DNA from: an uncultured virus (IMG/VR IMGVR_UViG_3300025138_000019)
Taxonomy: Duplodnaviria > Heunggongvirae > Uroviricota > Caudoviricetes
DNA length: 64,000 bases
IMG/VR virus record: IMGVR_UViG_3300025138_000019
Strand: one strand, 5' to 3'
The translations under genes and the position numbers were made by a program. Below the pieces are notes generated by a model. That model searched no databases and was not told the origin of the DNA. It saw only the letters and a program-made list of their open reading frames with translations. Positions 1-64,000 of this stretch are shown here, piece after piece (the stretch's first letter is position 1; each line of letters opens with the position of its first letter).

Positions 1-56
1 GATAGTAGTCTCGGCGTATCGCAGAGTACTTAGAGTACTACTATCCGCGGCGGGGA

Positions 57-198
57 GAACCTCAGAGAACCTCGGTGAACCTGCCGCCGATGCCGAACCT
101 CAGAACATTTTAGATTGCGGGCGTCGAAGGCGTTAAACTCACCTATATAAACTACGGGAGATTATTATGCCAAGAACCTCAGTAAGTGGTCGAACCTC
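57..198 (+). repeat. Cluster of short direct repeats GAACCTC
   Basis: GAACCTC at 57, 67, 95, 174 and 192, variant GAACCTG at 77; AGAGTACT twice near 22-38. Confidence 0.5.
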
Positions 199-487
199 AC
201 CGAAACGTAAACCTAAGCGACCCTCCGAGCCTTCTGAACTTCAGTTGGCTGAGTGTGTATGGGAAGACGCAGAAGAGATCGGGGACGTTGGTTGGAACGA
301 CCGGGACGAACTCTTTAAACAGGCAGAGGAACCTTGCCCTATTATGCATACCGTGGGGTATCTAATCTACGAGGGCGACGACCATATATCAATGGTGTCC
401 ACGATCGGCACGGATGAGTGCAGTACAATTGAGAAAATCCCGCGTAGTTTCATAAAAACCCTGATCTATCTCGAACGTCCGGAATAG
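167..487 (+). CDS. hypothetical phage protein
   Basis: 106-aa ORF with GGGAG RBS and TATATA upstream; globular C-half (ECVWEDA...TVGYL...IPR). Confidence 0.7.
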   Translation: MPRTSVSGRTSPKRKPKRPSEPSELQLAECVWEDAEEIGDVGWNDRDELFKQAEEPCPIMHTVGYLIYEGDDHISMVSTIGTDECSTIEKIPRSFIKTLIYLERPE

Positions 488-625
488 GCGGCAACTAAAG
501 CCTACCGGGCTGCCACACCTTACCCCCATTTATTTGGACATTTAAATACCCCCCTTTTAAATGCCCTCTATAAAATAATAGAATATTTCTAAGAACATTA
601 TGTCATTTCCCTACATATTAATGAG

Positions 626-1405
626 ATGCAGATCCCAATACTCGCCCGGTATCTCTCAGCGTCTTTGTTATGGGCCCTACTCTTAGGAAGTTGTACCACT
701 ACGACAACCTTTGAAGTTGCTTCTCCCTCTACAGCTTCACCCCCTACATCTAAGCCTTTTACACTTCCTCAAGATGGTTCATTTTCGTATCATTTGTTTG
801 ATGTCGTACCTTCGTATACATTCGTTGGTGCTATTAAAAACTATGAACATGATTCGTTAATTGGCACAGGCGTATTGATCTCCCCTGATGTTGTTCTCTC
901 TGCGGCTCATGTTGTAGACGATACCTCTATGCACAACCTTGAATGGGTCGAAGTTGATGGTAAGACATCTTGTATTAAAAAAATTGTTTATTATTCTTCT
1001 CTGCTGGATAATAAATGGCATGATATAGCAATTCTTTTTTTAGAATCTCGTTCGGATAAAGTTCCTTGTATAATGTTTGATAATGATACGGATTTCGTAT
1101 ACAAACATATGCCTCTCACTACTGTGGGGCATGGTCATGGACTTCGCCGAAACAGCAATCCCGGTATCTTTAGGTACTACGGGAGACTTGTTCTTTCTCC
1201 AAGATTCATGATCATGCTTCCACTGAGGGACACCGTATGGCATGGTGACTCGGGTGGTGCAATTCTTACTGATGATAATAAGTTAATAGGCATCGTCTCG
1301 CACTATGTTAGTACGAAAGATGGCCGTATATTCGAGAATGTGGGTTCGTCTATTGAATACTATAGAGAATGGATTGAATCACACGTACCCACGCTGAGTG
1401 ATTAG
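626..1405 (+). CDS. trypsin-like (S1) serine protease with predicted lipoprotein signal
   Basis: Catalytic triad motifs LSAAHV, HDIAIL and GDSGG; hydrophobic N-terminus ending LLLGS-C, then a Thr/Ser/Pro-rich linker. Confidence 0.85.
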   Translation: MQIPILARYLSASLLWALLLGSCTTTTTFEVASPSTASPPTSKPFTLPQDGSFSYHLFDVVPSYTFVGAIKNYEHDSLIGTGVLISPDVVLSAAHVVDDTSMHNLEWVEVDGKTSCIKKIVYYSSLLDNKWHDIAILFLESRSDKVPCIMFDNDTDFVYKHMPLTTVGHGHGLRRNSNPGIFRYYGRLVLSPRFMIMLPLRDTVWHGDSGGAILTDDNKLIGIVSHYVSTKDGRIFENVGSSIEYYREWIESHVPTLSD

Positions 1406-1605
1406 ATTCCAAACACTAAACGTATTCTAGACCACAGTCCAGGTCGATCTTCTGGATTGTTTTTGGCACGCTCGGCGCCTCTTTGGACTTCCTTGTCCGT
1501 AAGGAGAATCCAGTAGGACTCATCGTTGTACCGTACCTTGGTAGGCCAGTAGTGAGTCGCTTCTCTCTTTGTCTTGCGTGCTTTGTTTTCTTTTCTGCTT
1601 TCCAT
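1402..1605 (-). CDS. hypothetical protein
   Basis: ATG at 1605 lies just after the stop of the 575-aa ORF; the ORF-track start at 1632 overlaps that gene. Confidence 0.55.
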   Translation of the reverse strand: MESRKENKARKTKREATHYWPTKVRYNDESYWILLTDKEVQRGAERAKNNPEDRPGLWSRIRLVFGI

Positions 1606-1606
1606 G

Positions 1607-3334
1607 TCAACAATCCCACTTTCTGAGTGCAAGTGCCTTACGAGTAGGTCTACCCTTCTCGTCCTTCATTGCGCCTTTCATTCCACCCATGCGGGCGCAG
1701 AATGATTTACGTCTCTTGGCTGCTTTACCACCCTTTGACTTCTTAGCTTGTTCTGATGATACTGGTGCTTTGAGGTCGGAACCGGGGTTCTCTCGTTCGT
1801 AGGACTTTCTGCCCTTTTCGTTGAGTCCGCCTTCTTTGTTCTTACCTGAGCTTTTTTGCCATGCGGCAGATGCTTCACTGACTTCTTTCTTCTTATCGTC
1901 TTTCTTGGGATTCATGAGATCATCATGATTCTTGACGGCGTATGATTCGGCATCCTTCTTATTATCGAATGTCTTTATCTTCTTACCGTTCTGATGATAC
2001 ACACAGAACTTGTTTGGGCCCTCTTTCTTGACATGTGATTTGGGATCCATGGTGTGGTCCTTCTTATCATCATATGCCTTTTCCGAGAAGAATGATTTGA
2101 GAATAGCATCGTCGAGATCGGTTGACTCGTTAGAACTGTTTCCCCAGTTCTTTGCGCCTACTTTTCTGCACTTGACGAGAGCACCCGAAGCGTATGCGGA
2201 AGGCCATACGTCATAGCGTGCCTTCACCTTGTGGTAGCAGGCATCCTTCTCGGCTTCATTGATGTGTTCTACTGATTCGTTCTTTGTCTTCTTGACGCAG
2301 TTTGGATATCGCTTACCGAACATAGTCTTCATGCCCTTCTGCTCATATCCCTTCCAACAGGCTTCATTGATAGTCTCGACTGATTCCTTGGTGACGCTCT
2401 TAATAGTTGCGCCCTTCTTTACCTTCTTGGCGAGTCGCTTGAAATCAACTCCCTTGCGACCCCCACGCTTAGTATCGTACTCAACTGGCTGGGTTGTGCC
2501 TCGGTGCTTCATTACGTTCGCGGAGATGTCCTCACGCACGACTTTACCTGATTTGGTTCCCTTGTTGGGAACAAACTCACCACCGACAAGTTTACTGGTG
2601 GGTTGGTTTGCAAGTTTCTTTGCGATGCTCTTGCTAAACTTCTTTGCCTTTGACTTGTCACGGGTAACAGTCTTTACCTTGTCACCGTCTGTGTCCATCA
2701 CATAGTTTCCATCACTGTGTTGCACCATACGCTCTTGTATGATATCATTGTGGTACTCGTCGTGGTGATCATGATTCTCGTGTACCTCATGAATGTGGAT
2801 AGTCATGTCCTTGGTTGGGATCTCTCGCTCGATACCGTGCTCGAACATGACATCATACCAGTCGATGTCACCATTCTCGTTGGGAGCGGCGTGCTGTGAT
2901 GTGATTGTTCGTCCGTATCCAAATTTGGTATGCTCTACATGTGTGGCACACTTGTGGGTTCCCTTTGGATATTTCTTACCGTGGAGTTTTGTAATCTTCT
3001 TATCTTTTTTCATGGGTGAATCACTTTCGTTAACTTTTTTTACCTCATTCGATACCATCTTCGGTTTGCCTCCCTTTCCTGCACGATCTGCGACAGGATC
3101 TTGAGACTTCTTTCGTCTAACGGCGGACGCGATGGTTTTCTTTCCGCCTTTTGCTCTGAGCTTGGCTGCTTTGTTCTTGGACAGGCACTTAGGTTTTCCT
3201 TCTCCGGGTTCTCTGGCGCATTTTCCAAGACGTTCCCCCTTCGTGTTATACCTATCCCATCCGCCTCCGCCTACTCCACCTTTACCTCCGGTGCCAAACC
3301 AGGCGCGGAGATTCTCTGATATCTTAAACTTCAT
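1607..3334 (-). CDS. modular basic protein, probable capsid-internal (injected) polyprotein
   Basis: Short Lys/Arg-rich modules (ACWKGY, KDACYHKVK...PSAYASG, GGLNEKGR...RRKSFCARM...LRKWDC, recalled as DUF6321-like) separated by hydrophobic-x-Glu sites. Confidence 0.75.
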   Translation of the reverse strand: MKFKISENLRAWFGTGGKGGVGGGGWDRYNTKGERLGKCAREPGEGKPKCLSKNKAAKLRAKGGKKTIASAVRRKKSQDPVADRAGKGGKPKMVSNEVKKVNESDSPMKKDKKITKLHGKKYPKGTHKCATHVEHTKFGYGRTITSQHAAPNENGDIDWYDVMFEHGIEREIPTKDMTIHIHEVHENHDHHDEYHNDIIQERMVQHSDGNYVMDTDGDKVKTVTRDKSKAKKFSKSIAKKLANQPTSKLVGGEFVPNKGTKSGKVVREDISANVMKHRGTTQPVEYDTKRGGRKGVDFKRLAKKVKKGATIKSVTKESVETINEACWKGYEQKGMKTMFGKRYPNCVKKTKNESVEHINEAEKDACYHKVKARYDVWPSAYASGALVKCRKVGAKNWGNSSNESTDLDDAILKSFFSEKAYDDKKDHTMDPKSHVKKEGPNKFCVYHQNGKKIKTFDNKKDAESYAVKNHDDLMNPKKDDKKKEVSEASAAWQKSSGKNKEGGLNEKGRKSYERENPGSDLKAPVSSEQAKKSKGGKAAKRRKSFCARMGGMKGAMKDEKGRPTRKALALRKWDC

Positions 3335-3335
3335 A

Positions 3336-3767
3336 TCAATCTCCGGACCAGTTCTTACCTTTATAACTCTTTACATCTCGCATGATGGCATCTTTAGTGC
3401 GATTGGTTGATTTCATTACTTTAGGAGATCTGCCTGTTTCACTCTGCGTGCTGGTTCTTGTTACTGCTTTTTTAGCAGACTTGTATCTCTCTTTGGCATC
3501 ACCACCACCGGGCTTCTTTCTGTCATAAAATTTCTGTCTGCTATACTCTTTGGCCATCTCACCAGATGGAGACTCTGTTGCAGGGCGTGTACCCATGGAT
3601 CCCATTTTATTCTTTGAGATTTCACCCTCTCGGCGCAATCGTTTTTCGTTTAATTCGTCGGTAAACACACTTACGAGTGCGTCCATGAAGTTTTCATCGA
3701 GGTCACAATCACACGATTTGCTCTGTGTCTCTGCGCCTTCGATTATAAAAGTTTTAAATTTATGCAT
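3336..3767 (-). CDS. basic hypothetical protein with capsid-targeting-like leader
   Basis: N-terminus MHKFKTFIIE resembles the T4 internal-protein leader MKTYQEFIAE; AGGAG RBS; TACATA upstream. Confidence 0.7.
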   Translation of the reverse strand: MHKFKTFIIEGAETQSKSCDCDLDENFMDALVSVFTDELNEKRLRREGEISKNKMGSMGTRPATESPSGEMAKEYSRQKFYDRKKPGGGDAKERYKSAKKAVTRTSTQSETGRSPKVMKSTNRTKDAIMRDVKSYKGKNWSGD

Positions 3768-3912
3768 TTAAGATATCTCCTTGAGGTACTTTATGTATTT
3801 GAATTAATGTCTTAAGGCTTTTGCTAAATAATATGATGCATCAAAATATTTCCCACTATTCTTAAAGTGTCATGGCGTATAGCTGTGGCATTTTGTTTTA
3901 TAGGAGTCTTAA

Positions 3913-4431
3913 ATGGACAGACAAGTTTTACTGCTCAACGCTTCTGAAGAAGCAATTAAAATCATAGACTGGAAGAAAGCAATTTGCCTTTTACTCAAAG
4001 GGAAAGCAACAAAGCCGGTAAACTACAAACAAAACTATGAGATACAATCAGTAAATCACACATACCCACTGCCATCTGTTATAATGCTTTCGAATTATGT
4101 CCATATTCCAATGCAGGAACACATTCCAACGAGAAGAAATGTGTTCAAACGAGACAACTGGATCTGTCAATATTGTGGAATCAAATCAAAGAATCCAAAG
4201 ACACTCACAATAGATCATGTGATGCCAAAATCGCGTGGTGGTGATTCTAGTTGGACAAATCTTGTTACCGCATGTCCATCATGTAACAGGAAAAAAGCAA
4301 ACAACAAACCATCTGAGTGTGGGATGCCCCTGAAAAGGAAACCAACAAAACCATACTACTTGGACTTGCAATTAAACTCGATATCGAGTATGATTAAAGA
4401 TCAATGGGATTATTGGTTAAAAATCGCATAA
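3913..4431 (+). CDS. HNH endonuclease (McrA-like)
   Basis: RRNVFKRDNWICQYCG...LTIDHVMPKSRGG...WTNLVTACPSCNRKK; AGGAG RBS. Confidence 0.92.
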   Translation: MDRQVLLLNASEEAIKIIDWKKAICLLLKGKATKPVNYKQNYEIQSVNHTYPLPSVIMLSNYVHIPMQEHIPTRRNVFKRDNWICQYCGIKSKNPKTLTIDHVMPKSRGGDSSWTNLVTACPSCNRKKANNKPSECGMPLKRKPTKPYYLDLQLNSISSMIKDQWDYWLKIA

Positions 4432-4462
4432 ACTTACATATATACCATAGCAGGAGAATATT

Positions 4463-4762
4463 ATGCCAATATATGATTATCGTTGTGAAAAATGTGAAGA
4501 GTTGTGGGAAGAAAGTCTTCCCATGTCTAAAATGAACAGTCCCACCAAAAAAGCATGTCCACACTGTGAAAAGAGTGGTTGTGTGGTGAAACATGTTGGT
4601 GGGTTTCCTGGCGTTGCAACTGATCAAACACTAACCGCAGATAAAAAGTCTGGTGGACAGTGGAGTGAGTTGATGAGTAGAATGACAAATGTTGTCGGTA
4701 GAGATTACAAACACAACCTAGACAAAGCCTCCGAGAGAACAGGAACTCGTTGGAAGGGTTGA
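4463..4762 (+). CDS. FmdB-family zinc-ribbon protein
   Basis: MPIYDYRCEKC...CPHC; AGGAG RBS. Confidence 0.85.
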   Translation: MPIYDYRCEKCEELWEESLPMSKMNSPTKKACPHCEKSGCVVKHVGGFPGVATDQTLTADKKSGGQWSELMSRMTNVVGRDYKHNLDKASERTGTRWKG

Positions 4763-4767
4763 ATTAT

Positions 4768-4775
4768 TATAAATA
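4768..4775 (+). promoter_or_regulatory. T4-type late promoter
   Basis: Exact TATAAATA 22 nt upstream of the ATG at 4798. Confidence 0.7.
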
Positions 4776-4797
4776 GGTCAGTAACTGGAGATACGTT

Positions 4798-5004
4798 ATG
4801 CGAATGTCAGACTTTTTCAATTTTGTAGGAACAAACAATCAACAATCAACACCTTCGTCAGATGGTGAAGGTGTACAAAAGTTGCAAGATGGCAGTAGTT
4901 GGAAATATATCAGAGATGGTGATGTTTACGAAAACACAGTATCTGGTTCTAGAATCAGTCCGATTCAATTAGACAATTTAAAAATTAGTTTCGAAAGACA
5001 CTGA
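4798..5004 (+). CDS. hypothetical protein
   Basis: 68-aa ORF with GGAG RBS and a late promoter upstream. Confidence 0.65.
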   Translation: MRMSDFFNFVGTNNQQSTPSSDGEGVQKLQDGSSWKYIRDGDVYENTVSGSRISPIQLDNLKISFERH

Positions 5005-5027
5005 TTCGGTGATATTCCATAGTGAAC

Positions 5028-5051
5028 GCTACACTAAATAGTGTAGCTTTT
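5028..5051 (+). terminator. intrinsic terminator-like hairpin containing a TAAATA late-promoter core
   Basis: GCTACACT-AAAT-AGTGTAGC perfect 8-bp stem followed by TTTT. Confidence 0.5.
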
Positions 5052-5070
5052 ATTATATGATTGGACTATA

Positions 5071-8000
5071 ATGTACGCAAGAAGAGGATGCTGTTGTGGT
5101 AAATCGATATACCCTTGGTGCTTTTACCGAGGATCATGTGACAACATGTATGATGTATATCTTTTACCTGAATCAATCGCAAGAACAATACAAGAAGAAC
5201 CCGGTGACCCTAGAGATAAGTTAGACTTCCTCTATGGTGGAACTGATCACTCCAAAGTTATAAAATTTAGATGGAGTGCTAATCCTACGTTCAATGCAAA
5301 GATATCAGATAATCTTCTCAATGGTTCGGTGGTGCATCAACCCGCTGTAGAATATACACTCTATTCTTATCACGAAGATGTTGGAAACCGTCCTGAAGTA
5401 ACACAAGAATGCACACAGCTCTGTGAAGATGCGGGAAGAGTACCGCCTATTATAGGTGGAGGACCCGACTTCCTCATATATGATACTTGTTATGAAAGTT
5501 TCCTGAAGACATACGATGACTCGATGGCGAATGGTAGATCAGTCGGTGATGTGTTGGGTGAACACAGCTATATCAGAAATGTAAGTGATTGGTCTGAGAG
5601 AAACTATTTAACCCCTGGCACTCGGTCACAAAAAAGAGTGGCTAAACATACAATAGAGAATATATTCAGGGGATTAACAACAGAATACCCTGCTGGTTAT
5701 CAATTCGATGGAGAGCGGGGCAATCGACCGGCCCCAATTACAGCCGGTACATTTGATACCAGATGGGAAAAGCAGACTAGCTTTATTCCAGAGAGCACAC
5801 AGCACACCAAAGAGAAAGGTGCGTGGGATGTTGAAATGGATCCCATATTCTGTATGTACGGCGAAGACTCCATATACAGAGAGAAAATAGCATATTTCGA
5901 AACTCCTCGAGGGGACCTTTCTCAAGAAGAATACGAAGCCGTAATCCGAGGGATCACGACTGAAACTAATGACTGGATTGATGCTGATGAGGTATACAGG
6001 AACGTACCCGCCACGAGGTCCGCAAATTATCCGAACTCGCGAGATGAGCCAGGATATCTCAAATATACGTACTTTAATGGTGGGTATAGATCTAAAAATT
6101 TCTCAAATGAGTTCTTCCGAACGCAAGGTGCGGATGTAGAAGGCGTTTGTGCTGGTGATGGAACTATTCCTGTAGGATATAACATATCCCCAGAAAAAGG
6201 AGGAGATGTTTCTCCTTTGTATGGAATATACTATGGACAAAATCAAACCGTAGGGGCTTGGCATTCTTGGTTGGGTGGTTTAGAATATCTCGCAGCAGAT
6301 GCTGAGGTGTTTAATCCAGACATAGTTACTTGGGATTATAAATTCCCACAGTATCAGGTCGCAAAATACACAACACCAGGCAGTGCTTGTTTATGCGAGA
6401 GCAGCTCTCCGTCCTGTACTCCAGTCAGGGAATTTATAGAAACTGGATTCTGTACCGCGCAGAATAGAATATCAACTTATTCTTACGAGTTCGGAGGTCC
6501 TGTACCAGACGACGAGTGGCCGGCTGGACCGCAGCAACCAGTTTACGGACATCCATTCGAGAGAGTTGCGTTCGATAAGGAGTTCTGGCCGGGTTATGTT
6601 GTTGGTAACGGAACAAATATTAGAACAAACACTCCCAACAGAAACAGTTATTTCAAAGATTTGCGAAACGGTATAGGAACCATAACAAATGCAGATTCAA
6701 TGCCTGCAATACCTTCTACTTCTCAGGGCCCTTTCTTTGATGTCAATAGTCGTGTCATCGATAACGGGACTTTCGCTTATTCTGGATTGGAAGCCCCGGC
6801 AGAACCAGTTTACGGAGGGTTCGATGCCCCAGGCGCAGGCAATGATACAATCACCTCATATGTTTACACACTTGAGCAGAAACAAAGAACATACAGATAC
6901 GTTGATACCATAACTGATGATGGTGAATTTATAACTGTTTTAGACACTGGAATAGAATTTCAAGGTAATTGGTCAAGACAGCAGGGTGGTAGTGGGTTGT
7001 ATTTCTATAGCAATGTCCACTACAACATCGACACCGATGGAATTCCACCAAGCATCCCAAACACCCAACCGGGGAAAATACAATATGATATAACAGAGGC
7101 GGGTGCATCTATATCATGTGGTCCAATATTCAATGAGGGAAATAATTCCCGAACTCTTGGTGGTAGGCCACTATTTGGTCCTTATGAGTTCAATAGCGGG
7201 TATAACAATGGAGGGATTCAAGGATCTGGACAAGATCTCGATGAATATCCATACTGGAGAATAATCGACGGAGTTTCAAATGTATACACCTTAGATGAAC
7301 TCGGTATTGATAATCCTCAGTATGAAGTATTACTAAAAGATTCCTATACCTCAGTGAATTGGGTTCCTGGCATGACATATGGAGCAAAAGTAATAGTTGA
7401 TACTGATATTACTATTGGTCCTGGCATGCCAAGGAAGGTGCCAGGCGAAGACGGAATTTATAGTGCATTTTATATGGATCAGTTGATCATACCAGAAGGT
7501 AAAGAAGATAAATCATTATGGAGCATGGATAACACCGACATATTCTCACCGGGTATGTGGAATGGTTTGTACTGTGGTATTGGTATCAAAGGACACTTAA
7601 AACCAGCGGCATCTTTGTTGTCACAAGGAAAAATACAGAACTTCAATGGTGGTGCAGCATGTACCTGTCCGGGTCAAGTCGTCTGCTGTCCTTGTGATGG
7701 ATTCGAGAGCGGCGGTTGCTCCGTCTATAATGTTGGTGGTCAAGAGTGTACACCCAGAATATGCAACCACAACCCAGATAAACAAATCGCTGTTCTCCCG
7801 CGACTTTGGATTCCTACTTCTATCCTAGAAAATTGGAACTGGGTGCAGAATGTCAGCTACCAGATCGGAGACGGCGATGATTTCTCACAAATTGATAAAA
7901 CGCAGAGGAGGACTACCACCGTTCTTGATACAAGAACCGTTGGTGGAAACGAATATGCTATGGTAGAAACCAAGTTTGCTACGTCCACTACAGTAACTAC

Positions 8001-9858
8001 TTCGGAGTCCGGAGACATTGGAAATCCGAGCATAGACTGTTATCAGTGGAGCGGACCAAACGGTGAGGCATATGAAACTTGTTACACTGTATGGGAAGAT
8101 GGTGAGCCTCCAAATGTTGAAACAAATACATGCACACAGAGCGGGTCTACAATAATAGGAGGATTTAGCATCCTTCCGACCTATATGGGGATCCATGAGT
8201 GGATAACTGACCTCGCTGCGAACTCTGGCCCAGGTCAGTTACATGAGCATCCCTACAGAAAAATTACAATTCCTCTGCGATGGATGGATCTTGGATTCCA
8301 TGAGACTCCATTCAAAGACACTGCAAATCTATACATCAGCGACAAAGAAGAACAAAAATGTATGGAGAGCAGAGCCTACGCTGAACAAAATAAAGAAACA
8401 GCAGAGGGAATACAAGATAACAAAATATTTGAATATGCAGGAGTTACAGGTGCTTCCTGTGGTGTGGTTTGTCCTGAAAATATTAAATTCTATGATTTCC
8501 CATACAAAGGTAATGTTGGATTGTATGGAACAAAGAAATATGAATTCAAACCAGAATACCAAAACTATCTAGATTGGTTAATAACAAACGAGGACATAAA
8601 AGATACATTCAAAGAGTGGGCTGCGGCAACCGTTGCAAGACAGAGAACTGTGAGTAAACTTTTCTACTGGCCCAAAGATTTTGCTGACAGAATATCCACA
8701 TCACCAGCTTCTCATATATTTGGATTGAACACGGGGATGACCGAATGGCGAAATGGCTGGAGTGAGGGTGATCAAGTTCGAGGATTCAGAGAACCCGGAG
8801 CGGAAGTAGATGATGAGTATGAACCCATAAATTCATTTTTCTTTCAACATGCCAGAGGTGCAACTATTGATGTGCCACTTATAGGATCTGTTTCTAACAT
8901 GTATATCACATGGGAAGAGAAACCACAAATAGTTCAGGCGTGTGAACTGCAAGATAACTCAGGATTAGGTTCTGAGGCTGGGGATAGTCTTGTTCCACTC
9001 TTTGTCCGAAGAGAAAGAACATCAGGAAACACTTCCGGTCTTCCTTATCCAAATGTGATAGGGAATTTACCAAGTGGGGTAGCCAGTGATGATCAAGTTT
9101 ATAGAAACTTTATTCTAGGACGAAAAACAGAATTCACTGATCCAAATGAATATGTCCCATACCCAGAAGAAGGGTTCTCTGATGTATACAGAAACGAATA
9201 CCACGGTTTGTGGGCAAACTGGGGATATGCAGGAAAAATTAAAGATGATCCAAGAGAGTACAGATTTGATAGAAACTATCCAAAAGATCTAAGAAGAATC
9301 CCTCGTTTTGATCAGTATGGTGAGATGGAGTTAAATATGCGTAACCGAGACTCAGCAATTGGATTTGATGAGTATAGGTACAGAAACTATAGTCAATTAC
9401 CAGAGTTGTCGGAACGAGAAAAAATATTAAACAAGAACGTAAATAAGTGGTGTGCTTTGTTTTATGACGAAGGCGCTCTTGCGGATGATATCACATGGAC
9501 TTACCCAGAGGATGCGTGTCCGTCCGGAGCTACTCTGGGATTCGAACAGTATGAGAGGGCGTTTAATAATGGTGTTGCTTATCACTGGGCATTGGCAAGA
9601 ATGAGCAACAGAAACGATGTACCAATGGGTAGGAATTGGCAGAAATCCAAGATCTTCTCCAGAGGCTGCCCAGAAGATATCAGAAACATCCGACAATTCA
9701 TTTACCAAAACACCTTCTACGGACAACCAGAAAGTGTTCGTGGGTGGACTGCGAGTGATTATCCTTGGTTAACCGGATTCACTATGGGAATAGATCCCGA
9801 CATAAACTGGTGTTCTACTACGCCAAAAGCAGATCCAGATTTTTATGAGGACAGCTAA
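5071..9858 (+). CDS. large Cys/Gly/Tyr-rich hypothetical protein, probably virion-associated
   Basis: 1595-aa uninterrupted ORF; N-terminal RRGCCCG and internal CTCPGQVVCCPCDG; no catalytic motif recognised. Confidence 0.8.
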   Translation: MYARRGCCCGKSIYPWCFYRGSCDNMYDVYLLPESIARTIQEEPGDPRDKLDFLYGGTDHSKVIKFRWSANPTFNAKISDNLLNGSVVHQPAVEYTLYSYHEDVGNRPEVTQECTQLCEDAGRVPPIIGGGPDFLIYDTCYESFLKTYDDSMANGRSVGDVLGEHSYIRNVSDWSERNYLTPGTRSQKRVAKHTIENIFRGLTTEYPAGYQFDGERGNRPAPITAGTFDTRWEKQTSFIPESTQHTKEKGAWDVEMDPIFCMYGEDSIYREKIAYFETPRGDLSQEEYEAVIRGITTETNDWIDADEVYRNVPATRSANYPNSRDEPGYLKYTYFNGGYRSKNFSNEFFRTQGADVEGVCAGDGTIPVGYNISPEKGGDVSPLYGIYYGQNQTVGAWHSWLGGLEYLAADAEVFNPDIVTWDYKFPQYQVAKYTTPGSACLCESSSPSCTPVREFIETGFCTAQNRISTYSYEFGGPVPDDEWPAGPQQPVYGHPFERVAFDKEFWPGYVVGNGTNIRTNTPNRNSYFKDLRNGIGTITNADSMPAIPSTSQGPFFDVNSRVIDNGTFAYSGLEAPAEPVYGGFDAPGAGNDTITSYVYTLEQKQRTYRYVDTITDDGEFITVLDTGIEFQGNWSRQQGGSGLYFYSNVHYNIDTDGIPPSIPNTQPGKIQYDITEAGASISCGPIFNEGNNSRTLGGRPLFGPYEFNSGYNNGGIQGSGQDLDEYPYWRIIDGVSNVYTLDELGIDNPQYEVLLKDSYTSVNWVPGMTYGAKVIVDTDITIGPGMPRKVPGEDGIYSAFYMDQLIIPEGKEDKSLWSMDNTDIFSPGMWNGLYCGIGIKGHLKPAASLLSQGKIQNFNGGAACTCPGQVVCCPCDGFESGGCSVYNVGGQECTPRICNHNPDKQIAVLPRLWIPTSILENWNWVQNVSYQIGDGDDFSQIDKTQRRTTTVLDTRTVGGNEYAMVETKFATSTTVTTSESGDIGNPSIDCYQWSGPNGEAYETCYTVWEDGEPPNVETNTCTQSGSTIIGGFSILPTYMGIHEWITDLAANSGPGQLHEHPYRKITIPLRWMDLGFHETPFKDTANLYISDKEEQKCMESRAYAEQNKETAEGIQDNKIFEYAGVTGASCGVVCPENIKFYDFPYKGNVGLYGTKKYEFKPEYQNYLDWLITNEDIKDTFKEWAAATVARQRTVSKLFYWPKDFADRISTSPASHIFGLNTGMTEWRNGWSEGDQVRGFREPGAEVDDEYEPINSFFFQHARGATIDVPLIGSVSNMYITWEEKPQIVQACELQDNSGLGSEAGDSLVPLFVRRERTSGNTSGLPYPNVIGNLPSGVASDDQVYRNFILGRKTEFTDPNEYVPYPEEGFSDVYRNEYHGLWANWGYAGKIKDDPREYRFDRNYPKDLRRIPRFDQYGEMELNMRNRDSAIGFDEYRYRNYSQLPELSEREKILNKNVNKWCALFYDEGALADDITWTYPEDACPSGATLGFEQYERAFNNGVAYHWALARMSNRNDVPMGRNWQKSKIFSRGCPEDIRNIRQFIYQNTFYGQPESVRGWTASDYPWLTGFTMGIDPDINWCSTTPKADPDFYEDS

Positions 9859-9860
9859 AT

Positions 9861-10142
9861 TTAGGACATGTCAAGCTGTGACAGATCGGGGTTCTTGCGG
9901 TAGCTTCCACGGTAATATAGACCGAATGCAGTCATACCTGCGGGAACAGAACCCCAAAAACTTTCTACGTTTATGTCAAATACTGTGCTTGTATCATCTG
10001 CAACTTGTAAATCAAAAGTGCCACCAAAATTATCCTGAAAAGTTGCACGACCAGCACCAACGGTATTGTAAATCATAACACCATCTGTTGCCTGATCTTT
10101 GTTTCCTATGTTTAATACTTTAGATCTTTTGTAGTTACTCAT
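9861..10142 (-). CDS. small hypothetical (late) protein
   Basis: AAGGAG RBS and CATAAATA upstream. Confidence 0.7.
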   Translation of the reverse strand: MSNYKRSKVLNIGNKDQATDGVMIYNTVGAGRATFQDNFGGTFDLQVADDTSTVFDINVESFWGSVPAGMTAFGLYYRGSYRKNPDLSQLDMS

Positions 10143-10167
10143 TCATTATCTCCTTGAGATTACACCT

Positions 10168-10189
10168 TATTTATGAAAATACATAAATA
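10168..10189. promoter_or_regulatory. divergent pair of late promoters
   Basis: TATTTATG-AAAATA-CATAAATA gives CATAAATA on both strands, between divergent genes. Confidence 0.6.
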
Positions 10190-10211
10190 GATATACTAAA
10201 TGGAGTCTACT

Positions 10212-10991
10212 ATGCAGTCTAATATTGTTGAAAGAATTATCACAAAGAATAAAATTGATGCTATCTTGGAGTACGCAAGTCCATCTCCTATGATGAAAAG
10301 AAATTTTCAAACAGCAAGACAAAGATCGGTAGGTCAGGGGACAACAGCACGAAAAGTTGGAACACCCATGAAAACCAGTACATTCAAGAAAGCACAAGAT
10401 TCAACAATAACAAAAGCAAAAGCTGGTGATCAGAGATCGCAAGGCGCGTTGAACAGAGGTGCCTTTACATCAACATCATCAACTACTAACAGAGCTGCCG
10501 GTGATACTAGACAGACAAGATTAGACAGAGTTGCTAGGGGAAGAAAAAAGCAACAAATGGTAGCAAAAGCAAAAACTGTGGGTGTGGACGTAGCTAAGGG
10601 TATAGCAAGAAAAGCAGGCACCTCGGTGGCTGACTACGCACAAGAAAAAGGTAGAAGAGCTAGACAGAGAATGAACACCAACATGTCAGGCGAACCCGTA
10701 GGACAAAAAGTTGCACAGAGTGCATCAGACGCTGCATACGATTCTCTCCGTTCTGCAATGAGTGGGAAAGACAAGAAAGATGATTTGGTCATCGTAGACA
10801 GATCATCAATAAGTTCCTCTAAAACCAGAAAAGAAGGAACTATGAATAACTGGAAAAATAGCTTGGTAGAAGCTGTTGAATCTGGTAAAATCGAGAGAGA
10901 AAAAATGATGAGTGGTGAACAACCACCAGCGAAAAAGAATAAAGTAGAACACAGCGTTATTGACGCAATCACAGGTATAAATAGAGGGTAG
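10212..10991 (+). CDS. basic low-complexity protein, putative capsid-internal protein
   Basis: GGAG RBS before ATG 10212; ILE and LVE potential processing sites; Lys/Arg/Ala rich. Confidence 0.7.
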   Translation: MQSNIVERIITKNKIDAILEYASPSPMMKRNFQTARQRSVGQGTTARKVGTPMKTSTFKKAQDSTITKAKAGDQRSQGALNRGAFTSTSSTTNRAAGDTRQTRLDRVARGRKKQQMVAKAKTVGVDVAKGIARKAGTSVADYAQEKGRRARQRMNTNMSGEPVGQKVAQSASDAAYDSLRSAMSGKDKKDDLVIVDRSSISSSKTRKEGTMNNWKNSLVEAVESGKIEREKMMSGEQPPAKKNKVEHSVIDAITGINRG

Positions 10992-11000
10992 GAGAAACTA

Positions 11001-11387
11001 ATGAACATTAAAGATTTTCATAGCTGGGCCCACTCTAAAACAATGATATCAGAAAAAGCAAAAAATGCTTCGAAAGATATGGTTGGAAAATACCACCCCG
11101 GTGGCGAAGTAGGTTATCAGGGAACACAAGCAGCACTCTCTGCTGCTGGTCAAATCCCCGTTGCAGGGATCGCAGCAGATCTTGGAGCGGCAGCACACTC
11201 TGTGGCGTCTGGTAGACTCGGAGATGCTGCAATGAATGTAGTTAATGCAATACCAGTCGTAGGTAATGTTTCTGGTGTTGCCAAACTTGCCAAGACTGGA
11301 ACACAGCTTGCGAAAGCTGCATCGAAAACTGCAAAGACAGATAAAATTGCAGCAAAAGCCAAATCAACAATTAGCGGTAAAAACTAA
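11001..11387 (+). CDS. small protein with pre-toxin-like hydrophobic helical hairpin
   Basis: ALSAAGQIPVAGIAADLG...GDAAMNVVNAIPVVG; AGGAG RBS. Confidence 0.7.
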   Translation: MNIKDFHSWAHSKTMISEKAKNASKDMVGKYHPGGEVGYQGTQAALSAAGQIPVAGIAADLGAAAHSVASGRLGDAAMNVVNAIPVVGNVSGVAKLAKTGTQLAKAASKTAKTDKIAAKAKSTISGKN

Positions 11388-11426
11388 GGTCACCGCATAT
11401 TCTATATAACTCACTAGGAGAAAACC

Positions 11427-11756
11427 ATGTCAATTAATAACAGCAATAAAACCGGCGTCGGCGACCTAAACAAAATTCTCGCCCAAACCGCAATGGAAAT
11501 TCACAGAACTCACCGTCCCAAAGTAGAGGGTGTAGACTCGGCAGAACCAATGGAACTTGCCGAATCAATCGCAGACGATACTCAAGAGATCACTGAAGAG
11601 CAGGCAATTGCCGATCTAACAGAGTGGCTTGATGGTATCGTAAACGATGTCGAATCACAGTTAAACAGAGAATTATCAGAGGAAGAGCTTGACTATACCC
11701 TAGATCATGCAATTTCTCTTCTTGAAACCGAAGAAGAGATCGAATCCGCAAAATAA
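11427..11756 (+). CDS. acidic hypothetical protein
   Basis: AGGAG RBS and TATATA upstream; Glu-rich helical sequence. Confidence 0.7.
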   Translation: MSINNSNKTGVGDLNKILAQTAMEIHRTHRPKVEGVDSAEPMELAESIADDTQEITEEQAIADLTEWLDGIVNDVESQLNRELSEEELDYTLDHAISLLETEEEIESAK

Positions 11757-11759
11757 TTC

Positions 11760-11788
11760 TTGACATTTAGTGAAAGGTAGTGTATATT
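11760..11788 (+). promoter_or_regulatory. sigma70-type promoter
   Basis: TTGACA-N17-TATATT. Confidence 0.7.
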
Positions 11789-11794
11789 ATGATT

Positions 11795-12457
11795 ATGAAT
11801 AAAGTTTTCACACATGTCCAGACGGATATTAAAGACGACCTAGCTTCGGAAACATCCGAAGCAGGTCGTTTTTATATTGCTCCGAGTGGCATTCGTTTGC
11901 CTAGTGTAACCACTGTCACAGGAAGAAAGAAGAGTCGTTTCTTCGCTGAGTGGAGAAAGAAGAACCCGAAGGAATCCAAGAGAGTTACCAGACGGGGTTC
12001 ACGCTTCCATTCTTTGATTGAGGATTACATCAACAACGACTTCAATCCTGAAGTAGAGACAAAAGATCAACAACCAGATATGATTGATCTATTTGTAGTT
12101 CTGAAGGATGAACTCGACAAGATCGACAACATCAGAGCACAAGAGGCTCCTCTTTGGAGTGAGCGTATTGGGTTGGCTGGTAGAGTCGATTGTGTTGCAG
12201 ATTACGATGGAGTTCCATGTATCATAGATTTCAAAGCCTCATCTCGTAGAAAAAGAGAAGAGGATATTGGAAACTATATGATGCAAGCAACAGCATACGC
12301 TCTTATGTGGCAAATAAGAACCGGGGAAAAGATAAACGACTTTGCAATCCTCATAGCATGTGAGGATGGAACTTCTCAGGTATTCAGGGGTAAAGTGTTG
12401 AAATGGGTTCCTAAACTATACAATGAGATCAAGGATTACTACTCTTCAATGGAGTAG
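11795..12457 (+). CDS. PD-(D/E)XK exonuclease (Cas4-like phage exonuclease)
   Basis: LPSVTTV...RGSRFH...LAGRVDC...IIDFKAS...QATAYA. Confidence 0.88.
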   Translation: MNKVFTHVQTDIKDDLASETSEAGRFYIAPSGIRLPSVTTVTGRKKSRFFAEWRKKNPKESKRVTRRGSRFHSLIEDYINNDFNPEVETKDQQPDMIDLFVVLKDELDKIDNIRAQEAPLWSERIGLAGRVDCVADYDGVPCIIDFKASSRRKREEDIGNYMMQATAYALMWQIRTGEKINDFAILIACEDGTSQVFRGKVLKWVPKLYNEIKDYYSSME

Positions 12458-12677
12458 AAGTCCCTTTCCATACTTTTATAGTAATAGCAATCACAACAAT
12501 AAGAAGAAGTAAATACCAGAACAACCACCCACTGAAAAATGTGGGTTCGGTTGTCACTTCTGCTATTGTTTTTTTGTCCCACGCAGATGGAGTAGAACTG
12601 TAGGTGGGATCCAATATTGTTTGTCCGGCTGAACACCCTGCCAAGAAAACTAGTAATGTGATTAGTAATTTATTCAT
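12429..12677 (-). CDS. small lipoprotein with C-terminal transmembrane helix
   Basis: Lipobox FLAG-C; C-terminal WLFWYLLLLIVVIAITIKVW. Confidence 0.7.
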   Translation of the reverse strand: MNKLLITLLVFLAGCSAGQTILDPTYSSTPSAWDKKTIAEVTTEPTFFSGWLFWYLLLLIVVIAITIKVWKGTSTPLKSSNP

Positions 12678-13126
12678 CGTGATCTACCTACTGCTGATCC
12701 AAAGTAAAATCCTACAATTGTCACAAGGATCTGTCTGTTCTCTGTAGTAAACAAATAGCCACGAACAGTCTCAAACGAGATCACTTCATTAGTTCCAAAC
12801 AAACCAAAGAAATCTAGTGGTGCATTTCTTTTCTCGACTATCTCGACAACCGTCGGCACCTCAAAGAATGGCAATACAAACGGGGCGATTATTGTTCCAA
12901 ACAATATACAAAGAACAATAAATCTTCGAACCCATTTGCCAGCATCACTGCCCACTCGTTCTATTGCTTGATTGTATGATTCATTCGATACCTTATTTGC
13001 ATCCAACAATCTATTAAATCTTTCCTGTTCATTCTGTCTTTTCTCTGCTATAGATTTAAAAATAAATCCGGTGAGACTACCACCAACCAGAGATAAGAAT
13101 TCAGTTGTGAGTAGGGTTTCTATCAT
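12674..13126 (-). CDS. membrane protein, holin-like
   Basis: Three hydrophobic segments, ending TIVGFYFG; ATGA overlap with the lipoprotein gene. Confidence 0.6.
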   Translation of the reverse strand: MIETLLTTEFLSLVGGSLTGFIFKSIAEKRQNEQERFNRLLDANKVSNESYNQAIERVGSDAGKWVRRFIVLCILFGTIIAPFVLPFFEVPTVVEIVEKRNAPLDFFGLFGTNEVISFETVRGYLFTTENRQILVTIVGFYFGSAVGRSR

Positions 13127-13704
13127 TTTTTAGTGTCTCTTCTAAACATACTGAAGGGTAAGAATTTTTCTTTTTTCTTTTTACCTTTCAGAGACTTCAA
13201 AGCTTTTCTTTGGTTTATTGCTAAATCATCCGGTGGTGCTGGATGTGGTGCGTTGGCACCCATGTGGAGATTATATCCCATACCTCCAACTTGTCCAGAA
13301 GAAGCAACATTTGCTATCTCTTCTTTCATTGACTCATCTATTATATCAGAACTCTGCATGAAATCAAGAAATCCCTCTACAAAGTAATCCCAATCACCAC
13401 CAACAGTCTCTAGCTCCTCTCGGAACAAATTGAGAGCTGCTGTAGTGCTTGCGAGTTTAGCTTTTGTTGATGGGTTCGGAATTTGATTAAATAATCTTTT
13501 GATGTAAATAACAAACATTTCAAATGTATTGAGAACAGATCTTTCTCTTGCAGAAAGATCTTCCATTCTTTTTAAGAAATATCCATTACCGTCTATCAAA
13601 CCCATCTTATATGCCTTCATTGAAACGAATGACTTACTGATCTCTTTGATGAATTTATAGAGAGTAAATGCGGATATAGTTCTGTTTGTTAGATCGAAAC
13701 TCAT
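13123..13704 (-). CDS. conserved T4-like phage hypothetical protein
   Basis: KAYKMGLIDGNG motif and EEIAN...GGMG tail, which I recall from marine T4-like phages. Confidence 0.7.
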   Translation of the reverse strand: MSFDLTNRTISAFTLYKFIKEISKSFVSMKAYKMGLIDGNGYFLKRMEDLSARERSVLNTFEMFVIYIKRLFNQIPNPSTKAKLASTTAALNLFREELETVGGDWDYFVEGFLDFMQSSDIIDESMKEEIANVASSGQVGGMGYNLHMGANAPHPAPPDDLAINQRKALKSLKGKKKKEKFLPFSMFRRDTKK

Positions 13705-14090
13705 TCCAATAATTTTCCTAAAATACTGTCTATGACATGATTTGTTGGTATGTTAATTAAATCGACTTCGGGTAATTCTATAGGCAAAAGTTGTAAATAT
13801 TTCAAAAAAGATTTTAGATACGAGTGGTATCTTTCTTCTATTCTAAAAAATAATATTCTGCTACAAGCCTCGGCACCAAACACGTTGTTCAGTATGATTA
13901 TGTGATTTAAGATTAATCTTTCTTTTAGATTGTTCTTTTGATCAAATCTATTGAATAATCTTTTGATATACTTGATTCTATTCAAATCCTCATGAAACTC
14001 GTCAAAGTCTACACAGTTTGGATTTTCATAATAAGACAATGCATAATCTAAAAAATTACTTTCATCAAGTATATCAATTCCCATTATCAT
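13701..14090 (-). CDS. conserved T4-like phage protein (DUF7207-like)
   Basis: YENPNC...EFHEDLNRIKYIKRLF...LKERLILNHIIILNNVFG. Confidence 0.8.
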   Translation of the reverse strand: MIMGIDILDESNFLDYALSYYENPNCVDFDEFHEDLNRIKYIKRLFNRFDQKNNLKERLILNHIIILNNVFGAEACSRILFFRIEERYHSYLKSFLKYLQLLPIELPEVDLINIPTNHVIDSILGKLLE

Positions 14091-14572
14091 CCTTCGCTGT
14101 CGGCTTCTTTTACAACCTCGGAGCGTACTCTATATAAACCCCTACCCTCTTCGACATTGAAGTTGATCATATATTTGATACCATCTTCAAATCCATCAGT
14201 GGTTTCAAATTCTTCGATTGGTGTGGTTGGAGTTTTTCCAAAAGTCCCACCATATCTAAAGAGTCTGAAACTAAATGCAGATTCAGAAACTTGTTCTTTT
14301 CCATCATACTGGAAATCGAAACCAATAATGTTTAACTTTGCTCTAAGCATTGTAATTGATTGTGGTAGATCAAGACATTCCTTGGAAAAATACGATTCAA
14401 GAAAAGCATTGATTCTTCTGATATTGCCTTCAGAGTCCAAATCAAACAAGCCTTTTCCGTGATCTTTAACTGCGGAACGAGCGCCAGTGTGTGGTTGTCT
14501 AGCTGCTAGACCACCAACTGATAATTCTCCGCTTTCATTTATCTGTTGTAGTAAGGTTTTAAAACTTTTCAT
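14087..14572 (-). CDS. hypothetical protein with capsid-targeting-like leader
   Basis: MKSFKTLLQQINE leader; GGAG RBS; TACATA upstream. Confidence 0.75.
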   Translation of the reverse strand: MKSFKTLLQQINESGELSVGGLAARQPHTGARSAVKDHGKGLFDLDSEGNIRRINAFLESYFSKECLDLPQSITMLRAKLNIIGFDFQYDGKEQVSESAFSFRLFRYGGTFGKTPTTPIEEFETTDGFEDGIKYMINFNVEEGRGLYRVRSEVVKEADSEG

Positions 14573-14602
14573 TTAAATTCTCCGTTGTACTATGTATACG
14601 AC

Positions 14603-14842
14603 TCATCGCCTTTTTGGTGATCGTCCGGTTGCGATTAATGTCGCTATGGCCATTGCGACTTCTTCTGGGGTAGAGTTTTTTCCAGGTCTAGACGGCATTT
14701 TATCTCTAAACTTTTTATTTGATAGGATCTGAGATGCTACTGCATCTCTTTTACTTTTTTGTTCATCATTTAATTTTACTTCGTCTAAATTATTCTTTGA
14801 TTGAATAACAAATGGAGTTTTTTCTATTTTCATATCATTCAC
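14603..14842 (-). CDS. hypothetical protein
   Basis: 79-aa ORF overlapping the upstream stop. Confidence 0.65.
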   Translation of the reverse strand: MNDMKIEKTPFVIQSKNNLDEVKLNDEQKSKRDAVASQILSNKKFRDKMPSRPGKNSTPEEVAMAIATLIATGRSPKRR

Positions 14843-15116
14843 TTCCTGTTTTTATAGCATTTTCGAGCTGATAACGAATCCATAATAAATCTGTTTTTAT
14901 TTCAGCAAGATCAGTTGATATTGATATTCTGAAAGCCTCACTTGCGTCTATTCTTTCGTCTAGGTTAATAATTTCTTGTTCTATCGCAGTTAATCTATAA
15001 TCGTAGGTTGCATCTTTTGCACCTATTGTCCATACTAGTATAGCAAGGGTTGAAACCCAACCAAAAATAACGCCCCAGCCATTTAAACTTATTCTTCTAG
15101 CATCGTCTTGAGACAT
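14835..15116 (-). CDS. single-TM coiled-coil membrane protein
   Basis: TM segment GWGVIFGWVSTLAILVW followed by a heptad-like stretch; GGAG RBS. Confidence 0.7.
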   Translation of the reverse strand: MSQDDARRISLNGWGVIFGWVSTLAILVWTIGAKDATYDYRLTAIEQEIINLDERIDASEAFRISISTDLAEIKTDLLWIRYQLENAIKTGSE

Positions 15117-15136
15117 ACATTAACTCCAGATCCGAA

Positions 15137-17320
15137 TCACTTCGGAGATTCTTTTTTTATAGATTTTACTCTATCGTAATTTTTTTTAAAAAGTTTATTC
15201 AATTCCGCGTCAACTTCCATAAAAGGAGTGTCTTCTATGTATTTTTTTAGAAGATCGTAGGTTCCGATGTCTCCGGCACCACCCTCTTCTTTGAGTCTTT
15301 TGCTATGATCTTGAGTTTCGCCTGGTTTATGTTTGTTGTCAGATCTGTTTGATGCGGCACTTCTTTTTCTTAAGTTGGTAGATGAATTGTTCATGGGATT
15401 TCCATCCTTGTGATCAATATCAACCCCATCACCTTTACTCACTACACCCTTACGAATAGCTCTTCTTCTATTTGTTGTTCGTTTGCCTCTAGCTTGAATT
15501 GCTTTTTTGCTGCTATGATGTCTATCATATTCTTTTCTGTAATCTCTCTCATACTCTTCGTTAGTAGTGAGCTGAGGGATTTCATCATTCTCTGCTTCAT
15601 AGTATTGTGTGTCCTTCTCTACAGGAACATAAAATACTCTATCTCTAGTTTGAACTTTCGTATACTCACCAGACTCATTTGTGTTATAATTAGCTAAGTT
15701 AAGTTGATTGGAACTTATTTCATTTACGGTCAAACCTAAAAATTCAAACATTCGGAATGGATCATCAGAGATATCAGATGTCGCTTGGTTGAAATAAGTT
15801 TCTGTGTCTGAGTCACTCTCTGCCAGTAAATCAGTAAAGTGATGACATATGTCTTCTTTCATATCATCAGATACACTCATAGCAGCCCAGAAACTTCCGG
15901 GTGTTCTAGATTCTCGTATGTCATCGTCAATACCAAATCTTATGTTTACCTTTACATCATTGATGATTTTGTTAATATAAGTTTCGTTTAATTTTGATAA
16001 ATGTGCGCTTGTTCCATCTTTATTTGCCGATAATATATGAGTAACCGAAGAAGGATTGTCAAAACCAAATTTGTCTTGTCCAGTTAATTCTTCGTAAACT
16101 AAAGCTTTCTTGAACTCCTCGTTAGTTGCAAATATATCTTCGAGATGGGACTTTAGTTCTGTGTGTAAATTCTCTACATTTTCCTTAGAGAACCTATTTT
16201 TATCAATTTGGATTTGGTTATTGAATCTCACTTCAGGCTTAGTGTTTATAACATAATCTCTCATTTTTTCTGATACAGCTTTTGTCTGTTTTTTGGTAGC
16301 AGGGTTCAATAAGATATTTTCTTTTAGTTTCAATGCAGTGGAAGAAAACAAGGCTAAGGCTTCGCCTTCTTTTTCCAGTAAGATTGGAGTTTCTCCAATC
16401 CTTACCGAGGCCCGGACAACTTCCTCTTGTGAATCACCCTCGAATACTATCTGAGACTTGGATGAAGGATCATCACCACCCAATGATGCCCACTCTGGAG
16501 AGATTGATCCTGTTTCTTTGTTGACTGGCTTAGCCACCCAACTTCCTCTTAAATCATCCTGTATTTGCTGAACAACTCGAATAGCAGATGGTTCTAATGT
16601 TTCGCTCTCTTCCATGTTGTTCTTAAGAGATGGAGACATCCCATCACCTATCTTGCCTCCGTTCACAGAGTTGAATGTGCTCGCTATGCTTGAAGCCATG
16701 TCTTCTGATTCATGATCCCAATCAGGATAAACTGATCCTGCTGATGTTATTTCTTTTCCGTTTGATGGAATTCTTTTTTGTTCCTGAGAATCCATAATGT
16801 CATCAGCAACTTCGCCTTCTTGTGTGGCGACTTCGGGAGCTGATGGATCTTCTGTTTTCTCTACATTACCCAGAAGTCTGTTGGATGTTTTTGTTGCTTC
16901 GAAATCAGGTCTTCTGGAAATTTCTCTTGCTGCGTTTGGAGTTACTTCTGGTTTGTTTCTCTGACCAGGGACTCGTCCATATAGGAGTTCATGTTTATTT
17001 GGTTCGTAATCAGTTTTTGGAATCAATCTAGTTTTGTTGTCATCCAAAGTTTTTACAACAATAACCCCCTTCCAAGGGTTTGTCTTTTCTTGTTGCTCTG
17101 ATGCTTTTCTCTCTACACGCTTTCTGGCGCTATCAACGTCTTTTTTGTCACCACCAACAGCTCTAGCATCTTCTTTTGCTTTTTCTTTATCTAGAGCTTC
17201 TTTATCAGCAAATGATTTCGATATTGGGTTCGCTTCGTCTAACTGCAAAAATTCTAAAAATTCCATCGGATCAAACCAATCTGCTTCAAATATGGGTTTT
17301 TTTGTTGAATAATCAGACAT
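15137..17320 (-). CDS. large modular protein with C-terminal HNH-like nuclease module
   Basis: RDYRKEY...GDGVDIDHKDGNPMNNSSTNLR...NRS; EEGGAGDIGT...KYIEDTP module; TATAAATA upstream. Confidence 0.75.
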   Translation of the reverse strand: MSDYSTKKPIFEADWFDPMEFLEFLQLDEANPISKSFADKEALDKEKAKEDARAVGGDKKDVDSARKRVERKASEQQEKTNPWKGVIVVKTLDDNKTRLIPKTDYEPNKHELLYGRVPGQRNKPEVTPNAAREISRRPDFEATKTSNRLLGNVEKTEDPSAPEVATQEGEVADDIMDSQEQKRIPSNGKEITSAGSVYPDWDHESEDMASSIASTFNSVNGGKIGDGMSPSLKNNMEESETLEPSAIRVVQQIQDDLRGSWVAKPVNKETGSISPEWASLGGDDPSSKSQIVFEGDSQEEVVRASVRIGETPILLEKEGEALALFSSTALKLKENILLNPATKKQTKAVSEKMRDYVINTKPEVRFNNQIQIDKNRFSKENVENLHTELKSHLEDIFATNEEFKKALVYEELTGQDKFGFDNPSSVTHILSANKDGTSAHLSKLNETYINKIINDVKVNIRFGIDDDIRESRTPGSFWAAMSVSDDMKEDICHHFTDLLAESDSDTETYFNQATSDISDDPFRMFEFLGLTVNEISSNQLNLANYNTNESGEYTKVQTRDRVFYVPVEKDTQYYEAENDEIPQLTTNEEYERDYRKEYDRHHSSKKAIQARGKRTTNRRRAIRKGVVSKGDGVDIDHKDGNPMNNSSTNLRKRSAASNRSDNKHKPGETQDHSKRLKEEGGAGDIGTYDLLKKYIEDTPFMEVDAELNKLFKKNYDRVKSIKKESPK

Positions 17321-17342
17321 TCTTTACTCCAAAGACTACTTC

Positions 17343-17350
17343 TATTTATA
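17343..17350 (-). promoter_or_regulatory. T4-type late promoter
   Basis: TATAAATA on the minus strand, overlapping the U-tract of the upstream terminator. Confidence 0.7.
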
Positions 17351-17381
17351 AAAAAAAGAATGGGCCCCGTAAACGGGGCCC
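17350..17381 (-). terminator. rho-independent terminator
   Basis: GGGCCCCGT-TT-ACGGGGCCC stem followed by ATTC and an 8-T run on the minus strand. Confidence 0.85.
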
Positions 17382-17386
17382 AAACA

Positions 17387-17466
17387 CTGGCTTTATGCGA
17401 GTAAATAGGGGAAAGTGCTGGATCACCTCCTGACTGTGTGCAAAAGATACTTGGCAGTAAAGCCAG
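17387..17466. ncRNA. putative structured RNA element containing a 15-nt match to the 16S rRNA 3' tail
   Basis: Outer 9-bp inverted repeat CTGGCTTTA/TAAAGCCAG encloses GCTGGATCACCTCCT (17417-17431); non-coding gap. Confidence 0.45.
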
Positions 17467-17475
17467 ATTTATCGT

Positions 17476-17607
17476 TTACGGTTTAGTCCAAGGAAGGTAA
17501 CCCTTCACCCATGTCCAAAAAGAAGGTCCTATCCAAGCTCCGGCGGCGAATAATAATACGCTATAAAACACAGTTCCTAAAATTCCGCTAAATGGCTCTG
17601 GTGACAT
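17476..17607 (-). CDS. 43-aa membrane peptide (below ORF-track cutoff)
   Basis: AAGGAG RBS then MSPEPFSGILGTVFYSVLLFAAGAWIGPSFWTWVKGYLPWTKP*. Confidence 0.75.
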   Translation of the reverse strand: MSPEPFSGILGTVFYSVLLFAAGAWIGPSFWTWVKGYLPWTKP

Positions 17608-17610
17608 AAT

Positions 17611-17961
17611 TCACTCCTTTTCGTCTAGGCTTTTATTTTCAAAAGCTTTTGAAACGTCACTATTATATATGTCCTTTTTGAAGCCAAACGTGCTTTTTTT
17701 CTTTCTTTTTTTCGCTGGCTTTTCCTTCGTTTTCTCTGAACTAGCTAAATCATTGATTAGTGGCAGATCACCTTCTTTTTCGATAAAAGAAAGCTCAGTT
17801 TCGTTTAAACTTCTTTTGTCCCATATCCACTTACCTCTATAATTAAAAAAAGTTCCGCCATATTCACGTTCAAATCTACCTCTGTACTTTTTACCCACTT
17901 TTTCATCGTTGCAAAGTGCATAAGTTCTGGTGATTGAATCGTTGACTTCGTTTAATCTCAT
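17611..17961 (-). CDS. hypothetical protein
   Basis: AAGGAG RBS; CATAAATA at 17988-17995. Confidence 0.7.
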   Translation of the reverse strand: MRLNEVNDSITRTYALCNDEKVGKKYRGRFEREYGGTFFNYRGKWIWDKRSLNETELSFIEKEGDLPLINDLASSEKTKEKPAKKRKKKSTFGFKKDIYNSDVSKAFENKSLDEKE

Positions 17962-17990
17962 TGTTGTGCTCCTTAAAGATACATTACTAT

Positions 17991-18551
17991 TTATGAATTC
18001 TGTGAAATTATGTCATAGTAAAGACCTTTACAAACATAATATGAATCAACTATGTCTGATATAGGGTTTCCTATACCTTTTCTATTTGGAGTTATCAGGT
18101 TGAATAAATTGTGTTTTGTTTCCTTGACAAAAGCGTCATGCATCGCTGTCTTATCAGCATTTCCCTTTCCGGTAGCTAGTTTTTTAACCACAGACGGAGC
18201 AATCACATCAATTGGCACAGACTGTTGAAAAAACTTATACTTAAGTAACCCTGTATTCTCTGCTATATTGAAAACCCTACCCTTTGCGGCATATGCATAG
18301 CCCTCAATAGCAACTTGTTCACACCCCTGACACATTTCAACTGCCCACTCTGATATGGTATCATACCTTTCACAATCATGATTGTATGTCTCAAATAATT
18401 TCCCATGAATTCTAGACAAAAATGTTTTTGCTAGGTTCTTTGTATCTGTCAGATAATAAAAAGAACAATTATTGAAAGTAAAACCTTCATCTGAATTAAA
18501 AACACAAATTGCTGGACCATTTAAACTGTAGTCAATACCGGCTATTATCAT
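17991..18551 (-). CDS. RuvC-like Holliday junction resolvase / RNase H-fold nuclease
   Basis: IAGIDYSL...VAIEGY...PSVVKKLATGKGNADK...DIVDSY. Confidence 0.8.
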   Translation of the reverse strand: MIIAGIDYSLNGPAICVFNSDEGFTFNNCSFYYLTDTKNLAKTFLSRIHGKLFETYNHDCERYDTISEWAVEMCQGCEQVAIEGYAYAAKGRVFNIAENTGLLKYKFFQQSVPIDVIAPSVVKKLATGKGNADKTAMHDAFVKETKHNLFNLITPNRKGIGNPISDIVDSYYVCKGLYYDIISQNS

Positions 18552-18574
18552 AATAAGTCTCCGGTACTATTTAT

Positions 18575-18610
18575 GAGAAAACCCCTCACCAATAAAGGTA
18601 AAGGGTTCTC
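18575..18610 (-). terminator. terminator-like hairpin after porin
   Basis: Minus strand GAGAACCCTTTACC-TTTATT-GGTGAGGGGTTTTCTC pairs with G-U; immediately followed by CATAAATA. Confidence 0.6.
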
Positions 18611-18687
18611 TTATTCGCGGGAAAAGGGTGATCCAGCTCTTTTGCACTCCGCGATTTAGTTATCTTATATTTATAAGATATTTTTTT

Positions 18688-19845
18688 TCAGAAACTGACC
18701 TGAATAACACTACGAACGACATACTGTCCGTCGTCGGCACTGGAACGCCAACCTGTGTTATCTGTGTTGAAACCAGAGTCAATACCTTCGAAAGCATATC
18801 CAACAGTGTTGGTCCATACGATATTCTCGTGGATGGTGTAGTTACAACCAATAGTTGCAATATTCAGCTTGTCGCTGACACCACCAAGAGCACCATACTC
18901 ATACTGAACAAAACCCTGAAGGTTGTCCAGACACTGATATGCAAGAGTACCAACGATGGAATAATTATCCCAATCCTCAGTTTCGTTGTTTGCAATCCAT
19001 GCAGCGTTGAAATCGAGCTTACCACTAGTGTATTCGAGATCAACAGTATAACTGCTGTAATCCGTTACATTATTATTGTTGTATGCATAACCAGCACCGA
19101 TGGAAAATCCACCACCGAGTCCGACAGATGCGCGAGCACCAACTGCATAATCATTATCTGCGTCAACACCATTAGTGTCACCAAAACCATTGGTGTAAAA
19201 TGCAGAAAGTTCAACAACATCAGATACAATGAAGTCCGAAAGTTCTACACCCTGACCTCGTCCCTGTCCGTATGTAAGGGCAGAAACGCTATAGTTGTTG
19301 GTGATAAGAGAACGAGGATCAGTGACGAAACCACTATAGAAAGCAGGAACGAACTGACCAACTCGAACATTGGTAACACCAAACGCTCTAAAATCAACAC
19401 GAGCGTCGAGAAGATCAAACGTGGAAGTTACATCACTCCACTGTCCACTCAGGAGGTAACTTGCATCCTTACCAAAGTCACCAGATAGAATTAGACGAGC
19501 ACGATCAACTGAGAATCCATACTCAGCATCGAGATCTGCACCGCCATTGTAGCTGTATCCTGTCTGGATAAATCCACCCAGATCCAACGAAAAGCCTTCA
19601 GTCGAAGGACTAAGACTAATTCGAGTGGAAGCATCCGAACGAACTGCTTCACCCATCTCCATACGATCCATTCGCTGCTGCATCATATCGGGTGTGATCA
19701 TACCTTGATCAACCATACGATTCATTCGCTGCTGCATCATCTCGGGGGTGACATTGTTGTCACCCATCATGTCTGAATCATCTGCACTTGCAACTCCGCA
19801 AGTGCATAGGGCGAGACATGTCGCGCCAATTTTAATAATACTCAT
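18688..19845 (-). CDS. outer-membrane beta-barrel porin (OprO/OprP-like)
   Basis: AGGAG RBS before ATG 19845; signal peptide ending VASA; GFIQTGYSY...FSVDRARL...LLDARV...VGQF strands; C-terminal Phe (IQVSF). Confidence 0.85.
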   Translation of the reverse strand: MSIIKIGATCLALCTCGVASADDSDMMGDNNVTPEMMQQRMNRMVDQGMITPDMMQQRMDRMEMGEAVRSDASTRISLSPSTEGFSLDLGGFIQTGYSYNGGADLDAEYGFSVDRARLILSGDFGKDASYLLSGQWSDVTSTFDLLDARVDFRAFGVTNVRVGQFVPAFYSGFVTDPRSLITNNYSVSALTYGQGRGQGVELSDFIVSDVVELSAFYTNGFGDTNGVDADNDYAVGARASVGLGGGFSIGAGYAYNNNNVTDYSSYTVDLEYTSGKLDFNAAWIANNETEDWDNYSIVGTLAYQCLDNLQGFVQYEYGALGGVSDKLNIATIGCNYTIHENIVWTNTVGYAFEGIDSGFNTDNTGWRSSADDGQYVVRSVIQVSF

Positions 19846-19868
19846 AAGTATTCTCCTGTTATGGTTTA

Positions 19869-20069
19869 TCAACCGCCAATGTTCCAAGCAGTGACTGCGG
19901 TCCAGACAGCCGAAATGGCATCTCGGAACCAAAGAACTCCGTCCCACGCGAAGGGAACAAGAGCAAGACTAACCAGAGTTGATCGGGTTACTCCAAATTT
20001 TCCAAAAAACTTACCTACTACATCATTACCACAACCCGAAACCGGGCAATCTTTAGTGTTTGCACTCAT
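19869..20069 (-). CDS. small membrane-associated protein
   Basis: AAGGAG RBS; CPVSGC, then a hydrophobic/amphipathic C-half; first gene after the sigma70 promoter. Confidence 0.7.
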   Translation of the reverse strand: MSANTKDCPVSGCGNDVVGKFFGKFGVTRSTLVSLALVPFAWDGVLWFRDAISAVWTAVTAWNIGG

Positions 20070-20129
20070 AGCATTTCTCCTTTTGTTAGAGGTACATGAT
20101 CCACAAATGTGGATTCACTAATTAGTTCT

Positions 20130-20158
20130 ATTATACTTTAAATTTAGTTGTTTGTCAA
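20130..20158 (-). promoter_or_regulatory. consensus sigma70 promoter for small membrane protein plus porin
   Basis: TTGACA (20158-20153)-N17-TATAAT (20135-20130). Confidence 0.85.
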
Positions 20159-22102
20159 GTCTACTAATTCACAGGAATTGCCTGAACAGGCAAAAGACTG
20201 ACTCCCTGCTGTATTATCTTCTTCTTCATATTTTCCCAATTCACTCCAGTCAACATTATTTGGCATCTTTTTCAAAAGCATCTTATATTCTTCTTCGGAA
20301 CACTCCTGATATGGAGCTTGCTTATATGTATGATCCGAGAAAGGTAAGAAAGACACCCCAGATACTTCATCAAAGTGGTCATATACCCAAGATCCTACCT
20401 GTAACCACTCATCTTCTTTCACTGAAACAGTAACGGAAGGCTTATGCTCACACCAATTCCTTTGATATTCTAACCACAATTCTAGTTGTTCAATAGCAGT
20501 CATATCAGTTCTAAAAACTGCATTCTTTGGTGTTTTTATTGGGAAAGAAAACACCATGGTGTGATCTGGCTTCATTACATCAGGTTCACAGGGGAATCCT
20601 TCCTTCTGCATAAAGACACAAAGAGAATCTTTGGTATCAGCTCTGACAGTTCTGATGTAGTGCTCACTGTGTCTTGCGTGGATCCCTGACGCAGCGTCTA
20701 CAAGCTGCGAGACAGTTCCAGATGGTTTGACACAGGTAATTGCAACTGATTCATTAATACCAATGCTTTTTGCACTAGACTTGTTCTGTTTAATTGCACA
20801 AGTCTTAAGATCTTTTAGTAGATCATCTAGTCCCTTTGTCTTTCCATTTGTTAGCTTACAGTCCATGATACCAGTCATAGACACACCAAGAAGACGTTCA
20901 TCTTCACAGTTCTTTTCCCAGTCACTCGAAAGGTATTTGAAGTTTGTGAGAGTGGACTGCCATGTCCCGAGAATAGTTGCAAGTTTAACTTTTCTCTCAA
21001 GAGATTCCTTCGTATCATTTCCTCTGACAACGATTTCCGTAAGATTACAAAACTGCTTATCACGAAGAATAATTTCACTACAAGGATTTGTACCAAAATC
21101 GTAATTGAGATCTCTATGTCTATATGAATCACCCAATGAACTTCTGAATTCGTTTGATTTATCAGTCTGTTTCTTTGCAGCGTCTCGGTTGAAGATACCA
21201 CGCTCACCAGACTTACTCTTGTATAGTGAAACCCACTCTTCCATGAATGTACCAATTTCTGGTTTCTCTTTGTATGCTACCGAGTTATTCGATAATGCTC
21301 TTTGCGAGTCGGAAATCCACCACTGTCCGTGCTTCGCATCACGCATCCGCTCATCGGTAAGTGAAGACAATGAGATAAGCGCACTTCTTCGTACTCCCCC
21401 CACCACGACAATTTCAGCAATCTTGCAGATGATATCGTGACATTCGATGGATGTGAGTTTTCTTCCAGAAGCTCTCTTATAGGTTTCCACTGTGAATTTG
21501 AATAAATCGTCCAGTGGTTGCGGACCCGAAGCTCTACCACCGAAAGTCTTGAGTCTTTCTCCGGCAGGTCGAACCTTTGATACGTCCCATTTCGGAACCT
21601 GACCTCCAATAAGAAGCGAGGTGAGTTCTTTGTATGCTTTCGCCCAACCCATCTTACTATCTTGAACAACAATGGTCGTGTCACTGTCCTCAAACTCCTC
21701 TGCAATTGTTGGTAGCTTCTTTAGGAAATCACGTTCAACACTAAACCCAACCCCTGTGCCACACATGAGCACATATAAAATTTCATCAAAGGATCGAACT
21801 CTACCTGAACTAACATAAGCACAATTGTATCCAGCTACATTGTCACGCTTCAATGCTTCGCCTGCCGTCATCAATGCTCGCATTGAAGGCATAATTTCCA
21901 AATTCAAAACAGCTTCTTCTAATTCTTTTCTTTCCTTAGAAGAAACTTTGTAATTATTATTTTCCTTGAGGTGACTTTCAAAAAAATCAAAGTATCTTTT
22001 TACTGTCTCTTCCCAAGTTTCTCGTCTTCCTTCTTCTGGAAGCCAACGAGAGTATCGGGAAAGGTGAATAAAAGATTGATATAAAGACGGTAATTCAAAC
22101 AT
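20144..22102 (-). CDS. nrdJ: class II (adenosylcobalamin-dependent) ribonucleotide reductase
   Basis: SRYSRW...PSMRAL...YNCAY...GGVRRSA...TNPCSEI...TCVKPSGTVSQL; C-terminal CSGNSC; no beta-subunit gene nearby. Confidence 0.93.
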   Translation of the reverse strand: MFELPSLYQSFIHLSRYSRWLPEEGRRETWEETVKRYFDFFESHLKENNNYKVSSKERKELEEAVLNLEIMPSMRALMTAGEALKRDNVAGYNCAYVSSGRVRSFDEILYVLMCGTGVGFSVERDFLKKLPTIAEEFEDSDTTIVVQDSKMGWAKAYKELTSLLIGGQVPKWDVSKVRPAGERLKTFGGRASGPQPLDDLFKFTVETYKRASGRKLTSIECHDIICKIAEIVVVGGVRRSALISLSSLTDERMRDAKHGQWWISDSQRALSNNSVAYKEKPEIGTFMEEWVSLYKSKSGERGIFNRDAAKKQTDKSNEFRSSLGDSYRHRDLNYDFGTNPCSEIILRDKQFCNLTEIVVRGNDTKESLERKVKLATILGTWQSTLTNFKYLSSDWEKNCEDERLLGVSMTGIMDCKLTNGKTKGLDDLLKDLKTCAIKQNKSSAKSIGINESVAITCVKPSGTVSQLVDAASGIHARHSEHYIRTVRADTKDSLCVFMQKEGFPCEPDVMKPDHTMVFSFPIKTPKNAVFRTDMTAIEQLELWLEYQRNWCEHKPSVTVSVKEDEWLQVGSWVYDHFDEVSGVSFLPFSDHTYKQAPYQECSEEEYKMLLKKMPNNVDWSELGKYEEEDNTAGSQSFACSGNSCELVDLTNN

Positions 22103-22131
22103 TCATAACTCCAAAGCACATTTATTGTAGT

Positions 22132-22159
22132 ATTATATAGCATCGATTAGGTAAGTCAA
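22132..22159 (-). promoter_or_regulatory. sigma70-type promoter of nrdJ
   Basis: TTGACT-N16-TATAAT. Confidence 0.65.
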
Positions 22160-22165
22160 GTAAAA

Positions 22166-24298
22166 TCAACCAGAAAGAGTTAGTCCTTGCGTCTCAAGAT
22201 CACGCTTGAACAAGTAATTAGATGCAGTTCCATCATAGTAATTCGGTAGATAGAAAGGCCAAGTTTCGGCTGAGTGTCCCCTTCGCATGTCGTTCAAACT
22301 TCTGCCAAGAATATCCCCACCGGGCGGGGTTCCAGCCAAACCTGATTCGAATGTAAGGCCTCTGTATATTGCTTTGTGTGCGACAGTGGATGCAATCATG
22401 TTTGTTACACCAAGTGGATGAGAAAATTCAGATCCGATGTGTTTCTCAAGTTCTGCTCTCTGTGATGGCAACAAAGGAACATCACGGAGCAAAGAAGAGC
22501 TAGGAGAGAAGAGATCCGAAGCAAACCCATATACACTCTCTGTTAGGTTTTGTGGGAAATGTCCAAACTGTGTCAATCCTGCATTTGCAACGTCAAAAGC
22601 CAAGGTGCTCTGTCTGTTAATATTAGATAAGTAATTTTCAGTTTTTTCAGTATTTGATATCCGTTTAGTTCCATCAGTTCCTTGAGAAGCATGAAGCTCA
22701 AATTCAGGGTATCTGTACTCGTTAGAGAAAGACACACCGGCGTTATCTGGTAGTGTTTCGCTAAACTCATAAGTAGCACCCAGAGCTAAAACTGAAACAC
22801 CATAGAAAAATTCATAATCATTAGTATAACCAGCGTTTTTACCAAAAGAGAAATTGTCTTTATTTAGATCAAACCTTCTCTTTTGTGTGAAAGCTTTGTA
22901 ATCCATACCGAGTATGTTGGGATCAGTTGAGGAGTTATTATAATATCCACCCCAACCTTGTGGATCGAATTGATCACCAAATACACCCTTGTGTACACCG
23001 AAGGATGCGGTTGCAGCAGTGAGGGGGTCACCATAAGTGGGTCCGCCAGTTGCTCCATGGAGGAAAGCTACCCAATACCATCCTCTATCCAAATCTATTT
23101 CTGGTGTTGGCCAAGAAACTCTATGGTTTAATCTACCCTGAGTGGGATGCGGTATTCTCTGTGCTTGTCGATAAGTTGAATATGAGGAGCCGAGTAGGTT
23201 CAAGATTCTAGTTTTTTCTCCAGTCAAACCTTGAAGCCATAAAAACTCTGCCTCTGGTGCCTCTAATCCATGCTTGACTGGATACAAAGTGTCAGTTGCA
23301 CAAAGATCTGAAATTTTTGTAGTGGGTCTGACATTTTCATAATCCATATTGTAGATAGCAGAGCTAAATCTAAGTTCTTTAGTCTTACTGTATGGTGGCT
23401 CGTTAACAAAAGCTGGATGATCGGCTCTTACATATCCCCCAGTGGCGTCTACAGAAGCCCAAGATTCTCTTGTGCAAATACACCACGGACACCCGCTAGT
23501 TGGTCCCGGATGTCTGGTTCCTGCAAGTACCTCATTACATCTTTCGAGTGCGGATGTGGAAAGAACCACATTTCCACTAGCGCCAGCAACATAGATACCC
23601 GGATATCTAAATTGCCACCCAAGGTGTATTAGACCTTGTGGGTAATTAAATACCAGATCAGATATTCTTGTTCTTTGTTCTATGAAAAGAGGTACATAAA
23701 TTATTTTGTTGTATGGAGGATGATATAATACCTCATAAAAACTCTTCCACACTTCGTTTGTGTTCCCGTTCTGACCATTACAGGCCCACGGACTTGCATT
23801 GCTACCATTTATCCTAAAATTGGTATGGACCGTGGGATCCACTCCACAAAAAGTAAGACCTATCTCAGGATTCTCTGAAAAATATGGTTGATAAGATGAT
23901 GGACTTGTCGTCATCTTAAGCCAAAAATACAAACCAACACTGTCATCCATACCACCCAAATAATGTCCGGGTCCTATAGGAAAAGCCCCGCTGCGGCCAC
24001 CCGAGTCTTTACCTGCCATCATTTCTTTTGGTCTGTGTGTAAAGGAGACTCCCTGAATATTGATACTTTCAACTTCTATTGGTGTATCAAGACTAAGTTC
24101 TCCTACTGTTCCAACACTCAAACCAGATACTTCATTACCGTATAAATCAGATTTATATAAAATATTATTTACTGATTCTCCACGAAAAACTTCTCCGCCA
24201 GTTCCACCAGTAATCGTTATGCTTTGTGTGAACTCTTTTTTGAAGACTTCGGTATTCGGGAAAACAGTTACAGTTTTATTTACATTTTTCCTAATCAT
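22166..24298 (-). CDS. putative virion structural protein
   Basis: 710 aa, Gly/Thr-rich, in an operon behind a TAAATA late promoter; shares a segment with 26374-27348. Confidence 0.7.
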   Translation of the reverse strand: MIRKNVNKTVTVFPNTEVFKKEFTQSITITGGTGGEVFRGESVNNILYKSDLYGNEVSGLSVGTVGELSLDTPIEVESINIQGVSFTHRPKEMMAGKDSGGRSGAFPIGPGHYLGGMDDSVGLYFWLKMTTSPSSYQPYFSENPEIGLTFCGVDPTVHTNFRINGSNASPWACNGQNGNTNEVWKSFYEVLYHPPYNKIIYVPLFIEQRTRISDLVFNYPQGLIHLGWQFRYPGIYVAGASGNVVLSTSALERCNEVLAGTRHPGPTSGCPWCICTRESWASVDATGGYVRADHPAFVNEPPYSKTKELRFSSAIYNMDYENVRPTTKISDLCATDTLYPVKHGLEAPEAEFLWLQGLTGEKTRILNLLGSSYSTYRQAQRIPHPTQGRLNHRVSWPTPEIDLDRGWYWVAFLHGATGGPTYGDPLTAATASFGVHKGVFGDQFDPQGWGGYYNNSSTDPNILGMDYKAFTQKRRFDLNKDNFSFGKNAGYTNDYEFFYGVSVLALGATYEFSETLPDNAGVSFSNEYRYPEFELHASQGTDGTKRISNTEKTENYLSNINRQSTLAFDVANAGLTQFGHFPQNLTESVYGFASDLFSPSSSLLRDVPLLPSQRAELEKHIGSEFSHPLGVTNMIASTVAHKAIYRGLTFESGLAGTPPGGDILGRSLNDMRRGHSAETWPFYLPNYYDGTASNYLFKRDLETQGLTLSG

Positions 24299-26370
24299 GT
24301 TTCATCCTCATTGTCGTATCGAACAAGAAATACTGGAGTTGCCTCTTGAATTGCTCCACCCAGATCCTCAGAAATCCAAGGGAACCCATTACTAAAGGAA
24401 TTTCCATAGCCTGATCGATCAGGTAAACGAGCACCATGACTAGCTCTATGGTGCTGTGTACTAAGAACATCATAAGGTCCAATGGCTGTCAATCCCTCGC
24501 CGCCCAATCCTTCTGCTAGAAGAGTTCCATCTCTATATCTTTTCTCTGTGTCTAAGTCAGCGGTATAACCTTTACTATAGTCAACCATTTTAGTCATTTC
24601 ATAGTGCCATGAATACATGGTGGGGGCATTTTCGTTATTGAATGATGCCATAACTCCGGGAAAAGTGGTAACAACAAACCGTGTGTTACCAAAAAGTTTA
24701 TTTTGACTTCCTGAGAAAGCTCTTTTATCTGCAACTCCACCAAAAAGAAGCTCATCGGTATTCGTAAAGGAATGAGCCGGTAAATAAAGCATAGAGAATG
24801 CAGGACATTTTTGACCATCCACATCAACAAAGTAAGCGTGTGATTGAAAATCAAACCAGGTCCACAAATAACCACCATTTTTGCAGTAATTTTTAACATC
24901 TCTGTTTGTAAACATACTAGCTACAGTGGGCAGAATATTATTAATACTAGATTGGAAATCATTAGAACCTGATATTCCGAGAGATTCACCTCCGAATGCC
25001 ATTCCATTAATATCATTAAAATCAAAATCTTTTGGTATAGACCCATGTCCGATAGAACTTCTTAAAGTCCCCTGCATCAGTCCGGTATAATTTTGTCCCA
25101 CTAGGAATCCATCTGCTGATGTACCACTGACTCCTGATGGAATTAAACCACCAGGTCCAGTTGATGGACCAGTGAACCCAACACCACCCGTAGTAGAATG
25201 AAACCCATACACACTAAAACCAGTTTCGTAAGGTTGGTGATCTGTCCAAGCATCAGATACAAGGTACTGTTGATCACCAAGATGATCATCATCAAACGGA
25301 GATGATTCCATACCTTGCATCATCAACGAATCTTTATAATCTCCCGGACCATAAGTATTTCTTTTGCCTGGTTTTGTGGTTACAGAGGTTTTAGATTGTA
25401 TGGGCAGTGCTGCATTAAACGAAGATCCAGAAAAGCCGGCAAACAGAGAACCACCAGAGTAACCTTCGCCAGTTCTGCCTGCGGTTCCACCAGAACCTCC
25501 ACTAGCAGCGAATCCAAACGAACCCTCTCCAGTTCCAGAATAGTTAAAGGATGTGGGCTGGGACGGCAGTCCCTGAATTGGTTCTGTTATAGTAAATCGT
25601 TGCGTTTGTAATGGTGCGGCTGGAGAAAATCCTCCAGTAATATTACTGTTGCAACCTAAAGCAAGTTCTGCTGTTCCCCCAAAGAAAATTGTTGGCACCC
25701 CACTGGGCAGAAAAATAAGACTCAAAACCGAAATGTAGTTCAGTCCGATTCTTGTTGGATAATTTGTCTGTGTAAAACTTCTGCTCTTGCCAGGAAAATA
25801 TCCAGCATTCCACCATCTACCAAACCCACTTGGTATAGAATCTGGAAGAGGACTGAAGCTAGAGATGGCACTCTGCAAAATAAATGCGCTTGTCTGACAT
25901 CCAATACCTCTATAAGTATTCAGATGCTGAAATTTTCCAGGTCTTAACTGGATGGGTTGTCCACAGTCATGATTTCCATATGGATTTACTGGACTAGTTG
26001 CTTCACTATAATCATTGCTATTGTCTGAGCGATATCTAGTCGGGAGAGAAAATGTATGCCCACCGATGTACGCACTCGCACCCGCTTCTCCTGTTATCTC
26101 CAAAGAATAACCTTCAAAAATAAGGGAATTGGTGGACTCATTGTATCTGACTTCATTTAATGCTGTAATCCCAGTACCGCCGGATGCACTCATAAGAATA
26201 GAACCAGCTTGAGAAAATTTAGCAAAACTTGAACCTAGTATTGGATTGCCAGACGGTGCTCCAGATATACTTGCACCAGTAAAACCAATAAAAGAATTAA
26301 AGACAGGAGTGATTCCGCCAAGAATTATAGTTTTTTTATCAGTATCAAAAGTTAGCTTATTGATTGCCAT
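24295..26370 (-). CDS. putative virion structural protein
   Basis: 691 aa, Gly/Ser/Thr-rich, translationally coupled to the next gene. Confidence 0.7.
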   Translation of the reverse strand: MAINKLTFDTDKKTIILGGITPVFNSFIGFTGASISGAPSGNPILGSSFAKFSQAGSILMSASGGTGITALNEVRYNESTNSLIFEGYSLEITGEAGASAYIGGHTFSLPTRYRSDNSNDYSEATSPVNPYGNHDCGQPIQLRPGKFQHLNTYRGIGCQTSAFILQSAISSFSPLPDSIPSGFGRWWNAGYFPGKSRSFTQTNYPTRIGLNYISVLSLIFLPSGVPTIFFGGTAELALGCNSNITGGFSPAAPLQTQRFTITEPIQGLPSQPTSFNYSGTGEGSFGFAASGGSGGTAGRTGEGYSGGSLFAGFSGSSFNAALPIQSKTSVTTKPGKRNTYGPGDYKDSLMMQGMESSPFDDDHLGDQQYLVSDAWTDHQPYETGFSVYGFHSTTGGVGFTGPSTGPGGLIPSGVSGTSADGFLVGQNYTGLMQGTLRSSIGHGSIPKDFDFNDINGMAFGGESLGISGSNDFQSSINNILPTVASMFTNRDVKNYCKNGGYLWTWFDFQSHAYFVDVDGQKCPAFSMLYLPAHSFTNTDELLFGGVADKRAFSGSQNKLFGNTRFVVTTFPGVMASFNNENAPTMYSWHYEMTKMVDYSKGYTADLDTEKRYRDGTLLAEGLGGEGLTAIGPYDVLSTQHHRASHGARLPDRSGYGNSFSNGFPWISEDLGGAIQEATPVFLVRYDNEDET

Positions 26371-26373
26371 TGC

Positions 26374-27348
26374 TCAAGTCTCCGCTATCGCACTGAAACT
26401 GGTTGGTTTGATGTAAATTAATGGTGCTGCTGCCGTGTCAGTTCCACTAAGTTCGGTAACACTACCCGTAATTCCTCTGTCATCACTAATAAAGAATGGG
26501 AATGAAGCTGGATAACACCCTGTCAAACAAACACAAGCCTTTGGTAAAAAATCTATGGATTCATTTTGTCCCAGAATTGGTTTGACATGTCTGGAGTCCA
26601 TCATTTTAAAATTGACTTTACCTAGACTTTGAGGAACGTCTTGATTTACTTCCACACCTATCCAATAAACACCTGGCTTGAATGCTATCTTGTTCTGTAG
26701 AACATCAACGGGTCTACCGAAATCACCAGCGGTGGCACCAAAAGTAATACCATTGAGAGCTTGTGCAATTCTTTTAGCAGGAAGAAAATGTTTATCATTG
26801 TTTGAGTATAATGCCATTCTCACCTGGCAAGAGGCAGTTAATCCATTTCCTCTGTGAGTTCTAAGTCCATAGTTTTGATAATTTTCTGCTATAACACCAG
26901 CAGAAAATGTCATCGCCCTTTTTATTTCAAATGGAAGATAATAAGCTCTATCTGTTCTTGCAGTAAGCTCGGGTGCTGGAGGTTCTCCGGCCGGTGTTAT
27001 GAAAGGGTGTGGTGGGATCCAAGAAAAACACTTATTAAAGTCAATAAGATTCATTGGAAAATAATAGTGATTGAGACGATAATTTATAAAACCACTAGAC
27101 AGACTAAAGTTTTCTAAAGTTTGTCCTGACTGTGATAATTTTATATCCGCATTTTTCGCAAAAATAACTTTATCATGCACTATGACTTTTTTATTGACAT
27201 AATCAATCGTTATACCTGAAGGCAAAATTTTATAGTCACTACTAGAGTAACTAGATAACAAAGAATCACCTGTGATAAAAGTTCCTTTTATCGGTCCATC
27301 AGGACCAGTGACTCCTCTAACATCTATTCTTCCCGGTATTTTTGACAT
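26374..27348 (-). CDS. putative virion structural protein
   Basis: 324 aa; RAYYLPF...VRMALY...KPGVYWIG beta-sandwich-like segment. Confidence 0.7.
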   Translation of the reverse strand: MSKIPGRIDVRGVTGPDGPIKGTFITGDSLLSSYSSSDYKILPSGITIDYVNKKVIVHDKVIFAKNADIKLSQSGQTLENFSLSSGFINYRLNHYYFPMNLIDFNKCFSWIPPHPFITPAGEPPAPELTARTDRAYYLPFEIKRAMTFSAGVIAENYQNYGLRTHRGNGLTASCQVRMALYSNNDKHFLPAKRIAQALNGITFGATAGDFGRPVDVLQNKIAFKPGVYWIGVEVNQDVPQSLGKVNFKMMDSRHVKPILGQNESIDFLPKACVCLTGCYPASFPFFISDDRGITGSVTELSGTDTAAAPLIYIKPTSFSAIAET

Positions 27349-27770
27349 TAATCAGTTACCGATCTATTTACCTTTATTCTCCCAGAGAATAAGGTTTCCT
27401 TTGTTCCTGTTGGAGACTGAATCCTAAGAGTATAGAAATTTAGTCCTGCTGGGAAATGCTTGGTTGTTTCGTTTGGAACTTTTATTAGAACACCACCAGT
27501 ATAATCGACAAGAGATGGATCTACGTTAAGAACAATACCCCCGGTTGATGCCTGAATACCACCTGAAAAATATTCTCCTGATATTCCAGCCCCAGTAACT
27601 CCACCAGCAGTAGATAACTCTGCAACTTTATTATCAGAGTGGGTGCTTCTGCGGATATCCATATCGGCAGAGTATCCACTAAAATCAAAGTTACTTCCGT
27701 CTATTTGGTATACTAAAAATAGAGATAGATCATCTCCTCTAAACATTTCTATGTCGTAATTAGACGCCAT
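27348..27770 (-). CDS. BppU/baseplate-type beta-sandwich virion protein
   Basis: YDIEMFRGDD...FDFSGYSADMDIR...YTLRI...LFSGRIKV; TAAATA at 27792-27797. Confidence 0.7.
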   Translation of the reverse strand: MASNYDIEMFRGDDLSLFLVYQIDGSNFDFSGYSADMDIRRSTHSDNKVAELSTAGGVTGAGISGEYFSGGIQASTGGIVLNVDPSLVDYTGGVLIKVPNETTKHFPAGLNFYTLRIQSPTGTKETLFSGRIKVNRSVTD

Positions 27771-27790
27771 TTGTTGCTCCAGCTTCTGTA

Positions 27791-28516
27791 CTATTTATTT
27801 ATAAGACACTTCCAACACTCAGGATATAGAGGTTGGATAAGTTCACCTATAACTCTTGCATATTCCCTGATTTCCCATTGTGCATGTTCATCAATTCTTT
27901 GGGCATAAAATCTGGCATATGCTGCAAGAGAACCAGTCCAGTACCATTCTGTGTACATTGCCTGTGGCAAAACAAACCGTGCTTGTTCTGGTGCAACACC
28001 TTCTTCGATCAATTGATCGTATGTGTACAGACACAATTCTAAAGCGTTCCCATAAGAGCGAACATTGTCACCCTTTATCGCAATAAACTCATCACTACCC
28101 TGCTTTGCACTGCCCTTGGGCTTTCCTCTCCATTGTGGTATATAGAAGTCAGGTTTAAATGAAACATAACGACGACTAATTTCATTCTCGACGAATCCCT
28201 GCTTATGCTTGAAGAACTGAGTGCGGATCGAGATCGGTGCCTTTATCCTTAATGTAATCTGTGGGTGGGCGAATGGTGTCCAATGATTGTGTTTAGCAAG
28301 ATAGTGGAGCAACTTCTTATCAGATCCTTTGAGTTTTTGTAAATCTTTTTGGTGGTAATTTGAACCAGATTTTTCCAATCTAGTCTTAGCATCCTCATCA
28401 ATTCCCCAATCAGTTTCCTTATTGAAAGAAACTCTTGCTGCGTTACAGACAGTCAGATCACTACCCATGTGATCAACTAAATCTACATAACCCTTATTAA
28501 GAACTTTGGACATCAT
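27791..28516 (-). CDS. thyX: FAD-dependent thymidylate synthase
   Basis: GSDLTVCNAARVSF...HWTPFAH...NEISRRY...APEQARFVLPQ...HAQWEIR. Confidence 0.95.
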   Translation of the reverse strand: MMSKVLNKGYVDLVDHMGSDLTVCNAARVSFNKETDWGIDEDAKTRLEKSGSNYHQKDLQKLKGSDKKLLHYLAKHNHWTPFAHPQITLRIKAPISIRTQFFKHKQGFVENEISRRYVSFKPDFYIPQWRGKPKGSAKQGSDEFIAIKGDNVRSYGNALELCLYTYDQLIEEGVAPEQARFVLPQAMYTEWYWTGSLAAYARFYAQRIDEHAQWEIREYARVIGELIQPLYPECWKCLINK

Positions 28517-29288
28517 AACTCCTTATTATCTTCATAGCTGCATCACCACTGAAAGTATTTTCAGTAATTATATCATGTATTTGTTCTTTGGTGTAACCAA
28601 AAATTAAGTCATTTATATCTTTATACTTTTTGAGTCCCTTGGGCCAAATAAATACTTTATGTCCCCACTCAACGAACTTACTATAGGCATAGTTTACTGG
28701 TGTGAATGATAATTGGTTATCAAACACAAAAACAATATCATCAAAAGGCAAATCAAGATATGGTGATGATTTGCAGTTTTTGAGAGACTGCATGTAAGTA
28801 CCACCAGATATCATTGTTTCTGGTGCTGCTATGGTACACTGTGCAACAGCATTATCCAATTGCATAGCATCGAACACACCCTCACAGATATAAACTGTTT
28901 TTTGAGGATCTATTCTCTCTATGTTATAGAATAAGGCTTGTTTAGTGTCAGTAGAGACACTTCTGTACTTATTATGAATATGGTTGTGTCCTAATGCTCT
29001 TCCCACAAAACAATGCAGTGTTCCATTTCGTTTTCTTGTTACCATTATGATTCGTTTTTCTTTTGGTAACAAACTTCCTTCAGGAAACATGAGTTGTTCC
29101 AGAAGAATATTATACGTATCTATCGAAACTCTTCTAAGAATTTCAAAAAAATCTTCCGTGTAAAAAATATCAACCCAACGATCAGTTGGGATTTTTCTTT
29201 TACTTAGATACGTTGTTATATTGTGATTTTCTGGTAAAGAAGTTACGGGTGTGAGAATATCAAGAAAATCATCTAAACTTTTTTCCAT
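28497..29288 (-). CDS. second gp61-like primase TOPRIM protein lacking the zinc-binding domain
   Basis: YLSKRKIP...VGRAL...VYICEGVFDA...VFDNQ...IWP...KDIND...ENTFSG parallels the upstream primase. Confidence 0.8.
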   Translation of the reverse strand: MEKSLDDFLDILTPVTSLPENHNITTYLSKRKIPTDRWVDIFYTEDFFEILRRVSIDTYNILLEQLMFPEGSLLPKEKRIIMVTRKRNGTLHCFVGRALGHNHIHNKYRSVSTDTKQALFYNIERIDPQKTVYICEGVFDAMQLDNAVAQCTIAAPETMISGGTYMQSLKNCKSSPYLDLPFDDIVFVFDNQLSFTPVNYAYSKFVEWGHKVFIWPKGLKKYKDINDLIFGYTKEQIHDIITENTFSGDAAMKIIRSYDVQSS

Positions 29289-30328
29289 TGTCTAAACCTC
29301 AAAGTTGCTTCTAGTCCACTGAAAGTATTTTCATCAATTATCTTTTTAATCTTTGATGGTTTTCTATTATATATCATATCGTTTATATCTTTTTCTTTGA
29401 TCTTATCTGGCCAGATACAAACGCTACAACCCTTTTCTATTAACCTGCTTATGTAATTGCAAATTTGTTTATTTCTTGGTTCGTTGTCAAGTGCATATAC
29501 AATTTCACTGTTCTCAAATCTAGGATGAACATTCTCTATCGCACCGGCTCCCACCATAGCTATACAGTTGTCCAAGAAAAGACTATCAAGAGGACCTTCT
29601 ACAACATAAACCTTTTTCTTTGGATCCGCTCTCCACATGCCATACCAAAGACGATCGATACTTTTATCTGCCTTAACAGTTATATACCTAGCGGTGGTTC
29701 TTGCTTTAGCTTCGTCTTTGAAGTTTAATGCTCTTCCCTGTGCTGCTACAAGATCACCATTTTTGTTGAAGAAAGGTATTATGAGTCTTTCTTCTTTGCC
29801 AACTGGCGCACAATCTGGATCAACTTTTCTCATCCATGAACCAAAATCAGAAGTGTAATATAAAATATCATAAAACTTCTTTGGAATTTTTCTCATCGAA
29901 ATAAATTTATAACCCACATGATCTTTGTCCAAGTCACATACTCTAGTCAAATCTTTTAGTAACTTTTGTTTGGGTTTGAATTTATTTTTCTTGAGCAAAG
30001 ATATCATTTCGTTTTCTCTTATTTTATCCGACTTATTTGTCTTCGATACATTTTTTTCTTTCCATGTCTCTACCGCATACTCTTTAATCAAAGACGGACT
30101 AACCTCCTTGATGAAGTTATATAAATTTGAAGAGTAACTACAATTATGACACTTTATTAAGAAAGCATTTTCTTTTTGATAAAAATACAATCTGGTCTTT
30201 GTTTTGTGTTTCTGGGAGTCACCACAAATTGGACATCTACAGTTTGCCAAATTCTCGCGTTTCCAAGAAAACTTATCCAAAGTTCCTGACAATATATTTA
30301 TAAATTTTTTATCGATGTAACTAGACAT
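29273..30328 (-). CDS. gp61: T4-like DNA primase
   Basis: NCRCPICGDS...KCHNC zinc finger; VVEGPLDS, LDNEPRN, KDINDM. Confidence 0.95.
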   Translation of the reverse strand: MSSYIDKKFINILSGTLDKFSWKRENLANCRCPICGDSQKHKTKTRLYFYQKENAFLIKCHNCSYSSNLYNFIKEVSPSLIKEYAVETWKEKNVSKTNKSDKIRENEMISLLKKNKFKPKQKLLKDLTRVCDLDKDHVGYKFISMRKIPKKFYDILYYTSDFGSWMRKVDPDCAPVGKEERLIIPFFNKNGDLVAAQGRALNFKDEAKARTTARYITVKADKSIDRLWYGMWRADPKKKVYVVEGPLDSLFLDNCIAMVGAGAIENVHPRFENSEIVYALDNEPRNKQICNYISRLIEKGCSVCIWPDKIKEKDINDMIYNRKPSKIKKIIDENTFSGLEATLRFRQWKKV

Positions 30329-31741
30329 TCATATCTTCCACTGACTGAATTTTTCTTTTCTTTGTGAGAACTTATCTTCAAAATTCTTACCATCAAAACC
30401 AGAACCCAAAGTTTGTTCCTCTGTCTGATTTGACATCAACAAACCATCTTGTTCATTTTTCTCGATGTCATATAGCTTCATCTTACCTCTGTTTATTCCA
30501 ACGATAAATTTCTTGTTAGAAAATACATCATTGTATCTGTTTTTCAATTGCTTAATCAAAATCTGATTTGATTCTTCTAACTCTTCTGTTGATATAAGAG
30601 CAAACATGAAATCTGCTGTCGCTGGCAAACCAAAAGACTCCGATGTGTCCTCTAGTCCAATATCAGTACTATTGAAACCACTACGGTTCACCTGTGTTGC
30701 AGAGAATATAGGAACAGATCTTTCTACTGCAAGACCTCTGAGTTCCTCTGCAATTGCTTTTATGTAAGTATAGGAGTTTACATTACCAGTATTCTTTAAT
30801 CTTGCTGATGCACAAATATTTAAGTAGTCAATAAAAACAATATCTGGTTTAAACTTCTTCTTTATCCAAAGTTCATCCAGCAAAGATCTAAAATGATTTG
30901 AATTTGCTGTTGCTGTAGGATACTCTTTGACTATGAGTTTTCCCTTAATATCACCAGAAAGCTTGTTTAGTTTTGACTGGTAGATCTGTTTCGGTAGATC
31001 TCTAACCTCATCAATTGTAATGTCAAACAAATTTGCATCAATTCTCTCTGCGATTCTTTCTTCTGCCATCTCACATGTAATATACAAAACATTTTGATTT
31101 TGTGATAAACAATTAGCTGCGTGGTGACAGAGGAAGAGAGATTTACCCACACCAGTTCCTGCCATGACTATATTCAAAGTCTTTTGGGGTGTACCTCCGT
31201 TTGTTATGGTATTGAAAAATTCCAAATCAAACGGAATTCTCTTTTCTACTTTATGGTAGAATTCAAATCTTTCGTTTGCATCTTCGAGGTAATCATGTCC
31301 GATGTGAACATCGAAAGAGACCGAAAGTGCGTCAGAGAGAATCTCTGGAATCGCATTTTCTGTTTGTGTTTGACTCTTCCCATCAATGATATGAATTGAT
31401 TGCATGATCGCATTATAAACCGCCTTGTCTTTACAAAAAGACTCGGTTTCTTTAGCTAACCACTCATTATCGGTGTCCTCATCAATACTCAGGTTAGACA
31501 CAATACCAGTTATGGTTTTAAATTTCTCTTCGTTTATATTCTTTTCTTTATCTGCTTGAATTAAGATAACTTCTGTTGTCGGAATATTACCATAATCTAA
31601 AATAAACTTTTGAATAATTTTGAAAACCGTTTTGTGGTCATGATCATGAAAATATTCTTCACTGATGAAAGGTATAACTTTTCGAGAATACGCTTCATTG
31701 TAAACTAAATTCGATAAAATTAATTCTTCAATCGTTTTCAT
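30329..31741 (-). CDS. gp41: T4-like replicative DNA helicase
   Basis: AGTGVGKS Walker A; EMAEERIAERIDAN; IDYLNIC; ESFGLPATAD. Confidence 0.96.
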   Translation of the reverse strand: MKTIEELILSNLVYNEAYSRKVIPFISEEYFHDHDHKTVFKIIQKFILDYGNIPTTEVILIQADKEKNINEEKFKTITGIVSNLSIDEDTDNEWLAKETESFCKDKAVYNAIMQSIHIIDGKSQTQTENAIPEILSDALSVSFDVHIGHDYLEDANERFEFYHKVEKRIPFDLEFFNTITNGGTPQKTLNIVMAGTGVGKSLFLCHHAANCLSQNQNVLYITCEMAEERIAERIDANLFDITIDEVRDLPKQIYQSKLNKLSGDIKGKLIVKEYPTATANSNHFRSLLDELWIKKKFKPDIVFIDYLNICASARLKNTGNVNSYTYIKAIAEELRGLAVERSVPIFSATQVNRSGFNSTDIGLEDTSESFGLPATADFMFALISTEELEESNQILIKQLKNRYNDVFSNKKFIVGINRGKMKLYDIEKNEQDGLLMSNQTEEQTLGSGFDGKNFEDKFSQRKEKFSQWKI

Positions 31742-32783
31742 TTATTTCCTCTGTGGAGTCCTCAACATCTTTACTATTTCCATAACAAAATTCTTTGCCG
31801 ACTGCGACTTCTAGTTTTTCCATGATGTCTGGAGTGAAATACTTTTCAGGATCTTTATAGATTGCTTTCTCATAAGCTTTCCTTCCATCAGGAAATTCTA
31901 TCCTAGTAGAAACCTTCTTCAGTATACCATGTTTTATAGCAATGTCAACCAATCCATAGTAAGGATGTAGTCCAGTTTCATAATTAAGCATTACGTCAAT
32001 CATAGAATTTTCTTTTGTGAATCTACTCTTGAATAACTTACAGTGAATGATGTTTCCGATTACGTCTGTTCCTTCTTTCACCTTCTTCTTTGAAAGATAT
32101 ACAATGGTAGAAGCGGCATACTTGAGACCAGAACCACCACCCATAGTTTTTGTGGGGAACATAGAACCCACCACATCATACGTATGGTTTGTCATGATCA
32201 TCGGAATTCCTGCTTTACCCAGCTTCAAAGTTAAAACTCTAAATGTAGATTTGACAAGTTGTGCTCGTGTCATATCACGAGTTCCTTTTCCTTCTGCCGT
32301 GTCAGTCATTTCTTTCTCGGTAGAAAGCATACCAAGGGAATCGAGAACAATCATAACAGGTTTCTTTTCTTTGTTCTCTATGTAATTATCTGCGATTGAT
32401 ATTGCCTGATGTCTAAATCTTTCTACAGTCGCTACTGGAAAAACAGCAACCCTATTCGGATCGATTCCTCGTTCAGCAAACATGTTACTTGTAACGGCCT
32501 GCTCACTATCAAAATAAAGTACGACACTATCAGGATTGCTGTTAAGAAACTTAGAAACAATACCAAGAGCAAAATAAGTTTTTCCAGTCGAGGACTCACC
32601 TGCGAGAGCCGTGATTTTATTGTCTGGAATACCTCCGTATAGAGATCCACTAACGAGACTATTAAAAGAAAAGCTACCAGTATCACAAAATCCTCGTACA
32701 TCAGATCCCTCTATCCCTTTGCTTGCAATAGTTGCATATTCATTACCCGACTCTTTCACTAAATTATTCAAAAATTCTGACAT
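31728..32783 (-). CDS. uvsX: RecA-like recombinase
   Basis: AGESSTGKT; DSLGMLST; DMTRAQ; MGGGSGLKYAAS. Confidence 0.95.
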   Translation of the reverse strand: MSEFLNNLVKESGNEYATIASKGIEGSDVRGFCDTGSFSFNSLVSGSLYGGIPDNKITALAGESSTGKTYFALGIVSKFLNSNPDSVVLYFDSEQAVTSNMFAERGIDPNRVAVFPVATVERFRHQAISIADNYIENKEKKPVMIVLDSLGMLSTEKEMTDTAEGKGTRDMTRAQLVKSTFRVLTLKLGKAGIPMIMTNHTYDVVGSMFPTKTMGGGSGLKYAASTIVYLSKKKVKEGTDVIGNIIHCKLFKSRFTKENSMIDVMLNYETGLHPYYGLVDIAIKHGILKKVSTRIEFPDGRKAYEKAIYKDPEKYFTPDIMEKLEVAVGKEFCYGNSKDVEDSTEEINEND

Positions 32784-32792
32784 ACTGTCTCC

Positions 32793-32975
32793 TCAAGTAG
32801 ACTTTAATTCCAAGATGATTTCATTCAATTTTTTAGAAACATCCAACTCAACTTCTATTGATTGTAAATTGGATGTCTCATCTAACATTTTACTCTTAAT
32901 AAACTTTTTTTTCTTATCAGTTATGTCACTCAAAAAATCTGCCAAAAATGAACTTTGTTCTTTTGTTAGTGCCAT
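32793..32975 (-). CDS. hypothetical protein
   Basis: 60-aa ORF between gp43 and uvsX; AAGGA RBS. Confidence 0.6.
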   Translation of the reverse strand: MALTKEQSSFLADFLSDITDKKKKFIKSKMLDETSNLQSIEVELDVSKKLNEIILELKST

Positions 32976-32984
32976 AATATCCTT

Positions 32985-35531
32985 TCAACAAAATAAACTT
33001 TCCAATGTAGATTTCTTCTCAAAGTCCCAATTAATGACAGTCAAAATCTTCATAATTGGATCAAGAAAAGCAACTTCGAACTGCTTATTATAATCGACAA
33101 ATCTGTGAAGATCAAGCTCTTTCGGTAGAGAATTTACAAAAGAAATAACCTTATCACCTTTAGGACCAGAGATAGGATTTGGTTCTTTCAGGTAAGTAAA
33201 CTTAACCTTCTCACCCTCCACAATGAGATTGTACTTTCTATCTAATTTTTTACTCTTGATGTAATGATTATACAAAAGTGCTCCCTTCACTGCAATCGGA
33301 GTTCCTTTGGAATAAATCTCTGAAGAACTTCTATACTTTTCTAAGTTAGAAACACCACGAGGAAATGAAACCTCCTCCGGATCCAATCCATTGAATTCCT
33401 TTCTAAATTTAGCTATGAAAGATTGAACAGTAGTCTCATCAGTCAACATGATCAGTGATATTGCTTTCTTGAGTTTCTCGCGGACTATTGCTGGTGTAGA
33501 AGAACGTGTGGTTTCTATACCCATGATTTTAAGTTTAGGCTCTGTGTATCGAATCCCCTCATTATCTAAGACATTAAGCATGTACCTTTTCTTTGCAGTC
33601 CAGATTCCCTTGTCTGCAATACACTCTCGTTCCATGATCATCTTGTTATCATAAGCATTCATTAACTTTGCAAGTTCATCGTACTGTTTCTCGATGAATG
33701 GAAGAATTATTTCTTGTGATGCTTTGTCGAGAAATTCCACGATCTCTGACTTGGTTTTCCCACCACACACCTTGTCAACAAGATTGCAAAGGCGAAGATA
33801 TACAGAATCGGTATCACTTGCAACCACATAATCGTAATTCTCCGTACCAATTGTTTTGTTCAAAAATTCATTTAGTTTGTTTGCTATCCATCGAATACTA
33901 AGTTGTCCGGATGTTGTAATTGCTTCTGCCATTTGAACATCATAATAACGAAAGTATTGGTTACCAATCGCACCATAAGCTGAGTTAAGTTGAATTTTTC
34001 TAACCAGTTGGAAGTTGTGATACTTGGCAATCTCGAAGTCAATACTTTGATCATCGGGATTTTTTTGTTTCTTTTTCTGTGCTTCGATCATCAATTTCTT
34101 GTAGTGCTTACGTTCTTTGTACATTTTCTCCATGAGCGCAGGCAAGAATCCTTGATGCTGTTTTGTGTAACATGTACCATTAGCAGCAACAGAATATCCC
34201 ATAGACTTAAACTTTTCTAGTTTTTTATGACAACCGTGATGATAAGTTTCTGGTGATGTCTTCAAAATATTATCCACACTTATGCCAAAAGTATCTTCAC
34301 CCGGATAGACTTTGGTTTCTGTACTGATATTATATTGCATGATAAGGTGAGGATACAGACTGTTCAAGTCCAAAGAAACGATCCATTCATGCTGTCCGAC
34401 AATGGGATCCTTAACATATGCACCAACATACTGATCATCTTTATTGCCCTCCTTTTTCGGAGGAATAATTACATTGTGACTACGAAGATAATGATATATG
34501 ATTTGATCCCAAGTTCTAACTTGAGAAAATACATCTTCGTAATTTACCTTCGCAGAGTATGCGAGTGCCATCGCAAGTTCAATTAGCTTCAACTTCTCCT
34601 CTAGTCTTTGAACTAGACGAACATCTTTGACATTATACTCAACAAATTTTTGGAAATCTTTTTTATAGAAATCTTTGATGGAATCGAATTCAGAATATGA
34701 AAGCTTTCTCTCTCCCAGTTCCACAAAAGCAATATGATCGAGACGATATGATTCTTGATTTACATAGGTAAACGTCTTGTACAAATCAAGGTAATCTAGA
34801 ATGGAAACACCCAGTATCTGAAAAGTTGTGTGCTTCTTACCTTGTCTTTCGATTTGCTTCTCTCGTATCTTTTTCCAAGGTGAAAGCCTAGAAGATTCCA
34901 CAGGACCCAAAACTCTCTGTATTCTTTGAACGAGATAGGGGATGTCGAAAAACTTTATGTTCCACCCGGTTATAGCATGTGGACAATTTTTCTCCCACAC
35001 AGATATAAACGAATTCAATAATTCAGTTTCATTATCAGAGACGAAGACTTCTAAATTTTCTTCATCTGGTAGTTCGTAATGTTTAGATCCAAAAACAAAT
35101 GTCTTTTCATTTACTGTAAATGTTATCGCTATGACTTCTTCATTTGGATCGTCTATGTCGGGGAAACCATCTTCACATGTTGTTTCAATATCAATATAAG
35201 CAATAGGAATTTTTGAAAAATCATAAGGAACTTCATTAGGAAAACTATCTCCTATGAATTGATAAACATAATCAGTGTTTCCATAAATTTTAAAATTACC
35301 AACACCCTTGTATTGTTCTACAAATCTTCTACAGTCGGTAACATAGCCAGGCTGGAAAGGTTCTACATATTCACCTGCTAGTGTTTTGTATTCTGTCTTG
35401 TTTTCGAGAGATGGAACAAACAGAGTTGGTCTATACTTGTCAACTTTTTTTACAGGGACACCATTTTTAATTCCTCTGTATAAAATTCCATCACCAACTA
35501 AAGAAACATTTGTATAGAAAGTTTCATTCAC
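32985..35531 (-). CDS. gp43: family B DNA polymerase
   Basis: DIET exonuclease I motif; DLNSLYP; KIQLNSAYG; SDTDS; KKRY; no intein. Confidence 0.97.
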   Translation of the reverse strand: MNETFYTNVSLVGDGILYRGIKNGVPVKKVDKYRPTLFVPSLENKTEYKTLAGEYVEPFQPGYVTDCRRFVEQYKGVGNFKIYGNTDYVYQFIGDSFPNEVPYDFSKIPIAYIDIETTCEDGFPDIDDPNEEVIAITFTVNEKTFVFGSKHYELPDEENLEVFVSDNETELLNSFISVWEKNCPHAITGWNIKFFDIPYLVQRIQRVLGPVESSRLSPWKKIREKQIERQGKKHTTFQILGVSILDYLDLYKTFTYVNQESYRLDHIAFVELGERKLSYSEFDSIKDFYKKDFQKFVEYNVKDVRLVQRLEEKLKLIELAMALAYSAKVNYEDVFSQVRTWDQIIYHYLRSHNVIIPPKKEGNKDDQYVGAYVKDPIVGQHEWIVSLDLNSLYPHLIMQYNISTETKVYPGEDTFGISVDNILKTSPETYHHGCHKKLEKFKSMGYSVAANGTCYTKQHQGFLPALMEKMYKERKHYKKLMIEAQKKKQKNPDDQSIDFEIAKYHNFQLVRKIQLNSAYGAIGNQYFRYYDVQMAEAITTSGQLSIRWIANKLNEFLNKTIGTENYDYVVASDTDSVYLRLCNLVDKVCGGKTKSEIVEFLDKASQEIILPFIEKQYDELAKLMNAYDNKMIMERECIADKGIWTAKKRYMLNVLDNEGIRYTEPKLKIMGIETTRSSTPAIVREKLKKAISLIMLTDETTVQSFIAKFRKEFNGLDPEEVSFPRGVSNLEKYRSSSEIYSKGTPIAVKGALLYNHYIKSKKLDRKYNLIVEGEKVKFTYLKEPNPISGPKGDKVISFVNSLPKELDLHRFVDYNKQFEVAFLDPIMKILTVINWDFEKKSTLESLFC

Positions 35532-35850
35532 TATCTTTATCCTTAACGTAAGCAGCCAAAAGAACCATGTAATTTATTACATCAACTATTGTATCAGAAA
35601 AACTCTCATCTTCAACATGCATTTTTCCTGATTTGAGGAAAGAACTCAACCTACTCATCTTGTCGGTAACTCTAACCATAAAACCTTGTTCAGTTTCACA
35701 TATACCCATAGATTCACATCGGGTAAAATTTGCAAATGGTTCGGTTCCATCATTGCCTGCATAATCTCTATTTTTAAGATTCATCAGATCTCTAGCAGTT
35801 CCACAAATTTCTTCATGAAATTTTAGTAATTCGTCACGATTCATATTCAT
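35524..35850 (-). CDS. nucleotide-modification-associated (Nmad1/DUF1599-like) alpha-helical protein
   Basis: KNRDYAG...FANF...DKMSRL...DESFSDTIVDVINY. Confidence 0.7.
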   Translation of the reverse strand: MNMNRDELLKFHEEICGTARDLMNLKNRDYAGNDGTEPFANFTRCESMGICETEQGFMVRVTDKMSRLSSFLKSGKMHVEDESFSDTIVDVINYMVLLAAYVKDKDSE

Positions 35851-36416
35851 ACTCCTGTAGATCCAAACCCACCCTTCCGGTTGGTTTTTTGATTTTTTGG
35901 TTTTGCTTCTGTGTAAGTTATAAGACTTATTTCATTATATGGTTTTGTAATTTCAAGTTGTGCAATCCTATCACCATGTGTAATGACAAATGGAATGTTT
36001 GTGGTGTTGTATAAGGGGACAAGCAATTCATTGCAATAGTCTGAATCAATAACACCTTCTGCATTTATCAAAGTAACACCATTTTTCCATGCGTTACCTG
36101 ATCGAGGGTGGATTCTACCAGAGAAACCAGCGGGAATATCCAATACCATACCAGTTGGAATCAACGCACGACATTTGGGTCCGAGTTGGAAAGTGGTTAC
36201 AGGATCATCACTCATGAATGTAACTTCGGGGATTGTTTCATGTGGTTGATTATAAGAATCAAACCAATTTATTGATCGGATTGTTGGGGGGATATCTTCA
36301 GCAAGAACAGGTCCACGCATGTGTGCATGAACATCAAAACAAGCAGCACCTTCACTGCCCTTTTTTACTTGTATCACATTCGAATACAATTTGTATATTT
36401 TCATAGTCTCTGACAT
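35847..36416 (-). CDS. dut: dUTPase
   Basis: AACFD, PRSG, GVIDSDY, GDRIAQ, RKGGFGSTG motifs. Confidence 0.95.
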   Translation of the reverse strand: MSETMKIYKLYSNVIQVKKGSEGAACFDVHAHMRGPVLAEDIPPTIRSINWFDSYNQPHETIPEVTFMSDDPVTTFQLGPKCRALIPTGMVLDIPAGFSGRIHPRSGNAWKNGVTLINAEGVIDSDYCNELLVPLYNTTNIPFVITHGDRIAQLEITKPYNEISLITYTEAKPKNQKTNRKGGFGSTGV

Positions 36417-36446
36417 AAGTATAGAATCTCCACATGGTTTATATGA

Positions 36447-36475
36447 ATTATACGGTAAAAAAGTTATGTTGTCAA
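36447..36475 (-). promoter_or_regulatory. consensus sigma70 promoter for the dut-gp43-uvsX-gp41-gp61 operon
   Basis: TTGACA (36475-36470)-N17-TATAAT (36452-36447). Confidence 0.85.
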
Positions 36476-36487
36476 GTTATTTTGCTA

Positions 36488-36706
36488 CTAACCTTCATCG
36501 ACTGGGGTTGGATCGTAAGCAATAGTTTTGATGGTTTCTGCATTTGCCAACAGACCAGTCGCAGTAGCTACCAAAGCGTCGATCAACTGAGTGTCTAGAT
36601 CAGTTTTAGGTGCTTCTTCTTTAAAGTTGTATGCGATGGCTTCAAGCCTCGATTGCATCTTATTGACATCTGCAATAAGAGCGGCGTAGTGTTGGATATT
36701 AATCAT
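36488..36706 (-). CDS. hypothetical protein
   Basis: 72-aa ORF with AAGGA RBS, last gene of the fibre operon. Confidence 0.65.
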   Translation of the reverse strand: MINIQHYAALIADVNKMQSRLEAIAYNFKEEAPKTDLDTQLIDALVATATGLLANAETIKTIAYDPTPVDEG

Positions 36707-36719
36707 TGGATATTCCTTA

Positions 36720-37187
36720 TCAGAAAGTTAATGTAACGGTAATGGTGATATTATCAGTGTCGTCTAGACCATTTGCTTCCCAAAAAGTTTGAGCAGCGTT
36801 GCTGGATGTTGCCATATCAATTCTAGGTCTTGCATCTTGACCACCTATACTAATAGATTCTGCGGTATACGTATTAGATCCAACAGTCAATGTAGCAGAA
36901 GTAATATTATTACCAATTGCTGTTTTTGATCCGTATAAATCTGACGTAGTGTCCGAGTTGTTCATTTTGAATCTGATCAGATTTGAGTTGGCTAATTGGA
37001 ATTGGGCACTTGTGTCAAACGGAGCGAACTGATCGGCAAGATCTCCGCTTTCTGTTCCTGTGCTGTCCTGATTTCTGTTCTCGGGGCTGGCGGAGCCTTT
37101 GGAGACCGTGCGACTCGTCGCGACGACATATATGTACTGCGGATCCGTTGACTGTGTAGGAAAAAATAACCAGCGTGGAGGAGTCAT
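36720..37187 (-). CDS. putative tail-fibre-associated protein
   Basis: ATGA overlap with the fibre gene; Ser/Thr-rich beta-type sequence. Confidence 0.6.
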   Translation of the reverse strand: MTPPRWLFFPTQSTDPQYIYVVATSRTVSKGSASPENRNQDSTGTESGDLADQFAPFDTSAQFQLANSNLIRFKMNNSDTTSDLYGSKTAIGNNITSATLTVGSNTYTAESISIGGQDARPRIDMATSSNAAQTFWEANGLDDTDNITITVTLTF

Positions 37188-38737
37188 GAAGTATATTCCA
37201 CATTAAAGATGACATCCGTTGCAGATGAGTTACTGGATGTAATGATACTCAAGGTTGCCCCCGCAGCCACTGAAGTATTCCCCAATGAACTCTGATCACC
37301 ACTAGTGGTACTAACACTAGCAGCTTTAATTGTGGCGGCTGCATTTTTCAGAGTTGCTGTCACCGTACCAGAACCAGATTTAATAAAATATCCAGTAATA
37401 GTTCTTGCAGTTGAAACCAGTGGATCTATGGTATATGTTTTGTCTGCTGCTGTTTCTATCTGACCAGTATATGAATCTGTTCTCAATGAAGTCGATGTAG
37501 AGGTGCCGTCACTAAAAGTAACTCCACTTGCTCCGACTATAATCCCCTTTTCGAAAGTAACACCCTTCCCAATATTATCTTGTAAACGAAGTTGACCTAC
37601 ATTGGTTTGATTCTCGACGGTGATTCCACCGTTCGCAGGGACAATGATAAGATTTTTATTCCATAAATTAGTTCCACCAAGACCAGTAACAGCTTGTGAA
37701 AGGTTGGGAATTATTGTGATGTACATTGTATCACCAAGTGATGGTGACGTATCAACTTGAAATCCAGTCATATTGGTAAGGGTAAGAACATTGCTACTAA
37801 AAGCGAGGTTGTATGCGGTGATGTCACTAAAAGCAACACCAGCAAACATGAATTCGGTTCCTGCATCATTCTGGAACTGAATTACACCACCATTGGCTGC
37901 CATAAGCTCCATGATTGTAGCGACATCATTTCCGTTTAGATCTGTATCAAAGATATTAACACTATCAATTGCACCACCAAGATTACTCACGATTGTAGCT
38001 TGACCCTGAGCGGTAGGCGCAGCACCGAATGTAGTTGAGGTTACGATATACTTAAGACCACCTGGTCCTCTGGAGGCCGTATCCTGTGTTGTGCCATCCC
38101 CAAATGCCAGATTATTAACACCACGAATATTAGAAGCAGAAATACCAGCAGATCCAGCGAGGATGATATCTTGTCCACTTGCGACGACAATATCTTTACC
38201 TACAGATAGAGTTACTCCTGCGGAAACACCAGTAGAGTTTATTTCTAGTCTTTTAGCTAAGCCGGCATTGAAGACAATCTCCCCTTGAGGATCATCAACC
38301 ACAAGAAAAGTTGAGTTGCCTCCGTCTTCGGGGTCACCTATTGATATTTTATTATCAGATTCAAATTTAATTGTTGGCTCATCCCCACCAACTTGAATAC
38401 CATTAGCACTTCCGAAGATGAGATTGTTGGAAAGATCGAGGTCACCGGAAGTGATCTTCACGCCGCCACCAAAAGTTGCACCACCATCAGAGGAAATTCC
38501 TGCAACATGAATATGTGCAGTGTTATCAATACAAAGTGTTTGACCAGAGATAGTTAAACCGGGATAACATAAATCAATATCGCCCGTAGTCCCACCAATA
38601 GAGCCAATGAGCTGCTCACCTGTATGTCCGTGAAATTCTTTATCCCAAGCATAACCATTGTACTTCCATTGTACATTTCCAATGGCGTACTTTTGTCCTA
38701 TACTTGGTGTTCCGGGAAAACTAGTTAAACTTGGCAT
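37184..38737 (-). CDS. putative tail fibre / virion fibre protein
   Basis: N-terminal FPGTPSIGQKY...WKYNGYAW module; FGDGTTQ/FSDGTS fibre motifs; TAAATA upstream. Confidence 0.75.
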   Translation of the reverse strand: MPSLTSFPGTPSIGQKYAIGNVQWKYNGYAWDKEFHGHTGEQLIGSIGGTTGDIDLCYPGLTISGQTLCIDNTAHIHVAGISSDGGATFGGGVKITSGDLDLSNNLIFGSANGIQVGGDEPTIKFESDNKISIGDPEDGGNSTFLVVDDPQGEIVFNAGLAKRLEINSTGVSAGVTLSVGKDIVVASGQDIILAGSAGISASNIRGVNNLAFGDGTTQDTASRGPGGLKYIVTSTTFGAAPTAQGQATIVSNLGGAIDSVNIFDTDLNGNDVATIMELMAANGGVIQFQNDAGTEFMFAGVAFSDITAYNLAFSSNVLTLTNMTGFQVDTSPSLGDTMYITIIPNLSQAVTGLGGTNLWNKNLIIVPANGGITVENQTNVGQLRLQDNIGKGVTFEKGIIVGASGVTFSDGTSTSTSLRTDSYTGQIETAADKTYTIDPLVSTARTITGYFIKSGSGTVTATLKNAAATIKAASVSTTSGDQSSLGNTSVAAGATLSIITSSNSSATDVIFNVEYTS

Positions 38738-38761
38738 GACTACTCCACTTTATACTATTTA

Positions 38762-40189
38762 TCATATTTCTATCCATGATCCACCACTTCTAACATAGAC
38801 GGAGCCTGTATCGGTATTGACATGAAAATCCCCATCAACAAATTCAGACACAGAAAGTGCCTCTATTTCACTTTGGGTGTTATAAAAGGTTCTGGAGACT
38901 TTATTCAAACTAACTTCTACTCTAGTTCCCTCTCGCTGCACATCCGCGTTGATTTGCTTTCCGGTAAAGTCAAGATCCGTTATATCTTTTCGTAATCTTT
39001 TGCCATCTTTGAGAGCACCTAAGCCACCCCCGCCTCCATACATGGCGTTTATTAAATTACTAGCCAGCATGGGATCTGTTCCCGGCAAAGACAAAAGTTG
39101 TTCGAATGATTTTTGATCAAGGGATATTGTTTTTTTCTCTGCGTCATATGTAAGTGGATACTTTGCGTTGACAAAACCCACATCACCTACATCACCCTGA
39201 TCACCCTTTTCGCCTTGATCGCCCTGTTCACCATTTAGTCCTCGTTGTCCTTTGGGACCTACTGGACCTGGTTTTCCGGGAGATCCATTTTTTCCGGCGA
39301 TTCCTTTTGATCCATCTCGTCCATCTTTCCCATCAACTCCATCTTTCCCATCAACTCCATCGTTTCCGTCTTTACCGTCTTTACCTGCTCGCCCACCTTT
39401 TCCTTGTGGACCTTCCAAACCATCGATGCCGTCTTTGCCATCGCTTCCTCTATCACCGAGATCTCCCTTTTCACCCTGCTCACCCTGCTCTCCACGCTCT
39501 CCCTGCTCTCCGCGTTCACCTTGCTCACCTTGTCCACCCTGCTCACCTTGTACACCCTGCTCACCTTGTACACCCTGTTCACCACGCTCTCCGGGATTGC
39601 CCTTAGCGCCGCGTTGACCTCGTTTTCCTTCTCGTCCAATTGGACCACGTTCTCCAATTTCACCTTGTTGTCCCTCTGATCCAGTTTCCCCAACAGATCC
39701 ATCAGAACCTGCCAATTCAGAAATTATTTCATCTGGAGTCATTTCAATAACTGGAGTAAACAAACTTTCTATAAATTCAGTAGATCCCTTGAATAAGAAA
39801 ACAACTCCCTCTGAATCAACAAATTTTATTTCATCAGTTCCTTCATCTAGAGAAACGACATAATCTTCTTTTTCTAAAGGATATAATTTAAATCTTTGAT
39901 TCTCAATTAATTCTTCAGATAAATTCTTTGTTAGTCTAAATTCAACGTTTAAAGATTCAACAAAATCATCATCAACATGTAAGAAGATTTCTTTTAATTT
40001 GCTAGGTGACCCATCAAAACAAAAAACATCACCCTGTTCAGTTTTTACTTTAAATGTGTTGACAGAAAAACCACCGAGAGAGAATTGCTCACCACATTCC
40101 TCGTCGGTTGTTTCTACAATCAAACCGCCTGGCAGTAGCTCATTGAAAGTCGAAACAATTAAATATTTTTCCTTAAGCTTAAACATCAA
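38762..40189 (-). CDS. collagen-like fibre protein
   Basis: 60 uninterrupted Gly-X-Y triplets; C-terminal GGGG linker and [10 protein letters not shown]...W motif. Confidence 0.9.
39170..39709 (-). repeat. collagen Gly-X-Y repeat (9-nt periodicity)
   Basis: 540 nt from GSD to GFV, 60 triplets. Confidence 0.9.
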
Positions 40190-41449
40190 TTATCTACTAG
40201 AATTTCTCTTTTTCTTTTTGTATGTCTTTGGTTTAATTGAAGCTTTCTTTTCTTTCTCTTTGAGTTTATCTTGCAGTGATACCTGTGCGGTTTGTTGGTG
40301 ATGTTCAGATAAAATCTTTTCATAAGAATTAATATTTTGCATAACACGTTCTCTCTCACCAGAAGGAATCAAATTAGAATCTAGGAGTTTCTTACATGCA
40401 TGATACCCAACATGTGGTTTTCCTGCATAATATGCAGTAGCCCCAATCTCATCCAACAACCCATACTTATAGATGTCATCTTGAATAAACAAAATATCAT
40501 GTTCGGGATAATTAATTTCAAGTCCCATCTTTGCATAGAGATATGCTATCGCAGGCATATCCTTCTGTCTGTACATCCTAGAAAGAAGATATAGAGGTTC
40601 TGCACGAATAGGTCTGCAATGATATGCTTCTAAGAACTTAGCAGCAATATTCTCAAAGGAATCTTCTAAGATCCCATGAAGCATTGCAACTCGAAGAAGA
40701 GAATAGTAGACTTCTTCATTCCATCCACCTAGAGTTGCTCTCTTGTTATAAGCATCTCTTGATTTTTCCCACTGCTGAGAATCAAAATAACTCTGTCCAA
40801 GATAGAACCAATAGCGGTGATTTTCTGGTTCTTCTTCCAGAGCTTCTTTCAACACATCTGCGTCACGAGAATATTTTTCAATAGGAGTGATGCCAACATT
40901 TCTGTTACCTTCCGTGCGGGCATTGATTAAATACTTCCCTACAATTTTTTCAATGTGTGCATTTGGTTTACCTCTACACTCTGCATACTCATGTAAAACA
41001 CCAACGTATCTCCAATCAGTATCGAGATTAAAAATTTGGTTTCTCCACCAAACAAAATCACCTCTACCGATCTTTAAAGTATAACCGTCTGCTGTCATGT
41101 TTTTTGGATATTCAAATTCACCGTCGATGAAGTCATCTGCGTCAATCATCCACGCATACTTGGAACCACTTGCTTTTGCATTGTTGATTGCTTCACTTCT
41201 TGATCCCATCTTACCACCATGATCACCGAAGCCTTTCCAATCAGAAAGATGGACAGTTCCGGGGACACCCTCTTCGTCCATTACCTTTTTGATAAGCTCG
41301 GGGGTTCCATCATCAGAACCAGTGTCGGTAATATCATAACGATCAACATACTTTGCCATTGAACGAAGACACTCTTCTATGATGTGTGTCTCGTTCTTCA
41401 CAATCATACAAAGAGTCACACTCACTCCATTAGGTCTTTTACTCATCAT
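40190..41449 (-). CDS. GT2-type glycosyltransferase fused to TPR repeats
   Basis: LCMIVKNE...DTGSDDGT...IDADD...YVGVLHE; TPR-like RYWFYLGQSY, EEVYYSLL. Confidence 0.9.
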   Translation of the reverse strand: MMSKRPNGVSVTLCMIVKNETHIIEECLRSMAKYVDRYDITDTGSDDGTPELIKKVMDEEGVPGTVHLSDWKGFGDHGGKMGSRSEAINNAKASGSKYAWMIDADDFIDGEFEYPKNMTADGYTLKIGRGDFVWWRNQIFNLDTDWRYVGVLHEYAECRGKPNAHIEKIVGKYLINARTEGNRNVGITPIEKYSRDADVLKEALEEEPENHRYWFYLGQSYFDSQQWEKSRDAYNKRATLGGWNEEVYYSLLRVAMLHGILEDSFENIAAKFLEAYHCRPIRAEPLYLLSRMYRQKDMPAIAYLYAKMGLEINYPEHDILFIQDDIYKYGLLDEIGATAYYAGKPHVGYHACKKLLDSNLIPSGERERVMQNINSYEKILSEHHQQTAQVSLQDKLKEKEKKASIKPKTYKKKKRNSSR

Positions 41450-41462
41450 ACACTCCTAAATT

Positions 41463-41774
41463 CTATTCTTTAAAAAAGTCATCAACATGAACAGCTCTAT
41501 CATCTATGTAGTAAGTTGCAGCAAACTTAATACCAGCTCTTAATTGGTGATACTTAACACCCCATGTCCTGAGTTGATTTTTAGTCGCTTCATTCCAATC
41601 TATACCAGTCTCGGTTCCCCTTGCAGTTTCTATGTATATCGTGTGTCCAGAATCATATAAAGAATTAACTTTCTCGATTCTATTCACATAGGGTTCTGCT
41701 TTAGAATAATCACCATCTCTCTGTGTACACAGAGTTCCATCAAGATCGAAACAATAAATCATTTGTTTATCCAC
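41463..41774 (-). CDS. small HAD phosphatase (capsule-biosynthesis type)
   Basis: FDLDGTLC, TARG, YIDDRA. Confidence 0.85.
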   Translation of the reverse strand: MDKQMIYCFDLDGTLCTQRDGDYSKAEPYVNRIEKVNSLYDSGHTIYIETARGTETGIDWNEATKNQLRTWGVKYHQLRAGIKFAATYYIDDRAVHVDDFFKE

Positions 41775-42760
41775 TCTGCCAAAATATCAACACACTTCTC
41801 AGATGAATCGCCAGAGCCATACGGACAAACATAATCAGGCGAAACTTTAAAATCATTTATCAACTCATCAAAAAGAACAGACAGTTCACTCGGGGATGAG
41901 CAAATAAAACTAGTCTGTCCCACACTTTCTTTTCTTTCTGTAGACTTCCTACAGACTATGGCCTTTTTCCTCAAGAAAGAAGCCTCCTCTTGTATACCAC
42001 CGCTGTCTGTTATGATCAACTTGACTTTTCTTAAGACTGAAATCAAATCTTTATGGTTCATTGGATCTACTGGTGTAATGTTCTTAAACAAACTTGCATG
42101 TTTAATAACTTCTGGGTTCGGGTGTATAGGAAGAATAAATTCTATGTCTGAATATTTTTCTGCCAAAGAATCAATTATAGTAAAATAATCTTCTATGACT
42201 TCATGATTTTCTCTTCTATGGAGAGTCACAAGAACACAATCTTCGTGTGTTATATCATCCGGATTTTCAATATTATCTAAGACAGTATTACCAACAACTT
42301 CTACTTCACCAGCACAACACTCTACAAGTAAATTTGTTTTTGCGAGTTCCGTGGGACAAAGATGCAAAGAAGTTATTCTGCTAATCATCTGCCGATAAGC
42401 TTCTTCTGGAAAAGGATTGTCTATGTTTTTTGTTCTAAGACCAGCTTCCAAGTGTATTACTTTTTTCTTATTATTAAAAGCTGCAAGGGCAACTGCAAAA
42501 GCAGTTGCTGTATCACCCTGAACTAAAACATGACTGTATGGTTCTACAGTTAAATTTTTTGAAATTTCTGCAATCAAACAATTCAGTCTGTTTTCATTGT
42601 TGCAATTTATATGCAACACCTCATCAGATTCAATTCCATCCAAAAGAGAGTTGTGTTGTTGCACATACACTGACTTGAATGGTACAACTCCTTTGAGTTT
42701 TTCCATAAGAGGTTTTATCTTTAAATATTCTGGACGGGTTCCGTAACAAATTAGTATCAT
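41759..42760 (-). CDS. wecB: UDP-GlcNAc 2-epimerase, non-hydrolysing type
   Basis: GTRPE...VQGDT...HLEAGLRT...PFPEE...TLHRRE...TDSGGIQEEA. Confidence 0.9.
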   Translation of the reverse strand: MILICYGTRPEYLKIKPLMEKLKGVVPFKSVYVQQHNSLLDGIESDEVLHINCNNENRLNCLIAEISKNLTVEPYSHVLVQGDTATAFAVALAAFNNKKKVIHLEAGLRTKNIDNPFPEEAYRQMISRITSLHLCPTELAKTNLLVECCAGEVEVVGNTVLDNIENPDDITHEDCVLVTLHRRENHEVIEDYFTIIDSLAEKYSDIEFILPIHPNPEVIKHASLFKNITPVDPMNHKDLISVLRKVKLIITDSGGIQEEASFLRKKAIVCRKSTERKESVGQTSFICSSPSELSVLFDELINDFKVSPDYVCPYGSGDSSEKCVDILAEWINK

Positions 42761-43848
42761 TATTCTAACTCTTCTCTGAACTTAAGAATACAAGAACAAA
42801 TATAATCTATTTCAGTATTTTTTAACTCTGGATAAGAGGGAAAAATTACTATTCTATCACTTAGGTTTCTTGCGTTCTCACTAGGTCCTTGTATAGTTCT
42901 TAAATGTGATTGTTCATCGAAAGGATAAAACATAGGTCTAGTTTCAATTCCTTTTGATGTAAAGTATTTATCAGCATCTTCATAACACTCTAAACCGTTA
43001 AACTTAACACCGTTCATCCACATCGAGTGTTCTGTATTATCTTCGGTGGACTGCAACTCTATTCCATCTTTACTCTTTAAATTATTTTTGTATCTTTCAA
43101 AGACTCTCATCTTTTCATCATAAACAGAATCCATCGACTCTAATTGTCCAAGCAAAATAGCTGCGTGTACATTTGTCATTCTATAATTATATCCCAAATC
43201 ATCATGGATGTATCGTTTTACAGTTTGTCCTTGTCCTCTTATCTTATTAGCATAGTCATATAGTGCTTCGTCGTTAGTAAGAAATGCCCCACCCTCACCA
43301 GTGGTTATGTTTTTGTTACCAAAAAATGAAAGTGATGATGCAAGAGATTTGGATCCGGACTGGTGTCCTCTGTATTTACCAAAAAACCCCTCGCAGTTGT
43401 CTTCTATGATAGGGACTTCAAATTTTTCTTTTAGTTTTAGGACATCAACAATGTTACCTAAGTTATGAACAACCATTATAGCAGAATTTTTTTCTGGTTC
43501 TATAGAACTATAATCTGCATTCCATGTTTCGTTGCATAGATCTACAGCTTCTATTTCCCAACCAATATTATCATACAGTAAACAATTGTAAGCAGCAACG
43601 AAGCAAGAAGACGGGACATAAATTTTCTTAACATTTGGGTACTTTTTCTTTAGACTTTTGGTTACCAAATGTGTTGCGGATGTTCCATTGTTTGTAAGAA
43701 CACAATACTTTGTCTCTGTAACTTCAGCTAATTTTTCTGCTGCAATAAAAGTATACTTACCAAGAGAAGAAATCCAATTTGATTGAATTGCTTCATTTGC
43801 ATATTCTACACTTTTCTTTGGTAGATATGGTTGATATATTGGTATCAT
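42760..43848 (-). CDS. DegT/DnrJ/EryC1/StrS sugar aminotransferase (perosamine synthetase-like)
   Basis: NNGTSA, IIEDNCE, SFFGNKNITTGEGG, GYNYRMTN. Confidence 0.92.
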   Translation of the reverse strand: MIPIYQPYLPKKSVEYANEAIQSNWISSLGKYTFIAAEKLAEVTETKYCVLTNNGTSATHLVTKSLKKKYPNVKKIYVPSSCFVAAYNCLLYDNIGWEIEAVDLCNETWNADYSSIEPEKNSAIMVVHNLGNIVDVLKLKEKFEVPIIEDNCEGFFGKYRGHQSGSKSLASSLSFFGNKNITTGEGGAFLTNDEALYDYANKIRGQGQTVKRYIHDDLGYNYRMTNVHAAILLGQLESMDSVYDEKMRVFERYKNNLKSKDGIELQSTEDNTEHSMWMNGVKFNGLECYEDADKYFTSKGIETRPMFYPFDEQSHLRTIQGPSENARNLSDRIVIFPSYPELKNTEIDYICSCILKFREELE

Positions 43849-44267
43849 TTTCTTTCCATAATATAAGTATCTTCTGTCTCAGATTTTACCACAAAATTAT
43901 ATTTTTTGTATAAATTAATAGCAGATTTGTTTACCTTATCTACACTTAATAGAATACTACCGACATGGGAATTTGTCAATTGATTCATGATAATATTACC
44001 ATACCCCATACCAATATAATTTTCTTTCACACAAATACCTAACCAGATATTATCTTCTTCTCTATCTAGATGACCATACCCAACACATATATTGCAATCA
44101 TACAATAGAAAGGACATGACATGATTTTTAACAACGTCTAAACTTCTGGTTTCATAATATCTAAAATTAGATAATGAATCTCCAGAGTCGTTTAAGAAAT
44201 CTGTTAAAAGACTTTTACTTTTTTCGGATGAACTAAGATTGTGATATCTCATGAATTTCTGCCTCAC
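43845..44267 (-). CDS. GNAT N-acetyltransferase
   Basis: WLGICV...GMGYG...NKSAINLYKKYNF. Confidence 0.85.
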   Translation of the reverse strand: MRQKFMRYHNLSSSEKSKSLLTDFLNDSGDSLSNFRYYETRSLDVVKNHVMSFLLYDCNICVGYGHLDREEDNIWLGICVKENYIGMGYGNIIMNQLTNSHVGSILLSVDKVNKSAINLYKKYNFVVKSETEDTYIMERK

Positions 44268-45198
44268 ACCTATCTTTGTGATTGGAACTACCTATTCTGG
44301 TATGATTTTGGAATGTAACTGTATCATACCCACGTTCCTTACACCTTTTAGAAATATAATTACACGAGTCACCAAACGAATCAAATTTAAATTGACTCTC
44401 TTCTTGTACAGAGAGGATTTTTACATTACCCTTGAGATTTGTTCTTGATCCCACTCGTTCTATATTCTCGCCGTCAACTCCCATTCTTCCTTTATATGCA
44501 AGTATACTATTTCTTGGTTCTATCTTTACTCTCTCTGGGAAATATTTAAGAGCATAATTAAAGTATAACTCATATGTGGTTAGGAGAAGAGGTGCATCGG
44601 CATGTGAACCTTTATTTGGCCAAGTCCTATAGTCTTCCAGTGTTACATCTAAGTTGGCTTGCCAAAATGGTTTCTTATGATATTCTTCTACTCTATTGAA
44701 CATGTCCCGCAGTATATCTTTTTGAATCAACATGTGGTGTACGATACCAGAGTAATTTGTTTGTTTTTTCAGTCCCGGTATAAGTTTTTCCATGTGTTCG
44801 TAGTAAGGGTGATCACTAACACCGGCGGCAACATCATAGCTAACATCAAAAGAAACTTTATTGTCCTCATCAACAAATTGTTTTGGTGTTAAGAAAATTG
44901 TATCTGAATCCAAAACTAAAACATTGTCACACAAGTCAGGAATAACCAGTGCAGACGTTGTTTGAATCAGTCCACCAAAATAGTTGAAAGTTTTTCTATG
45001 AAAACCTATGGTGTTACCGACATCCTTTATTGTGAAAGGAAAAGTTTCTTCGGAAATCCATTCAGCATTATCAGTCATTTTATTCTTTGAAACTACAATT
45101 ATTCTTCGTACATCCTGAATATTTTCTTTTACTCCCTGTATACAGAGATCTATAGTTTCTTTATCTTTTTCATGGGAGGGAATAATAACATCAATCAT
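44233..45198 (-). CDS. GT-A fold glycosyltransferase-like protein
   Basis: IDVIIPSHEKD...LVLDSDTIFL DxD motif. Confidence 0.65.
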   Translation of the reverse strand: MIDVIIPSHEKDKETIDLCIQGVKENIQDVRRIIVVSKNKMTDNAEWISEETFPFTIKDVGNTIGFHRKTFNYFGGLIQTTSALVIPDLCDNVLVLDSDTIFLTPKQFVDEDNKVSFDVSYDVAAGVSDHPYYEHMEKLIPGLKKQTNYSGIVHHMLIQKDILRDMFNRVEEYHKKPFWQANLDVTLEDYRTWPNKGSHADAPLLLTTYELYFNYALKYFPERVKIEPRNSILAYKGRMGVDGENIERVGSRTNLKGNVKILSVQEESQFKFDSFGDSCNYISKRCKERGYDTVTFQNHTRIGSSNHKDRCEAEIHEISQS

Positions 45199-45852
45199 TT
45201 AACAATCTCCTAAAAGTTTCTCTATTATGTAAACATCATCCATCGTATCAATCTGAAAACTTCTTGATTGGGGCATTTCATACGTCCCAATTTTTCCACT
45301 ATATCTAAGACCACTCTTCAACAAATCATCTCTCTTTGTTATATAAAAGGCCCCATTCTCGACAAACATATCAGTCATGTCTTGTCTTCTTGGTCTTCTG
45401 TCTGTATCCCATAGAATTGGTTTGTTATCTAAACTCCACCTTGGAACCCAGTGTTCTCTGTAAACTGAAAATATAGAATCATAATCATTCGTATCCATCA
45501 ACTCCAAAGCAGCCGATAGATCAGTAGATTTTAGGAGAGGTGATGTGGGTTGTATAAAAACCAAAACATCAAAGTCAACATTCTCTGCAAAGTGCAATAA
45601 AGCTTCTTCACTAGAAGAAACATCTTTTGCATATTTTTCAGGTCTATCTAAAACTCTAGCTCCTGATTGTTCAGCAACCCATTTTATATTAGAACAATCT
45701 GTGCTAACCCATACCTCATCAACACCAGACCTTATTGCGGTTTGAATTGTATAGAACAGTAAAGGTCTATTCTTTATTGTCATTATATTTTTATTAGGGA
45801 TGCCTTTACTTCCACCCCTAGCCAAAATCACAGCAACAGTTTTATCATTCAT
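45199..45852 (-). CDS. neuA: CMP-nonulosonate (acylneuraminate) cytidylyltransferase
   Basis: ILARGGSKGIPNKN, VSTD, QPTSPL, RRQD, ENGAFY. Confidence 0.92.
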   Translation of the reverse strand: MNDKTVAVILARGGSKGIPNKNIMTIKNRPLLFYTIQTAIRSGVDEVWVSTDCSNIKWVAEQSGARVLDRPEKYAKDVSSSEEALLHFAENVDFDVLVFIQPTSPLLKSTDLSAALELMDTNDYDSIFSVYREHWVPRWSLDNKPILWDTDRRPRRQDMTDMFVENGAFYITKRDDLLKSGLRYSGKIGTYEMPQSRSFQIDTMDDVYIIEKLLGDC

Positions 45853-46673
45853 TTCCTAAGACTTTTTCTTTTGTCTAATTCAGAAGGATGTACTCTCCGA
45901 GCAGTCGGAACACCAATAGCAGAATCTATATCTCGGATACCTTTTACCAGTTTCATCAGACCAATTGGTTCAACTGAAGCCAAATGATCAGAACCCCACA
46001 TTGTTCGATCTAGTGTAATATGTCTCTCTACCCAAGTTGCACCCATTGCGACAGCAGCAAAAGTTGTTACTAAACCATACTCATGTCCACTGTAACCAAT
46101 TTGTTTTGCTGGGTATTTATTAGAAAGCCATTTGATGTAGTTTAGATTAAGCTCGTTAGTTGGCGATGGGTATGCCGAATGTGTATGGAAAATTATATCT
46201 GGTTTACCAATCTCAACAACAGCCTCAACTTCTTCCTCATCACTCATCCCAGTAGAAACCAAAAGAGTTTCACAATGTTCTCTGGTATACTTAACAAGAT
46301 CTAAATCTGTTATTAGGGCAGATGGAATCTTCATTGTGTTAGAAAACTTACTCATGAAGTCAACAGAGTCTTTGTCCCAAACAGAAGCAAACCACTGTAT
46401 GCCCTTCTGTTTACAATAAGAATCAATCTCTTTATACTCATCCTCACCAAATTCAGTTTTATACTTATACTCTAAGTATGTCATATCACCCCAAGGTGTG
46501 CTCTTGGGTTTATTTTTTTGATCTTCTGGAACACATACATCTGGATTTCTTTTTTGAAACTTGACATAATCACAACCAGAAACACAAGCAACGTCAATCA
46601 ATTGCTTTGCAATTTCAACATCCCCGTTATGGTTTATACCAATCTCACCTATAATATTAGTTTTCATTATCAT
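45849..46673 (-). CDS. neuB: nonulosonic acid synthase (NeuB family, no C-terminal SAF domain)
   Basis: EIGINHNGD, VKFQKR, STGMS, GYSGHE, ERHITLDR. Confidence 0.92.
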   Translation of the reverse strand: MIMKTNIIGEIGINHNGDVEIAKQLIDVACVSGCDYVKFQKRNPDVCVPEDQKNKPKSTPWGDMTYLEYKYKTEFGEDEYKEIDSYCKQKGIQWFASVWDKDSVDFMSKFSNTMKIPSALITDLDLVKYTREHCETLLVSTGMSDEEEVEAVVEIGKPDIIFHTHSAYPSPTNELNLNYIKWLSNKYPAKQIGYSGHEYGLVTTFAAVAMGATWVERHITLDRTMWGSDHLASVEPIGLMKLVKGIRDIDSAIGVPTARRVHPSELDKRKSLRK

Positions 46674-47530
46674 TCCTTATCATATGAGTTCTTACTTACA
46701 GAAGCTGGATTAGTAGCCCAATCCCAATTCTCTCTGACTGACTTGTTATAGATCCATGATGCAGTCAGTATATCATGATTTAGTCCTTGTTCCAAGAACA
46801 TTTCTCTCATTGCATTTATATCTTTGGGAAAACAAGTTCCACCATATCCTCTATCACCATCAGGACCTGGAACATGTGTGTGGGATTCTCCGATTCGGGA
46901 GTCGGTGTAAACTCCACTTAAAACATCCGCAAAGTTAATATTCTTAGCCATACAGTAATCATAAATCATATTAAAGTAAGATACCTTAAGTGCAAGAAAA
47001 CTATTAGCCGTATACTTGATCATCTCAGATGCGTCAGACGAGACTACAATGACTGGAGTTTTTGGCCAATGTGTCATGTAAAGTTTTGCAACTTCCGATG
47101 CAGGTTCTGTTTCTCCACCCACCACAGTTCGTTCTGCGTTAAGGAAGTCTTCATCAGCATTTGCTGCTGTTAAGAACTCAGGATTATGAACTACTTTAAT
47201 ATCGTCATGTATCTTTCTGATTGACTCAGTTGTTCCAACAGGGACTGTTGACTTGATGATATAGATTGGATCGAAAGCTCTCATCTTTATTACAGTGTTC
47301 TTAAAGAAATCAATGATATACTTTAGATCCACATCACCGCCGTTTTCATCTTTCATCGGAGTTGGCAGACAAACAAAAATAAAATCAGAACTCATAGTTT
47401 CATCAATTGTATGTGTTCGTCTAGAAAGCGTCTTGTCATAAACTCTAACTGGGTTGTAATTTTTAAATCCATTAGCAACAGCGCCGCCAACAAATCCATT
47501 TCCGATAACACCAATAGTTTTATTTTTCAT
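46670..47530 (-). CDS. UDP-glucose/GDP-mannose dehydrogenase family protein (short form)
   Basis: GNGFVG, CLPTP, KSTVPVGT, NPEFL, EMIKY, GYGGTCFPKD. Confidence 0.9.
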   Translation of the reverse strand: MKNKTIGVIGNGFVGGAVANGFKNYNPVRVYDKTLSRRTHTIDETMSSDFIFVCLPTPMKDENGGDVDLKYIIDFFKNTVIKMRAFDPIYIIKSTVPVGTTESIRKIHDDIKVVHNPEFLTAANADEDFLNAERTVVGGETEPASEVAKLYMTHWPKTPVIVVSSDASEMIKYTANSFLALKVSYFNMIYDYCMAKNINFADVLSGVYTDSRIGESHTHVPGPDGDRGYGGTCFPKDINAMREMFLEQGLNHDILTASWIYNKSVRENWDWATNPASVSKNSYDKE

Positions 47531-48201
47531 CTGTTAGATTCCTCATATAGTTTATAGGCAGATAAATCCTTGTGGATTCCAGAAGACTCAAGATCTACAT
47601 TCACTTCATTTATATTATCAAAGAGAACCAAACCCCTTGCAGCTTGCTCTGGGGGCATATACATATTCCAACCGATTGTATCAAATGAATCATCTTTATA
47701 TAAACGATCCATGTGTCTTCCTTCATAACGAACTACCTTTAACCACTCATAAGCTTCCTTGTCGTCAGTCAGAATCATTCCACCTTTCCCTATGGGTACA
47801 TGCTTTCTGCGATGAAAGGAAAGGCAATAATAAGATCCGGGAACGTACATGTCCTTTGTCATTCTGGTGGCTGAATCATAAACTGGATATGGTTTTAGTG
47901 GATATGCACCACTCCATTCAATTTCATCAAACTTGACTGTACATCCGGCATGTATAACAGTGCATGGAACAGAAACATATGTTCTTCGTGGTAGTGTAAC
48001 TTCACCATCTGCTTTAAGATATTTCAAACACAAAAACATTGCGTCGGTACAACTGTCTACCGCGACGGCATATTTGCTTCCAGCATACTCTGCAATTGTT
48101 TTTTCAAATACATCTACCACACCCCAAGGATCCGAGCAGTTATATTTTTTCATAACAAAATCTAAAAGTTGTTCATCATATTTAAGTGGATCTACTAACA
48201 T
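47527..48201 (-). CDS. short DegT-like PLP-dependent aminotransferase
   Basis: FEKTIAEY...AVDSCTDA...LSFHRRKH...GKGGMIL. Confidence 0.8.
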   Translation of the reverse strand: MLVDPLKYDEQLLDFVMKKYNCSDPWGVVDVFEKTIAEYAGSKYAVAVDSCTDAMFLCLKYLKADGEVTLPRRTYVSVPCTVIHAGCTVKFDEIEWSGAYPLKPYPVYDSATRMTKDMYVPGSYYCLSFHRRKHVPIGKGGMILTDDKEAYEWLKVVRYEGRHMDRLYKDDSFDTIGWNMYMPPEQAARGLVLFDNINEVNVDLESSGIHKDLSAYKLYEESNR

Positions 48202-48905
48202 GCTGCTCCAAGTTTTGCATTTTCAATAGGATCATACATCGAAGGGGTATCTTTTCTGTTCATCTTGTTGTAATACCCACCGATTAAAAATCTCTGCTTA
48301 GTTGTGCAACTTTGTAATGGACAATCTTCATCATAAGCAAACCCCGGAACAACTCTGAAATCAAAACTGACTCTAGTGTGATCTGTGTCATTGGTTTTAT
48401 TTCCATGTCTACACTGATTTAGATATCCAATAAGAAACTCACCATACCCAAGCTCCAGAGGTTTCCAGTCACCCATACCCGGAATACTTTCATTCCACAT
48501 TGCATTGTTTCCAAAACACTTAGTCATAGGTAAAAATATGTTTACCTCACCAAGGGGATGTTTATGATCTTTATCACCATCAGAATGCCATTTATAAACA
48601 GCCTTCGCACCAGGTCTACAAAAACGAATACCCGGATATTTCTGGTAGATTAATTCATCATCCTCGAACATGGGATGGATAACTTCACGAAGAAATGATT
48701 CGTATGTTTTCTCAAACTCCGGCCATCCACCCTCTACATCTAATCTATCATAGAATGTTCTGTGGAATTGTGTCTTGGTATCATTACCAAGAGTTAGATT
48801 ATCTTTAGTATCGTCGTTGTCCAAGAGAGAAAGATCTTTTTCGTATAGACTAGAAACTAAATCTCTGAATGGATACTTTTTAGTATCGTACTTTACAATT
48901 TTCAT
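48195..48905 (-). CDS. StrG-like 2OG-Fe(II) oxygenase
   Basis: YQKYP...WHSDGD (HxD)...CRHGN...TRVSFDFR. Confidence 0.75.
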   Translation of the reverse strand: MKIVKYDTKKYPFRDLVSSLYEKDLSLLDNDDTKDNLTLGNDTKTQFHRTFYDRLDVEGGWPEFEKTYESFLREVIHPMFEDDELIYQKYPGIRFCRPGAKAVYKWHSDGDKDHKHPLGEVNIFLPMTKCFGNNAMWNESIPGMGDWKPLELGYGEFLIGYLNQCRHGNKTNDTDHTRVSFDFRVVPGFAYDEDCPLQSCTTKQRFLIGGYYNKMNRKDTPSMYDPIENAKLGAAC

Positions 48906-49909
48906 TATAGAATCTCCCTGATGTCTTCTTTCTCTAATTCATAAGACGAAATTGAACTACCACATTCTAACAAGTTTTCTCTAAAAAACACTAAAAATTT
49001 GTCATCTTTTTCTATCACTGAGTTCACCCTTTTGTCATACCTCCCGTTATGGGGGAAAGCATATCCTTTAATTTCCCAATCGAAACCATTATCAGATACA
49101 AGAAATAAAGTCTTTCCGTTTTTAGTTTGTCTTTGTTCGGTTCCACATGCCTCAAAGTAAGGCGCAAAAGCACAAATTTTATCCCCAAAAGGAAATACGA
49201 CTAAATTATAATAATTATTCTTTCCATCTACTACTGGTTCATTTGTAATATGTATCCGAGTCGGAGAACTCCAACCAAATAAATCAGTAGAAGTTGTAAA
49301 GAAAACTGCTCTTTCATCTAAAGATGGATTTAGTCTGGAATAAAAAAAGTACTGATCGCTTATCTTGATTGTGCTGGGTCTTGTATCATAACCAACTGAA
49401 CCAAAAGGAACACCATTACCATGCAGAAAACAATGAAGGACTGGCAGTGAATGAACCTCTTCCCAGTTCATTCCATTCTTAGACTTAAGTAAATACAAAC
49501 CATTTTTTCTATCTTTTCTGTGATGATCTGGATAACTTCTTTTTTTGGTTTCATTCCAAACCAAATCTGGAATATCGGCATCCCTATCTTCTCCTGTTGA
49601 TATATTACTACCACACAACATGTAGAGACAATCATCTTTTTTGATGATAGAAAATGATCCACCCGGACAATCTGTCACAACAACTTTAGGAGCATCCGCA
49701 ACACCAGGCGAGACAAATTCAAAGTCAGCTCCTGCCATCGCTAGTTTGACAACATCTTTATTATTCTCCACTCCCTTATAATACAAAGAGTATTGGTTTG
49801 TCCAATGTTCCACTACCTGAAAGTATTCACCAACGTGATGCTTAACAGAATCTTCGGGAGAAGATAAAGAGAAACAAGTTTTTTTGTTTTTAAAAACTAA
49901 TTCTTTCAT
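48905..49909 (-). CDS. beta-propeller glycoside hydrolase-like protein
   Basis: Repeated SKNGMNW, STDLFGW and SDNGFDW blade motifs. Confidence 0.55.
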   Translation of the reverse strand: MKELVFKNKKTCFSLSSPEDSVKHHVGEYFQVVEHWTNQYSLYYKGVENNKDVVKLAMAGADFEFVSPGVADAPKVVVTDCPGGSFSIIKKDDCLYMLCGSNISTGEDRDADIPDLVWNETKKRSYPDHHRKDRKNGLYLLKSKNGMNWEEVHSLPVLHCFLHGNGVPFGSVGYDTRPSTIKISDQYFFYSRLNPSLDERAVFFTTSTDLFGWSSPTRIHITNEPVVDGKNNYYNLVVFPFGDKICAFAPYFEACGTEQRQTKNGKTLFLVSDNGFDWEIKGYAFPHNGRYDKRVNSVIEKDDKFLVFFRENLLECGSSISSYELEKEDIREIL

Positions 49910-50742
49910 ATCAATTTCAAAATTGGATAATATTGATTGGGTTGATTTAGAAGATCTTTGAAGAACAATCCATTCCTAAAACTTGAATACCACTTTTCCT
50001 CTGAGTCTTTGAATTGGTTGACAAATTTTTCACTATGAATAATCTTTTTATGTTTACCGACAAAACCGGCAGCTAGAACAAAGGTACTAGATCCAGAAAT
50101 TAAAACATCACACTCAGAAAGAATACAAAAATCTTCGATGTGTGAAGCTGCTTTATGGTATACATGTAAGTTATTGTATTTAAGATAGTCCATTGTCTTT
50201 TGATAGCTTGGATAGTTTTCATCCGGATCATCAGTGCATACAAAAAATACAATATTCTTATCCTTATATTCGGACAAAATAAACTCTATAGCCTGTATAT
50301 AATATTCTGGTCCATGAATCTCCCTACCATTCATTCCATCAGCGCCTCTGGTATCTCCACCTCGTATATGGATACCAACAGCAAAAACTCTGGGATCTAT
50401 ATTATTTTCTTGATTGAATATAAAAAAGTGACGAGGATCCACGGCAGTTAGTCTGTGAAAAGGGCCGTGTAGAGACAATGTGTGAAGTTTCCAATCACCC
50501 TTAGAATATTTTTCTCTTAATCTATCTGTCGATAAATCACACAAATCATCAAAAGGAATTTCAGAATAATTACTTGTAAAACCAGTCTTAGTTGTAGGAC
50601 AAATCTTTTTCAAGTGACCATAACCATCCCAGTTGTCACAAGAAGGAGACTGATTTAGTAAGTTAGACAACTGCATCAGATTGTTAAAGTGGAAAATTTT
50701 ATTACCAAATCTTCCTCTAGTTTGTACGTCTATCGATAGCAT
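49906..50742 (-). CDS. GT11 (alpha-1,2-fucosyltransferase-like) glycosyltransferase
   Basis: GRFGNKIF, IHIRGGD, VCTDD, EDF...SSTF. Confidence 0.8.
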   Translation of the reverse strand: MLSIDVQTRGRFGNKIFHFNNLMQLSNLLNQSPSCDNWDGYGHLKKICPTTKTGFTSNYSEIPFDDLCDLSTDRLREKYSKGDWKLHTLSLHGPFHRLTAVDPRHFFIFNQENNIDPRVFAVGIHIRGGDTRGADGMNGREIHGPEYYIQAIEFILSEYKDKNIVFFVCTDDPDENYPSYQKTMDYLKYNNLHVYHKAASHIEDFCILSECDVLISGSSTFVLAAGFVGKHKKIIHSEKFVNQFKDSEEKWYSSFRNGLFFKDLLNQPNQYYPILKLI

Positions 50743-50745
50743 AAA

Positions 50746-51381
50746 TCACCTGTCATAAAAATATGTTGTAAGAGTATATCGATTGCCACTTTCAATTTCT
50801 TTTCCCCGATGAAGATATGTGGAGTCTACTAAAATACAAGTTCCTGCTTCACCTGTTATTTCTATAATATCATCATCAGAAATATTTTCTTTTACTATCT
50901 CTTCTGATATTCTTAGATTGGAAAATTTAGGAAGACCCTTGACAATATCCCTCGACTTTTGAGCGATAGTGAAAGGTCCATTATCAGAACCCACATCAGT
51001 AAGATACATGAAACTCTTGAACTGCTGATCGTCTTCACTGTCTACATGCCAACCACCACCAGAGTCTACCTTTTTCTTTGTATCAAATTTCACAATACCC
51101 GCGACTGTTCTGTCTGGATCGTTACAAGAGCTGTAGTTATCAGCGATTTCCATTATAAATGTATCTTCCTTAAATGAAGATGCAGTCGGGGAATGATCAT
51201 TAGATCTGGAACACCTAAGATCTCCGCCCTGTCCAGTTTCAAATAAGTGTGGAGGTAGAGAATTTAGTTCGTCAATAGCTGACTCGCAAGTTTCTCTGTC
51301 CCAGTAATTTTCTATAATAGAAAAACCATATTCGTTTAGCTCATCTAAGATTTCATCTTTTGTTTTTAATCCCACTTCCAT
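50746..51381 (-). CDS. PhyH-like 2OG-Fe(II) dioxygenase
   Basis: GWHVD, YLTDV..NGPF, GEAGT, LHRG, NRY. Confidence 0.82.
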   Translation of the reverse strand: MEVGLKTKDEILDELNEYGFSIIENYWDRETCESAIDELNSLPPHLFETGQGGDLRCSRSNDHSPTASSFKEDTFIMEIADNYSSCNDPDRTVAGIVKFDTKKKVDSGGGWHVDSEDDQQFKSFMYLTDVGSDNGPFTIAQKSRDIVKGLPKFSNLRISEEIVKENISDDDIIEITGEAGTCILVDSTYLHRGKEIESGNRYTLTTYFYDR

Positions 51382-52154
51382 GATGGATCTGTCCTTTCTA
51401 ATTTCAATGTGTTTTCTGAGTTAGCTGATCTATGATGGTTTATCGTAGAATTGTAATCAGATTTTTTTTGTTTCTTATCCCACTCCGCCCTATCTTTCCA
51501 ATTTTGTTCACTAGTAAAGTACTCGCTTATTTTTCCATAGTGAATTATAACTGGATTATTCATTACATCAACCGGCGATCCGGGAACATTGACTGGTTGA
51601 TTTGATGGTCTAACTCTATTTTGATTTGAGTCATACTTTAAAGTATAGTCAGGTATGTTTCGAACAAAAAAACCTTTTCTATACTTAGTGCTGAATGGAT
51701 CCCATTCTATCCTAGAAGCTCCAGCGTTATATGAATCTACTCTATAATGATCTTCATCAGTCCACAGGTGAACCCAAGGAAACGTCCATAGATTATTTTG
51801 TTCTTCGTGTCTAGATCCAAGCGAATTTATCCAATCGATAATATCAGGAGATGGCATTTCGTCTGCATCCAAAAAGAAAAAGTAATCTGGATCGTGCTTG
51901 TATGCTCTCTCCAATAATTCTTGTCTTTGAAGACCACCCTGACGATCGGCATAATCTCTTTCTGATCTTCTATAATACTCAACTGATGTATGTTCCGAAC
52001 AAACTTCTTGTGTGTTATCCATACTTCCGTCATCACTCACTATAATCTTATAGCAAAACTTACTGAGGTGAGGAAGTGTTTGTTTTAGTATCCAAGCAGA
52101 ATCTTTGGATGGTATACACGCAACAACTTTATTTTTCATGTGATAGAGTCCCAA
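51366..52154 (-). CDS. GT2 glycosyltransferase
   Basis: VSDDGSMD, FLDADE, IIHYG. Confidence 0.8.
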   Translation of the reverse strand: MGLYHMKNKVVACIPSKDSAWILKQTLPHLSKFCYKIIVSDDGSMDNTQEVCSEHTSVEYYRRSERDYADRQGGLQRQELLERAYKHDPDYFFFLDADEMPSPDIIDWINSLGSRHEEQNNLWTFPWVHLWTDEDHYRVDSYNAGASRIEWDPFSTKYRKGFFVRNIPDYTLKYDSNQNRVRPSNQPVNVPGSPVDVMNNPVIIHYGKISEYFTSEQNWKDRAEWDKKQKKSDYNSTINHHRSANSENTLKLERTDPSWKWD

Positions 52155-52804
52155 AACTCTGGACGATTTTCTGAATTAAGAATCTCTCTATTTACAACAA
52201 CATAACTAGCTAAACCAGAAACCATATCCGTCACAAACATCTCATGTGATGAGTCAAAGTTATCAGTCAACCAAGACTCAGCTTCAGACATATTGTCAAA
52301 CAATTCATACTTGTCAGTAAAATAGTTAGCACCACAGTTTGTGCCATGAAACTCTACACCGAAATGATCGCACTGCTTCAGTATGTCAACACACTCTTCG
52401 TTCATTACATGTCTTTCGCAACCCTCACAGTCAATTTTGAAAGCCCATGTTTTAGAGATATCCAAGTCATATTTTTCTAAAATATCAGGAAGAGAAATTG
52501 TTTCCGTCTTTCCGTCTGGGATCTGTATACTTTCTCCGGCACCAAGACCATAAGGAATAATGGTTAGATTTTCCAATCCAAGCTCATCTTTCTTTTTCAC
52601 TATCTCGTTATAATAAGGAAGGTCAGGTTCCAAAGCTATGATTTTAGTTTGCGGATTATTTTTTGCAATGTTGTGAACATGCCAAGGATGTTTTGTCCCA
52701 CGAGCGCCGATGTCTATGAAGAAATCAAAGTAGTTACTAGGATAGGTTTCTACTAAGTACTCACTCCATATGTTTTCAATCAATACTGGTTGAATATTCT
52801 TCAT
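52136..52804 (-). CDS. FkbM-family methyltransferase
   Basis: FIDIGA, ALEPD, KIDCEGCE, EFH. Confidence 0.8.
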   Translation of the reverse strand: MKNIQPVLIENIWSEYLVETYPSNYFDFFIDIGARGTKHPWHVHNIAKNNPQTKIIALEPDLPYYNEIVKKKDELGLENLTIIPYGLGAGESIQIPDGKTETISLPDILEKYDLDISKTWAFKIDCEGCERHVMNEECVDILKQCDHFGVEFHGTNCGANYFTDKYELFDNMSEAESWLTDNFDSSHEMFVTDMVSGLASYVVVNREILNSENRPEFWDSIT

Positions 52805-52810
52805 AATAAA

Positions 52811-53635
52811 TCACTTTCTCCCTGCAAATGAGGGCGCATAATGCTCATCACCTGTGTATTTAGGACGAGTGTGTCGGACTATTGACATGGGATTTGCAAC
52901 GTAGTTACACTTATCTCTAACTCTAAATGACCACTCCAAATCTTCACCTTGTCCCCACAGGAATCCTTCGTCTAGAGGATTTTGTTCCATAAACTTTTTC
53001 TTTGCAACCCAATAAGAACCTGAAATATACGCCCATTTGCCTGCATGTATATCTTCGTAAGGCATTGTTTTTCTTGTTCCATATTCTGGATGATCCCAAG
53101 AAACCCAGTCCCGGAAACGTTCACCCCAGAAATTTTCTATTCTGTTCATGCAAACGTCCCAATCGTTTCCAAATCTCAAAAAGTTACTATACCAGTCTTG
53201 ATCAAACATGTGGTAGTCATGCATAAAAACTACGTTTTCATATTTTGCATTTTGTGTTATCAAGTTCTTCTTCTTGGTGATCCAACCAGACAACACACCG
53301 GGCATTCTAACTCCGTCTTTGGTTGGGATTTTGGTTGTATGCTTCTGTCCATTTTTATCAATCAATGTTCTAGATTCTAAAAAAGGATTACCTTCTTTCT
53401 GAAGAATATCTAATACAACATTATCATCAAAGGGAACATGAACAACATCTGGTCTCTTGTGTAAGTGTAAGTGATTTCTGCCATCTTCTGGGAACGGTCC
53501 ACCAACAACTACAATTTCATAATTGGGTATTTTTAATTTTCGTATAGAATCAAAAATACAAAGCATGTTATCTCGCCAACCAAGACTGCTCTCATTTTCT
53601 TGAGCTGCGGTTATTATACCAAATGTAAAATCCAT
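52811..53635 (-). CDS. GT2-like glycosyltransferase
   Basis: FTFGII, WITKKKN, VFMHDY, ISGSYWVAK, GEDLEWS. Confidence 0.75.
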   Translation of the reverse strand: MDFTFGIITAAQENESSLGWRDNMLCIFDSIRKLKIPNYEIVVVGGPFPEDGRNHLHLHKRPDVVHVPFDDNVVLDILQKEGNPFLESRTLIDKNGQKHTTKIPTKDGVRMPGVLSGWITKKKNLITQNAKYENVVFMHDYHMFDQDWYSNFLRFGNDWDVCMNRIENFWGERFRDWVSWDHPEYGTRKTMPYEDIHAGKWAYISGSYWVAKKKFMEQNPLDEGFLWGQGEDLEWSFRVRDKCNYVANPMSIVRHTRPKYTGDEHYAPSFAGRK

Positions 53636-53641
53636 ATTTCC

Positions 53642-54328
53642 TCACAGTAGTTTTAAGTTTTGTAGCTTATCCCCTAGTTCATAGGGGCTATTTTCAAAGT
53701 CATAATCGGTCATCAATAAAAATTCTTTGTCTGGGAGACTAGTCATTTTATTTAAAATGTAGTCTATAGTTTTCTCCGGACCGCCATGTGTACTTTTCAT
53801 GACGGTTCCATCCGGTGAGTATGTGCCATTATTCCAAAGATAGTGTAGACTCGGGTTCGCTTCTTCTTTTTCGAAATAGTAATTTTTTTTACCTTTCTGA
53901 AAAAAGTCAAACCCAACCAAAGCTATCTTATTATATTCTTCGTTATCAACAAACAAAGAAAATGCTTGTATGCCACTAGAAGGACCCCATTCATCAAAAC
54001 CATATTTTTTAAAATCCTCGATAGTCTTGACACCAAAGTCATGATAATATTCCACACCTTGTGATGGACATATCTCTTTGACAGGAGGTTTCTCCCATCG
54101 GGAAGTATTAAAGATATGAGTTATTCCTAAGCCATCTAGAATATGTCTTTCGTATGGGTGGGGATCACCAGCGTTCAAAAAATGATAATTTGCTCTGTTT
54201 GAAATTAAGTGTTCATGTCCACTATAAGGCGGATGATTACATATGGCGACTTCATCAAAAGAGTCTATAAATTCTTTTGATGATCTCCTGACACTTGGAC
54301 CTTTACCTATTACAACAATCGATTTCAT
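53642..54328 (-). CDS. GT29-like (sialyltransferase-like) protein
   Basis: Sialylmotif-L-like IVVIGKGPS...FIDSFDEVAICN; sialylmotif-S-like PSSGI...LVGFDFF; distal His (STHG). Confidence 0.7.
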   Translation of the reverse strand: MKSIVVIGKGPSVRRSSKEFIDSFDEVAICNHPPYSGHEHLISNRANYHFLNAGDPHPYERHILDGLGITHIFNTSRWEKPPVKEICPSQGVEYYHDFGVKTIEDFKKYGFDEWGPSSGIQAFSLFVDNEEYNKIALVGFDFFQKGKKNYYFEKEEANPSLHYLWNNGTYSPDGTVMKSTHGGPEKTIDYILNKMTSLPDKEFLLMTDYDFENSPYELGDKLQNLKLL

Positions 54329-55041
54329 TTAATTTTACCCAAATATGTTCTAAGATCTTCTGGAGTTCCCAGTCCATGCATCGCATGAACAAAGAAAGGC
54401 ACTAATGTTTTTTTATCTTGAATCAGTTCATTATATACAGGAGCAATGTAGAATTCATTATTCACTCTGATGTTTTTAGAGATCATATCTTCTGCATACT
54501 TCACAAAGTCAGAACCGTTTCTGTACCAATAAATACCACACGTTGCTATATTAGATATAGGTTTCTTTTCAGCGACCTCTGTAACAAATCCTCTAGAATT
54601 TGTTTTAACAAAAGACCATTTTGGGTGAACAGATGTAAAGGTGAAAACCATAGAGTCAACGTCAGTCATATTTTTTATAAGATTGAAGTTTTGATTTTGA
54701 TATTCAATGAACTGATCTGAATTTGCAATCAACAAATCATCATCATTATCAATAAATTCTTTTGCTAAGAGAGCTGTACATGCAGCTCCCTCGGTTAAAC
54801 CATCAACCTCAACAATTGTTGTTCTACCATTTGTAATTTCATAAAGGGTTTCCTTGAGACCAGAGTATTCTTCTAGGTGTTGTTTTCTCACAAGGAAAAT
54901 ATAATCTGCATCGAAGTCTAAGTTTTCAACAACAGTTTGAATCATCGATTTACCATCAACATCAATCAGTGGTTTTGGGAAAGTATATCCTTCTTTAGCA
55001 AAACGACTTCCTTCACCCGCCATTGGTATTAAAATTTTCAT
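54325..55041 (-). CDS. sugar-phosphate nucleotidyltransferase-like protein
   Basis: LIPMAGEGSRF...PKPLI...TEGAACT...NSDQ...EKKPIS...LGTPEDL. Confidence 0.88.
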   Translation of the reverse strand: MKILIPMAGEGSRFAKEGYTFPKPLIDVDGKSMIQTVVENLDFDADYIFLVRKQHLEEYSGLKETLYEITNGRTTIVEVDGLTEGAACTALLAKEFIDNDDDLLIANSDQFIEYQNQNFNLIKNMTDVDSMVFTFTSVHPKWSFVKTNSRGFVTEVAEKKPISNIATCGIYWYRNGSDFVKYAEDMISKNIRVNNEFYIAPVYNELIQDKKTLVPFFVHAMHGLGTPEDLRTYLGKIK

Positions 55042-55678
55042 CGAGAAACTCCTTGAAATTTTTATAATTAACTTCTTTACAATTGTCTACCTTCCATATG
55101 TTTGGCACAACGGAGGTAGTAGCTGCTTCAAATCCTTTATCAGAATCCTCTACAATCAAAACATTCTTTGGATCAACCCCAAATTTTTCTACTGCCAGAT
55201 CATAACAATCAGGAGATGGTTTATTGTTTTTTACATCTTCATTTGTTATCAACAAGTCTATGAAATCATACTGTGAAGTTGACTTTAACATCGCTTCTGA
55301 TGTTTCTCTTATTGAATTTGTAACACAACCAATTTTAATTGAATTTTCTTTTAGAACATCATGCAAATAAATTTTATCATACGCAGGACAAGAATTTTTC
55401 TTTATTATCCCCAGAGTCAAGTCCTGTTTTGTTTTCCAAATCTTATTGGAAGTCTCATTATCTATACCCAACATTTCCAATTTAACTTTTGTCGGTAATC
55501 CATTATACTTCTTTTCGTGATCATGTCTACTAATTTCTATATCGACTGTATCTCTGAGTGCTTTATTTAAAGCAACAAAGTGCCAATCACAGGCATCAAC
55601 AAGAACTCCATCTAAATCAAAAAGTACTACTGAGATTTTACCAGGCAGTGTGAATTGATTTTGGTAGTATTTCGTCAT
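55013..55678 (-). CDS. HAD-family phosphatase
   Basis: FDLDGVLVD, VTNS, KPSPD, VEDS. Confidence 0.9.
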   Translation of the reverse strand: MTKYYQNQFTLPGKISVVLFDLDGVLVDACDWHFVALNKALRDTVDIEISRHDHEKKYNGLPTKVKLEMLGIDNETSNKIWKTKQDLTLGIIKKNSCPAYDKIYLHDVLKENSIKIGCVTNSIRETSEAMLKSTSQYDFIDLLITNEDVKNNKPSPDCYDLAVEKFGVDPKNVLIVEDSDKGFEAATTSVVPNIWKVDNCKEVNYKNFKEFLDENFNTNGG

Positions 55679-56429
55679 GCCAATCTAACTCTCTTATATT
55701 AAATTCTATATTGGGATCAAACGGATACTCTTTGTTTTCTATAACCTTTTCCAATAGATCAGCGTCTGCAAATTTTCTATACTGAGGGTGACTGTAGGTA
55801 TGCAATTTATATACCATGTCCTCTGGATGCATACACCAAGAGAAATGACAACCTGCTTTCATTGGTAAAATAGGACCGACATCTCTCCAATTGCATGGGT
55901 AGTTGTTTTTAAATACTTTATACTTAGCTGATATTGCAGATGTAAAATCTTTATTTTCCCAAAGATAATTCATCTTCCAAAAAAATTGATTCAAATTTAA
56001 ACGAACCAGATCATGTATAGCAGTTTCATTTATTATATGTTCATATGCCTGCTCGTAAATTATTTCATCCGCGTCTATTGAAATAATAATATCATCGTCT
56101 TCGAAATTAATCATTTTCATGAAGTGACTTCTCATGGCAGGTTCATTTATTCTATGAATATCATCTTCATTTTCATAAGCTTCCACTGTAGTTTCAGATA
56201 CATCACATGGAAGATATAGAATCTTGTCGCGAAGATTCTTCGGAAAATGTTCAATTAGATTTTCCTTTTCCCACAACAATTCATTTGGCATACCCGTGTG
56301 TGTTCTGTTGCACTCGCATATCACAAAGCGATCAATATGATCATATGACTCGATCAAATTCATCTGAAGAAATCTCATTTCGTGAGGTCTATAGAAATAA
56401 GTCTTTAAGTAGATCATTTTCCTAACCAA
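55638..56429 (-). CDS. GT17-like glycosyltransferase
   Basis: FVICECNRTHTG, SIDADEI, GCHFSW, KLHTYSH. Confidence 0.72.
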   Translation of the reverse strand: MVRKMIYLKTYFYRPHEMRFLQMNLIESYDHIDRFVICECNRTHTGMPNELLWEKENLIEHFPKNLRDKILYLPCDVSETTVEAYENEDDIHRINEPAMRSHFMKMINFEDDDIIISIDADEIIYEQAYEHIINETAIHDLVRLNLNQFFWKMNYLWENKDFTSAISAKYKVFKNNYPCNWRDVGPILPMKAGCHFSWCMHPEDMVYKLHTYSHPQYRKFADADLLEKVIENKEYPFDPNIEFNIRELDWHDEILPKSIHTAW

Positions 56430-57328
56430 TCTTCCAATCTTATCTTAGCTTTCCAATTAAGAATTTGTTCTGCTTTAGAGCAATCAGAAAGAGTATCACG
56501 AGCTTCTCCCGGTCTTCGTCCAATGTAGACATAATCTTCAAACTCTTTCGGAGAATCACCCTTACCAATCATCTTAACAAGATCCATGACACTCAAATTC
56601 TCTCCATAACCAATATTAAAAATTTGACCCAAAGCAGCACCATTATATGTTCTAGAAGCAAGAATATTAGCTTCTACCACATCAGATACATGAGTATAGT
56701 CTCTAGTTTGAAGTCCATCGCCAACGACTGTCATTGGAATACCAGCATCAACTTGGCGCTGGAAGATACCAACCACAGGTGCGTACTGCCCCTTCAATGG
56801 CTGATTCTCTCCATATACATTAAAGTATCTGAAGATCACTGTCTCGAAACCAAATAACTTAGTATACATCTCACACAACTCTTCACCACAAACTTTGGTC
56901 ACTGAGTATGGATTCAGACAATCTTTTGGCATTGTCTCTACCAAAGGAGGGGTGTTTGACAAACCGTATGCAGATGATGTAGAAGAATAAACTAATCGTC
57001 TTACTCCGTTTTCCTTTGCTGCTTGCAGAACACAACTTGTTCCATATACATTTGTTTTAGCAGCGGTGGTTGGATTGTTTATACAGATTTGAATTCTAGC
57101 TTGTGCTGCAATATGAAAGACAGTATCGACATCCTCGAACAGAGGAAAAATTTTATCATATTCACAAATGTCATACTTGTAATTTTCTGCTTCTTCGTTC
57201 CAGTAAAAATTATCATGACAGTCAGATGATTCATTGTCTATTACAACAACTTCATGACCTTCGTCAATCAATCTATTTACTAAATTACTTCCAATAAAAC
57301 CGGCGCCGCCAGTTACAAGATATCGCAT
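56414..57328 (-). CDS. NAD-dependent sugar epimerase/dehydratase
   Basis: TGGAGFIGS, SSTSSAYG, YSVTK, RYFNVYG, GDGLQTRD. Confidence 0.95.
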   Translation of the reverse strand: MRYLVTGGAGFIGSNLVNRLIDEGHEVVVIDNESSDCHDNFYWNEEAENYKYDICEYDKIFPLFEDVDTVFHIAAQARIQICINNPTTAAKTNVYGTSCVLQAAKENGVRRLVYSSTSSAYGLSNTPPLVETMPKDCLNPYSVTKVCGEELCEMYTKLFGFETVIFRYFNVYGENQPLKGQYAPVVGIFQRQVDAGIPMTVVGDGLQTRDYTHVSDVVEANILASRTYNGAALGQIFNIGYGENLSVMDLVKMIGKGDSPKEFEDYVYIGRRPGEARDTLSDCSKAEQILNWKAKIRLEDWLGK

Positions 57329-57336
57329 AATCGCTC

Positions 57337-58005
57337 CTAGTTAAATTTGATTCCAAGTTTACTCAAAATATTCTGACCTATAACCCATGGTGTCACACTT
57401 TCAGAACTCAGATCGTATGTCTTTTCTTCGTATGAATACGTATCATCGCATAATTCAGCAGATATACGATCTTCCCAATACAACTCAACAACCATACTCT
57501 TTCTGAAGAAAGGATATAACTTATTACATTCTGGTATATCGATTGTGTTGTGTAAAATATTTTGCCTATGTCTAAACTGAAGTGTGAACTTAGCATCACT
57601 GAAAGATATCCACCACTTATGTCCAAACTCTTCTCTTGGATCAAAAGATGAAACTAAGTTATCAAACAAGGGGGATGGTACTTCAATATAACCCCTCTTT
57701 GATATTCTCACAATCTCATTGAGAAATTTAACTGGTTCATGAATATGTTCTAATATATGACTAGCAAAACAATAATCAAATTCTTTATCTTTAAATGGAT
57801 ATGGATATGAATTCAATTCGTGTTTGACAAACTTCTTATTTGGATAATTGTCTGTGTGATCATCGTGATCAACCAACACATCCGCATACTCACATCCGCT
57901 CTTCGCACCACACCCCAAATCAACCACGTTCCATTGTGGATTGTCTGAGAGTGTTTGCATTACATGATCTCTATCAGTTCTTTTTAACATTATATAAGTT
58001 CCCAT
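57337..58005 (-). CDS. class I SAM-dependent methyltransferase
   Basis: VDLGCG, PFKDKEFDY, SHILEH, GYIEVP. Confidence 0.85.
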   Translation of the reverse strand: MGTYIMLKRTDRDHVMQTLSDNPQWNVVDLGCGAKSGCEYADVLVDHDDHTDNYPNKKFVKHELNSYPYPFKDKEFDYCFASHILEHIHEPVKFLNEIVRISKRGYIEVPSPLFDNLVSSFDPREEFGHKWWISFSDAKFTLQFRHRQNILHNTIDIPECNKLYPFFRKSMVVELYWEDRISAELCDDTYSYEEKTYDLSSESVTPWVIGQNILSKLGIKFN

Positions 58006-58709
58006 ACTGAATAATCTTCATCTTGATTTTCTAACAACTCAACCCAGAACCGATCATTTTTGTTTTTCCTGTTATCTAGCCATTCTTTTGAATGAATTAT
58101 CTTTTTATTTTTTCCTACCATACCAGCGACAATATTAAAAGTAGATGGACTTGATATCATATAATCACAGTGCGACATCCTAACAAAGTCTTCAGCAAAA
58201 TATTCTCTATCCCAAGTATTATCACCAAAGGAATAGCCTAACTTAAGTTCCTTTAGTCTCTCTACCACTGCTTTGAATTGATCCATTTCTAAATCATCAG
58301 TGAAAATATAAAAATGGTTTACTTCTTCTTTGAGTCTATCAATTGCATCCAAATAGTATTGAGTCTTTTGTCCAACGTAAATTGCATCTTTGTCCACTCT
58401 GAACTTATCAGTTCCTCTGAAATGAACAGCACATGAATTTTTAATTAATGGTGGTTCTTCTACTGCGAACTTGAAAATATCTCTAGTTGATATTGTTTTC
58501 CAGTCAAAATACTTTTCACCCAAACAGAACGGTAGATATTGTGGTTCTGTTTGTGTAATATTTTCCAGAGGTAAATCAAAGACACTTAGTCCTTCCCAAG
58601 GGGGACATGCATAACCAACACCTTGTTTCGCTGCTAACTGTCTCATGTTATTGTAGTAGAGAACTTTATTCCCAAAACCACAGGGCGTAAAATCTGGTAT
58701 GATTATCAT
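57990..58709 (-). CDS. second GT11-like glycosyltransferase
   Basis: GFGNKVL, VHFRGTD, IFTDD, EDF...PSTF. Confidence 0.75.
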   Translation of the reverse strand: MIIIPDFTPCGFGNKVLYYNNMRQLAAKQGVGYACPPWEGLSVFDLPLENITQTEPQYLPFCLGEKYFDWKTISTRDIFKFAVEEPPLIKNSCAVHFRGTDKFRVDKDAIYVGQKTQYYLDAIDRLKEEVNHFYIFTDDLEMDQFKAVVERLKELKLGYSFGDNTWDREYFAEDFVRMSHCDYMISSPSTFNIVAGMVGKNKKIIHSKEWLDNRKNKNDRFWVELLENQDEDYSVWELI

Positions 58710-59422
58710 TTTGACTTCTCCAGAGCAACAGGTTTCCAGCCTCTATCTTTCCAGTAACCCATTACATTTTCTCTAAGATCAGAATGACCTTGTTGTTTAT
58801 ATGAAGCCAAATCATCATCACCTAAAACACAGTTGTGGGGATCAGACCAAATAGCAGGGTTATCTTTTGGTTGTGCAGGGACAAAACTTCTTATGTCACC
58901 ATTTACCTTGAGTGATGCACAAAACTGAATGTCCTCTGCGTTATCGAGAGTAACTTGATCCTCTCTCCAGAAGTTTTTCACCCAGTCCCTTTTGAAAACC
59001 CAACAGTGTCCAACGAAGTCAACCTCGACATCTTCAGTATTGAATGCACCAAAATCAATGCCACCAACCTTAATATGAGAGTATCTTCCGTTTGCACCTA
59101 TAATGGAGTTAAGTTGTTTTGATTTATTTACCGCGTACTCCAACCATCCGGGATTAGGAATAGTATCGTCATCGAAAATTGCAACGTAGTCTGTGTCTAA
59201 AATAAGTGGAAGAGTAAATCTGCCGTGGAATTTGAAGTTTCTATTCACATTGTGTATGTGAGTAAATCCATACCTTTCCCGAAGATCCGAGATATCAATG
59301 TGAGAATCATTTTGATAAACTATAATTTCATCTGCCTGGATTGACTGATTATAAATTGATTGAAGCTGATCTTCAAGATAATTTCTTTTCCAAACTGTCA
59401 ATATTACTGTAAGGCTACTCAA
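58706..59422 (-). CDS. GT-A fold glycosyltransferase
   Basis: TTG start after GAGGAG, overlapping the upstream TGA; ILTVWKR, IFDDDTIP, VDFVGHCW, EDI. Confidence 0.75.
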   Translation of the reverse strand: MSSLTVILTVWKRNYLEDQLQSIYNQSIQADEIIVYQNDSHIDISDLRERYGFTHIHNVNRNFKFHGRFTLPLILDTDYVAIFDDDTIPNPGWLEYAVNKSKQLNSIIGANGRYSHIKVGGIDFGAFNTEDVEVDFVGHCWVFKRDWVKNFWREDQVTLDNAEDIQFCASLKVNGDIRSFVPAQPKDNPAIWSDPHNCVLGDDDLASYKQQGHSDLRENVMGYWKDRGWKPVALEKSK

Positions 59423-60036
59423 GTTGGTTCTCCTCTGACGAATGTAAACTCTTGCATGTTTGTCCATACAATGTCATAACCATTATCAACTAATAGTTTA
59501 ACAGATTTTTCTTTATCTTCAACTGAATAATCATCAAATCTTTCGTGATATTCTACTAGTAGTTGTGTTGGGAATATTTCATCCTTAATCATATCCTCAA
59601 CAACAGAAAATTCAGATCCCTCTATGTCCATCTTAAGAAGATCGATATGGCTATGACCTTTCGATTCCATTATAGTTTTTAACTTCTTTACTTCACACCG
59701 TATGGTAGTGTTAGATTCACCAATCACTTCTCTGTAGGAAACCCACTCAGCCCGATCTGGTTGTTCCATCAAAAGATCTCCGTCATGATCTGAAAGACCT
59801 ATTGTTTCAAAAACAAAAGAAGAAGGTGTGTCCTGATCGGAATAGTACTTGACTGAGCGAGGAGTGGGATCAAACAAATAAACAGTGCAACCGTGATTCT
59901 TATAAAGATCGTCATCAAAAGAAATATCTTCGCCAACCCCAAACGAATAAACAACAGAGTGGGGGTTTATTAATTCCGGATCCACCACCCATGCACATGT
60001 ACCGGATCCATACTGTTTAAGTTGCCCATGTGTCAT
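59419..60036 (-). CDS. FkbM-like methyltransferase
   Basis: YSFGVGEDISFD, FDPTP, LKMDIEGSE, VEYH. Confidence 0.85.
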   Translation of the reverse strand: MTHGQLKQYGSGTCAWVVDPELINPHSVVYSFGVGEDISFDDDLYKNHGCTVYLFDPTPRSVKYYSDQDTPSSFVFETIGLSDHDGDLLMEQPDRAEWVSYREVIGESNTTIRCEVKKLKTIMESKGHSHIDLLKMDIEGSEFSVVEDMIKDEIFPTQLLVEYHERFDDYSVEDKEKSVKLLVDNGYDIVWTNMQEFTFVRGEPT

Positions 60037-60037
60037 A

Positions 60038-60880
60038 TCAAGTCTCCTTTAGAGACGGATTGTAAGATGAAATAAGATGGTAATACTTTTCTTTGTTCTC
60101 TGTGTAAGATTCTAACATTGGTATTTCATCTGGATCAACATATCTAACTCGATGTTCATTGAACAAAAACTTACCTTCGTCTATGAAAGATTGTATTTTT
60201 GCAGGCACATCATCAACACCCTCCATGAAATTCTTACCCAGATCAACTGCATGTCCCCAGTTCCTCAACTTAATTTCTATCTGCTCAGGAGTTCCAATGT
60301 ATGTAAGGTGACACGCCGTTTCCTTAAAGATTTTTATCTGAGGATGTTTATCTCTCAAGTCACGCAACTGGTTTAGTGTTAAACCTGAAGTTTCCAGAGT
60401 GGCGTGTGATATCCCGGTAGGTCCATTCCACTTTTGGAATTCGCCTTCACTAGATCTAATACCATTCAAGAAATAGCAATGGAAGTTACCCTGTAGACAA
60501 AAGGGTTGTTTAGTTACTTTATATTCCTCTATTACTTCTTTTAGTTTACTTCTGATTGGTATCTCATCTAAATCAGAATAAAGAATAAGATCATCACGAG
60601 TACAGTTACTCAAACCGTCTATACATCTATTCTTTTGTTCTATGTCAATGTATGCTCTTCCTTTACCTTTCATGTCATCAACCACAACATGAACGATCTT
60701 ATCGAGGTACTTAGAATATCTCTCTTTGTTTTCTTCGAAGTAAAGAGGTTTATCATCACCCATGTGAGTGACGGTATTTTCACATAGAACAAAATGATCT
60801 ACGACATCATATAACTCTTCAAGTCTAAGCTCTAGTAAGTCTAACTCATTATAAAAATTAAAGCAATCCCATATCTTCAT
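60038..60880 (-). CDS. GT17-like glycosyltransferase
   Basis: DCFNFYNELDLLELRL, SDLDEIP, HLTY. Confidence 0.82.
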   Translation of the reverse strand: MKIWDCFNFYNELDLLELRLEELYDVVDHFVLCENTVTHMGDDKPLYFEENKERYSKYLDKIVHVVVDDMKGKGRAYIDIEQKNRCIDGLSNCTRDDLILYSDLDEIPIRSKLKEVIEEYKVTKQPFCLQGNFHCYFLNGIRSSEGEFQKWNGPTGISHATLETSGLTLNQLRDLRDKHPQIKIFKETACHLTYIGTPEQIEIKLRNWGHAVDLGKNFMEGVDDVPAKIQSFIDEGKFLFNEHRVRYVDPDEIPMLESYTENKEKYYHLISSYNPSLKET

Positions 60881-60888
60881 AGTTCACC

Positions 60889-61728
60889 TCACCAGTAACA
60901 ACTGTTTTCTACGAGTTCTGTTTTTTCTTTTTCAGGAGTTTCTTCTGCCGATGGCCTTTTCCAGTTTTCATTATAGAACTCTGAAATGATTGGGTGAGTA
61001 TCCCATCTACCACCCTTAACACCAAAGAGAATCTGTGTTGGACCACCTATGTGAATACCCTGCTTGTTGAATCTCTTCGCATGTACAGCAAGAGGAAGTG
61101 ACCAAGCTCCACAACCAGTGAGAACAACGTCAGCGTCAGAGTCTTCGATCTTCGACTTGAGATCATCCAGTCCCTCAAACCAATTCTCGTAAGGGGATTC
61201 GGTTAAGTAATGTGACTGTGGTGTTTCTACAACTTCTAAATCAAACTCAGGAAGAACTCTTCCATCTTCCCAGAGCGACTCCCTGTTGTTATCATACTGC
61301 TCTTTAATTGTTTTGGCAAATGGTGACATAACCAAAACCTTTTTACCAGCAAGAGCTTCTGTCCAAGGGTTATCGTGGTAGTATGGTTCAAGACCTCTAA
61401 GTTCAGTCAAGAGAACTTCTGGATTTCTCGCGGTGAGAATTTCTTCATCATGATCTAACCACTTTGGAGAGAGATCAACTTGATCTAAACACTCATAAAA
61501 TACTTCAGCAAACTCGTTTAGTGTATCCTGATCTTCGGGAAAAACTCCAGCAATAACAGTGATAAAATAAATCACCTGCTGGTTCCAAGTGGGTGCTTCC
61601 ATTAGATTTTGAATAAGAGCCAACTGCTCAGAATTTCCAATCTTTCCTGCACAAAAAGCTTCACCTGATAAAACCATTTGCTTTAATTTCTCATTACCTT
61701 CATTCGCATTCATACTGAAATACCTCAT
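60889..61728 (-). CDS. putative glycosyltransferase (GT-D-like)
   Basis: GKIGNSE, EPYY...WTEALAGKKVLVMSPF, GCGAW, HIGG..QILFG. Confidence 0.6.
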   Translation of the reverse strand: MRYFSMNANEGNEKLKQMVLSGEAFCAGKIGNSEQLALIQNLMEAPTWNQQVIYFITVIAGVFPEDQDTLNEFAEVFYECLDQVDLSPKWLDHDEEILTARNPEVLLTELRGLEPYYHDNPWTEALAGKKVLVMSPFAKTIKEQYDNNRESLWEDGRVLPEFDLEVVETPQSHYLTESPYENWFEGLDDLKSKIEDSDADVVLTGCGAWSLPLAVHAKRFNKQGIHIGGPTQILFGVKGGRWDTHPIISEFYNENWKRPSAEETPEKEKTELVENSCYW

Positions 61729-62500
61729 TTAAAATTTTACATGTAGTTGAAAAGGATCCATATGAGGAACAGTTTTCCTCGTACCAAGATATGCAATTAT
61801 CAGAAAGAGTTTTCCACTCTTCCTCTTTGACTTCTCTTAGTTTATCTATCTCTTCTGGAGAAGAGATTTTTATAAAGTGTGTATTTTCTACCAGTTTATT
61901 ATAGTAGGTAGTATCCACACCGGGTGTTACGATTGGAACCACACCAAAAGCCATGTACTCTATTTCTCTATTACATTTTGGACCGTAGCCTGGCAGACAT
62001 AATCCAAATTTAGAATAGGAAAGTTTTTCCAAATACTCTTCTTGTGTGTAAGGCCACCTGTTGGTGTCCCCCATCATAACGGGCATACTAAACAGTTCTA
62101 TACAATCAGACCAATCATGTGATGATCTTTTATCTAATTGTACTTGATTTTCTATCTTACCCAAGAAAATACTTTCGATTTTTCTGTCTTGGTAAGAACG
62201 TCTAAATTCTTTTTTATATTTTTCTATTAGCTTTGGTTTTCTTCCCCAAAAAATCCAAGGCTTGCATCTGTCGTCTGCACAGTTAGGAATCGTATTACCA
62301 AATAATCCATATTCAAAAGGAGAGACTGGTCGATCATCAACTCTTGGATGATCGTATAATAAAATTTTGCCAGGCTTATCTACCCAACAAAATCCATCTG
62401 GGCTGTCTCCAAGTTTACACAACCCTTCAGATTCCCAAATATCTAGCAACTCTCTAAAAGAATCGCCCTTATGTCCCTGCCGGGGTTTTAGTATAATCAC
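61700..62500 (-). CDS. GT47/exostosin-like glycosyltransferase
   Basis: YLEKLSYSKFGLCLPGYG...REIEYMAFGVVPI. Confidence 0.65.
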   Translation of the reverse strand: MIILKPRQGHKGDSFRELLDIWESEGLCKLGDSPDGFCWVDKPGKILLYDHPRVDDRPVSPFEYGLFGNTIPNCADDRCKPWIFWGRKPKLIEKYKKEFRRSYQDRKIESIFLGKIENQVQLDKRSSHDWSDCIELFSMPVMMGDTNRWPYTQEEYLEKLSYSKFGLCLPGYGPKCNREIEYMAFGVVPIVTPGVDTTYYNKLVENTHFIKISSPEEIDKLREVKEEEWKTLSDNCISWYEENCSSYGSFSTTCKILNEVFQYECE

Positions 62501-63146
62501 ATTTACCTACCATTATATCCATGAGAGACATCTTAGTTTCAATGCCTCTAGTAAAGTTAGCATGATGCATAATGATGTCTTTTGGTACATCAAAATTCCA
62601 TGCAATATCTCGCGTCCATTCTTTTTCTAAAGAATGAAAAACGTTGTGGTATCGTTTACCCAGTGGTTTTGCTTTTATTCCCATATCTTTGATATAGTAA
62701 TTCATTGCTATTTGATCACCACTACCACTTTGACTAAAGTTATCCATGTTTTTCAGGACGTTTTCGAATAGATTGAGAATTTTATCGTTTGATCTAGCAA
62801 TAAAGAAACCAGCACAAAGCATATTTACATCATCTATACAAGCTATATCATTGTCACCAATTTCTTCGATGATATTATCTTTGAACTTATCGAAGAAAAT
62901 TATATCACAATCAGAATGTACAAAAAATTCATCTCGACCTTTTGTTTCTAAGATAGAATCTACAACATATTCCATCTTTTTTCTCATCGCAGACATCCAT
63001 CCGGCGTGCATAAATGATGCCGAAGGACAGTCCTGTGGGATGTTTCTAATAACAAGCTCAAGATCTTTTTCATAAGGAAACGACTTGAGGTAATAATCAT
63101 CTAATATTTGTTTGTGTGAGTCGGAGTAGAACGTATATGTTTTCAT
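62469..63146 (-). CDS. GT77-like nucleotide-diphospho-sugar transferase
   Basis: HSDCDIIFF, CAGFF, DQIAMN, HHANF...K. Confidence 0.78.
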   Translation of the reverse strand: MKTYTFYSDSHKQILDDYYLKSFPYEKDLELVIRNIPQDCPSASFMHAGWMSAMRKKMEYVVDSILETKGRDEFFVHSDCDIIFFDKFKDNIIEEIGDNDIACIDDVNMLCAGFFIARSNDKILNLFENVLKNMDNFSQSGSGDQIAMNYYIKDMGIKAKPLGKRYHNVFHSLEKEWTRDIAWNFDVPKDIIMHHANFTRGIETKMSLMDIMVGKCDYTKTPAGT

Positions 63147-63155
63147 TATATTTTC

Positions 63156-63854
63156 CTAACTAACTTCTCTAAGAACCCCGAAGTTATTATTTTTTCTTTC
63201 TTCAAATACCTTTCCATCTTTTTCATACATTTCACCACTGTCATTTCTTTGATGTAACTCATCAGCTTGATCGTGGTTTCCGGGAATCCAAAGATGTTTT
63301 GCAATACAAATATCACTAACTGCAAACTTACCCATTAGCATACACGCCGAAGTTTGCTCGTTATCACAAAACACAGAAGTATAATCTGGGTGGTAGATAT
63401 ATCCAAATCTCTCATAGAGCTTCCATCCCAAACAAGGCAATGTCATCAATGGATCTTTTCTTATTCCATCATTAAACTTTATTGCCCCATCATAATCAGG
63501 GAAGGTGTTTTGATATGTCCTATAGATGATATCATCATAATCTTCTTGGACGGGGAACATATCATCTGAAATCAGTAAAAGAACATCACCCTCCGCACCG
63601 TCCATATTTGCGTTACAAGCTTCTACTTTAGATTTTGAGTTACCGTAGAAATATTGTATATCATTAGCCTGTGCTAACTCATCTAACCACATTCTCATTT
63701 TTGGTGTATTCATTGTCGAATCATCTTCATCTAAAGTTATGATAAATGATACTTCATGTTTACCAGAAAGTAAAGAAATATATTTGGTTAAAATTTGTTT
63801 GAATTTTTCAGGACGATTACGAGAAGGAAATTTTATCACTAGTTTCATTATCAA
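63156..63854 (-). CDS. GT-A fold glycosyltransferase
   Basis: KFPSRNRP, LDEDD, ISDDM, YHPDY..FCDNE. Confidence 0.72.
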   Translation of the reverse strand: MIMKLVIKFPSRNRPEKFKQILTKYISLLSGKHEVSFIITLDEDDSTMNTPKMRMWLDELAQANDIQYFYGNSKSKVEACNANMDGAEGDVLLLISDDMFPVQEDYDDIIYRTYQNTFPDYDGAIKFNDGIRKDPLMTLPCLGWKLYERFGYIYHPDYTSVFCDNEQTSACMLMGKFAVSDICIAKHLWIPGNHDQADELHQRNDSGEMYEKDGKVFEERKNNNFGVLREVS

Positions 63855-64000
63855 TTACCTATTTTTTCCTATATGGTATTTTGGTATTAGTTCCCAGTCA
63901 GTTTTTTCTCTGTGTGGGATAATTTTAATTTGTGCCAAACCTGATTGTGGTTCATCATATTCCTCTCCTTCGATTGGAACAACTAAACCCCATTCTTTTA
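63855..64000 (-). CDS. regA: RegA translational repressor, C-terminal part (5' end outside window)
   Basis: Minus-strand translation KEWGLVVP...QIKIIPHREKTDWELIPKYHIGKNR* matches the RegA C-terminal pattern (WGL...QIK...EK..W.L.PKY.IG). Confidence 0.85.
   Translation of the reverse strand, partial: KEWGLVVPIEGEEYDEPQSGLAQIKIIPHREKTDWELIPKYHIGKNR

Follow-up and report, generated by a model that had tools for sequence, protein, structure and literature searches.

Why does the 3' untranslated region (UTR) of a gene for a 43-residue phage protein contain an exact 15-nt complement to the 3' tail of bacterial 16S rRNA that leads to no start codon? The sequence lies in the window (the whole stretch of DNA that was analysed, 64 kb), whose source is an uncultured marine T4-like phage. 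The window encodes a family-B DNA polymerase (closest match that of a Synechococcus myophage, 53.7% identity), a DnaB-like helicase, a RecA/UvsX-like protein, ThyX, a class II ribonucleotide reductase, a RuvC-like resolvase, a porin-like protein and a large sugar-biosynthesis cluster; no tRNA genes were found in its 64 kb. As these phages carry a porin-like gene, the host is probably Gram-negative. The parts of the locus that raises the question are as follows.

17476..17607, minus strand: p43, an ORF (with its translation) for a small hydrophobic, membrane-type protein of 43 aa, in whose 3' UTR the element lies
17454..17466, minus strand: 5' strand of the enclosing helix P1, comprising CUGGCUUUA, a bulged C and UGC, read from the sequence, paired in the fold and covarying across the family
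17434..17445, minus strand: conserved single-stranded block UUUUGCACACAG, 5' of the core, with ACAC and the next G invariant in the 26-sequence alignment A3 and a predicted unpaired probability of 0.7-0.85
17417..17431, minus strand: core AGGAGGUGAUCCAGC (minus-strand DNA AGGAGGTGATCCAGC), the exact 15-nt complement of the bacterial 16S rRNA 3' tail
17417-17431, plus strand: the same core in the plus-strand reading, GCTGGATCACCTCCT
17403..17416, minus strand: pyrimidine-rich 3' block ACUUUCCCCUAUUU, seen in folds, part of a candidate hairpin, P3
17387..17398, minus strand: 3' strand of P1, GCA plus UAAAGCCAG, from sequence, fold and covariation
17387-17395 and 17458-17466, plus reading: perfect 9-bp inverted repeat, CTGGCTTTA / TAAAGCCAG
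17350..17382, minus strand: intrinsic terminator from a terminator scan, a stem-loop (17382-17361) followed by T8 (17357-17350)
17343..17350, minus strand: TATAAATA, a T4-type late-promoter motif before the next gene; the same motif follows the terminator in relatives
15137..17320, minus strand: downstream gene of 727 aa with a C-terminal HNH-like region (Pfam and PHROG scans); the gene at this position differs among relatives

Reading along the minus strand from the p43 stop codon, the order is CUGGCUUUA, C, UGC, CAAGUAUC, UUUUGCACACAG, UC, AGGAGGUGAUCCAGC, ACUUUCCCCUAUUUACUC, GCA and UAAAGCCAG, after which come the terminator hairpin, T8, TATAAATA, a Shine-Dalgarno (SD) sequence and the ATG (17320) of the 727-aa gene. 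The core, within which the segment GGUGAUCC lies, is 44 nt past the p43 stop codon and 35 nt ahead of the terminator. An earlier note on this DNA had described an exact 15-nt match to the 16S tail, a perfect 9-bp inverted repeat extending inwards with bulges, the lack of a start codon after the SD-like stretch, and a position in the 3' UTR before a strong terminator. All of these features are present: the match occupies 17417-17431; the repeat (17387-17395/17458-17466) continues beyond a bulged C (17457) by three more pairs (17454-17456 with 17396-17398); no ATG, GTG or TTG occurs 4-14 nt after AGGAGG; and the element sits between the p43 stop and a terminator with a stem of 9 bp, 8 of them GC pairs, followed by T8. 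A further 16S match reported upstream on the plus strand, TAGGGGAA, exists in the window but is not kept in relatives. The orphan, extended and structured SD-like element in the 3' UTR is real. The reading given in the earlier note, of an element that could clamp the 30S anti-SD as a ribosome sponge or to protect the 3' end, is thereby supported in part.

Over 128 kb, both strands counted, chance would yield the exact 15-mer about 1e-4 times (by arithmetic), and when up to three mismatches are allowed the window contains five matches against 1.04 expected, a number reached in none of 100 shuffles. The 151-nt region also folds better than shuffled sequences, with z scores of -3.6 (minus strand) and -3.2 (plus strand), to which the terminator contributes much. 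The duplex predicted between the core and the bacterial 16S tail has an energy of -32.0 kcal/mol; upstream of 75 ORF starts in the window, no exact complement to this tail exceeds 7 nt and the best predicted duplex reaches -14.2 kcal/mol. A start codon 4-14 nt past the SD hexamer is absent from 24 of the 27 distinct elements now known, and the three exceptional elements open ORFs of only 5, 12 and 14 codons, so that a translated ORF using the core as its ribosome-binding site (RBS), the outcome that the earlier note had set against its own proposal, is not what the family presents. The spacing of the conserved blocks shifts by 1 nt among relatives, which would break any reading frame. The element is not an ordinary RBS.

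Variation within the core is compatible with pairing to 16S. The internal substitutions are A-to-G changes opposite a U of 16S (AGGGGG, GGUGGUCC, CCGA), and they keep the pairing to 16S. Complementarity extends into 16S nucleotides that pair in helix 45 of mature 16S, and stops short of the free terminal U's. A terminal substitution, G to A, faces position 1527. This position is itself U or C among bacteria (PMC5329695). The core also lies inside the widely used universal 16S reverse primer UN1541r, a sequence that 738 papers mention along with '16S', and these phage genomes thus carry a perfect partial priming site for it.

The window element proved to belong to a family. Its first homolog was found in L006, after a p43 relative of 58% identity, where a perfect 17-bp stem of unrelated sequence surrounds GAGGAGGUGGUCCAG, with a terminator after it. 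What relatives of the 727-aa protein have in common with it is mostly the HNH end, and the homologous intergenic region occurs next to one in L006 only. A p43-alignment search of viral contigs gave 121 relatives, of which 80 were taken into the analysis, and the core occurs within 120 nt past the p43 stop in 12 of these 80 loci (12 of 57 distinct downstream sequences); at most of the remaining p43 loci a terminator or the next gene follows directly. A 22-nt pattern (ACACRG, two free bases, AGGRGGTGATCCAG) was searched in marine metagenomes, where 36 of 36 matches are homologs, in 30 distinct versions. Across the 27 distinct elements, 74-112 nt in length, the core AGGRGGUGRUCCAG is nearly invariant, with a G, then GGUG and then UCC identical in all 27.

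The family has a consistent layout: the stop codon of a tiny ORF; a spacer of 4-14 nt (by eye); the 5' strand of P1; an extra hairpin in some members; UUUUGCACACAG; two free bases; the core; the pyrimidine block ACCCUAUU or a variant of it; another hairpin in some; the 3' strand of P1; an intrinsic terminator; TATAAATA; and a variable next gene. The terminator lies 31-50 nt past the core and 6-15 nt past P1, and a hairpin with a T-run lies 3' of the element in 15 of 15 representatives examined. The upstream ORF is usually p43, replaced in three metagenome loci by another ORF of 19-23 aa; L335-type elements occupy a further, separate genomic context, and the genes downstream vary among relatives and have no common function. 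The earlier note had looked to related phages for conservation, and there both the 15-mer and its enclosing stem are kept, with P1 covarying. The element represents a genuine, conserved family of phage RNAs that has not been annotated so far, neither a chance match nor a relic.

Scans with other words bounded the family without enlarging it. In viral contigs, GAGGAGGTGRTCCAG matched at least 118 stretches, which a crude script classed as coding-like (reading E-E-V-I-Q) or as lying before start codons, and no stem-plus-terminator layout was present among the matches listed; CACRGNNAGGRGGTGATCC gave 20 matches, 6 of them homologous and none new; and ATAGAGN{0,1}GTGATCCA matched at least 117 stretches, of which, among the matches listed, only those in G004 and L421 are homologous and the rest look coding-like. 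One contig marked by the script in this last scan, L455, is not a homolog. The 22-nt pattern had 8 matches in bacterial genomes (4 Ms_IGR-5 sRNAs, 3 GC-rich coding-like stretches and 1 Saccharibacteria contig), and the phage layout was found in none of the 8. Rfam 15, consulted as the earlier note had proposed, returned no family at or above the gathering threshold for the whole window; a permissive scan (E up to 10) of 17300-17650 gave nine sub-threshold matches, with a top score of 19.8 bits against a threshold of 50, of which seven fall on the terminator hairpin, one lies upstream at 17617-17650, and the remaining one, L20_leader, spans element and terminator at 17.7 bits against a threshold of 58.7. 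Cultured phages gave no match to the element region by megablast or blastn and none to p43 by tblastn, and p43 has no Pfam or PHROG match.

P1 is a helix kept by compensatory change, and the element is a conserved structured RNA. At least eight unrelated P1 stem sequences exist. Among 15 representatives the pairing of cognate strands averages -22.7 kcal/mol and that of non-cognate strands -11.8 +/- 5.0, and the cognate partner ranks 1-3 of 15 by row and 1-4 by column, the partners that outrank it being, with few exceptions, close relatives or G-rich strands. In the alignment of 22 distinct elements by a covariance model, R1, built from 18 sequences, 13 of 13 P1 pairs are changed on both sides and 93% of P1 cells are paired, values that belong to an alignment fitted to that model. 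For the whole structure 85% of cells are paired, falling to 38-52% when partners are slid by 1-3 columns, and all five measures lie above those of 500 of 500 shuffles, a test that related sequences inflate. Plain MAFFT alignments misalign the stems, and RNAalifold therefore gave no usable result.

The wobble pairs also favour the minus strand as the transcribed one, with 8 G-U cells in stem pairs on the minus (sense) strand against 4 C-A cells. An anti-SD mimic transcribed from the plus strand, the other possibility that the earlier note had raised, is accordingly disfavoured for the main copy, for which the T-run, the upstream ORF and the late-promoter motif are also all on the minus strand. 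The local fold GGAGGTG-ATCCAG-CACTTTC proposed in that note corresponds to P3, between the first half of the core and the pyrimidine block. It is present in most single-sequence folds, but its covariation is weak: 71.7% of cells are paired on the alignment, 1 of 7 pairs is changed on both sides, and the register varies by subfamily, CACUUUC pairing with GGAGGUG in the window and CCUAUUU with NNAGG in relatives. The P3 variants of L341 and of the second copy in G003 appear compensatory by eye.

Predicted accessibility over the 27 elements is high for CACACA and CCAGCA (mostly unpaired, 0.7-0.9), intermediate for GGUGAU and low for the first AGG of the core (unpaired probability 0.13-0.30). Access to this AGG by an external partner would need strand displacement, a point against docking of the ribosome. 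An alternative helix of the core with the upstream stop-codon region, which in unconstrained folds of the window forms 16 pairs with the last codons of p43, is not claimed here: its mean is -16.9 kcal/mol, while 44 p43 loci without the element, used as natural controls, give -14.4 +/- 3.4 in that region, and one subfamily alone stands out (-17 to -23 kcal/mol). An interaction between the 5' UTR and the 3' UTR was inspected by eye and dropped.

When R1 was run against related phage records, G003 (142 kb) and G004 (62 kb) each gave a further, partial match 9-10 kb from the main copy. R1 has one match in the window, which holds in addition one diverged copy with the following features.

18615..18654, plus strand: second, diverged copy, in which a UCGCGG/CCGCGA stem (18615-18620 with 18649-18654) encloses a AAAAGGGU/GCUCUUUU hairpin with the loop GAUCCA
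18623-18637, plus strand: core of the second copy, AAAGGGUGAUCCAGC, from the 15-mer mismatch scan
18662..18688, plus strand: AU-rich hairpin followed by T8 after the second copy, terminator-like by sequence and fold
18580..18607, minus strand: GC-rich hairpin, probably the terminator of the porin-like gene's transcript, from folds of both strands

The hairpin at 18662..18688 was not flagged by the terminator scan because it has too few GC pairs; in that at 18580..18607, two pairs are G-U on the minus strand and would be C-A mismatches on the plus strand. The second copy is flanked by the RuvC-like and porin-like genes, both encoded on the other strand, and has homologs at the same site in G003, G004, L083, L085 and L421; in G003 and G004 it reads CUCUUGCACACGGAUAGAGGGUGAUCCAGUCCCUC. 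Common to all copies, and the part best conserved across both, is GGUGAUCCAG(C), held in the hairpin loop of the second copy, and not GGAGG, in which second copies break 1-2 pairs. A small ORF (MPVINITRKSVHYKIKNIKIVTNY) precedes the second copy on the SD-like strand and appears to be real; G003 and G004 differ in it at 7 synonymous and 5 nonsynonymous codons of 25, and L421 has a version one codon shorter, in frame; the second copy thus has the same layout as the first. The porin-like gene's transcript, if read through to its terminator, would carry the 16S-tail-like strand of the second copy. The plus-strand reading of the earlier note is for this reason kept in view, the copy at 18.6 kb being on the other strand so that the porin-like transcript would carry the 16S-tail-like version. 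A dispersed intergenic repeat of the REP or MITE-like kind would be expected in many copies, which were not seen, G003, G004 and the window having two each; a scan with the porin protein found 2 near-identical loci only.

The transcript looked for by the earlier note is represented in RNA libraries. Parts of 17200-17800 occur in ten runs, and contigs from four of these (four studies) were mapped on 16900-18100. They cover 17387-17648, 17391-17635, 17408-17648 and 17489-17639, plus three pieces further upstream; contigs among these cover the element, without giving its strand. Contig ends fall at the base of P1 (17387, 17391) and also at 17408, short of the terminator, and two contigs begin at 17648. 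No contig in the four runs covers 16900-17350, an absence of contig cover that is not evidence of silence. These strandless contigs, from RNA libraries of a kind that can hold DNA, offer a hint that a short RNA spanning p43 and the element exceeds the next gene in abundance.

What the element does may be suggested by what has stayed constant in it. The core is fixed while the surrounding helices change, which points to a partner outside the element, and its sole known match is the 16S tail. The reading that we prefer, at a probability of roughly 40%, sees in the element a 3'-UTR module to which the 30S subunit would dock through its anti-SD tail, much as is held for STAB-SD sequences. The core would base-pair with the 3' tail of 16S rRNA, leaving a 30S subunit docked on RNA that has no start codon; P1 and the local hairpin would present or mask the core; and a ribosome terminating at the nearby stop codon might open the base of P1. 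A speculative consequence is that the very short transcript would be held and protected and ribosomes kept nearby; another, equally speculative, is that some 30S subunits would be titrated if the RNA were abundant. The phage's own genes use SD sites, so that a pure sponge would be costly to the phage too, which also counts against docking, as do the reach of the complementarity into helix 45 and the better conservation, across the two copies, of GGUGAUCCAG than of GGAGG.

Several other functions were weighed against docking. The complementarity to 16S might be a by-product of an RBS-mimic operator or decoy for a protein, such as a repressor or endoribonuclease of the RegA or RegB kind, ribosomal protein S1 or bS21. 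In both window copies a local hairpin joins the purine-rich half of the core to a pyrimidine-rich strand, much like the SD:ASD-mimic region of OLE RNA, for which binding of bS21 has been reported (PMC12054373), and the conserved single-stranded CA-rich block adjoins the core. A protein target of this kind is nevertheless unlikely, because the S21 gene (PF01165) is absent in G001, G003 and G004, the Pfam and PHROG scans of the window contain no RNA-binding regulator, and the local hairpin differs in register by subfamily and covaries weakly. Quite unlikely, too, is a pairing of the two copies with each other, as sRNA and target or as a kissing pair, in which the SD-like loop of the p43 3' UTR would meet the 16S-tail-like strand of the porin-like transcript. 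Both copies are found in three genomes only; concerted evolution or recent duplication would explain their shared flanks equally well; the real-looking ORF ahead of the second copy, on its SD-like strand, gives it the layout of the first; and the L335-type elements stand in yet another context. To be set against these points is sequence shared within a genome beyond the part that 16S explains: both copies in G003 contain GGGUGAUCCAGUCC, and those of the window share GGUGAUCCAGC with one base different and CUUU in both. By eye, copy 1 forms 17 pairs with the other strand of copy 2 in G003, 14 in G004 and 11 + 4 in the window, and the porin-sense terminator hairpin has the G-U pairs mentioned above, C-A mismatches on the other strand.

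Use of the core as an ordinary or conditional RBS serving the next gene by translational coupling, or its survival as a recent relic of one, is improbable. An ordinary extended SD with the same core after the same upstream gene, p43, does occur in L242, where an in-frame ATG 12 nt past AGGAGG begins a nucleotidyltransferase-like gene, homologs of which follow the element in several relatives. However, L242 has a start codon and an ORF after its core and neither the enclosing stem nor the terminator, whereas the 24 elements that lack a start codon have stem and terminator instead; between core and next gene stand a terminator, a late-promoter motif and a separate SD; the next gene itself varies; and an invariant core within a P1 that has been replaced by at least eight unrelated sequences is unlike a relic. 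A ligand-binding or structural RNA, riboswitch-like, would account for a helix closing a junction with conserved nucleotides and optional hairpins, with the terminator 6-15 nt after P1 as its expression platform, and would make the 16S match incidental. We consider it distinctly improbable, as the folds (by eye) offer no alternative pairing of the P1 3' strand with the terminator, no Rfam match was found, the downstream genes lack a common function, and complementarity over 15 nt, without a mismatch, to the most conserved RNA tail of bacteria is very unlikely to be incidental. The presence of two copies per genome, on opposite strands relative to the neighbouring genes in the window, and of HNH endonuclease genes near the element there, might instead suggest a repeat acting as DNA between genes in either orientation, a site of recombination, homing or protein binding. 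This is highly improbable in view of the compensatory changes, which include G-U pairs in the 8:4 strand bias already described, of the position of each copy after a small ORF on its own strand and before a T-run terminator, and of the other GGTGRTCCA 9-mers in G003 and G004, since all 16 occurrences examined (13 stretches) are in open reading frames.

Known systems resemble the element in part. Barley yellow dwarf virus-like translation elements (BYDV-like BTE), the 3' cap-independent translation elements of plant RNA viruses, are complementary to 18S rRNA and act through initiation factors and a 5'-3' kissing loop; like the phage element they are structured, lie in a viral 3' UTR and have a conserved complement to small-subunit rRNA near its 3' end, and they differ in being eukaryotic. 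In Staphylococcus aureus, the icaR 3' UTR reportedly contains an anti-SD-like motif that pairs with the same mRNA's own SD. The likeness there is of a bacterial 3' UTR with a motif related to a ribosome-binding site (PMC3868564), but the strand in the phage 3' UTR is SD-like and not anti-SD-like. The STAB-SD of the cry3A mRNA of Bacillus thuringiensis is described as an orphan SD that binds the 30S subunit (PMC4113751); it is, like the phage core, SD-like, complementary to the 16S 3' end and free of a translation start, and 30S binding is held to be its mode of action. STAB-SD is short, is located close to the 5' end of a Gram-positive mRNA and blocks the 5'-3' exonuclease RNase J1, whereas the phage element has 15 nt in a covarying fold of about 80-110 nt, in a 3' UTR before a terminator, and a host that is probably Gram-negative.

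The P6 region of OLE RNA likewise has, in a non-coding RNA, an SD-like strand paired intramolecularly with a pyrimidine-rich strand; OLE RNA is about 600 nt long, belongs to Bacillota, and has as its conserved strand the anti-SD match (PMC12054373). In the phage element, unlike OLE RNA, no clearly conserved partner strand for the core was seen, and no S21 was found in G001, G003 or G004. The consensus of the Ms_IGR-5 sRNA of Actinobacteria (RF02471) begins with ACACA, a few bases and AGGAGGUGRUCC, but beyond these bases the RNA is unrelated to the phage element, in GC content and context too, and it has no characterised function. RF02471 did not match the phage element even at E up to 10, and the common word probably reflects the seeding of the search.

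Beyond the individual module, it is conceivable, though doubtful, that the family is a dedicated ribosome-docking RNA of marine T4-like phages, a prokaryotic counterpart of the 3' elements of eukaryotic viruses or a 30S sponge expressed early, perhaps acting with the 16S-tail mimic of the porin transcript. Whatever its function, the element adds an unannotated RNA family that is abundant in marine viromes and metatranscriptomes. If docking of the 30S subunit is its true function, it would be the first structured ribosome-binding module of a 3' UTR described in phages or bacteria, with a bearing on the stability and translation of transcripts with very short ORFs and on the tuning of ribosome availability by phages through RNA rather than protein.

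The small hydrophobic protein p43, in whose 3' untranslated region the folded Shine-Dalgarno (SD)-like element lies, belongs to a family that is encoded in 121 viral stretches and shares the pattern FSxILGTVFYS...AGALIG.PLW.W...LPWNK, with no match in Pfam, PHROG or cultured phages. Other features of the window and its relatives are listed with it below.

17476-17607: p43, 43 aa, hydrophobic; relatives at loci L207-L286 of the compared stretches
15137-17320, minus strand: 727-aa protein with a C-terminal HNH-like region
18688-19947, minus strand: phage-encoded porin-like protein, 419 aa, with weak Porin_4 and Porin_O_P matches
5071-9858, plus strand: 1595-aa open reading frame (ORF)
40190-63854, minus strand: sugar-nucleotide/glycan gene run of about 24 kb
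L346 (phage G003), L347 (phage G004) and L421: basic ORF of 23-24 aa (MPVINITRKS...), which lies antisense in the interval that separates the porin-like gene from the RuvC-like gene

A distant relative of the 727-aa HNH-like protein is found in the compared stretch L006 (254-5299) as a 1681-aa fusion, the N-terminus of which is nucleotidyltransferase-like. The porin-like protein, which exceeds the cut-off set by Pfam for Porin_O_P but not for Porin_4, has relatives in L083, L084 and G003. The antisense ORF is conserved across its three loci, and is preceded by an SD and an ATAAATA motif that is late-promoter-like. Pfam and PHROG scans of the 1595-aa ORF gave no match. Among the products of the glycan gene run are NeuB, a CMP-sugar cytidylyltransferase and a UDP-GlcNAc 2-epimerase, as well as DegT aminotransferases, an epimerase/dehydratase, and many glycosyltransferases and methyltransferases. 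The run resembles a pathway for nonulosonic acid or a polysaccharide.

Many of the terminators that follow the element (L258, L335, L339, L341 and others) have GGAGAG or GGGAGG in the 5' arm, and therefore the 3' arm with its U-tail is anti-SD-like (CCUCC, then U's), which may be meaningful or mere composition.

In four metagenome-assembled genomes of Actinomycetota (L468, L470, L472 and L474), an extended SD is located at the start of the Rfam sRNA Ms_IGR-5. Because a small frame 3' of this extended SD, ending in ...EVA.R and a stop codon, looks conserved by eye in the same four genomes, the Ms_IGR-5 "sRNA" may be a leader that carries a tiny ORF.
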